The notes under the pieces: generated by a model
The model's input: the letters and a program-made list of their open reading frames with translations, nothing else
The model's database searches: none
What the model was told of the DNA's origin: nothing
Assembly (NCBI GenBank): GCA_001817215.1
Contig: MHHX01000007.1
Coordinates: 24,244-60,575, forward strand
Source: Candidatus Brennerbacteria bacterium RIFOXYC1_FULL_41_11
Lineage (GTDB): Bacteria > Patescibacteriota > Minisyncoccia > UBA6257 > Brennerbacteraceae
Direction of reading: 5' to 3'
Length of the DNA stretch: 36,332 bases
Program-made: the position numbers and the translations under genes
In this document: positions 1 to 36,332 of the stretch, piece by piece
How the letters are laid out: each line of letters opens with the position of its first letter
Numbering within the stretch: the stretch's first letter is position 1

Positions 1-165
1 AAAACAGGAAAGGAAGCAAACATGGCGGGTTTCGGATCTTTCAAGTTAGTTCAAAGAAAGGCCCGTTCCGGAGTCAATCCAAAAACCGGGGAGAGAATTC
101 ATATCCCGGCAACTCAGGTGCCGAAGTTCAAACCAGCAAAGGTTTTCAAAGAAACAGTAAAGTAA
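1..165 (+). CDS. hup: HU family DNA-binding protein, C-terminal part (5' end outside window)
   Basis: Frame 1 reads KTGKEANMAGFGSFKLVQRKARSGVNPKTGERIHIPATQVPKFKPAKVFKETVK*, which carries the HU/IHF GFGxF and RxGxNPxTG motifs. Not in the ORF track. Confidence 0.92.
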   Translation, partial: KTGKEANMAGFGSFKLVQRKARSGVNPKTGERIHIPATQVPKFKPAKVFKETVK

Positions 166-166
166 T

Positions 167-214
167 AAAAAACAAAATCGCCCAGAGTTGAGTCACGAGG
201 CGATTTTGTTTTTT
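167..214. terminator. Bidirectional intrinsic terminator between convergent hup and rpsA
   Basis: Inverted repeat aaaaaacaaaatcgcc ... ggcgattttgtttttt with A and T tracts on either side. Confidence 0.75.
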
Positions 215-227
215 GTATTTTTGATTT

Positions 228-1247
228 TTATTCTGCCAGGCCAAGGCTGATCTTTTTCTCTTTTTTGTCGATTTCAAGAATTTTGAACTGATAAGTGTTT
301 TCAACCGCGATCTCCTTGTCCTCACAGATGCCGAAGATGTAATCGTCAAGACCTACCAGGGCACCGAGCTGTGTTTGTTTGATGACCCGGCCGGGATAAG
401 CTTTCCCCTTTTTGTATTTTGATTCGATCTCATCCCAAGGATTTTGTTTGTACGGCTTGAGTGACAGAAATATTCTGCCATGGGCAATATTGATGATTTT
501 AGCCTTAGTTTTATCGCCAACTTTTAGGTATTGTGATGGATCGTCGACCAACTTGTGATCAATTTCTGAGATATGGATCAATCCTTCTAGGGTTGGTTCG
601 CCAAATTTAATAAATGCGCCGAATGGTGCTAGTCCGGTGATCTCGCCCTCAATCTCGCCTCCGACATTGTAGCTTGAAAGAAGGTCTTGAAGCTTCTCGC
701 TCTCGGCTTCTTTTTCGGAAAAGATCAGCTTGCCGTCTTGTTGATTGAAATCAAGGATTCTGACCTTTACTTCTTTACCGACAAGTTTTTTGAGTTCATC
801 AAGTATTCTGACCCTGTTTCCGCCCTCAACTCTTGGATAGTGTTCGGTCGCCAGTTGAGATACCGGCAAGAAACCTTCAATTCTTTCGAACTGCATTAAT
901 AATCCGCCTTGGTTGGCGCCGATAATATTTAAACTCAAAATCTCGCGCAGGTCTCTTGCCTGACGAATTTTTTCCCAACCAGCTTCTTTATCCGCTTGGT
1001 TCAGGGACAGTTCCCAAAAATTATTTTCATCGGTTGGACCAATGATTTTAACTGCGATCTCGTCCCCGGGGCTCAGATTTTTGATTTTGTCGGCAGAGAA
1101 AAGATATTCTCGGCCAAGAATAATACCGGTGCCGATATCGCCAAGGTCGATGAAAACCCGACGAGGTTCTTTTTTCAGAACCTGGCCCTGGGTGATTGCG
1201 CCGATATTGGCACGGCTTTTTTTGATGGCTTCAAGGATTTGCTGCAT
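228..1247 (-). CDS. rpsA: Ribosomal protein S1-like protein (about 4 S1 domains, short form)
   Basis: Repeated S1 motifs: GGLLMQFERIEGFLPVSQL, GEITGLAPFGAFIKF..EGLIHISEI, LSLKP...NPW. Confidence 0.85.
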   Translation of the reverse strand: MQQILEAIKKSRANIGAITQGQVLKKEPRRVFIDLGDIGTGIILGREYLFSADKIKNLSPGDEIAVKIIGPTDENNFWELSLNQADKEAGWEKIRQARDLREILSLNIIGANQGGLLMQFERIEGFLPVSQLATEHYPRVEGGNRVRILDELKKLVGKEVKVRILDFNQQDGKLIFSEKEAESEKLQDLLSSYNVGGEIEGEITGLAPFGAFIKFGEPTLEGLIHISEIDHKLVDDPSQYLKVGDKTKAKIINIAHGRIFLSLKPYKQNPWDEIESKYKKGKAYPGRVIKQTQLGALVGLDDYIFGICEDKEIAVENTYQFKILEIDKKEKKISLGLAE

Positions 1248-1316
1248 AGATTGCGATTTTTATAATATACTTGAAAGATCACTGATTTTCAACCCTTTTG
1301 GAACTTACTTATACTT

Positions 1317-3236
1317 ATGTCTCAAATATTATCCGAACTGAACGATTCTCAGAAATCAGCCGTTTTGAATCTTTCCGGGCCAATGATAATTGTTGCCGGT
1401 CCGGGTTCTGGCAAGACAAAAACCCTAACCCATAGAATTGCCTATCTTTTGGAGTCGGGAATTGAACCGGAAAAAATTCTGGGCCTGACATTCACCAATA
1501 AAGCCGCAGACGAGATGCGACGTCGGGTTTCTGATTTGGTACCAAGTTTTTTTTCTATTAAGAAAAATGAATCAGGGTTATTTCTTGGCACTTTTCACAG
1601 ATTGGCGGTGATGATTCTGCGTCGTGAAGCCGGCCATATTGGTTTTTCTCAAAATTTTTCAATCTACGACGAAGATGAAAGCCTCTCGGTGATGAAGGAA
1701 GCGGTCCTGGGCCTAAATCAGAATAATGATTCACCGAATGATCTTCTAAGAAAGATCTCTTTTTTGAAAAACCGAGGCGACCTGATGTTTGGAGAAACGG
1801 CTGTCGTTCCGGAAAAAATTCTCAATTATTTTGAGAGCTATCAGAAAATTTTGAAACAAAGATCAGCCTTTGATTTTGATGACCTGCTTTTGAAAGTGGT
1901 TGAGCTTTTTAAGAAAAACCCCGCGATTCTCGAGAAGTATCAGTTAAAATGGCAGCACGTTATGGTTGATGAATACCAGGATACAAATAAGCCTCAGTAT
2001 CTTTTGATAAAAATGCTTTCAGAAAAGCATCGTAACCTTTGCGTGATCGGTGATGACTGGCAGTCTATCTATGGCTTTCGGGCTGCGGATTTCAAGAATA
2101 TTTTGCGTTTTGAAAAAGACTGGGTTGATGCAAAGATATTTTTTCTCGAACAAAACTATCGTTCGACTCAGAATATCGTTGCGGCTTCCCAAGCGATGAT
2201 TTCGAAAAACATTTTTCGAACCGAAAAAAATCTTTTTACTAAAAACCCCCAAGGTGATCTGGTTTTTGTGATTAGGTTCGGCGATGGTTTTGAAGAGGCT
2301 CGCTGGATCAGAGAAAATATTTCTGAAGAGCTCAGAAACGGTGCCAAGTTATCTGACTTTGCGATCCTTTTCAGAACCAATCTTCAATCCCGAATTTTTG
2401 AAGAAACTTTTTTGAAATCCGGTATCCAGTATCAATTAGTCGGCGGATTCAAGTTTTATAAAAGAAGAGAGATTCAGGATTTGCAGAGCTACCTTCAACT
2501 AATCTTCAATCCCGATGATTTTCTGGCTTTCAAAAGAGCCTCCGGCGTGCCGCGCCGAGGCATCGGTGAAAAAACCTTGGCCGCCTTGGCTAAAGGGGAA
2601 GATGTTGCTTCAAATAAAGTTAAGGAATTCAAAAGATTAATTCTGACCTCGCGTGAGATTGTTAAAGAACTTAAACCTTCTGAGTTTTTGTTCTGGCTTT
2701 GCAAGGAAATAAAATATCAGACCCATCTTGAGCAAGAGGGCGAAACCGGCAAGGAAAGGTGGGAGAATGTTCTTGAGCTTATCGGTGCGGCCAAAGCCTT
2801 TGATACAGAAGAATCGCCTCGGGGCCTGGAAAGGTTTTTGGAAAACATCAAGCTTTTGCAGGATGCCGACAGTTATGAGAAAAGTTCTAATCGTTTGACA
2901 TTGATGACACTGCACTCTGCCAAGGGGCTTGAATTTCCGGTTGTTTTTATTGTCGGCCTTGAAGAAGGGATTTTGCCCCATGAGAGATCCTTAAAATCCC
3001 AGGAAGAGCTTGAAGAAGAACGTCGGCTGCTTTACGTTGGCATGACTCGTGCCAGGAAGAAGCTGTTTTTGTCTTTCGCTAATACCCGGTTTATTAAGGG
3101 TGAGTTTTGCGATCGGCCGGGGTCAAGGTTTCTGGACGATCTGCCGACTGAGAATATTAGTTTTATTGAACAAGACCTGCCCACCGGTGGGCAGGGGTTT
3201 GGGTTCGGCGAGGATCGAACAATTTATCTTGACTGA
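1317..3236 (+). CDS. pcrA: ATP-dependent DNA helicase PcrA/UvrD (SF1A)
   Basis: AGPGSGKT (motif I), TFTNKAA, DEYQD, GDDWQSIYGFR, LEQNYRS, TLHSAKGLEF, EERRLLYVGMTRA. Confidence 0.96.
   Translation: MSQILSELNDSQKSAVLNLSGPMIIVAGPGSGKTKTLTHRIAYLLESGIEPEKILGLTFTNKAADEMRRRVSDLVPSFFSIKKNESGLFLGTFHRLAVMILRREAGHIGFSQNFSIYDEDESLSVMKEAVLGLNQNNDSPNDLLRKISFLKNRGDLMFGETAVVPEKILNYFESYQKILKQRSAFDFDDLLLKVVELFKKNPAILEKYQLKWQHVMVDEYQDTNKPQYLLIKMLSEKHRNLCVIGDDWQSIYGFRAADFKNILRFEKDWVDAKIFFLEQNYRSTQNIVAASQAMISKNIFRTEKNLFTKNPQGDLVFVIRFGDGFEEARWIRENISEELRNGAKLSDFAILFRTNLQSRIFEETFLKSGIQYQLVGGFKFYKRREIQDLQSYLQLIFNPDDFLAFKRASGVPRRGIGEKTLAALAKGEDVASNKVKEFKRLILTSREIVKELKPSEFLFWLCKEIKYQTHLEQEGETGKERWENVLELIGAAKAFDTEESPRGLERFLENIKLLQDADSYEKSSNRLTLMTLHSAKGLEFPVVFIVGLEEGILPHERSLKSQEELEEERRLLYVGMTRARKKLFLSFANTRFIKGEFCDRPGSRFLDDLPTENISFIEQDLPTGGQGFGFGEDRTIYLD
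3176..3195. repeat. Perfect 20-bp palindrome (REP-like) inside the pcrA 3' end
   Basis: cctgcccacc|ggtgggcagg is its own reverse complement and encodes LPTGGQG in frame. Confidence 0.75.
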
Positions 3237-3265
3237 GCGCCGATTGATTTGCGTTTTTAATATTG

Positions 3266-3326
3266 CTGGGGAATTCATTTTTTTTCCGGAGTTTGAATCT
3301 TATCCGGAAAAAAATTAATTCTCCAG
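3266..3326. repeat. Long imperfect inverted repeat (about 24-bp arms, 12-nt loop)
   Basis: ctggggaattcattttttttccgga / tccggaaaaaaattaattctccag between pcrA and rsmA. Confidence 0.7.
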
Positions 3327-3380
3327 GGAGAAAGAAGTTTGTTTTATAATATAGGATTTATAAAGATATACATTATATAT

Positions 3381-4184
3381 ATGGGGTTTGCCGCAAAGAA
3401 AAAATTCGGACAGCATTTTTTGAAAAATATTTCTGTCGTCAAAAAAATCGTCAAAGCCTTGGAACTGGAACCCGACGAGGTTGTGTTTGAGATCGGGCCG
3501 GGCAAGGGGGTTTTGACGGCTGAACTTTTAAAGACTAAAGCCAGAGTCGTTGCCGTTGAAAAAGACAGGGATTTGATTCCGATTTTGCAAGAAAGGTTCG
3601 GCGATAATAAAAATTTTGAATTGATTAATTCCGACATTTTAGATTTTGATCCGCGACCGCTAATCATCAGCTACCAATCGTTAAGTTTCAAGGTTTGCGG
3701 TAACTTGCCGTTTTATATTTCCGGCATGATTTTGGAATTGATCCTTGAACGGTGGTGCGAGAAGCCAAGACTTGCTGTTTTTATGCTGCAAAAAGAGGTT
3801 TGTCAGAAGCTTTTGGCAAAATCTGGGAAAATGACGATTTTGGGAGTGATTAATCAACTGCTTGCTGATTTCAAGCTTTTGTTTTACGTTCCAAAAGAAA
3901 GTTTTTCCCCAAAACCAAAGGTTGATGCCGGGGTCTTGAAGATTGTGCCTAAAAAAACCGATATTTTTTACAAAAATTTAGGCTTGAAAGAATTTATCAA
4001 AGCTGGCTTTTCCCACCCAAGGAAGTTTTTATTGAACAATCTTTCGCAAAAAACAAGCTTTGACAAGGAAAAAATCAACCGAGCATTTTTAAAACTCAAA
4101 ATTTCAGAAAAACTTAGGCCCGAAGATCTTGAAAAGGAAATCTGGTCAAAACTTCACGGTTTTTTAGTTGAAAAACACTTGTAA
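3381..4184 (+). CDS. rsmA: 16S rRNA m6,2A dimethyltransferase RsmA/KsgA (start moved to ATG 3381)
   Basis: KKKFGQHFL, EIGPGKG (SAM binding), VEKD, GNLPFYI, MLQKEV, FSPKPKVD, RPEDL. Confidence 0.95.
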   Translation: MGFAAKKKFGQHFLKNISVVKKIVKALELEPDEVVFEIGPGKGVLTAELLKTKARVVAVEKDRDLIPILQERFGDNKNFELINSDILDFDPRPLIISYQSLSFKVCGNLPFYISGMILELILERWCEKPRLAVFMLQKEVCQKLLAKSGKMTILGVINQLLADFKLLFYVPKESFSPKPKVDAGVLKIVPKKTDIFYKNLGLKEFIKAGFSHPRKFLLNNLSQKTSFDKEKINRAFLKLKISEKLRPEDLEKEIWSKLHGFLVEKHL

Positions 4185-4226
4185 AACTTATTATTTGAGG
4201 GGTATACTATAAATGTTAATCTCTCG

Positions 4227-5036
4227 ATGAAAAATACTCTTTTTTTGATACTAAAATCAGTCGGGGTCCTTTCGGCGTTGTCAATCTCGGCGTTTTTCTT
4301 TTCTTTTTCTTCTATTTGGGACTTGGATTTTTCTTCTCTTGGTTTGAAAAAGGACGAGATTGAAGATCCAAGAAAAATTTTCGGTCAAGGTAAAATCGAG
4401 CTGTCTGCGGAAAAGATCTTCGGCAATAATATCACCGAGCGCCTCGCCGTTGTTGGAACAAATTATTTAATGGCAAAGTTTCCCGGTGGTCCAAAAACAT
4501 TTTCCAGTTCTTCAATCGACTATATTGATCGAGTAAAAATAAATCTTCTTGGTCAGGGTGAAGTTGAAAAAATCATTGATAATGAGTTAAGAATCTATTC
4601 GAAAGAGGAACTAAGCATTATCCCGGACACCACGAGTAATATCACCCGGTACTTGAACGGCGTTTTTGTTATTTCCGGTCGTTATCTTAAATCGTTTCGG
4701 GGGCTTGACGTGGAAATGTTGGTTTATCAGGCTGATGTTAATGATGACCATGAATCAAGGAAAAAGGTCATGGAGTTTATTGATAACTCTAAACTTGCCC
4801 TGGATGAGTTTGTTTTATTGTCGGTGCCGGAATCCTGGGTTGTTTATCATCTTGGCGTCATGAATTTATTGTCCGAGTCGCGGTACACAGCTTTGGCCTA
4901 TCTGCTTTTTAAAGACGACCCAGTCAGGGGCAGACTGGCTTTTGATAGTTACGAAGATCTATCTTACCGTATCCTTGCTTTTAACCAGGATTTTTCCAAA
5001 AAATACCAAGAGTTTGTAAAAACCATCAAGTTTTAG
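4227..5036 (+). CDS. Membrane-anchored hypothetical protein, first gene of the T4SS-like locus
   Basis: N-terminal hydrophobic helix followed by a helical soluble domain. Upstream TTGTAA..TATACT promoter-like sequence. Confidence 0.7.
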   Translation: MKNTLFLILKSVGVLSALSISAFFFSFSSIWDLDFSSLGLKKDEIEDPRKIFGQGKIELSAEKIFGNNITERLAVVGTNYLMAKFPGGPKTFSSSSIDYIDRVKINLLGQGEVEKIIDNELRIYSKEELSIIPDTTSNITRYLNGVFVISGRYLKSFRGLDVEMLVYQADVNDDHESRKKVMEFIDNSKLALDEFVLLSVPESWVVYHLGVMNLLSESRYTALAYLLFKDDPVRGRLAFDSYEDLSYRILAFNQDFSKKYQEFVKTIKF

Positions 5037-5044
5037 TTTTAAAA

Positions 5045-5149
5045 ATGAAAAATATTTTTAATCAAAAAATATTGAAAACAGGTTTCTGGACGGTTCTGGC
5101 AGTGGTTTACGTCCTGATTTTTATTAAATTGCTTGTGATTGGAAAATGA
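5045..5149 (+). CDS. Small single-TM protein (34 aa), not in ORF track
   Basis: MKNIFNQKILKTGFWTVLAVVYVLIFIKLLVIGK*. Fills the whole intergenic gap, and its TGA overlaps the next ATG (ATGA at 5146-5149). Confidence 0.55.
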   Translation: MKNIFNQKILKTGFWTVLAVVYVLIFIKLLVIGK

Positions 5150-7254
5150 AAATCCGTTTAGCACATTTTCGAGATCAATCACTCTCTTTTCAGATGGTCT
5201 TCGCCCTGGCGGTTATTTTTTCAGCAATACTCCCGGTTCTTGTTTTCGCCGAATTGATATTGCCGCCTCCACCGGGATGGACAGCCTGTGATAAAGATCC
5301 TGGTTCTGCTGAGTGCCTGGAATTTTGCACCACTGCTTTAGGACAGGCGCACCCTAAATGTCCTGATCATCCGATAAACGACGCAGAATGTTGGGTTGGT
5401 CTAAAGGACAATAATGGTGATACTCTGTGTCCTTCGATTCCAATTCCCATGCCAGTGATTGGCTGGTATCCGGGAAAGCTTCCGGTTCGGGTTGCTTCTG
5501 ATCCAGAGGCATATGCGGGTGAAGGCGTTTGGGTTTGGAATACTGGCGGAGTAGAAGGCAAAGACAAGGAAGGCGGTGTCTATGTTTTCAACAAAGAAGC
5601 CGAACCGTTGTGGACAAGGTGCTGGCATCCGGAAAAACAGTGCACATATTTTATTGAGTTGTCTGAAAATGAAAAAGTTAGGGTCGGCGATATATTGTCA
5701 AACTCTGATCTTTACATGCAGAATATGCTGAATATTTTTACCGAAGAATGTCCGACTTACGCGAAGATTGCCGGTGTGAAAATAATCTCCGATGTTAAAG
5801 ATCCATCAAAGCCGCCAGAAGTCGAGATTGCGGAAAACATTGACGAGTCGTCATGTAAAAATATCATCGATTCGTGGGATACGGTTTTGGTTGATAAGAC
5901 AAAAGCCGTCAAGATGTCTTTGTCAGAAGCCCTGGAAGATGTGCCTTTTGATTTTTTTGACGCGTTTATGAAAAGAGATTTGATTGATCAGGTGAATAAC
6001 GATGCCTACTATGAAGAAGATCCCGAAGCTGTCAGGCCACAGTCATATCTCTACAGTGCCATTGGCGGAACTTTTGTTGAACCGAACACAAGTTTTCTCG
6101 GATTTTTGCGAAGAGCGACTCGGCCAATGTCAAAAGCACAGCTGGCCCTGTTAATTGATTCTTACGCCAAGAACGAACAAAGAAAAGCCGAAAGCGCGTT
6201 GCTTGAAGAGGTGCGTCAAGGCAAAGGTCTGTTTTCCAAGTATGAGATTTCTTCAGTTTCTACGGTTGATACGGCCACTGGAAAAGAAGATCATCCGGCC
6301 AGGTTCACCGCCTCTCTTCCTTCCGGAGTTGGTTTTGGTGACATGATGGCGGTCAGACAGTCTGCGCTGGATGTTTTCGTTAATACTCAATATTATCATG
6401 ATGAGATTCAGCCTCAGTTGTTTCCTCAGCTCGATCCCGGTGATAATCGTTGGAAAGGCGGTCCGCCCCAGCTTAATTCTTTGATGAACACAACCATGTC
6501 GGGTGGGTCTGGCATATATTCCGGCGGTGGCGGTGCGGGCGTGCCATTACCTTCACCGAAGCCCAATGATGCGACTTGCGAAATCAGTCTTTCTGATGCC
6601 AGTATTTTAATGGGTTTGAACGAGAGGAGGAGCTATCTTTTCAGTATTGATGTCGAAAGAAATAATGGCGGCGGTTCAAAAAACGACATTGATAAAATCG
6701 AGATTTTTTTCTTTGATACAACCTTGGCTTCGGCTTCGCCGTCGGTACTGCACGCGAATAATGCTAGTGGCACCCGTGACTTCATCCTTGACGTCCTTTC
6801 CAAAAAATCCGGCGCGACTGATGTGAATATTGTCGCCACCTTAAAGGATGGAGTCGGTGGCAGGGAGTGTTCGGCTGGCTTTGATCTGGAAGTGCTTAAT
6901 TTTGAGAGAAAGAAATGCAGTTCGCCGAAGTGCAAACTTCCGCTCACGATTCCGGATCCCGACCTGACACTTTATACTTGCGTCGGTATTCCTGATGACG
7001 GGCAGAATAACGATTGCACTTCAATGAACTCAAACTGCAAACAGGAGTGGTGTGTCGATATTGGTGATACCAACGGTGACGGCTTTGATGCTCTTTGTTA
7101 TGATTCTTGCGATGCCAGTCGTCAATCAAGCTGCCGCGCCGCTGGCTATATTTGTCAGGCATCCGGATCTTTGACAAAACCGCACAAGCAGTTTGGTTCG
7201 ATCGAGGTCATGAAACAAACCTTGAATCCGTTTTTAAAACTCTTTAGTCTCTAA
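5146..7254 (+). CDS. Large exported Cys-rich protein upstream of the virB6-like gene
   Basis: Signal or TM segment, Cys-rich N- and C-terminal regions, Gly/Pro linker, beta-rich Ig-like segment, DIGDTNGDGFD Ca-loop-like motif. Stop overlaps the next start (TAATG). Confidence 0.75.
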   Translation: MKIRLAHFRDQSLSFQMVFALAVIFSAILPVLVFAELILPPPPGWTACDKDPGSAECLEFCTTALGQAHPKCPDHPINDAECWVGLKDNNGDTLCPSIPIPMPVIGWYPGKLPVRVASDPEAYAGEGVWVWNTGGVEGKDKEGGVYVFNKEAEPLWTRCWHPEKQCTYFIELSENEKVRVGDILSNSDLYMQNMLNIFTEECPTYAKIAGVKIISDVKDPSKPPEVEIAENIDESSCKNIIDSWDTVLVDKTKAVKMSLSEALEDVPFDFFDAFMKRDLIDQVNNDAYYEEDPEAVRPQSYLYSAIGGTFVEPNTSFLGFLRRATRPMSKAQLALLIDSYAKNEQRKAESALLEEVRQGKGLFSKYEISSVSTVDTATGKEDHPARFTASLPSGVGFGDMMAVRQSALDVFVNTQYYHDEIQPQLFPQLDPGDNRWKGGPPQLNSLMNTTMSGGSGIYSGGGGAGVPLPSPKPNDATCEISLSDASILMGLNERRSYLFSIDVERNNGGGSKNDIDKIEIFFFDTTLASASPSVLHANNASGTRDFILDVLSKKSGATDVNIVATLKDGVGGRECSAGFDLEVLNFERKKCSSPKCKLPLTIPDPDLTLYTCVGIPDDGQNNDCTSMNSNCKQEWCVDIGDTNGDGFDALCYDSCDASRQSSCRAAGYICQASGSLTKPHKQFGSIEVMKQTLNPFLKLFSL

Positions 7255-9434
7255 TGAAAAAAATCTTAAAAACACTTCTTTTATTTTTTACCTTGTTTTC
7301 AATGGTTTTTTCTTGGCAGGTAAGCCCCGTTTTCAGTAGAGGTGGCGTGGACAGTGAAGAGGATAAAATGCCGTGGCTGCAGGCTTTTGAAACGTGTCCT
7401 ATTGGTACGCCCACGAGTCTTTGTTTAGCAATCAAAGCCGCGGCATCGGGTTGGATATCGTATGAGAAAATAGGCGTAGCAATCGATAACGTAGAAAAAG
7501 CTATCGAGGATGTAGGAAATTTGATGAGCCTGTCGGTTTCGGACATTATCAGGGACATTATTGCTTGGATAGCTAGTCTTGTCGGCAATATAGTGAGCAA
7601 GATGATTTATTTGGCGGTGTTTTTGATGAGTCCTGATACTTTTCAATATGCGACTTTTCCTGCGGTTCAAGCCGGATTTTATGTTTCTCTGCAAATAGCT
7701 AATGCCATGTTGGCTATTGGCATGGTGATCCTGGCGAATAAATTCATTCTTGGCATGGAAAGTTACGGCAATCTAAAGAGCCTGACAAGATATTTAGTGA
7801 CTGCAATCCTGATTAATTTCAGCTTAGCTTTTGCTTCTTACGGTGTCGGCATTTCCAATTTCATGACAATTGCTTTTCTCGATGGGGCGGCTAATTTCGG
7901 CGAAAACTCGTCCGGATCTTTTAATGGGACAGCATCTTTAAGTTATGAAGAAAGACAAAATTCAATTATGGATAAATTTTCCGACACTTTCAGTCAGTTG
8001 GCCGCTGACAAGGGCGATTCTAAGGCGGATGTGGCGGCGAATATAGCCACCCTATTCACGTTCATCATTTTTTCTTTGTTTTTTATTGTACTTTTAGCGG
8101 CCATTGCAGTTTCTTTGGTTATGCGAGTGATCGGGCTTTGGGCCTTGATGATGGTTGTGCCCCTGGCAATTGCCGCAGACACTGTTTTCAGTGACATGGA
8201 TTTGCCCGGTGTTCCGATTGGCTCTGGAAATTTTAAAAAATGGAAGGATTCTTTTATAAAATATTTGAGTTTTGCGCCGATCATGGCCGGAGTGATTTTT
8301 TTCGTGTTTCTTGTTATGGGCCAGTTTGAAAAGGGTGCCTTCGCTATCAGCGAATATGATCCTAATACGAGTATGTTGATGGCAAGTTTTGGCGAAACTC
8401 TCGGACTTATTGTTGCTTTAGTTTTGCTTTATAAAGGCTACGAATTTGCCAATTCGAGTTCAAGCGCGGTGCCGAAGTTTATGGACAGTGCGGTCAAAGG
8501 AGTTATTAACTATCCTGCAAAGGCTGGACAGTCGGTGAAGAGGAGCGCGACAAAGTTTGGTTATGGCTTTGCGGATTCTGATATCGGCAGGGGTCTTCAG
8601 AGAGCGCTTATTAACGTTCCAGTCCTGTCTCGTTATAGTCAGTATCTTGGCAAAAAAGGAGTAGAGGGTGAGCGGTTAAGGAAAGAAGACGTTGATAATA
8701 TAAAGGGTCAGTATGAACATATGTATTCAATGGCGAAGAATGATAAAGAAAGACAACGAGTTATTGATAAAGCTATGTACGCCGGTTCTGGGCCGCTCTT
8801 TGGCCCATTGAAAGGGAGTTTTGATCCGGCTAAACACGGTGGTGCCTTGGAATTTCTGGGGAACAATGATGACGGCAAGGAAGCTTTGGCAAAACAAATT
8901 GCAGAAAGGTCAAAAAACACCAAGGATGTTGATTCAAGGATTGAGCGTATGCAAAACTTCGGCGCCAAGAATGGTATCAAGATTAAAATTGATGCCAATG
9001 ATGTTTATCGAGCCAACCCTGTTTTGGCTGGTGACAAAATAGGCGGTTTCGCTAGAAATATGACGCCCGAGGATCTCGCAAAACTAAACGCCGAGGTTCT
9101 GAAGCAAGTAATACCGCATGTTTCCAGTGCCTCAACTCTTAAGAATGTGGTTGACAAGGTTTCTGGTGATTCAATAAAGTCCGCCGCCATTTTTGATAAT
9201 CTTTACTCAAGAATTAATGAAAGTAACGAGTTATCCAAAACTTGGGCTAAGGACGGGACAATAACTTACTGGTTGGAACGCCAGTCGAAAGAAAATTCAC
9301 AGGCAGGGGAGATTTTGGATAAGTTGCGTACAGTTTCTGCCGAGAGTCCGAAAGAGAAGAAACCCCGTGGTACGATCTTGAACAAAAAAGAATCCGAGGA
9401 GTCTCTAAGCAGATTAGAGAATTTTGGAAAGTAA
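7254..9434 (+). CDS. VirB6/TrbL-like polytopic T4SS membrane protein with long soluble C-terminus
   Basis: Several TM helices with motifs AILINFSLAFA and RVIGLWALMMVVPLA..KWKDSFIKYLSFAPI, typical of VirB6/TrbL-like proteins. Context with PrgI and VirB4. Confidence 0.7.
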   Translation: MKKILKTLLLFFTLFSMVFSWQVSPVFSRGGVDSEEDKMPWLQAFETCPIGTPTSLCLAIKAAASGWISYEKIGVAIDNVEKAIEDVGNLMSLSVSDIIRDIIAWIASLVGNIVSKMIYLAVFLMSPDTFQYATFPAVQAGFYVSLQIANAMLAIGMVILANKFILGMESYGNLKSLTRYLVTAILINFSLAFASYGVGISNFMTIAFLDGAANFGENSSGSFNGTASLSYEERQNSIMDKFSDTFSQLAADKGDSKADVAANIATLFTFIIFSLFFIVLLAAIAVSLVMRVIGLWALMMVVPLAIAADTVFSDMDLPGVPIGSGNFKKWKDSFIKYLSFAPIMAGVIFFVFLVMGQFEKGAFAISEYDPNTSMLMASFGETLGLIVALVLLYKGYEFANSSSSAVPKFMDSAVKGVINYPAKAGQSVKRSATKFGYGFADSDIGRGLQRALINVPVLSRYSQYLGKKGVEGERLRKEDVDNIKGQYEHMYSMAKNDKERQRVIDKAMYAGSGPLFGPLKGSFDPAKHGGALEFLGNNDDGKEALAKQIAERSKNTKDVDSRIERMQNFGAKNGIKIKIDANDVYRANPVLAGDKIGGFARNMTPEDLAKLNAEVLKQVIPHVSSASTLKNVVDKVSGDSIKSAAIFDNLYSRINESNELSKTWAKDGTITYWLERQSKENSQAGEILDKLRTVSAESPKEKKPRGTILNKKESEESLSRLENFGK

Positions 9435-9446
9435 TTTTTGCAATAA

Positions 9447-10367
9447 ATGAAAGCATCATTTTTTATTGAAAAGATCGGCGTAGAGAGAATTGATCAGGCT
9501 TTCGCCGGATTAGAGAAACCATTGAAAGACATGTTTGACGGTGAGATGGGCGGCAACTTGGTGTCTAGCGTTATTGATAAATATGAGGCAGACTCATTCT
9601 TTTTACCGGATCTGATGCTGGTGATTGGGTTTTATGTTGCCTGCTTGATTAACAATCAGGAGATGGTTGATTATCTTGGTCTGATTGTGCCTGAAAAGTA
9701 TTTTCCTCAATTCATGCAAGAGCTAGAAGATAAACTCTGGTCTCCCTATGATGTTTACCTGAACAAGGCCGGTGTGGTTTACAAACAGTTGACAAAATTA
9801 ACACCGCAACCCGTAATCAGTAACGAGTTGTCAGTCGAGAAAGTTCCTCAGGGGCAAGCATTTGATAATTCAAAACAACCGGTTTCAGCGCTTTCAGTCG
9901 GAGTTCAGTCCGACAACGTTGTAGTCAACACGCCAAATTTGAGTGCCCCGACCCTCAAGGAAGTTGTGATCTCGGATCTTGCTTCGCCGAAAACAGAAAT
10001 TATTGGTGGTGTAGTGGCTCCGGCCGGACAAAAAACCATCCCACAACAAAGCAACGAATCACGTTTTGCCACCGGACAAAATTCTGGCACGGCAAGGGTG
10101 AAGTTCGATGCGCCTCGGGTCGGTCCGGAAATATTGAAGCCGACAGCATCAGAAATAAAACCTTCTTTCCAGGAGGTGAGGTTCAAAGAGCCGGAAAAAA
10201 GGCCAGAAGTCGGCGGGAATGTTTCTGCCACGGGTTCTGCCTGGCAAGGTCAAGAAGAGAAAAAAATTGAGATTCCGAAAGCTCAAGAGATCAAAAAAAC
10301 AGAGATTCAAGGAAGACAGGTAATTGACCTGACTAATTTTGGGCTATCTAAGCCGGATAGTGATTGA
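9447..10367 (+). CDS. Hypothetical protein, helical N-domain plus long Pro/Ser/Lys-rich disordered tail
   Basis: 306-aa ORF co-oriented with virB6-like gene. Ends in VIDLTNFGLSKPDSD. Confidence 0.7.
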   Translation: MKASFFIEKIGVERIDQAFAGLEKPLKDMFDGEMGGNLVSSVIDKYEADSFFLPDLMLVIGFYVACLINNQEMVDYLGLIVPEKYFPQFMQELEDKLWSPYDVYLNKAGVVYKQLTKLTPQPVISNELSVEKVPQGQAFDNSKQPVSALSVGVQSDNVVVNTPNLSAPTLKEVVISDLASPKTEIIGGVVAPAGQKTIPQQSNESRFATGQNSGTARVKFDAPRVGPEILKPTASEIKPSFQEVRFKEPEKRPEVGGNVSATGSAWQGQEEKKIEIPKAQEIKKTEIQGRQVIDLTNFGLSKPDSD

Positions 10368-10480
10368 AATCGTTATTGGTAAAGATTAAGCCATCTCTAA
10401 GCAAATCTCGCCATGCCGAAGCCAGAAATGGCGTAGGCTGGACTAATTTTGGCTTAAGCAAGCCAGACTCTGACGGATAA
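10331..10480 (+). repeat. Direct repeat of the gene 3' end, synonymously recoded (copies at 10331-10367 and 10441-10480)
   Basis: Identical 12-mer gactaattttgg at 10331 and 10441. The copies encode TNFGLSKPDSD* and TNFGLSKPDSDG* with different codons. Confidence 0.8.
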
Positions 10481-10505
10481 CTAGTTTTTACGAAATTACG
10501 AATCG

Positions 10506-10530
10506 AAAGCCGCTGGAAAGCGGTTTTTTT
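10506..10530 (+). terminator. Intrinsic terminator
   Basis: gccgct-ggaa-agcggt followed by a T tract. Confidence 0.7.
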
Positions 10531-10559
10531 ATTGGATTGACTCTTTTGTGAACTATCTT

Positions 10560-10853
10560 TTATTTGGCAATTTCAAATTTTTTGTTGAGGGTTGTTTCTA
10601 GAATCTCAAGCGTAGCCAAAACAGACGGATTATTTGTTTTTCTTAGAATCAAGTTCTCTTTGAATTTTTTTAACAAGGGCGTCAAAAACTCGTCTCCCCA
10701 AGACGGAGAAAAACTCAAAACATCTTTAAAATCGAGCTCGATCATCTCTGTTTTTTTAATATCTTGCAGAAGCGACTGGCAAGCCAGGAAAGCTTCTTTG
10801 CCCGTTTGTCGGGAGATCAATGTTGTGCCGAATTTTTTCAGTTCAATCACCAT
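10560..10853 (-). CDS. STAS-like small protein (DUF4325-like)
   Basis: FGTTLISRQTGKEA..IELDFKDVLSFSPSWGDEF pattern. Overlaps the 3' end of the upstream ATPase gene. Confidence 0.7.
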   Translation of the reverse strand: MVIELKKFGTTLISRQTGKEAFLACQSLLQDIKKTEMIELDFKDVLSFSPSWGDEFLTPLLKKFKENLILRKTNNPSVLATLEILETTLNKKFEIAK

Positions 10854-11572
10854 GTAATTAAAGCTAAACAGCCGTTAATGCTTTCCATAACATCTTCAAT
10901 TATAAGGTTGTGGTTGCCGTTGTTTAATTTTAATTTTGCGTTTCCTGTTTCGAAAACCAGATTTATCGGATATTTTACGATGACGTGTCTGACATATTTT
11001 AAGCCGTTGCCTCTTGACTCGGGTGAGCGGCCGGAGATGATTTCTGTGAAAGCGGTTTTCAAGGCTTCGAGATGGTTTTTCAACGCTGGCCTTACTCTTT
11101 TGAGAGTCTGTAAAATTCCTAAACCACGATCCGCTAAAACAATCTGTTTTTTGTTTAGATCGTAGCCGAAGAAAATTCCCGGAATGTCCGGCCATTGTCC
11201 GAGGTTGTGGTCAAAAGAGTTGTTGCCGATCTCTCCAGCAATAGAAGTGAGCAAAGAAAACAAATCCTTGGCATTTTTATCTTTTTGCAACAGTGTTTCC
11301 ATTTTGACAAGACGAGTCTGAAAAATTGCGCTGTTTTGGCAATAAAATTTATCAGGAATTTTTTCCCGAGTCACCGCCCATTTTTTTGCGATTTTGAACA
11401 AACTGCTCGAATTTTTTTCTATCTCTTGAACATCTTTTTTCAAAATAACAAAATTCCGGCCCATTTTTTGAGCCTTGACCTCTCCTTTCTTGATTTTATT
11501 GAAGACAGCGATTCTTGAGACGCCGAGGAGCTTGGCGAACTCTGCTGTTGTGTAAAAATCTTTTTCTGGCAC
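10847..11572 (-). CDS. Excisionase-type HTH fused to a histidine-kinase-like (GHKL) ATPase domain
   Basis: YTTAEFAKLLGVSRIAVFNKIKKG (HTH_17-like), EIGNNSFDH (N-box), LADRGLGI (G1), RGNGLKYV (G2). Confidence 0.8.
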   Translation of the reverse strand: MPEKDFYTTAEFAKLLGVSRIAVFNKIKKGEVKAQKMGRNFVILKKDVQEIEKNSSSLFKIAKKWAVTREKIPDKFYCQNSAIFQTRLVKMETLLQKDKNAKDLFSLLTSIAGEIGNNSFDHNLGQWPDIPGIFFGYDLNKKQIVLADRGLGILQTLKRVRPALKNHLEALKTAFTEIISGRSPESRGNGLKYVRHVIVKYPINLVFETGNAKLKLNNGNHNLIIEDVMESINGCLALITW

Positions 11573-11597
11573 AGTGTTCTGTTAATGTGAGCATCTG

Positions 11598-11627
11598 ATC
11601 TTAACATACGTTAATGACTATTGTCAA
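11598..11627 (-). promoter_or_regulatory. Sigma70 promoter for the HTH-ATPase/STAS pair with overlapping palindrome
   Basis: Minus strand TTGACA-18-TAAGAT with extended TG. Palindrome TTAAC-atac-GTTAA at 11601-11614. Confidence 0.55.
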
Positions 11628-11730
11628 TGGTTAACAGTTATTTGATTGTGTGAGGGTGAACAATGCGTTGTATGTTTTAAGCACGGATGCTGTTTTTTGT
11701 TCGTGTATAAGCTAAAATAGGTATAAAACC

Positions 11731-11759
11731 TTGATTTTTTAGTGTTTTCGTGCTATAAT
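11731..11759 (+). promoter_or_regulatory. Sigma70 promoter for the 11861/12848 pair
   Basis: TTGATT-17-TATAAT with extended TG. GGAGG RBS at 11851. Confidence 0.6.
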
Positions 11760-11860
11760 ATAGGTACAGTCAAGATAGGCTGTTTTGGGGTGATTAAATC
11801 CCCATAACGTACATAAAAAAATTAAGATTTTCCTCAAAAAATCTAAGACTGGAGGCTAAA

Positions 11861-12841
11861 ATGAGTCGCAAATGGAAATGGATTGTTGGCGGAGTGGTTG
11901 CCGTAATTATTGTCGGGATTGGGATTTTTGCGGGGCTTATGCTCCCGAGATTCTACAATCCTGAAAAACCACTGCTTGCGGCTCAATCAACGCCGCAGGC
12001 TGAATCAACTCCGACTCACGCCCTGGTGTTTCCTGGTGGCGGATCGGGATTTGGGAATTCAGAAACATCTGAGAATGGACCGGCGGCATTCGTTGTCGCC
12101 ACACCAGAGCCAAGTGCGAGCAAAGATAATCAAAGCCAAAATGAGGAGGATGACAACTTTGGTTTTGTTAAACCAAAGTTTGAGTTGTCGGACTTAGGGT
12201 GGATGCTCGCCGCAGGATTCTGGTTGATCATCTGGAGAGGACTCGCATGGCTTTCGTGGTCCTGGATCTTTAACGCATTGTCAAAATTCTTTCGCAATGT
12301 CCACCTTGATAGATTGGCGGAAGCACTTGATGCACCATGGCAAATGGTCGTATCCATGACAGCGCGCGATACTCCTGGTCCTCATGTCAATGCCGGGGTA
12401 ATCGTGATTGAGGTGACCCATCTGTTGCTGACGTTTTTTGTCGGCAACCCGTTCGTGTGGGTTATCCTGATTCCAGTAGGAGTGGCTCTTGTGTTGAAAG
12501 GCTTGTCCATTGCGGCCTTAGCGCTTGGCGTTCCTATTGTCAGCGTGTTGGCTTTTCTATGGGATAAAGCTCTTCCGTGGCTGTTTCATATTGTCGGCCC
12601 TCGCTTGAAAGGCGTTGAAAAACGGTTGAGCGGGGAAAAGGACAAGAAACCAACTGATCTTGAATCGGCGGAGGCGAATCTAAGGTTGGCAGAGATTGAG
12701 GCTAGGACTATCTTGCTTCAAGACGCCATCGCTGAACGCGAAGCCGCAGTCTTACAAGGCCGGCCGATTGCTTCGTGGGCGCTTCAGGTATTGCGTCCTC
12801 TAAAACAGAAACCCCAACCACAACAACGGCAACGGCCGTAG
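11861..12841 (+). CDS. Hypothetical membrane protein
   Basis: N-terminal TM, S/T/P/Q-rich linker, several more hydrophobic segments, C-terminal coiled coil. Good RBS. Confidence 0.75.
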   Translation: MSRKWKWIVGGVVAVIIVGIGIFAGLMLPRFYNPEKPLLAAQSTPQAESTPTHALVFPGGGSGFGNSETSENGPAAFVVATPEPSASKDNQSQNEEDDNFGFVKPKFELSDLGWMLAAGFWLIIWRGLAWLSWSWIFNALSKFFRNVHLDRLAEALDAPWQMVVSMTARDTPGPHVNAGVIVIEVTHLLLTFFVGNPFVWVILIPVGVALVLKGLSIAALALGVPIVSVLAFLWDKALPWLFHIVGPRLKGVEKRLSGEKDKKPTDLESAEANLRLAEIEARTILLQDAIAEREAAVLQGRPIASWALQVLRPLKQKPQPQQRQRP

Positions 12842-12847
12842 GAGTTA

Positions 12848-13543
12848 ATGATAATGAACACTATCCTGAAAACCTTGTTCTCGAATCTCGAGCCGACGAT
12901 CATTATTCTCGGCGTGGTCTTTGCGGGTCTGTGGATTGTGATGCGTGATCCGATTGGCCGCCTTCTTGATCGTATGGGTGGCAATGGCGCTAAAGCTGGA
13001 AGTGCGCTTTGGCCGATTGGTATCACGATTGCTTCGATTGTTGTCGCTATGATCGTGGCGATGCCCGAGACTTTCAAGGAGCTCGTGGCGCCGTCAATTC
13101 GAGTTGCCAATGTCGAAGCGGCTGGGTTTGAGGCATCACAGACCACGTCGGAAGTTTTCACTGCTCGTAAAGAGCGTGACGTAGCTGCCTTTAAGGCAGA
13201 GGCTGCCAAAGATAATGCTCGTGCCAGGGCTTTTGATGGCACGATCGCGGATCCTGCGCAGGCTCTTGAGCCGGCCGCGCAAGTGGCTGTCCGCGAGTGG
13301 AATGACGCTACCGATCCGAATGCCACGCCTCAATCAATGACGACCGAGAAGACCACGACGGTCATTGAGTATGATCGCGAGTGGAATTCTTCGACTAACT
13401 CGTATGAGCTGGTCGAGAAAGGCCAGACCGTGACCAAGACAGAGACCGAAAGGAAGGTCTCTCCGGGGCTGATGACCGGCCTGATCCTCGGTCTGGTCGT
13501 TGCCTTGATCGCGATCTTTGGATCGCGAGGGGGAAAGTCTTAA
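12848..13543 (+). CDS. Hypothetical membrane protein (2 N-terminal TM, C-terminal anchor)
   Basis: Two N-terminal hydrophobic helices, Ala-rich then Thr-rich ectodomain, C-terminal TM plus basic tail. GGAG upstream. Confidence 0.75.
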   Translation: MIMNTILKTLFSNLEPTIIILGVVFAGLWIVMRDPIGRLLDRMGGNGAKAGSALWPIGITIASIVVAMIVAMPETFKELVAPSIRVANVEAAGFEASQTTSEVFTARKERDVAAFKAEAAKDNARARAFDGTIADPAQALEPAAQVAVREWNDATDPNATPQSMTTEKTTTVIEYDREWNSSTNSYELVEKGQTVTKTETERKVSPGLMTGLILGLVVALIAIFGSRGGKS

Positions 13544-13560
13544 CAATCAAATAAAACAGA

Positions 13561-13596
13561 AACGCGCGACAAAGTCGCGCGTTTTCTTGTTTTTTT
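13561..13596 (+). terminator. Intrinsic terminator
   Basis: aacgcgcgac-aaa-gtcgcgcgtt followed by a T-rich tract. Confidence 0.85.
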
Positions 13597-13635
13597 GTTG
13601 TGTTATAATTTACCTATCTTTATTATTTTAATTTT

Positions 13636-15513
13636 ATGAGCAAGCAGCCATTATTAAAACCTAAGCCGCAACTTAATAATTTTGATATCGACGAGATCGT
13701 GCTTCAGGATTGTCTTGATAAACACAATCCAAAGCTCGGGAAAACATTGGGTTTGGTTTTGGATCAAAAGGCTCGTACGGCAAAAAAACTCTGGCTCTTT
13801 CCTAACGGTAAAAAGTTCATCGTGGCCGGATCAAAAGCCCTGGGCATGGATGCTGGCGAACTGACAATGGATGACCTTGAGATGTTTGCGTCAGAAAATG
13901 TTATTGGCAATGTTAGGGAAACTTACAAAAAAATCGACAATTTTCAAAAGAGATTTTCCGGCGCTGACGGGAAGCAGTTGTTAAGGAGAATGCTTGACGC
14001 TGTCTATGACAGGAGTTTTTCCGAGGCGATTGATCTAAAAAAACTGATTGATACTGGTCAGTTTTCAGAGGATTCTTTGCTGGCATTTTTGACTGATTTT
14101 GATAATGCGGCTTATTTTGCAGTCAATCAGCCAGAAGTGCTTGACCAGATTATCAAGTCTATTGATAGCGCAGAGGCTCTTGAAATTCAAAGACAAGAAA
14201 AGCTCGTTGGGCTTAGGGAGGCTGATGATCAACACGAAGAGTCTTTGGCGTGGCTTGAAAAAGAGCGTCTGTCCAAGATTGCAGATAAGCAGCTTGAGAA
14301 AAACAGCTCGCGTGATAGTTTTGAACGTAAAAAGTTGGAAACGGAAAAAAAGATTGGGGAGGCTGATTTAGAAGGCAAGAAACAAAAAAAGATCAAAGAT
14401 GTGAGTGATAATTTTGATGTGGCAACGGAGGTTGTCCGTCAGACAAACTATAAAGTTCTTGAGGGATTAGAACTGGAAATTGAAGGGTTGGGTGAGGTTG
14501 AATCCCTACCAGAGTTAATTAAGGCCGGTGGCCAGTTTGTCGGTTCTGCTGGTCGGGCGGCTCTTAACTGGTTTGAGAGTAGATTTTCTCCGACAGTGGA
14601 TGTGTCTGTGGCCAGCCTTCCGGTTGATCCATTGAACCCTGGCGTGCCAGATAATTTTCATGATCTGAAAAATGTTCTTCAATTACAGAGGCAGGATTGG
14701 AAAAATCTTTGGAAACAGACGATCATCAAGGGGAAAATAGTGGTGGTTAAGATGAAAGCGGAAAAAGAAATTTCGTCTTTGCAGCTTGAGAAAGGAGATG
14801 CGGTTGCGGATATTAAACATCGTTATGAAGACATCGTTTCTGATTTGGAAGAGAGTCTGCGTCAAGCAGAAAGACAGCAAGGCGTGGCTGAAAAGCAGAT
14901 TGATCAAGAGATAAAAGAATTAGAAGAGGAATTTGTAACTAGAAAAAAGATTATTGAAAAAGATTTCGCTGGGCACGAGAAAGCAGAAAAGCGGAAAACA
15001 AGTGCAGATGATTATAGCGCAAAACTAAAGTTTGCTTCTGCTCTTGTAACTATTAAGAAGATGGCTGGCGCTGAGGCGATTGTTTCTGGCCGCGGTCTGG
15101 AGTCAAGGGTTCGCGTGGATAGTTTTTCCGAAACCAAAGAAAAGGTAAAAAAATGGGAAGCGAGCGTTTTTGAGTCAGAAGAAGGCCCTTCTCTCCCGTT
15201 AGCATTAAGAAATATCAATAGACTTTGGAACGAGTTTAAAAAGTTCATAGAGGGTTGGGAAGAGACTGGGTCCGACGAAGTGAAACGAGCCAGGAATCTG
15301 ATGATGACGATGAAAGTTACAAGAACAATAGATGATACGAAGAGTTGGTCGTTGATTAAACGGGCTTTTGTCGAGAACCTATCGGAGAAGATTGTGGCCG
15401 AGGCCACAGGGTCAATTTCTGGGCACGGGTGGTCTGCTATTGCTAAAGCGTCAATGATTGAAAGGGTGAAGGCGAGGATTACCCAAAGTCCAGAATTTAA
15501 GAAATTAAATTGA
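13636..15513 (+). CDS. Large soluble coiled-coil hypothetical protein
   Basis: 625 aa, two long E/K-rich helical stretches flanking a short Gly/Ala/Pro segment, no signal peptide. Own TGtTATAAT promoter element near 13601. Confidence 0.75.
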   Translation: MSKQPLLKPKPQLNNFDIDEIVLQDCLDKHNPKLGKTLGLVLDQKARTAKKLWLFPNGKKFIVAGSKALGMDAGELTMDDLEMFASENVIGNVRETYKKIDNFQKRFSGADGKQLLRRMLDAVYDRSFSEAIDLKKLIDTGQFSEDSLLAFLTDFDNAAYFAVNQPEVLDQIIKSIDSAEALEIQRQEKLVGLREADDQHEESLAWLEKERLSKIADKQLEKNSSRDSFERKKLETEKKIGEADLEGKKQKKIKDVSDNFDVATEVVRQTNYKVLEGLELEIEGLGEVESLPELIKAGGQFVGSAGRAALNWFESRFSPTVDVSVASLPVDPLNPGVPDNFHDLKNVLQLQRQDWKNLWKQTIIKGKIVVVKMKAEKEISSLQLEKGDAVADIKHRYEDIVSDLEESLRQAERQQGVAEKQIDQEIKELEEEFVTRKKIIEKDFAGHEKAEKRKTSADDYSAKLKFASALVTIKKMAGAEAIVSGRGLESRVRVDSFSETKEKVKKWEASVFESEEGPSLPLALRNINRLWNEFKKFIEGWEETGSDEVKRARNLMMTMKVTRTIDDTKSWSLIKRAFVENLSEKIVAEATGSISGHGWSAIAKASMIERVKARITQSPEFKKLN

Positions 15514-15517
15514 AGCC

Positions 15518-15781
15518 ATGAATCAACAAAACGATAAAGAGGAGATTCTTAACCATTTGTTTAAATTGATCGAGAGCGGTGATCAAAAACAGATGGAAGA
15601 TTTTATTGTCGCTAATTTTAATGATTTACCAGAGGATCTGAAGAGAGATATTGTTCTCTCCTCTCTTAATCAGCAGATCGGAGGTTATCTTGAAAATAAG
15701 AAGCGGGAGGCTGAGGCAAGGGAAAATGCTTTGCTTGGTTTGGCAGATGCGCTAGAAGAGCTTGGATATGGAAATGAGTAA
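15518..15781 (+). CDS. Small acidic helical hypothetical protein
   Basis: 87-aa ORF 4 nt after the coiled-coil gene and followed by a terminator. Confidence 0.7.
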   Translation: MNQQNDKEEILNHLFKLIESGDQKQMEDFIVANFNDLPEDLKRDIVLSSLNQQIGGYLENKKREAEARENALLGLADALEELGYGNE

Positions 15782-15789
15782 TAGATTGG

Positions 15790-15836
15790 CAACACAAATC
15801 CCGGCCACAAAAGCCGGGATTTGTGTTGTATTTTTT
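15790..15836 (+). terminator. Intrinsic terminator
   Basis: caacacaaatcccggc-cacaaaa-gccgggatttgtgttg followed by tatttttt. Confidence 0.85.
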
Positions 15837-15880
15837 CCTTTATGCTAAAATAAAATAGTTTTAAATTTATCAAAAGATAG

Positions 15881-16324
15881 ATGCAGTTTGAGTTGCCGCG
15901 TTACATCGAAGAAGAGGCCAAGATTTTGGGGCCGCTAAATGTCAAACAGTTCATGTTGATGTTCGCCGGCGTAATTACCTGCGCTCTGTTCTTTTTCTTT
16001 TTTAAAACCTGGTTGGCCGTGATCTTGAGCTTTGTCTTGATGGGCTCAGCCGTGTTTTTGATGTTCGGCAAGATCCAGGGCCGAGAAGCCTATACCGTGG
16101 TTTTCGCGGCGGTTAAATATGTTTGGCAGCCAAAGTCTTTCGTTTGGAAAAAAGAGGGTTTTGCAATTGAGAATGTCTATTATGAAAAAGAGAGGAAGGT
16201 AGAGCAAAAGCAAGCTGCTCCCGTGGTTAGAGAAGCCAAGATCATGTCCCTGGAAGAAATACGGGATCTGGCGAAAAAATTGGACGAAACCGATCAAGCA
16301 ATAAGCGAAGAAGAACTTGAGTAA
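15881..16324 (+). CDS. PrgI family (VirB3-like) T4SS protein
   Basis: MQFELPRYIEEEAKILGPLNVKQF followed by two TM helices and KIQGR..Y...PKSFVWKK, the PrgI pattern. Confidence 0.85.
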   Translation: MQFELPRYIEEEAKILGPLNVKQFMLMFAGVITCALFFFFFKTWLAVILSFVLMGSAVFLMFGKIQGREAYTVVFAAVKYVWQPKSFVWKKEGFAIENVYYEKERKVEQKQAAPVVREAKIMSLEEIRDLAKKLDETDQAISEEELE

Positions 16325-16349
16325 TTAATTCTTTTAAGACAAAGAGAAA

Positions 16350-16994
16350 ATGCCCGAACAAGGTTCATCACAAGCAATAATCTCGGTTGACACTATCCGC
16401 GACGGTGTTGTGATTTTGAAAAACGGCGGTTTGCGCGCAGTCATTGAAGCCGAAGGTATTAATTTTGAACTGAAATCGCAAGAAGAGCAGCAAGCTTTGG
16501 TTTCGGCCTTCCAGGAGTTTTTGGTTGGGTTGGATTTTTCTCTGCAGTTAATGGTCTATTCTCGGAGGATCAATATCGACAGTTATGTTAAAAAAATCAG
16601 AGTCCTTGAAATTAACGAGACTAACGAATTGATTAAGAACAATATTGTTGATTATGCTAATTTTTTGAACATGTTTTTGGAAGAATATCGAGTGATGATA
16701 AAAAAGTTTTATGTGGTTGTCTCCTATGCGCCGTCGGCCTTCAAGTCTTCCGCTATTTCCGGTCTTTGGAGCGGTCAGTCGCAGTCCCAGCAGACAGTTT
16801 CTCAGGGAGAAGAGTTTCAGAGAAACAAGTCTCAGTTGCAGACACAGGTTAATTCCTTGATGGACAACATGTCCAGAATGGGCATTCAGCCAAAGCTTTT
16901 GACGACCGAGGTTTTGGTTGACCTTTTTTACAATCTTTACAATCCGATGGAAAAAGAGGAAAAGCGTTATGAAAACACTTTTAACCTGAAATAA
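16350..16994 (+). CDS. TraC/VirB4 N-terminal-like companion protein
   Basis: IRDGVVILKNGGLRAVIEAEGINFELKSQEEQQA..FLVGLDFSLQ..KKFYVVV. Lies between PrgI and VirB4. Confidence 0.7.
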   Translation: MPEQGSSQAIISVDTIRDGVVILKNGGLRAVIEAEGINFELKSQEEQQALVSAFQEFLVGLDFSLQLMVYSRRINIDSYVKKIRVLEINETNELIKNNIVDYANFLNMFLEEYRVMIKKFYVVVSYAPSAFKSSAISGLWSGQSQSQQTVSQGEEFQRNKSQLQTQVNSLMDNMSRMGIQPKLLTTEVLVDLFYNLYNPMEKEEKRYENTFNLK

Positions 16995-17007
16995 TTAAAG
17001 TATTTTA

Positions 17008-18822
17008 ATGATTGATTTGCCTTTTTTCAAAAAAAATCAGCAAGCCGCCGCCTCGATAAGAACTATTGAGGAGCTGACTCAAGAAGAGCTTTATGAGAAG
17101 ACCAAAACTAATCTGCGTGATTTGATTACGCCGGTCGGACTTGAGGTTAACCCTTCGTTTTTGAAGTTTTCCGGCAAGCTGGTGAAAACTCTGTTTATTT
17201 TGAGCTACCCCAAAATCCTGTCTGTTGGCTGGCTTTCGCCGGTTGTGAATCTCAACCAGTCTGTTAATGTTTCAATATTTTTTCATCCGATGGATACGGA
17301 AAAAGTTTTGAAAAATCTCAGAAAACGCGCCACTCAGCTTGAAGCCCAGATGCTTGAAGAGCAGGAAAGGGGATTGGTCAGAAACGTGCTTCTGGAAACA
17401 GCGATTTCTGATATTGAGGGTTTGCGTGATTCTTTGGTTCAGGGCCGGGACAAAATGTTTTACATTGCGGTTTATTTAACGATCATCGCCAATACCGAAG
17501 AAGAAATGTCTCAGATTGAAAATAATCTGGTCTCGATGTTCGGCCAGAAAATGATAGATCTGAAACCGGCGATTTTCCGTCAGTTTGAGGCATATGAATC
17601 AAATTTGCCGATCGGGCTTGATCTTCTGGATACAAGAACGCCATTGAATATTGGTCCGGCTTCGACATTTTTTCCCTTCATCTCTTCGAATTTAATACAA
17701 GATGATGGCATTTTTTACGGCATGAACATGCAAAACTCCACGCCGGTGATTTTTGACCGGTTTTCGCTGGAAAACTCCAACTGTGTGATCTTTGCTAAAT
17801 CAGGTTCGGGAAAGTCTTATTTCACCAAGCTTGACATTATCCGTCATTTGATGAAGGGAGTCGACGTGATTGTTGTTGATCCGGAAAACGAGTACAAACA
17901 CCTGGCTGAATCTTTTGGCGGTAGTTTTTTCAGGATTTCGATTCAATCAGAAGATCACATGAATCCTTTTGACCTCTCAACTATTGGCGAAGACGAAGAT
18001 CCGATCACGGCTTTCAGAGAGCATATTCTTGACATTATTGGTTTGGTTAAAGTGATGGTTGGCGAATTAAAACCCGAAGAAGAAGCGATTTTGGATCAAG
18101 CTATCAAGCAGACGTATGCTTCCCGCGATATCACTGCCGACACGCCGTTTTTCGGCAAAGAACCGCCGATTCTCGAAGACCTAGAATCGGTTTTGCGGAC
18201 CATGGAGGGCGGAGTTTCCTTGGCGGATAAGCTTTATAAATACACTAAAGGCACTTTTTCCGGATTTATCAATCAACCAACCACGGTTGATATGAACAAT
18301 CGTTTGTCGGTTTTTTCGATTCGTGACCTTGATGAGGAATTGAGGCCGGTGGCGATGTATATTATTCTAGGCCATATCTGGAACCTGATTCGTCGGGAAA
18401 AGAAAAAGAGACTGTTGATTATCGACGAGGCCTGGTGGTTGATGAAAAACAATGACGGCGCTAACTTTTTGCTGTCGATGGCGAAAAGAGCCAGGAAATA
18501 TTTTTTGGGGGTGACGACAATCACTCAGGATGTTGATGACTTTTTGAAGTCTCCTTACGGCAAACCGATCATCACCAATTCGTCAATGCAGTTTTTAATG
18601 AAACAGGCTTCTGCCGCGATCAGTTCTCTGGCGCAGGCGTTCACACTGACACCGCCGGAAGTGGATGTTTTGATGAACCTATCTATCGGTGAGGGTCTTT
18701 TGTTTGCCGGGCCAAAGCACTTGATTCTGCGGGTTATGGCGTCTTACACCGAAGATCAGGTGATTACTACCAATCCGGAACAGCTTTTGAAGATCCAGAA
18801 AGCTAAAGAACAAGCCGGATAA
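17008..18822 (+). CDS. virB4: VirB4-family T4SS ATPase
   Basis: Walker A AKSGSGKS, VVDPENEY, NPFDL, Walker B LLIIDEAW, KRARKY, TTITQDVDDF. Confidence 0.9.
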   Translation: MIDLPFFKKNQQAAASIRTIEELTQEELYEKTKTNLRDLITPVGLEVNPSFLKFSGKLVKTLFILSYPKILSVGWLSPVVNLNQSVNVSIFFHPMDTEKVLKNLRKRATQLEAQMLEEQERGLVRNVLLETAISDIEGLRDSLVQGRDKMFYIAVYLTIIANTEEEMSQIENNLVSMFGQKMIDLKPAIFRQFEAYESNLPIGLDLLDTRTPLNIGPASTFFPFISSNLIQDDGIFYGMNMQNSTPVIFDRFSLENSNCVIFAKSGSGKSYFTKLDIIRHLMKGVDVIVVDPENEYKHLAESFGGSFFRISIQSEDHMNPFDLSTIGEDEDPITAFREHILDIIGLVKVMVGELKPEEEAILDQAIKQTYASRDITADTPFFGKEPPILEDLESVLRTMEGGVSLADKLYKYTKGTFSGFINQPTTVDMNNRLSVFSIRDLDEELRPVAMYIILGHIWNLIRREKKKRLLIIDEAWWLMKNNDGANFLLSMAKRARKYFLGVTTITQDVDDFLKSPYGKPIITNSSMQFLMKQASAAISSLAQAFTLTPPEVDVLMNLSIGEGLLFAGPKHLILRVMASYTEDQVITTNPEQLLKIQKAKEQAG

Positions 18823-18840
18823 AATAAATTCTTTACGAAA

Positions 18841-19362
18841 ATGGACGAGGCTATTTCTGCGACAAAACCCAAAAGATCAACTGGTAATGGTTTAAAAGAT
18901 AAGGCCGGAAAACTTGTTCGTGAAAAAAAACCGCAATGGGAAAAAGATGTTGCCGGTTATCTTCAAGAAGATTCGAAACCGATGAGCATTGGCGTTTTGA
19001 TTATTCTTGTTTCTATCGCCGCGTTGCTTGACCTTGTTGATTTATTGGATTTCACTGGCTTTGGCGCGATTATTGTCGCGGTCATAAGTTTTTGTTTGGG
19101 CGCGGCCTTTTTCTTTGCTTTTTATATTTTCGATCCGGAGACGAAGCTATCATCTACCAGAAGCCTGGTGGTCAAGGCAGCTGCCTATACTGCTGAACTG
19201 ATTCCGGGCATTGGTATTTTGCCGATTAATATCTTGATCGTGGTTTATGCTTATTTGAAATCTCAGCCGAAGTTTAAAAAAGAGGTTGATAAAGTTTTTC
19301 AAGCAACAGAAACCGGAAAAAGAGTGATGGGTGCGGCACAAAAGCTAAAAAAATTTGTTTGA
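18841..19362 (+). CDS. Membrane protein downstream of VirB4
   Basis: Three hydrophobic segments including ELIPGIGILP, with basic termini. Confidence 0.75.
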   Translation: MDEAISATKPKRSTGNGLKDKAGKLVREKKPQWEKDVAGYLQEDSKPMSIGVLIILVSIAALLDLVDLLDFTGFGAIIVAVISFCLGAAFFFAFYIFDPETKLSSTRSLVVKAAAYTAELIPGIGILPINILIVVYAYLKSQPKFKKEVDKVFQATETGKRVMGAAQKLKKFV

Positions 19363-19412
19363 AACATATTCTTACTGGAAAAACCTTGTTTTTAGAGATA
19401 AAATTATAATAT

Positions 19413-20153
19413 ATGAGAGGTTTTAGATTCTTTTTCTTTATATTCTTGCTGTTAATTTTTGGCTTTCAATCATCAGCTGGGATTGCTTTTGCGGCTGACT
19501 TTATTTTGGTTGATTTACAGACAAACAATTACTCTCCGGACGGTTACTCTGCTTTCGCCAAAAACTCTGTTCTGCCAGGATCAAAAATAAAGTTCACGAT
19601 TAATTATTTTAAAAATATGGGCGCGGGAAATTTTTCTCCGGTATCGCTTGAAAATTACCGCGTTCGCTGGTTCCATAAAGATTACAATATCGTTGATGTT
19701 CAGGGAGCCAAAACTTTGGATTACACGATTAATAAGTTCTCCAAAGACAGAAGCCTTGTTTTTTTGATTCAGGTCTCGGACAAAAGCGGGACAGTTTTGG
19801 TGCAAAAAGATCTGACGATTCCGATTAAGAAAAATCCCGAACTGACTTTTCATAGGCTTATCGACAACAAGGTCTCTTTTTACAACGAGCCAGAAAATAC
19901 ATTTTCCGGTGTTTCGGGTCAAGAAATCAACGTTTTTGTGAAGCCGTATTTTTTTAATATTAAAAGTCTTTCCGAGCTTAATTTTCAGTGGTACTATCGT
20001 TTAGATAAGATTCAAAATCCTGAAAGCAGAAAATATATTTTCCAAGCCAAACTACCGCAGGCAAAGATCAAAGATCTTTTTTCTGTTTTTGTCCAAAATT
20101 CAAAAGCCGAGCTGGAGTTCGTCAAAATTCCGTTTTATTTATCGACTCTTTAA
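19413..20153 (+). CDS. Exported beta-sandwich (Ig/PKD-like) protein
   Basis: Signal peptide, two beta-rich repeats (YRVRW, KPYFF..LNFQW). Confidence 0.7.
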   Translation: MRGFRFFFFIFLLLIFGFQSSAGIAFAADFILVDLQTNNYSPDGYSAFAKNSVLPGSKIKFTINYFKNMGAGNFSPVSLENYRVRWFHKDYNIVDVQGAKTLDYTINKFSKDRSLVFLIQVSDKSGTVLVQKDLTIPIKKNPELTFHRLIDNKVSFYNEPENTFSGVSGQEINVFVKPYFFNIKSLSELNFQWYYRLDKIQNPESRKYIFQAKLPQAKIKDLFSVFVQNSKAELEFVKIPFYLSTL

Positions 20154-20155
20154 TT

Positions 20156-21850
20156 ATGAAAAGTTTAAAAAACTCTTGGGCAAAGTATTTGGTTGTTTTG
20201 CTTGTCTGTGTTTTTGGATTGTTTATTGTCAATCGAATAGGTTTTGCCGTTTTTGAATGGGAAGTGCCGTTGCCGCTAACGCCCCAAGGTCAAGCCCTGG
20301 ATAACCCCACCATAGATAGTTTGTTTTTATATATTTATAATTTTGGCTTGGGCTTAGGCGCGGTTTTGGCTTTTATTAGGCTCACTATGGCTGGCATTGC
20401 CTGGGGATCGCAAAATGCCGGTATTGGCGCCAAGGCTGATGCCATGGAGATCATTAAAAACGCTATTTTCGGTCTTTTGTTGCTTTTGTTCTCATGGGTG
20501 ATTTTGAATACGATTAACCCGCAGTTGGTTAGTCCGAACGTCTCGGTTTTGGACAAGAACACTGGACAGTCAATCAAGGGAGATTCTCCGACCCAGTTGA
20601 CCGCGGCTTTTAAATGGCCGTCGAAAAGAGGCATTGGTTCGGCCCTTCAACATGTTAGTCAATTCTTGATCAAAGTAAAGCCGGATATTATTGAAAAACT
20701 TGAGTATGCTTTTAACCTTCGGAAAATACTAATCTGTCCGACACTAAACTCAAGTCTTGACGAGGTTTGCGCCAAAGATTGTACTCGGGCTAATTTTCCG
20801 TGTGATTATTATCAAGCAAAGTGTTCGGGACAGGAGCCGCCGAACATTGTTCCCGGCTGTCCCCTGCCAGAAGATCCAATGTGTATTGACGCTAAAACTG
20901 GTCTACCAATGACTGAGGCGCAGTTTTGCATGTTGGTTTGGGATTGGTTTCCAATGTTCCCGGATCTTAGTTGCGGGTCTTATTTGAAAAACAGTATGGA
21001 TGCGGTTCTTCCTGGCAACAATCTGAATGGCTACAAGGAGTATATCAAACAGGCGGGGGCATACTTTGGTATTGATCCGAGGATTATTGCCACTTTGATG
21101 ACAAGCGAAAGCGAAGAACTTGTGCCACGGCTTTTAACTGCTCAGCAGGTTGAAGATTTTGCTGCTCCGGGAGGATATATTAACGTTGTCAGGCAGAGAT
21201 CCGGTCAAGGAAAGAAAGAGCACATTGAAACTTGGTGCGATCCGAACTGGGCTGGCGCCACGGGACATGTTTCTATCACAATAAAATCATGCAACATCAC
21301 GGGTACTCCGGCGCAAAAATGCACCTGGGATTCTTATTGTAAGTTCCGAGGCGCCGCTAACAATATCCGCGACAATGACTGGACATACAAACCGAATCCG
21401 TCAAATATTCTCGATGGTTTTGCCATGACGGCCAAGATTTCAAGATGGATCATGGATGGCGAAGGCATTCCCAATGGGCTTTTAAATGATACTCTTCATT
21501 ATAAAGTATGGAACTTTAGCAGTTGTCCAAATCGCGAAGAGCTTTTGATGTGGAAGCCGCCAATTATGAATCCGATTGTTTTTTACGCGATTGGCCATGT
21601 TTATTACGGTGACTCGATCAGTGATAATGGTTTGGTGCCGAGATTTCTTGATTCTTCTCAGCTCGAAATTGACACTTCCGGACTTGGTGATTGGATACTC
21701 GTTAATTATGAAAAAATTACGAAAGTCAGGAATTTATTCGCCTTGCTCTGGGCTAATGCTGGTTTGGGCGAGTATAAACCAACCGAGTCATCAACCACGC
21801 CGACTGTCGGTGATTTCTTGTGGTGGTATTATGATACACATAGCAGCTAG
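20156..21850 (+). CDS. VirB2/TrbC-like pilin domain fused via a Cys-rich linker to a lytic transglycosylase-like domain
   Basis: Signal peptide, pilin-like hairpin (LGAVLAFIRLTMAG..AKADAMEIIKNAIFGLLLLLFSWVILNTINPQL), then YIKQAGAYFGIDPRIIATLMTSES and AGATG, resembling SLT motifs I and II. Confidence 0.7.
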   Translation: MKSLKNSWAKYLVVLLVCVFGLFIVNRIGFAVFEWEVPLPLTPQGQALDNPTIDSLFLYIYNFGLGLGAVLAFIRLTMAGIAWGSQNAGIGAKADAMEIIKNAIFGLLLLLFSWVILNTINPQLVSPNVSVLDKNTGQSIKGDSPTQLTAAFKWPSKRGIGSALQHVSQFLIKVKPDIIEKLEYAFNLRKILICPTLNSSLDEVCAKDCTRANFPCDYYQAKCSGQEPPNIVPGCPLPEDPMCIDAKTGLPMTEAQFCMLVWDWFPMFPDLSCGSYLKNSMDAVLPGNNLNGYKEYIKQAGAYFGIDPRIIATLMTSESEELVPRLLTAQQVEDFAAPGGYINVVRQRSGQGKKEHIETWCDPNWAGATGHVSITIKSCNITGTPAQKCTWDSYCKFRGAANNIRDNDWTYKPNPSNILDGFAMTAKISRWIMDGEGIPNGLLNDTLHYKVWNFSSCPNREELLMWKPPIMNPIVFYAIGHVYYGDSISDNGLVPRFLDSSQLEIDTSGLGDWILVNYEKITKVRNLFALLWANAGLGEYKPTESSTTPTVGDFLWWYYDTHSS

Positions 21851-23020
21851 ATGAGAAAAAATACTCTACTTATTATTGTCTTTGTTTTTTTGTTGGTTGG
21901 CATTGTGGTCGGCTGGATCTTCTTTTTCAGGAGTCGGAATAGTGAAAATAATGAACCAGTTCCGGGATTTTCTATGTTACCGACAAACAACTCGGCAATC
22001 AGCCCGAAGACTGAGGTTTCCTCAGCGCCAATTCCTCAATTCTTGAAGCTTTGGGACGGCGAAGTTGCTTCTCCGGCGATTGCTTCAAAAACCATTGTTT
22101 TTTTCGATAAAACTCACGGTGTTTTCAGGTCTTTGCTTCCTTTGCTTGATGTTTTTAAAGAAGGTAAACTTTCAGAAACTGTTTTTTCCAACACTTTTTC
22201 TATTGTTTTGTCGCCGAATTATAAAATGTCCTTGATTGGTCTCTATCAGGGCCAAACAAAGCGCTTTGCGGTTTTTGATTTTCAACAAAATCTCAGTCGT
22301 CTTTTGCCCGAGTTTGTTAAAGACGCTGCCTGGTCTTCTGACAGTAATCAGCTTTTGATTAATCACTTTGAGCCGCAACAGGAAACATTCTACTTTTCAA
22401 CTGCCAACATTGACGGCACAAAAGAATCAAAAATTCTTGAGATCAGGCTCACTGATGCCGTGATGTTTTATGCGCCCAAAAGTGCAATTCTTTTTTATCA
22501 AAAACCCGCTCCAGACCTGCCATCGGAAAGATTTTTTAACTTTGATCTGAAGACAAAAAAACTTACAGTTGTTGACCCGACCTCGATCGGTCCGAATATT
22601 GGTGGATTTGGTTTTGATATGTTGCCGTCTCCAAGCGGTGAGAGTATTATTTTTTCTTCGACCGATCAAACCGGATCCAAGCTCAGCACTTTTGTTTTTA
22701 ACCTTAAAACAAACCGTATTGTTTCAACAAAGTTTTCTACCTTGGTTCAGAAGTGTGCGTGGACAGCTGATTCAGAAGAGATTATCTGCGCTTATTCGTC
22801 GCAGATCACTCAGGCCTCGGGATTGCCTTTCGAATACTGGAAAGGCAAAATTCAGAGCAATGATTCATTCGCTAAATTTAATCTCAGAACCGGCGAGATG
22901 AAGATCTACGCCGTTAATTCCGGTTATGATGCCATCAGCTTAGCGATCAGCCCGGAAAAAGACTTCGTTGTTTTTGTTAGCCAGGCGGATCAAGCTCTTT
23001 ACCGGATGAGTTTAAAATAA
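21851..23020 (+). CDS. Membrane-anchored TolB-like beta-propeller protein
   Basis: N-terminal TM, repeated LSPN, WSSDS, PSPSG, WTADS and ISPEK blade motifs. Confidence 0.75.
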   Translation: MRKNTLLIIVFVFLLVGIVVGWIFFFRSRNSENNEPVPGFSMLPTNNSAISPKTEVSSAPIPQFLKLWDGEVASPAIASKTIVFFDKTHGVFRSLLPLLDVFKEGKLSETVFSNTFSIVLSPNYKMSLIGLYQGQTKRFAVFDFQQNLSRLLPEFVKDAAWSSDSNQLLINHFEPQQETFYFSTANIDGTKESKILEIRLTDAVMFYAPKSAILFYQKPAPDLPSERFFNFDLKTKKLTVVDPTSIGPNIGGFGFDMLPSPSGESIIFSSTDQTGSKLSTFVFNLKTNRIVSTKFSTLVQKCAWTADSEEIICAYSSQITQASGLPFEYWKGKIQSNDSFAKFNLRTGEMKIYAVNSGYDAISLAISPEKDFVVFVSQADQALYRMSLK

Positions 23021-23412
23021 TGATTTCTGAAACCGGCAAGATAGGAGAAGGGCTTGCGGTTGATTATTTAAAATCAGAAGGCTTTAAGATTCTTGAAAAG
23101 AACTTCCGAACGAAGTTTGGTGAGCTTGATATTGTTTGTAAAAAAGGGAAACTATTGGTTTTCGTTGAGGTCAAAGCGGCTGTCTCTGGTCCATTGACCC
23201 ACGATTGTAAATCAGTAGGCAACGAAGTTTTTCAGCCTGAACAACATTTTACAAAACAAAAAATCACTCGATTAAAAAGAGCGGCTGAGATTTTTTTGAT
23301 AAAAAACAAACTGCCTTCAGATACGGAACAAAGGCTTGATCTGGCAGCGCTAGATCTGGACGAAGAGAAGAAGCTTTTGAATCTGCGTTATTATGAAAAT
23401 GTCACTGGATAA
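23020..23412 (+). CDS. yraN: YraN family (UPF0102) PD-(D/E)xK nuclease
   Basis: GKIGEGLAVDYL..GFKILEKNFRTKFGELDIV..LVFVEVK, and RLD near the C-terminus. Confidence 0.9.
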   Translation: MISETGKIGEGLAVDYLKSEGFKILEKNFRTKFGELDIVCKKGKLLVFVEVKAAVSGPLTHDCKSVGNEVFQPEQHFTKQKITRLKRAAEIFLIKNKLPSDTEQRLDLAALDLDEEKKLLNLRYYENVTG

Positions 23413-23434
23413 AGTTTCTTTTTTGACGTTGTTT

Positions 23435-24319
23435 TTATTTTCCCGATTCTTGAGCCAATATCGCTGCTCCAATGGCGCCGGCCCAGCGATCATCAACAGC
23501 CTTAGCGATCAGGAGTTTTTTCTTTGCTGTCGGTGAAAGAATGTGTTTTTTCGCAATTTCTTTAGTGGTTTTTATAAATAAAGGCCAGGCATGAACAATG
23601 CCACCGCCGAGAATAATAAGTTCCGGTTCGATCAGGTTGGAAATATTGGCGATGATCAAGCCGAGGTTGGTTCCAAATTCTTGCCAGATTTTTTTATGAT
23701 AACTACTGCCGGCTCTGGCGGCGTTTTCTGATTCGATCGGCAGGGTTTTTAGGTTTCGAAAAAAGCCACGACCAGAAAGTTTAGTTTCAAAGGTTTCCGG
23801 GTTGTTCGGATTGAAAATTGTTTGGCCGACCTCATAGGCAGAGCCGAAACTTCCAGTCATAATTTTCCCGTTGAAAAACCAACCACCACCGACGCCGGTT
23901 CCGAGCGTGATCATGAAGATTGAATTAATCTTATTATATTTTTTCGCTTCAAACCTCAAAGCCACTTTGGCGTCATTCGCGATGATTGGTTTGATTTTGT
24001 ATTTTTTCTCGATAATTTTCTCAAAATCAACTTCGTCCAAAGACTTGACCCTGCCGCCATCCTGAACCCTGCCGTTTTCAATCGGTCCCGGAAGGCCAAG
24101 CCCAATTTTTGAAGTTTGCTTGTCCCAGATTTCATCGATAACTGAAGAAAGGCTACTCAAAAACACTTCTTTGGTAATGATCTGTGCGTCATGGAGCTTT
24201 TCTGATTTTTTCAGAACCTCTCCGTTTTTCATAAGAACACCTCTTATCTTTGTGCCTCCGGCGTCAATGCCGATGGTCAATTTTTTTGAATTTTCTGTAT
24301 CTATTTTTTTCTTATCCAT
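23435..24319 (-). CDS. ROK family sugar kinase
   Basis: GIDAGGTKI, GLPGP, ANDAK, TLGTGVGGG, IILGGG, AGAIGAA. No CxCG zinc motif. Confidence 0.9.
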   Translation of the reverse strand: MDKKKIDTENSKKLTIGIDAGGTKIRGVLMKNGEVLKKSEKLHDAQIITKEVFLSSLSSVIDEIWDKQTSKIGLGLPGPIENGRVQDGGRVKSLDEVDFEKIIEKKYKIKPIIANDAKVALRFEAKKYNKINSIFMITLGTGVGGGWFFNGKIMTGSFGSAYEVGQTIFNPNNPETFETKLSGRGFFRNLKTLPIESENAARAGSSYHKKIWQEFGTNLGLIIANISNLIEPELIILGGGIVHAWPLFIKTTKEIAKKHILSPTAKKKLLIAKAVDDRWAGAIGAAILAQESGK

Positions 24320-24325
24320 GATCTA

Positions 24326-24334
24326 AGTATATCA
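24326..24334 (-). promoter_or_regulatory. Extended -10 promoter giving a probable leaderless ROK mRNA
   Basis: Minus strand TGaTATACT, 6 nt, then ATG. Confidence 0.5.
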
Positions 24335-24339
24335 CTTTT

Positions 24340-24374
24340 AAAGATAAACCCGCCTTGTAGGCGGGTTTATCTTT
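24340..24374 (-). terminator. Intrinsic terminator after thrS
   Basis: Perfect 16-bp inverted repeat aaagataaacccgcct-tgt-aggcgggtttatcttt. Confidence 0.85.
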
Positions 24375-26153
24375 TTACCTTACTTTTTCGTTTATTTCTT
24401 GTTTTAGTTTTTCAATCAATTGATTAATCTTCATTGCTCCCATGTCTTTTTGATTGTGGGCGCGTAGAGCCACTGATTCTGATTCGATCTCTCTATCGCC
24501 AATGACGGCCATATATGGAATTTTTTTCATCTCTGCATTTCTGATTCTTTTGGAAACAGATTCGTCGGGCCAAAGCTCGACGCGGATATTATTGTTTTTC
24601 AGCTGTTTTTGCAGATCCTCGGCGGCTTTTTGGTGTTTTTCGCCTAAAGGCATGACCACGATCTGGATCGGCGAAAGCCAAAGAGGGAAGGCTCCGGCAT
24701 AATGTTCAATCAAGATCATTAAAAATCTTTCTGGCGAGCCGACGATGGCGCGGTGGAGCATGATTGGTGTTTTTTCCTTGCCATCTTTATCCGCATAGAC
24801 CAGACCGAATCTTTGTGGTTGGACATAATCAATCTGAACAGTCGAGAGCTGGTGTTCTCTGTTAAGCGCATCCGTCGCAATCAAATCCATTTTTGGCGCG
24901 TAAAAAGCTGCTTCTCCCGGTCCATCGAAATACTCGATTTTGTTTCTTTTCATTATTTCCTCGGCCCATTTTTCAACTTTATCCCATGTTTTTGGATCGC
25001 CGAGATATTTTTCCGGATGTTTTGGGTCTCGGGTTGATAAACGGTATTTGTATTTTAAACCGAAAGTGGCCATGATCTGTTTTGTCATCTCCAATGCCAC
25101 ATCGATCTCATTGTCAACTTGATCTTCGCGGCAGAAAATATGGCAGTCATCTTGTGAAAAAGAACGGACTCGAGCGAGCCCGGAAAGTTCACCTGGTTTT
25201 TCGTCGCGGTAAAGCATGGCAAAGTCTGTGTATCTCAAAGGTAGGTCCCGATAGCTCCTTGGTCTTGAAGCATAGATCTGGGTATGTTGAGGACAGTTCA
25301 TTGGTTTCAAAAAAAACTCTTCTTCTGAATAGTTCGAAATGACCCTGAACATAGAGTCTTTGTATTTGTCGTAGTGCCCGGAGATTTTGAAAAGGTCAGC
25401 TTTGGCCACCTGCGGAGTCCATACCTGGGTGTAGTCTTGTTTCACCTGGGTCTCTTCGACATATTCATTAACCAAACGCCTGATTAATGTTCCGGCTGGA
25501 GTGTAGAGCGGGAATCCAGAGCCAACGAGATCCGAGAAGGTGAATAAATCCAGCTCTTTCCCAAGCTTTCTGTGGTCGCGTTTTTTCGCTTCTTCAATGT
25601 TATGCAGATAATCTTCAAGCTCTTTTTTTGCCGGGAAGCAAGTGCCATAGATTCTGGTCAACATTTTATTTTTTTCATCTCCGTGCCAATAGGCTCCGGC
25701 TAAAGACAAAAGTTTAAAAGCTTTGATCTCGCCGGTTGATTTGGCGTGCGGACCGGAACAAAGGTCTGTATCTTTATCACTCATGTGGAAAACTGAGACT
25801 TTTTCGCCGCGTTTTTGTATGTCTTCAATCCACTCAAGTTTGTAGGGATTATTTTTGAATATTTTTTTGGCATCTTCGGCAGAGATGGTTTCTTGGGTCA
25901 TAGGCAGGTCGGCAGAAATCAGTTGTTGCATCTCTTTTTCAATCTTCGGAAAATCGTCTTCAGTAACTTTCGAGTCTGAGTCGAAATCAAAGTAAAATCC
26001 GTCTTCGGTTGCGGGGCCCATAGCTTTTTTTAGTTTTGGGTAAATGTTTTGCATGGCAGTGTGCAAAACATGTTCGGCCGTGTGGCGTAAAGACCACAGT
26101 GCCCGCTCTTTTTCAGAGAGTTTTTCAAGTTTTTCGTCCAAAATTTGCGACAT
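24375..26153 (-). CDS. thrS: Threonine--tRNA ligase (no N-terminal TGS domain)
   Basis: RHTAEHV and DLCSGPH (editing domain), RDHRKLG, LKPMNCPQH, YRDEKPG, AAFYAPK, HRAIVGSPERF, C-terminal anticodon-binding domain. Confidence 0.97.
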   Translation of the reverse strand: MSQILDEKLEKLSEKERALWSLRHTAEHVLHTAMQNIYPKLKKAMGPATEDGFYFDFDSDSKVTEDDFPKIEKEMQQLISADLPMTQETISAEDAKKIFKNNPYKLEWIEDIQKRGEKVSVFHMSDKDTDLCSGPHAKSTGEIKAFKLLSLAGAYWHGDEKNKMLTRIYGTCFPAKKELEDYLHNIEEAKKRDHRKLGKELDLFTFSDLVGSGFPLYTPAGTLIRRLVNEYVEETQVKQDYTQVWTPQVAKADLFKISGHYDKYKDSMFRVISNYSEEEFFLKPMNCPQHTQIYASRPRSYRDLPLRYTDFAMLYRDEKPGELSGLARVRSFSQDDCHIFCREDQVDNEIDVALEMTKQIMATFGLKYKYRLSTRDPKHPEKYLGDPKTWDKVEKWAEEIMKRNKIEYFDGPGEAAFYAPKMDLIATDALNREHQLSTVQIDYVQPQRFGLVYADKDGKEKTPIMLHRAIVGSPERFLMILIEHYAGAFPLWLSPIQIVVMPLGEKHQKAAEDLQKQLKNNNIRVELWPDESVSKRIRNAEMKKIPYMAVIGDREIESESVALRAHNQKDMGAMKINQLIEKLKQEINEKVR

Positions 26154-26222
26154 AGTTTTTTATTTCACCGAAGTTCGTTAAATGACGAACAAGGGCGGAT
26201 TGTTTATTTTAGCTTAATTAAT

Positions 26223-26249
26223 AAAAAATTGCTCCCTTTCGAGAGCAAT
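26223..26249 (-). terminator. Attenuator terminator upstream of thrS
   Basis: Minus strand ATTGCTC-tcgaaagg-GAGCAAT-TTTTT. Confidence 0.8.
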
Positions 26250-26287
26250 CATCAACACCAACAACTACGCCTCGAAAGAGAAAATCC

Positions 26288-26320
26288 TTAAGAAGCAGTT
26301 GTTGTGGTTAATTGTTGCAT
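26288..26320 (-). CDS. Thr-rich leader peptide MQQLTTTTAS of a thrS attenuator
   Basis: Minus strand ATG CAA CAA TTA ACC ACA ACA ACT GCT TCT TAA. Four tandem Thr codons directly upstream of thrS. Confidence 0.8.
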   Translation of the reverse strand: MQQLTTTTAS

Positions 26321-26326
26321 GGGTTT

Positions 26327-26354
26327 ATTTTAGTTTGTTTCGATAATTTGTCAA
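26327..26354 (-). promoter_or_regulatory. Sigma70 promoter of the thrS leader
   Basis: Minus strand TTGACA-16-TAAAAT, 6 nt, then the leader ATG. Confidence 0.75.
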
Positions 26355-26452
26355 CTAAGATTTATTTAGTTGAACCACGTTTGACGTGGTCAATCAATCT
26401 TTATTTTATTTTGTTTTTAAGGTAAATTGTAGTTATTCTTAATTTTATTACC

Positions 26453-26524
26453 CCCCCCGTAGCTTAGCGGTAAAGCAATTGCCTCTTAAGCAAGTGACCG
26501 AAGGTTCGAATCCTTCCGGGGGGA
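26453..26524 (+). tRNA. tRNA-Lys(CTT)
   Basis: Acceptor ccccccg/cgggggg, anticodon loop ct-CTT-aa, T arm gaagg-ttcgaat-ccttc. CCA not encoded. Confidence 0.93.
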
Positions 26525-26591
26525 CACTTCGGCAAGCTTAGTGTAAACAAAAAATAAACCGCTTTGTTTTTTCTGAAATCGTTGTATTATT

Positions 26592-26882
26592 TTGTTATCG
26601 GGTTTAAGTTTCTCACGAAAGGAGGTGAGTGTAAAAAACAGCTTCAGCCCAAATTTAATGCCGGGAAGTCGAGTCAGGATCGTGGAGATCTCCGGCTGCC
26701 AAGACCTTGCTGGTCTGGAACGATCGGTCAGGGGTTATGGTCTTGGCATTGGTAAAACTGGCAGCATCTGTGTTGTGGCACAGATCTGGGATGATGGTTG
26801 GGTAGCTATCATCACCCCAGAAAACTCTGGTTACCCCAACCAGAAACTGGCCCTACCCAAAAGTTGTTTGGAGGTGGTATGA
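26592..26882 (+). CDS. Small hypothetical protein, possibly SH3/KOW-like (start uncertain)
   Basis: PGSRVRIV..beta-rich ORF followed by a terminator. The strong AAGGAGGTG near 26619 has no well-spaced canonical start codon. Confidence 0.45.
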   Translation: MLSGLSFSRKEVSVKNSFSPNLMPGSRVRIVEISGCQDLAGLERSVRGYGLGIGKTGSICVVAQIWDDGWVAIITPENSGYPNQKLALPKSCLEVV

Positions 26883-26892
26883 AAGTAAAATA

Positions 26893-26932
26893 GAAAAGGA
26901 CTGGTAGAACATTACTGGTCCTTTTCGTTTTT
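26893..26932. terminator. Bidirectional terminator between the small ORF and tRNA-Leu
   Basis: gaaaaggac..gtccttttc inverted repeat with A and T flanks. Confidence 0.7.
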
Positions 26933-26933
26933 G

Positions 26934-27015
26934 TGCTGGGGGCGGGACTCGAACCCGCATGTCTTGCGACAATAGCTCCTAGGGCTATCGTGTCTACCTG
27001 TTTCACCACCCCAGC
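26934..27015 (-). tRNA. tRNA-Leu(TAG)
   Basis: Reverse complement gctgggg..atagc-cc-TAG-ga-gctat, long variable arm, gcggg-ttcgagt-cccgc, ccccagc-a. Confidence 0.95.
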
Positions 27016-27127
27016 ATGGTTTATTAAGCGCGGTTGCTTGCTGGCAGGTTTGTCAACTTATCCAGTATGCAGTTTTGCTGTTGTGCGAGTATTCGTTATG
27101 AGGGCTTGTTTAGTTCGATTTTATCAC

Positions 27128-27169
27128 AAAAAAACACGACCTCGACATTACGTCGAGGTCATGTTTTTT
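27128..27169 (-). terminator. Terminator after the pilin gene
   Basis: gacctcgac-attac-gtcgaggtc with A and T tracts on both sides. Confidence 0.85.
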
Positions 27170-27184
27170 AAAAACCAATAAAGA

Positions 27185-27496
27185 TTATTGCAGAATATTG
27201 GACACAACAGCAGGAATGGCCTTAGCGAAGATTGCTATTAAAACACCGGCGGCAGCGAAGATGATCATTCTATTGGCTTCTTGAACAGTCTCTTGTTTTC
27301 CAGCGGCAGTGACATACTTAAAGCCGGCATAGATAATAAAGGCAACAGCCATGATGATCAGGAAAGTGAACACGACATTAAAAACCTGATAAATTTTGTC
27401 TTCCAGCTGCTGGACCGTTGTCACGTTAATAAACTCTGCTGATACTGGCAGTGCTAAGACCAAGGCTAACAAGCTAAAACCGAGAATTTTTTTCAT
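27185..27496 (-). CDS. VirB2/TrbC-like pilin
   Basis: Signal peptide, then two hydrophobic helices with IIYAGFKYVTAAG..QEANRMIIFAAAG, the CPR pilin pattern. Confidence 0.85.
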   Translation of the reverse strand: MKKILGFSLLALVLALPVSAEFINVTTVQQLEDKIYQVFNVVFTFLIIMAVAFIIYAGFKYVTAAGKQETVQEANRMIIFAAAGVLIAIFAKAIPAVVSNILQ

Positions 27497-27544
27497 TTTT
27501 TTGCGGTTTTTTTAATTAAAATTAATTGACCCTGAATATATCTT

Positions 27545-27573
27545 ATTCTATTAAGTTAGCTTCTATGTGTCAA
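27545..27573 (-). promoter_or_regulatory. Near-consensus sigma70 promoter of the pilin gene
   Basis: Minus strand TTGACA-17-TAGAAT. Confidence 0.7.
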
Positions 27574-27585
27574 TGGATGTTCTAG

Positions 27586-27657
27586 TGGGCGATGTAGGGA
27601 TTGAACCTACGGCCTACTCGGTGTAAACGAGCCGCTCTACCACTGAGCTAATCGCGC
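27586..27657 (-). tRNA. tRNA-Val(TAC)
   Basis: Reverse complement gcgcgattagctcagtggtagagc..ctcg-tt-TAC-ac-cgag..gtagg-ttcaatc-cctac-atcgccc-a. C2.C71 mismatch. Confidence 0.92.
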
Positions 27658-27846
27658 GGAGATAGTGCTTACGGGTTATTATATATTATAAAATTACTAT
27701 AAGAAACTATTCAAAGGTCGGTAATCGTCCAGGCAAGCCAGCCTACAGAACGCAGGGGAGCTTTAAATTTCGAAAATATTTGAAAGTCAAGGCAATAAAG
27801 ACCATGGGTCTTTCTAGGCCTCGAAAGAATAAAGAAAGTTCTTGAT

Positions 27847-29424
27847 TTATTGGTTATCCTTTGCTTTTTTGATTCTTTCTTTCGGCGTAACCCAAAAACC
27901 CATGTGCTTGCCAAGCATTAGGCGAGTTGATGCTTCAAGAGCGGGAATGGTCGACAGCAGAATAGTCAACGGGCCCAGGAGCCATCTTAAGGAAAAAATA
28001 ATCTTATCCTTCGCAGATATCGGTCGGTTTTCATGAGGCATTAAGACTGTTGCCAGATACATGGAACCAAGCATGCCGATCATTGATATTCTCATGAAGA
28101 GTCCGGCGATCTGGGGGAGATTATAGGATAAAACAGTGAAACTAAAATTTTTAGTGCCAAGGAGCAACGGCAACCAACCAAGACCAAAGAGAATGAGCGA
28201 ATGAGTACACCAGGAATGAAAGCCTTCAACAATATGGAGACCGTGAAGCCATTTTTTCCCCAACCGGATCTTTTTGTTTTTGATGAATCCGAACAGCAAG
28301 TAAGGAATGTTTTCTGCTCCGTAAGCCCAGCGGCGTTGCTGCTTATATTGGTTTTTCATTGTCTGCCAGAAAGTCGGAGCGATATTGGCGTCCATATGAA
28401 TAAAAAATTTTAGCGGTATCGCTTGCCAATCACCATCAAAAGTTAAAAAACATTGATAAAAAATTCTTGAATCTTCGGAAACAATATTTTCCTGCCACAA
28501 ACCGACTTCAATCAGGGGCTTGAAACCCATGGAATGAGAGGAGTAAGTGATTAATATCTCCGGCCTGGCTTGTTGAATCATCTGCCAAAAAGTGGCTGAA
28601 AAGGAAAGGATGTAGGCTAGGGCCGGAGCATGCCAAATATTATTTGTGTAAAGAGGAATTGGCTGGAAACTTGACCTGAGTGGTTTTTCACAGGTCAGAT
28701 AATTATGGGTTAAGCAGTGGAAGAATGACTTTTCTGTTCTGGTGTCGCAGTCGAAAACGGAAACAATAATATTCTCATAAGGTATATTCATTCGGTCAAT
28801 CTCTGTTTTTGCCTGTTTGGCGGCGTAAGCTTGATTTGCTCCCTTGCCCTTGAGCTCGCCCAGGGTATTGTCTGGATGGAAGGTGGTGAGGAAGTTGGTA
28901 AATATTTTTCCGAATTCCCGCTCGGCTTTCTTTGCGTTTTCTTTACCGAGATTACCGCCTCTTTCTTCAAAAGCCAAAACAACGATCATTCTTTCGGTTG
29001 GATAGCCGGATTCAGCAATGGATTTTAATGAGTCCCTAAGAATATCGTACGGTTCAATGACTGTTGGCAAAATTATCAAATGCCAAATATCTTTCCATGA
29101 ACTTAGCTCCGGCAGTGTTTTTCTCGGGAAAGATAATTTATTCAATTCTTCTTCCCAGCTTGTCTTTCGGTTTTCTCTGGCTTGTTTGTAGCTTGAAACG
29201 AGATGAATCAAGAAATAAATCGTCCGCAAAAACCAAAAGAGTATAAAAACGATTAAGACAAGCGAGGTTTGATTGGGGAAAAATCTAGAGCCGAGGATTA
29301 AGGCAATAAAAGTTAACCAGGCCAATAGGCCCGGTAGCATTTCAAAAAACCGGAAAAGTACCCGTTCTTTTTTGTCTTTTAAATCACTCGGTCTGGCCAA
29401 GCGAAGGTAATAATCTTGTTTCAC
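27847..29424 (-). CDS. Membrane-bound processive GT2 glycosyltransferase
   Basis: KGAN, VFDCD (DxD), SEDSR, QQRRW (QxxRW), with N- and C-terminal TM helices. Confidence 0.9.
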   Translation of the reverse strand: MKQDYYLRLARPSDLKDKKERVLFRFFEMLPGLLAWLTFIALILGSRFFPNQTSLVLIVFILFWFLRTIYFLIHLVSSYKQARENRKTSWEEELNKLSFPRKTLPELSSWKDIWHLIILPTVIEPYDILRDSLKSIAESGYPTERMIVVLAFEERGGNLGKENAKKAEREFGKIFTNFLTTFHPDNTLGELKGKGANQAYAAKQAKTEIDRMNIPYENIIVSVFDCDTRTEKSFFHCLTHNYLTCEKPLRSSFQPIPLYTNNIWHAPALAYILSFSATFWQMIQQARPEILITYSSHSMGFKPLIEVGLWQENIVSEDSRIFYQCFLTFDGDWQAIPLKFFIHMDANIAPTFWQTMKNQYKQQRRWAYGAENIPYLLFGFIKNKKIRLGKKWLHGLHIVEGFHSWCTHSLILFGLGWLPLLLGTKNFSFTVLSYNLPQIAGLFMRISMIGMLGSMYLATVLMPHENRPISAKDKIIFSLRWLLGPLTILLSTIPALEASTRLMLGKHMGFWVTPKERIKKAKDNQ

Positions 29425-29481
29425 CGTGTTTCCTAAATCAATTTTAACTCATTCGCTGAATACGGTAAACAAAAGGGGCGC

Positions 29482-29838
29482 TCAATCAGAGCGCCTCTTT
29501 TCAATGCGACATTCTATCCCGTTGAAATCAACGGGAACAGTGATTGCTTCCACTAGGTTATTGCCGTTAACGACGATAACCAACGATTCTGATGTGTTTG
29601 GGTCATTGATGATGATAAGCACGTCAGTTTCTTGATTATCGCCCGGGTTCAGCTTGCAGAGCAGTTCGCCGACGGCATACAACCGTTCGCCTGAACGGAT
29701 GTCTGCAAGCGTCAGAGAATCTTTTTGCTGTCCAGCTGATGTTGCAATGCTGATCGCAAGAAAGAAAAGAAAGAGTATCAGTGCTATTTTTTCAGCGATT
29801 TCTGCGACAGTGATGCTGTTGCCGTAAGGGTGTGTCAT
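29482..29838 (-). CDS. Small exported or membrane-anchored hypothetical protein
   Basis: Hydrophobic N-terminal helix, two Cys, AAGGAG RBS upstream. Confidence 0.65.
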   Translation of the reverse strand: MTHPYGNSITVAEIAEKIALILFLFFLAISIATSAGQQKDSLTLADIRSGERLYAVGELLCKLNPGDNQETDVLIIINDPNTSESLVIVVNGNNLVEAITVPVDFNGIECRIEKRRSD

Positions 29839-29887
29839 TAGAGCTCCTTTTTGCGGACAAGAATTTTTTATATTAAATCATAATTAA

Positions 29888-29916
29888 TTGACTTTTACAA
29901 GATGGAAAGATATAAT
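29888..29916 (+). promoter_or_regulatory. Sigma70 promoter
   Basis: TTGACT-17-TATAAT, with AGGAGG at 29925-29930. Confidence 0.75.
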
Positions 29917-29935
29917 CTAGTTACAGGAGGCTCTT

Positions 29936-30088
29936 ATGAACGTTCTCAAAAACTGGTTGCGCCGGTTCCGCGAAAGCTGGAAAGAATTTCTATGGTTGAT
30001 GGCTGATCCGGATTTCTTGAATGCCATGACCAGTGCAGACTGGCTTCTCGGAGCACAGAGCGAGACCAAAGACGAACCGTCCGAATAG
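29936..30088 (+). CDS. 50-aa small protein, not in ORF track
   Basis: MNVLKNWLRRFRESWKEFLWLMADPDFLNAMTSADWLLGAQSETKDEPSE*. Has a promoter, RBS and a terminator-like hairpin (aaccgtcc-gaata-ggacggtt) over the stop. Confidence 0.7.
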   Translation: MNVLKNWLRRFRESWKEFLWLMADPDFLNAMTSADWLLGAQSETKDEPSE

Positions 30089-30165
30089 GACGGTTTTCGT
30101 ATTCCAAAACAAAGTTATTTGAATTGAGCGAGTTATCCTGAACTTGGTCGAAGGGAGTCGAAATG

Positions 30166-30240
30166 TAGTCCCAACGGGATTCGAACCCGTGTTTATGCCG
30201 TGAAAGGGCATTGTCCTAGACCAGGCTAGACGATGGGACC
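30166..30240 (-). tRNA. tRNA-Glu(TTC)
   Basis: Reverse complement ggtcccatcgtctagcctggtctaggac..atgcc-ct-TTC-ac-ggcat..acggg-ttcgaat-cccgt-tgggact-a. Confidence 0.95.
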
Positions 30241-30351
30241 GTCTCAGCTTTAGCAGTTTTATTTTATAGAAAAACATATAAAAACGCAATTTTTATATGA
30301 CACCAGAAGGGATTCAGTGTATAATGTCAGTAATTTTTAAACAGATTGTTT

Positions 30352-30567
30352 ATGGATCAGATAATACTTCAATGTCGTAAGTGCGATAAAAAAATGCACC
30401 TCATAGTTGAATCTATGCCTGGTAAGTTAGACGAACTGTACAAGAAGTTCGGAGATAATTGGTTGACGCTTTTGAAAGCTCAGGATGGTGAACTCACCAG
30501 GGATTTTTTAGACGAAGTTGAGCATCACCAGAAGATTTGTGACGGGATTGTCGTGTTGCGAAAATAA
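30352..30567 (+). CDS. Small putative zinc-binding protein
   Basis: CRKC near the N-terminus and HQKIC near the C-terminus. Upstream ATGACA-17-TATAAT. Confidence 0.6.
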   Translation: MDQIILQCRKCDKKMHLIVESMPGKLDELYKKFGDNWLTLLKAQDGELTRDFLDEVEHHQKICDGIVVLRK

Positions 30568-30603
30568 ACATATTATTTGCATACTAGGAATATATAACTA
30601 TCT

Positions 30604-30870
30604 ATGCCAAAGTTGTTTAGAAGGCAGGAAAGGAGTCAAATGAGTGTGGCCTCATCAGTCGAGCGTAGGGATCCCCACTTTCAATTTGAAAAGAAAATAG
30701 AAGCTCTTAAGAGACTCTATGATAGCCAGAATCCTAAAGTAAATACAGGACAGATCGTACGGGAACTAGAGAAGTTGGCGGTTCAGCTAGACAACGGAGA
30801 CACTGGTGAATTTCACGATCAGCTTGCAACATTGCTAGGTCGTTTATACCCGGATGATAAAGCTAGATGA
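30604..30870 (+). CDS. Small helical hypothetical protein (alternative start ATG 30640 after AGGAG)
   Basis: 88-aa ORF co-oriented with the previous gene. Confidence 0.55.
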   Translation: MPKLFRRQERSQMSVASSVERRDPHFQFEKKIEALKRLYDSQNPKVNTGQIVRELEKLAVQLDNGDTGEFHDQLATLLGRLYPDDKAR

Positions 30871-30872
30871 TA

Positions 30873-30980
30873 CGAACGGTTTGGGTTTGTGTCGCGTCCA
30901 AGATTTAAGTGCAGCTATTCTGGCGATGTGGAAATCATTTGCCGAGAACTAATTTAATTCTTATTAAACAATACCGTTCG
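30873..30980. ncRNA. Candidate structured RNA (108-nt rod-like hairpin)
   Basis: Nested helices cgaacggt/accgttcg, aagatttaagt/atttaattctt, ttct/agaa and ggcgatg/catttgcc. Family unknown. Confidence 0.35.
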
Positions 30981-30987
30981 GATTCAT

Positions 30988-32121
30988 ATGTTAATTCTTG
31001 GAATTGAAACTTCTTGTGACGAAACGTCTGTAGCTTTCTTGGAGGTTAAAAATAACAACTTCAAGGTTTTAAGCCAGGTTGTTTCTTCGCAAGTAAAGCT
31101 TCATGCAAAATTCGGCGGTGTGGTACCGGTTCTGGCCGCGAGAAAACATTCAGAAAATATTGATAGAGTTTTCCGTCTGGCTTTAAAACAATCCGGAATC
31201 AAGAAAAAGCCCGACTTAATCGCTGTAACCAAGGGACCAGGATTGGCGCCGGCGCTTTTGGTTGGAGTTAATTTTGCCAAGTTTTTAGCTTGGTCAATCG
31301 ACCGGCCCTTGATTGGTGTCAATCATTTGGAAGGACACATTTTTTCCAACTGGCTTAAGCCATTCGGGAAAAGCTCAGATGTCAATCCGTCAGCTGATGG
31401 ACAAATGTCAAAGAAAATCAGATTTCCAGCCGTGGTTTTGATTGTCTCTGGCGGGCATACTGAACTGGTGTTGATGAAGGGTTTTGGGAGGTACCAGCTT
31501 TTGGGCCAGACTCTTGACGACGCTGTCGGTGAATGTTTTGACAAAGTTGCCAGGCTTTTGGGGCTTGGTTATCCCGGTGGCCCGATTATTGATAAGCTGG
31601 CTAAGGATGGTGATTCAAGAGCTTTTAAATTTCCTTCGCCGTTAATCAATTCAAAAGATTTTAATTTTAGTTTTTCCGGTTTAAAGACTTCTTTGTTGTA
31701 TTTTTTACAAAACAACCAAATAGATTTTTCAAAATCAAAGTTATCAAAAAATCAGGAACAGTTACGAAAAGATATTTGTGCGTCTTTTGAGGAAGCTGCC
31801 ATAAAGGTTCTGGTTAAAAAGACTTTAAGGGCTAAGGATGAGTTTTGTGCGGAATCGATTTTGATTGGTGGCGGTGTCGCGGCAAATTCGTTCTTGCAAA
31901 AGAAATTTTCAGACCAGGCCGAGGTGATTTTCCCTAGACGCGAGTATATTACTGATAATGCGGCCATGATCGCTTGCGCCGGATATTTTTCCGTCAGGGA
32001 GTATGTGCCCGCCGATAGACAAAGACCTGCGCTCGGAAGGAACTGTCAATTGAAAAAACCGGACAAAGATTCTTGGAAAGATGTTTTTGCCGAACCAAAC
32101 TTGCCGTTGGCAAGCCGTTAA
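30988..32121 (+). CDS. tsaD: tRNA N6-adenosine threonylcarbamoyltransferase TsaD
   Basis: LGIETSCDET, GGVVP, GPGL, NHLEGH, VSGGHT, DDAVGECFDK, GYPGGP, FSFSGLKT, GGVAAN, TDNAAMIA. Confidence 0.97.
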   Translation: MLILGIETSCDETSVAFLEVKNNNFKVLSQVVSSQVKLHAKFGGVVPVLAARKHSENIDRVFRLALKQSGIKKKPDLIAVTKGPGLAPALLVGVNFAKFLAWSIDRPLIGVNHLEGHIFSNWLKPFGKSSDVNPSADGQMSKKIRFPAVVLIVSGGHTELVLMKGFGRYQLLGQTLDDAVGECFDKVARLLGLGYPGGPIIDKLAKDGDSRAFKFPSPLINSKDFNFSFSGLKTSLLYFLQNNQIDFSKSKLSKNQEQLRKDICASFEEAAIKVLVKKTLRAKDEFCAESILIGGGVAANSFLQKKFSDQAEVIFPRREYITDNAAMIACAGYFSVREYVPADRQRPALGRNCQLKKPDKDSWKDVFAEPNLPLASR

Positions 32122-32151
32122 GATAAAATAGAACATACAAAAAATTATTTT

Positions 32152-34386
32152 ATGACGCGAGAGCTGCCGAAAAATTTTATTTCAAAAGACTATGAGGGAA
32201 AACTTTATTCTCTTTGGGAAGAAGCCGGTGTTTTTACGCCTGAGGTTGATAAGAAAAAGCAGCCCTTTACAATAATTTTGCCATTGCCGAATGCAAATGA
32301 TCCAATGCATATTGGTCATGCGATGTTTGTGATTCAAGATATTTTAATTCGTTTTCATATTATGAAGGGCGACCCGACGTTGTGGCTTCCCGGATCTGAT
32401 CATGCTGGGATGGAGACGCAGTTTGTTTTTGAAAAACAGCTTGCCAAAGAAGGTAAGAGCCGTTTTGACTACGATCGCGAAACGCTTTTCAAGATGCTGG
32501 CAGAGTTCGTTGAGAAAAATCGTTTGATCAATAAAGATCAGCTCAAAAAACTGGGCTTTGCCCTTGATTGGTCTCGTTACCATTACAGCATGGAGCCGGA
32601 AATCGTGGAGATGGTTTTGGAAACGTTTCGAAAGCTTCATGCCGATGACTTGATCTATCGTGGCGAGAGGGTAGTTCATTTTTGCACTAAATGTGGAACA
32701 TCTTTTTCTGATCTGGAGGTGGTTTATGAGGATCGTGAAGACAAGCTTTTTTACCTTGATTATGGATCGGTAACAATTGCGACCACTCGTCCGGAAACTA
32801 TTTTTGCCGACGTCGCGGTGGCGATTAATCCGAAAAACCTTAAAGCCAAGGAGTTGCTCTCCCAAAAGGCTGTCGTGCCTTTGATCACAAAAAGCATTCT
32901 GATCATTGAAGACGAACTTGTTGATCCTGATTTTGGTACTGGTGCTTTGAAAATCACTCCTGGTCATGATGCGGTTGATTTTGAGGTTGGTACGAAGCAC
33001 GGTCTCGAAACGCTTTCTGTGATTAATCGTTTTGGGAAGATGATAAATGTTCCGGAGAAATATCTTGGCATGAAAGTTTTGGCAGCCAGAGACGCAGTAG
33101 TCTCTGATCTTAAGGCTGGAGGTAAGCTCGTTAAAGAAGAGCCATTGAGACATTCTGTCGGAACCTGCTATAGATGCGGGACAGTGATCGAACCGATGGT
33201 TTTTCCCCAATGGTTCATCACAACAAGGCCATTGGCGGATAAAGCGATCGAGACTGTCCGGAACGGACAAACAGCTATTTTCCCGCAAAAACGTTTTGAA
33301 AAAATGTATTTTGATTGGATGGAAAATATAAAAGACTGGAATATCTCGCGCCAAGTTGTTTGGGGGCCAAGGATTCCGGCCTGGTATTGCCTAGATTGCA
33401 ATGACTCAATTCAAGTGAACTTTCTCAACAAAAATAAAGAAGCGATTTCTGGGTTATATAAAGATTTGAAAGACGTCCATCCGTTCGAAGAGATGAAATC
33501 CGGGTTGCAATCGCTATTCGCTTCGAAAGAATCTTCTTATCAGTTACAAGACGGGGCGTGCAGTCATTGTCGTGGTAAGAATGTTTTGCAGGAAACAGAT
33601 ACTTTTGATACTTGGTTTTTGAGCGGTCAGTGGCCGGTCAGCACCCTAAAATCGAATCCCGGCGATCTTGAGTATTTTTATCCGACTAGCATTCTCGATA
33701 CTTTATGGGACATCTTATTTTTCTGGGTTGGCAGGATGATGATGTTGGGAATTTACTTGACCGACAAGGTTCCGTTTAAGATTGTCCACCTGCACGCTCG
33801 GGTAGTTGATAAACACGGCAAGAAAATGTCCAAAAGCAAAGGGAACGTGATTGATCCGTTGCTTATGGTTAATCAATATGGCGCTGATTCTTTGCGCCTA
33901 GCATTAGTAATGGGAGTCGGCCCGGCCAGTGATGTTTCTCTGAGTGATGAAAAAGTCAGGGGAATGAGGAATTTTACGACAAAGCTTTGGAATATTGGCA
34001 GATTTATAGCCACGAGTGATCATGAACTGGGTATTCCGGAGTCTTTGAATGATTTGACCGAGGACGACGAGAAGATAATTAATTCTTTGAATGAGCAAAT
34101 CAAGAGTGTTACTGCCGGTAATGAATGTTTTAGGTTCGGTCAGTCCTCGGAAGATCTTTATCGGTTTATCTGGCATGAGTTCGCTGATTTTTATATTGAA
34201 AGCTCAAAAGAAAGAATTAAGGCCGGAGATAAAGTTGTATTTTCGGTTTTGAATCATGTTTTCTCAACCTGTCTCAAGCTTCTCCATCCATTCATGCCGT
34301 TTGTGACGGAAGCTTTGTGGCAGGAGATGTATTCCGAGAACGGTTCGCTTTTGATTAAAGAACCTTGGCCAAGCATTAAAGATTAA
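32152..34386 (+). CDS. valS: Valine--tRNA ligase (lacks C-terminal coiled-coil arm)
   Basis: HIGH, PGSDHAG, ATTRPET, GTGALKITPGHD, DWNISRQ, DTFDTWF, DILFFW, KMSKSKGN, LLHPFMPFVTE. Confidence 0.96.
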   Translation: MTRELPKNFISKDYEGKLYSLWEEAGVFTPEVDKKKQPFTIILPLPNANDPMHIGHAMFVIQDILIRFHIMKGDPTLWLPGSDHAGMETQFVFEKQLAKEGKSRFDYDRETLFKMLAEFVEKNRLINKDQLKKLGFALDWSRYHYSMEPEIVEMVLETFRKLHADDLIYRGERVVHFCTKCGTSFSDLEVVYEDREDKLFYLDYGSVTIATTRPETIFADVAVAINPKNLKAKELLSQKAVVPLITKSILIIEDELVDPDFGTGALKITPGHDAVDFEVGTKHGLETLSVINRFGKMINVPEKYLGMKVLAARDAVVSDLKAGGKLVKEEPLRHSVGTCYRCGTVIEPMVFPQWFITTRPLADKAIETVRNGQTAIFPQKRFEKMYFDWMENIKDWNISRQVVWGPRIPAWYCLDCNDSIQVNFLNKNKEAISGLYKDLKDVHPFEEMKSGLQSLFASKESSYQLQDGACSHCRGKNVLQETDTFDTWFLSGQWPVSTLKSNPGDLEYFYPTSILDTLWDILFFWVGRMMMLGIYLTDKVPFKIVHLHARVVDKHGKKMSKSKGNVIDPLLMVNQYGADSLRLALVMGVGPASDVSLSDEKVRGMRNFTTKLWNIGRFIATSDHELGIPESLNDLTEDDEKIINSLNEQIKSVTAGNECFRFGQSSEDLYRFIWHEFADFYIESSKERIKAGDKVVFSVLNHVFSTCLKLLHPFMPFVTEALWQEMYSENGSLLIKEPWPSIKD

Positions 34387-34397
34387 TTTTTGATGCA

Positions 34398-34491
34398 GAA
34401 TTATGAATCTTGAATTAAGAATCTAGTTTTAACTTTTTCAGCCAGAGGCTGATCCGCCTTTGGCGAAGACATTTGATTTTTGACCTTTGAA
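34398..34491. repeat. Degenerate 7-mer tandem repeats flanking a REP-like hairpin
   Basis: gaattat-gaatctt-gaattaa-gaatcta (34398-34425), hairpin gccagaggc-tgatcc-gcctttggc (34441-34464), atttgat-ttttgac-ctttgaa (34471-34491). Confidence 0.65.
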
Positions 34492-34499
34492 TTATTACC

Positions 34500-35216
34500 A
34501 TGTTTGCTTTTTTCATCATTGTTTTCAGCGTTATTCCGAACTTTATCTGGCTTTATTTTTATTTAAAACAAGACCCGCATCCTGAACCGCCACCTTTTTT
34601 GATCTTGGCATTTTTTCTTGGCATTTTTTCGACCATGGTGGCGCTTGGGGCTGGCTTCGGTCTTCTGAAATTAACTGGCATTTTTTCAGGATTGTCAGAA
34701 GTCATGATCCAGAGCTCTTTTTGGTTTATGTTTCTTGGCGTGGCGTTTGTTGAGGAGCTGGCAAAGTTTTTAATGATGTTTTTTCTTTTGCGCAAAAATT
34801 TTGTTTTTGACGAGCCGATCGATGCACTGATCTATTCTGTCGTGATTGCTCTTGGCTTTGCTTTTGTTGAGAACATTGTCTATCTGGTTTCGGTTTTCAA
34901 CCAATTCCCGCAGGATCTATCGCAGATGGCTTATTTTGTGTCGTTGAGATTCATTGGTGCGAATTTTTTGCATACTTTGTGCTCGGGTTTGGTGGGTTAT
35001 TTTTGGGCGACTGGTATTGTCAGGCATCGGAATCCTTCAAGGTTGTTTCTGGGAATTTTTCTTGCAACTGCAATTCATGGATTGTTCAATTTCAGTCTTG
35101 TTGTCCTGGGCATGCCTTTTTATGTTATTTCTGTGGTTCTTTTGTTTATTTTGGGGTTATTTTTACTGCGTGACGCCGAGACACTACGTCATCTTAAAAT
35201 CTCTTCTGGTGCTTAA
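34500..35216 (+). CDS. PrsW family intramembrane metalloprotease
   Basis: D..PEP, VEELAK, LGFAFVEN, HTLCSG, HGLFN, with multiple TM helices. Confidence 0.9.
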   Translation: MFAFFIIVFSVIPNFIWLYFYLKQDPHPEPPPFLILAFFLGIFSTMVALGAGFGLLKLTGIFSGLSEVMIQSSFWFMFLGVAFVEELAKFLMMFFLLRKNFVFDEPIDALIYSVVIALGFAFVENIVYLVSVFNQFPQDLSQMAYFVSLRFIGANFLHTLCSGLVGYFWATGIVRHRNPSRLFLGIFLATAIHGLFNFSLVVLGMPFYVISVVLLFILGLFLLRDAETLRHLKISSGA

Positions 35217-35265
35217 TCTTCCGCGAGTGATATAATTAACTAGAGATTAATTTTTTATTTGTTTT

Positions 35266-35664
35266 ATGGTTTTTAGTAAAAAGAAAAATAAAGAAACAAA
35301 AGAATTGTCGACTATTAAAGACGATTCTTTTGCTGAATTAGCAATTGATGTTTTTCAGACTCCTGAAGAAATTATCATACAATCGCCGATTGCCGGGGTG
35401 AAGTCTGAAGAGGTTGACGTTTCCATCGAAAACGACATGATCACGATTTCAGGACATCGTCAAAAGCAGCAAATCGTTGACGAGGACAATTATTTTTATC
35501 AAGAATGTTATTGGGGAGGATTTTCAAGAACAATTGGCTTGCCGACGCAGGAAGTTGATATTGAAAAAGCTAAGGCTGATATGGATAACGGCGTTTTGAC
35601 GATCAGAATTCCAAGGGCGGTAAGGGTGAGAACGAGAAAGTTGAAGATTGGATCAAAGGGATAG
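35266..35664 (+). CDS. Hsp20/alpha-crystallin small heat-shock protein
   Basis: IDVFQT..IAGV..VDVSI..TISG..ECYWGGFSRTIGLP..A.MDNGVLTIRIP. Confidence 0.93.
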   Translation: MVFSKKKNKETKELSTIKDDSFAELAIDVFQTPEEIIIQSPIAGVKSEEVDVSIENDMITISGHRQKQQIVDEDNYFYQECYWGGFSRTIGLPTQEVDIEKAKADMDNGVLTIRIPRAVRVRTRKLKIGSKG

Positions 35665-35678
35665 TTTAGAAACCAGTT

Positions 35679-35711
35679 AATCAAAAAACTCCTAATCGGA
35701 GTTTTTTGATT
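35679..35711. terminator. Bidirectional terminator
   Basis: aatcaaaaaactcc-taatc-ggagttttttgatt between convergent genes. Confidence 0.8.
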
Positions 35712-35928
35712 TCATCATGCCGATCAGGCCAATAATGATCCAGACTATTTGTAGCGCCAAAATGGCAAAAGCTTGTTTTGAATAGGCATTTACACTCAAC
35801 ATCAACGCTCCGAAAATATTGATGAGCTGGTATTTTAAGTCTGTCTCTTCAATTTTATTCGTTTGCAAAAGATAGTAGGCAAGAATAATTAACCCGCTAC
35901 CAAACCATCCGATTATTTCAACAATCAT
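35692..35928 (-). CDS. Small 3-TM protein (CBU_0592/PQ-loop-like), start moved to ATG 35928
   Basis: MIVEIIGWFGSGLIILAYYL..YQLINIFGA..LQIVWIIIG. The longer track ORF would overlap tRNA-Arg. Confidence 0.75.
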   Translation of the reverse strand: MIVEIIGWFGSGLIILAYYLLQTNKIEETDLKYQLINIFGALMLSVNAYSKQAFAILALQIVWIIIGLIGMMKSKNSD

Positions 35929-35974
35929 TGGTTTTTTGAAGCTTTTTAATCTATATTGAGTATATATTAATTTT

Positions 35975-36046
35975 GCCCCCATAGCTCAATGGACAGAGCG
36001 TTGGTCTTCGGAACCAAAGATCGGGGTTCGATCCCTCGTGGGGGTA
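35975..36046 (+). tRNA. tRNA-Arg(TCG)
   Basis: gccccca/tgggggt acceptor, ttggt-ct-TCG-ga-accaa, cgggg-ttcgatc-cctcg. Confidence 0.94.
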
Positions 36047-36112
36047 CACGGAGGATTTCTGTCAGGAGTGAATCGGCCCCTGGTTGCAAATCCTTACGGG
36101 AGCATCAAAATT

Positions 36113-36332
36113 GTGTCTAATTTATTAATTAAAATTCCAGAAGAAGTCATTACCGTAGCAAGAAGTCTTTCGCGTGTTGGTTTTTCAGTCTATCTTGTCG
36201 GTGGCTGGCTTAGGGATGCTTTGTTGAGAAGAGAGTCGGCTAGCGCGCCAGACTTGGCAACCAACGCTTTGCCAGAGGAAATTCAAAAAATATTTCCCGA
36301 CAGTGTTTATGAAAATGAGTTCGGTACTGTTT
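36113..36332 (+). CDS. CCA-adding enzyme / poly(A) polymerase family nucleotidyltransferase, N-terminal part (runs off window)
   Basis: GTG start after GGGAG. MSNLLIKIPEEV..GFSVYLVGGWLRDALL..DLATNALPEEIQKIF..YENEFGTV. Confidence 0.85.
   Translation, partial: MSNLLIKIPEEVITVARSLSRVGFSVYLVGGWLRDALLRRESASAPDLATNALPEEIQKIFPDSVYENEFGTV

Follow-up and report, generated by a model that had tools for sequence, protein, structure and literature searches.

A probable leader-peptide attenuator of compact, putatively leaderless design before thrS in a Candidatus Brennerbacteria genome

The CPR/Patescibacteria are host-dependent cells that do not synthesize amino acids themselves, and to our knowledge almost nothing is known of how they regulate their genes. 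How would such a cell match the production of an aminoacyl-tRNA synthetase to the supply of its amino acid? The question is raised by a short element before thrS in Candidatus Brennerbacteria bacterium RIFOXYC1_FULL_41_11, in which a ten-codon open reading frame (ORF) with four consecutive threonine codons lies between a promoter-like sequence and an intrinsic terminator. Here, we report an analysis of this element within a 36,332-nt stretch of the genome (contig MHHX01000007.1, positions 24,244 to 60,575; hereafter the window, to which thrS coordinates refer). We consider it probable that the element is a ribosome-mediated (leader-peptide) transcription attenuator controlling thrS. This reading is based on the sequence elements, their predicted energetics, and their recurrence both in relatives and at trpS and pheS of the same genome. 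From these we infer where transcription starts, that the ORF is translated, that ribosome and polymerase are coupled, and that the switch responds to threonine.

Anatomy of the thrS leader

The features of the locus are as follows.

26349..26354, minus strand: -35 hexamer TTGACA (with the -10 hexamer, 11 of 12 consensus matches)
26327..26332, minus strand: -10 hexamer TAAAAT, 16-nt spacer to the -35 hexamer, ATG 6 nt farther on
26288..26320, minus strand: leader ORF MQQLTTTTAS with ATG at 26320 and stop codon TAA (26290-26288)
26297..26308, minus strand: Thr codons ACC ACA ACA ACT in tandem, where the ribosome is proposed to stall
26251..26312, minus strand: helix 1 of the minimum-energy fold, 26312-26295 paired with 26268-26251, enclosing the antiterminator arm
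26270..26289, minus strand: antiterminator 5' arm, pairing with 26244-26224, a segment made up of the terminator loop, 3' arm, and U-tract
26223..26250, minus strand: intrinsic terminator, a 10-bp stem with GAAA loop (26250-26227) and T6 (26228-26223)
26173..26190, minus strand: small hairpin of 5 bp, 3' of the terminator and ahead of the thrS start codon
24375..26153, minus strand: thrS, threonine--tRNA ligase, 592 amino acids

The main elements had been described in an initial annotation made from the letters alone, and they were recovered here at the same positions: the promoter-like TTGACA-16-TAAAAT followed after 6 nt by ATG, the decapeptide frame read at 26320-26288 with its ACC ACA ACA ACT run, and the terminator, resolved here as 10 pairs with a GAAA loop and T6 ending at 26223. 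The gene that follows was confirmed as thrS by TIGR00418 (687 bits, E 2e-206; cut-off, 384 bits), its ATG lying 70 nt beyond the terminator. Helix 1, proposed as 26304-26295 paired with 26268-26259, is present and is lengthened by the minimum-energy fold. For helix 2, the complementarity of 26280-26271 to the terminator 5' arm and loop holds, but its extent had to be revised, the predicted antiterminator being longer (26289-26270 paired with 26244-26224).

Because the promoter fills the space before the leader ORF, no Shine-Dalgarno sequence is possible there, and because only 6 nt separate the -10 hexamer from the ATG, transcription is predicted to start on or next to its A; the mini-ORF would then be leaderless. 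The nearest upstream gene is a divergent tRNA-Lys (26453-26525, plus strand), so the terminator is not the end of an upstream co-directional gene. No ORF of 60 amino acids or more overlaps the leader element on either strand. A search of 25900-26800 with Rfam models (cmscan, E up to 10) returned the tRNA and weak unrelated matches only, with no covariance-model match to Thr_leader or other curated leader families and none to the T-box model RF00230. By itself, the promoter-like match before the leader is not significant, since a pattern scan of a 4-kb region gave 7 such matches, with 6.7 expected (chance level). Contigs from four DNA sequencing runs were identical and showed no natural variants.

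Three further observations were made around the element. A weak TAAAAT, read by eye 3' of the terminator (26211-26206), might act as an additional promoter and so bypass the switch. A perfect 7-3-7 inverted repeat (ACCACGT CAA ACGTGGT, 26374-26390) separates the leader promoter from the divergent tRNA-Lys, just 5' of the -35 box; it may be bound by a protein or may serve as a bidirectional element. A 103-amino-acid ORF (27185-27496, minus strand) has a sub-threshold match to a pilin-like conjugal transfer family (NF045849, 32 bits; cut-off, 40).

Predicted switching and the genomic setting

As an RNA, the 108-nt leader is predicted to fold with -38.4 kcal/mol, compared with -19.1 ± 3.3 kcal/mol for 200 dinucleotide shuffles (z = -5.9; 0/200 as stable). 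Constrained folds were computed with a mask that spanned the A-site codon, everything 5' of it, and the next 12 nt, a ribosome footprint assumed from general knowledge of ribosome protection. In this series, the free leader formed helix 1 and the terminator (-38.4 kcal/mol), and helix 1 was predicted only when the leader was untranslated. With the ribosome on Thr codons 1 to 4, the long antiterminator formed instead (-26.5 to -23.9 kcal/mol), with 0/10 terminator pairs left; 26289-26270 paired with 26244-26224 around an inner hairpin of 26268-26245. With the ribosome at the stop codon, the terminator returned (-18.1 kcal/mol); since the stop codon already contains the first bases of the antiterminator 5' arm, a terminating ribosome would cover that arm. 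When the sequence between ribosome mask and terminator was shuffled with its mononucleotide content kept, the terminator was lost under the stalled mask in just 9/300 cases. Masking the Thr codons, a comparison that the initial annotation had called for, thus exchanges terminator for antiterminator, and the ribosome-dependent logic that it had proposed is borne out in the folds. In silico, an antiterminator mutually exclusive with the terminator is predicted to depend on ribosome position.

The proposed mechanism would run as follows. Transcription would start at the ATG itself or a few bases from it, so that the message carrying the 10-codon ORF would be leaderless, or nearly so, when translated. 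As long as Thr-tRNA(Thr) is abundant, the ribosome would reach the stop codon and cover the antiterminator 5' arm; the 10-bp terminator would form, and RNA polymerase would halt at its U-tract, with thrS still 70 nt away. Once charged tRNA(Thr) runs low, the ribosome would stall on the four Thr codons, blocking helix 1 and leaving the arm free to pair with the terminator loop, 3' arm, and U-tract, and the polymerase would proceed into thrS. Were the leader not translated at all, helix 1 would sequester the antiterminator arm and the terminator would form.

The genome assembly comprises 608 kb in 22 contigs and is 96.5% complete. Neither thrC nor homoserine dehydrogenase was found in it, which is consistent with threonine auxotrophy. 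Shine-Dalgarno-like motifs before genes showed no enrichment (41/584, with 40 in shuffles; crude gene calls), and a -10-like hexamer 5 to 8 nt before starts occurred at twice the shuffled frequency (65/584 versus 29; the same crude calls). These counts fit, and hint at, routine leaderless or Shine-Dalgarno-independent initiation across the genome.

The whole genome (608 kb) was scanned for a short ORF with an amino acid run, followed by a terminator and then a co-directional gene. Nine distinct places were found, of which only two had a Thr run, the thrS leader among them; two of the nine, at thrS and pheS, precede the cognate synthetase gene. A trpS leader came from another scan, which covered 49 terminators that precede genes. 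The initial annotation had proposed looking at other synthetase genes in related genomes; in the genome itself, trpS and pheS were found to have cognate-codon leaders, and proS a T-box match.

Contig C6, locus L032, approximately 360-505, plus strand: trpS leader MNSILKFWWRTIVKNLWQ, before trpS (L032 529-1548)
Contig C6, locus L031, approximately 1326-1210, minus strand: Phe-rich pheS leader MNKFFNFFFFIFRIASGR with a strong terminator, before pheS (L031 163-1203, minus strand)
Contig C22, locus L113, 1501-1663, minus strand: T-box match at proS, full-length and sub-threshold (RF00230, 37.8 bits, E 1.8e-7; gathering score, 93 bits)

The trpS leader has leaderless geometry (TTGAAA-16-TATAAT-6 nt-ATG, then a terminator), and its constrained fold gives an antiterminator with the ribosome on the WW codons. 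A homologous peptide, MNKTLKNWFWLTVKRSWRKS, precedes trpS in the same-family genome G002 (L116), and none was seen at the other 26 trpS loci examined. The pheS leader does not have leaderless geometry: a 94-amino-acid ORF stops 2 nt before its ATG, which overlaps a -10-like hexamer. Phe-rich leaders were present before pheS in two of three close relatives, G006 (L146) and G002 (L148), and the pheS terminator of this genome and of G006 persisted in every constrained fold. This genome seems to mix T-box and leader-peptide control of its synthetase genes.

A second T-box match (contig C19, 21.8 bits) was rejected because it sits in a tRNA cluster. Twelve further synthetase genes (class I, four; Lys, Asp/Asn, Pro, Ser/Gly-type, Tyr, Glu, Cys, and Ala) had no convincing cognate leader, apart from the proS T-box and a leuS-like hairpin; the search of the genome gave no ArgRS, and a contig end truncates HisRS. 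At the leuS-like gene (contig C6; class I, 874 amino acids), a long hairpin with a T-run stands immediately before the start codon, and its 5' arm holds the end of a 26-amino-acid ORF, Leu-Leu-Ser-stop, a candidate Leu-sensing leader.

Threonine leaders and T-box-like RNAs before thrS in relatives

Loci of thrS were collected from 61 genomes (own genome and 60 relatives; 30 loci), from genome contigs (80 loci), and from metagenome contigs (80 loci). Relatives by ThrRS similarity include Candidatus Collierbacteria, Woesebacteria, and Shapirobacteria, which places the organism among the Patescibacteria/CPR. Five truncated loci, two whose upstream DNA was short, and one duplicate were removed, leaving set 1 with 102 unique 450-nt upstream regions; set 2 (metagenome) contributed 49 new unique regions after removal of 10 short and 3 truncated loci and 18 duplicates. 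A Thr run was scored in ORFs of 4 to 40 amino acids with at least 3 consecutive Thr or at least 4 in 6.

This census, which had been suggested as a check on the thrS leader, found a sense-strand Thr-run ORF in 15 of the 102 set 1 regions and an antisense one in a single region, whereas 200 mononucleotide shuffles averaged 3.15 and did not exceed 8 (related loci are not independent). Sense and antisense counts for runs of other amino acids in the same set were 17/26 for Leu, 14/13 for Ser, and 11/6 for Lys, and no amino acid other than Thr showed a comparable sense excess in these 102 regions. In set 2, Thr-run ORFs were found 2 times in sense and once in antisense among 49 regions.

Ten set 1 leaders lie within 230 nt of thrS (L001, which is the window's own locus, L003, L015, L034, L040, L047, L068, L076, L099, and L110), and set 2 has one such proximal leader (L220), so that a proximal Thr leader occurs in only about 11 of the 151 unique regions of both sets. 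Their peptides include MQKFTTTTTTTATPLYRQWF, MFFQVLTTTTISP, MKMQFRTTTTTIIPE, and MKLIALNSTTTTIRQ. The nucleotide sequences cannot be aligned and the distribution is patchy; terminators are present, and the common layout runs from a -10 box and start codon through the Thr run to a stop codon adjoining the antiterminator arm, with the terminator last. In 8/10 proximal leaders, a -10 hexamer (at least 5/6 matches, with A2 and T6) ends 6 to 10 nt before the start codon, against a background of 36/950 start codons (3.8%). The start codon is GTG in three proximal leaders; GTG is unfavorable for leaderless initiation.

Eight leaders were folded. In six, the terminator was lost with the ribosome on the second Thr codon and regained at the stop codon, behavior that recurred in 2 to 19 of 300 spacer shuffles per locus (mononucleotide; related loci not independent); the other two, L034 and L220, had no predicted antiterminator. 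The regulatory codons and the layout thus appear to be kept in relatives. No close relative with the window's leader sequence was found, the nearest thrS with upstream DNA being 57% identical. A 77%-identical thrS (G005; L002 = L042) ends at a contig edge, as does L027; the same-genus genome G001 gave no thrS match, and the metagenome scan gave no thrS closer than approximately 70% identity.

Homologous Thr-run mini-ORFs, for example MKKLVQYTTTTRSYFVRRCVRG, were also seen 350 to 450 nt before thrS at L095, L096, and L106, where they are followed by a hairpin, GGAGG, an ORF of approximately 80 amino acids, and thrS. At L106, the mini-ORF begins directly after a T-box-like terminator, and this locus may carry two sensors in tandem.

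A second kind of leader was found in many relatives. An rTGGAACCrC motif, preceded by a stem-loop with invariant ACC-A and followed by a U-tract, occurred in 21/103 set 1 and 14/49 set 2 regions. The loci include L033, L035, L036, L038, L041, L043, L044, L067, L071, L087, L093, L175, L184, L185, L190-L193, L200, L202, and L211, among others. This group takes in most of the closest ThrRS relatives (65 to 70% identity), and the metagenome thrS loci of approximately 70% identity mostly have a leader of this kind. The RNA is approximately 140 nt long and lies 60 to 280 nt before thrS. RNAalifold on 20 such loci gave 25 pairs, 18 with compensatory changes, and a bulged helix with invariant UGGAACC, which we take to be the T-box antiterminator design. 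RF00230 scored 20.6 bits for one of these RNAs, gave nothing for another, and gave nothing at an E value of 0.01 or less for six loci. Since Rfam support is weak, we call the RNAs T-box-like and claim no family membership. RF00230 matches at an E value of 1e-4 or less were found in 5 of the 61 genomes, none of them next to their thrS loci. By eye, the helix on the U-tract side encloses the bulged helix and does not compete with it, presumably a departure from classical T-boxes. A UGGNACC-type motif is absent upstream of the window's thrS, and L001 is not among the matches.

Alternatives, precedents, and meaning

An alternative that keeps the threonine attenuator and gives up its leaderless start would place the transcription start farther upstream, or a few bases before the ATG, with initiation independent of a Shine-Dalgarno sequence. 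Shine-Dalgarno motifs are not enriched in the genome (41/584 versus 40), so internal initiation without such a motif must be common; moreover, the -10 hexamer ends 8 to 10 nt before the start codon in four relatives, which would imply a leader of 2 to 4 nt, and the pheS leader ATG, 2 nt past an upstream ORF stop, sits on a -10-like hexamer. We nevertheless regard this alternative as unlikely: the exact arrangement of -10 hexamer, 6 nt, and ATG is found in the window, at L003, L034, and L040, before trpS in the own genome and G002, and before pheS in G002; the pattern scan found no further promoter-like site from 26354 to the divergent tRNA; and -10-like hexamers 5 to 8 nt before gene starts are twice as frequent as in shuffles (65 versus 29 of 584). 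It would be very unlikely, in our estimate, for the mini-ORF to be a chance frame in front of an ordinary terminator or insulator, with thrS transcribed from a promoter 3' of the terminator and the Thr codons sensing nothing. Promoter- and terminator-like matches do occur near the chance rate in this AT-rich region, the TAAAAT at 26211-26206 does lie past the terminator, and the majority of relatives have no Thr leader. Against this stand the sense excess of Thr runs (15 versus 1; shuffle maximum, 8), the ribosome-position-dependent antiterminator in six of eight leaders and rarely in shuffles, the cognate leaders that trpS and pheS of this genome also have, and the want of any co-directional upstream gene needing termination.

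Extremely low probability is assigned to a switch that binds tRNA or protein (T-box-type, or resembling the E. coli ThrRS operator) in place of a ribosome sensor. It could draw on the ACC-loop T-box-like RNAs before thrS in many relatives and on the proS T-box match (37.8 bits) in the same genome, yet Rfam finds no T-box or other cis-regulatory match in 25900-26800 at E values up to 10 apart from weak chance matches, the window's thrS has no UGGNACC-type motif upstream, and the loop of the 26173-26190 hairpin does not look like a tRNA-Thr anticodon loop. That the terminated transcript of approximately 100 nt, or the decapeptide, acts in trans is to us the least probable of these readings. The attenuator-derived RNA rnTrpL of Sinorhizobium is a reported precedent (PMC6614838), and the terminated RNA is strongly structured; but neither peptide nor RNA sequence is conserved, the Thr run and layout alone being retained, and any activity in trans would come on top of the function in cis without replacing it. 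The cis-acting leader-peptide attenuator is therefore the reading followed below.

Among known systems, enterobacterial thrL is alike in its run of Thr codons within a short ORF, its competing hairpins, and its intrinsic terminator. Its peptide (Enterobacteria; Rfam Thr_leader) is longer, with Thr mixed with Ile, and it governs the biosynthetic thrABC operon, which the window's genome appears to lack. The E. coli thrS operator likewise provides feedback control of thrS through the 5' leader, but there ThrRS binds tRNA-like hairpins at the ribosome-binding site, with no terminator and no leader ORF. T-boxes of thrS (in Firmicutes, and the T-box-like RNAs of the relatives) share the gene, the tRNA-Thr charging signal, and the terminator output; they sense tRNA directly and need no translation, whereas neither a T-box motif nor an Rfam T-box match is present in the window element. 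The E. coli pheM leader is translated from a Shine-Dalgarno site and concerns another amino acid, whereas in the window the promoter abuts the start codon.

Several precedents come from the literature. PMC1262725 cites the pheM-pheST attenuator of E. coli and predicts classical attenuators before trpS and leuS in Streptomyces. These resemble the present element in using cognate codons for leader-peptide attenuation of a synthetase gene, and the trpS and pheS leaders described above are analogous to them. PMC2965389 mentions E. coli thrS autorepression and documents exchange between T-box and leader peptide for the same gene in other phyla. Closest is Streptomyces lividans TK24, for which PMC8079986 annotates a leaderless thrL before thrS from RNA-seq and lists further leaderless leaders before leuS, trpS, and alaS. 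The S. lividans thrL is likewise a short leaderless ORF with Thr codons directly before thrS and is read there as an attenuator; it has 18 amino acids and two Thr codons, and its authors found no U-rich terminator. In the window element, by contrast, four Thr codons stand in tandem, the terminator is of textbook form, and the predicted antiterminator is clear; the two belong to different phyla and have no sequence relation. The supposition that such a device had not been described in Patescibacteria stands, in that our literature search found no Patescibacteria/CPR report of leader-peptide attenuation or of T-boxes; the idea itself has a precedent in the leaderless thrL of S. lividans (PMC8079986).

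Leader-peptide attenuators of synthetase genes are thus already known, and the present one would add a little-studied lineage and an unusually compact, clean, leaderless design. If the thrS switch works as predicted, it would imply transcription-translation coupling in CPR cells and an attenuator driven by leaderless translation. Leader peptides and T-box-like RNAs before thrS in close relatives offer a natural system for studies of sensor replacement.

More tentatively, and with rather less than even confidence, we suggest that the synthetase genes of Microgenomates-type CPR bacteria carry a patchwork of interchangeable tRNA-charging sensors that appear to have been swapped repeatedly within the class. 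One type would be the leaderless leader peptide, with a promoter abutting the start codon and a sensor of approximately 100 nt, before thrS, trpS, and pheS; the other would be the miniature T-box-like RNA with its ACC loop and UGGAACC bulge. At some loci of Woesebacteria or Gottesmanbacteria type, the two may be stacked in tandem. If this patchwork is real, 70S initiation on a 5'-terminal AUG would be quick enough for coupling to RNA polymerase, leader-peptide attenuators would arise easily de novo, and amino acid sensing would have been kept in cells that make no amino acids. A charging-sensitive thrS, and apparently trpS, pheS, and proS, would mean that these minimal cells gauge their amino acids gene by gene.
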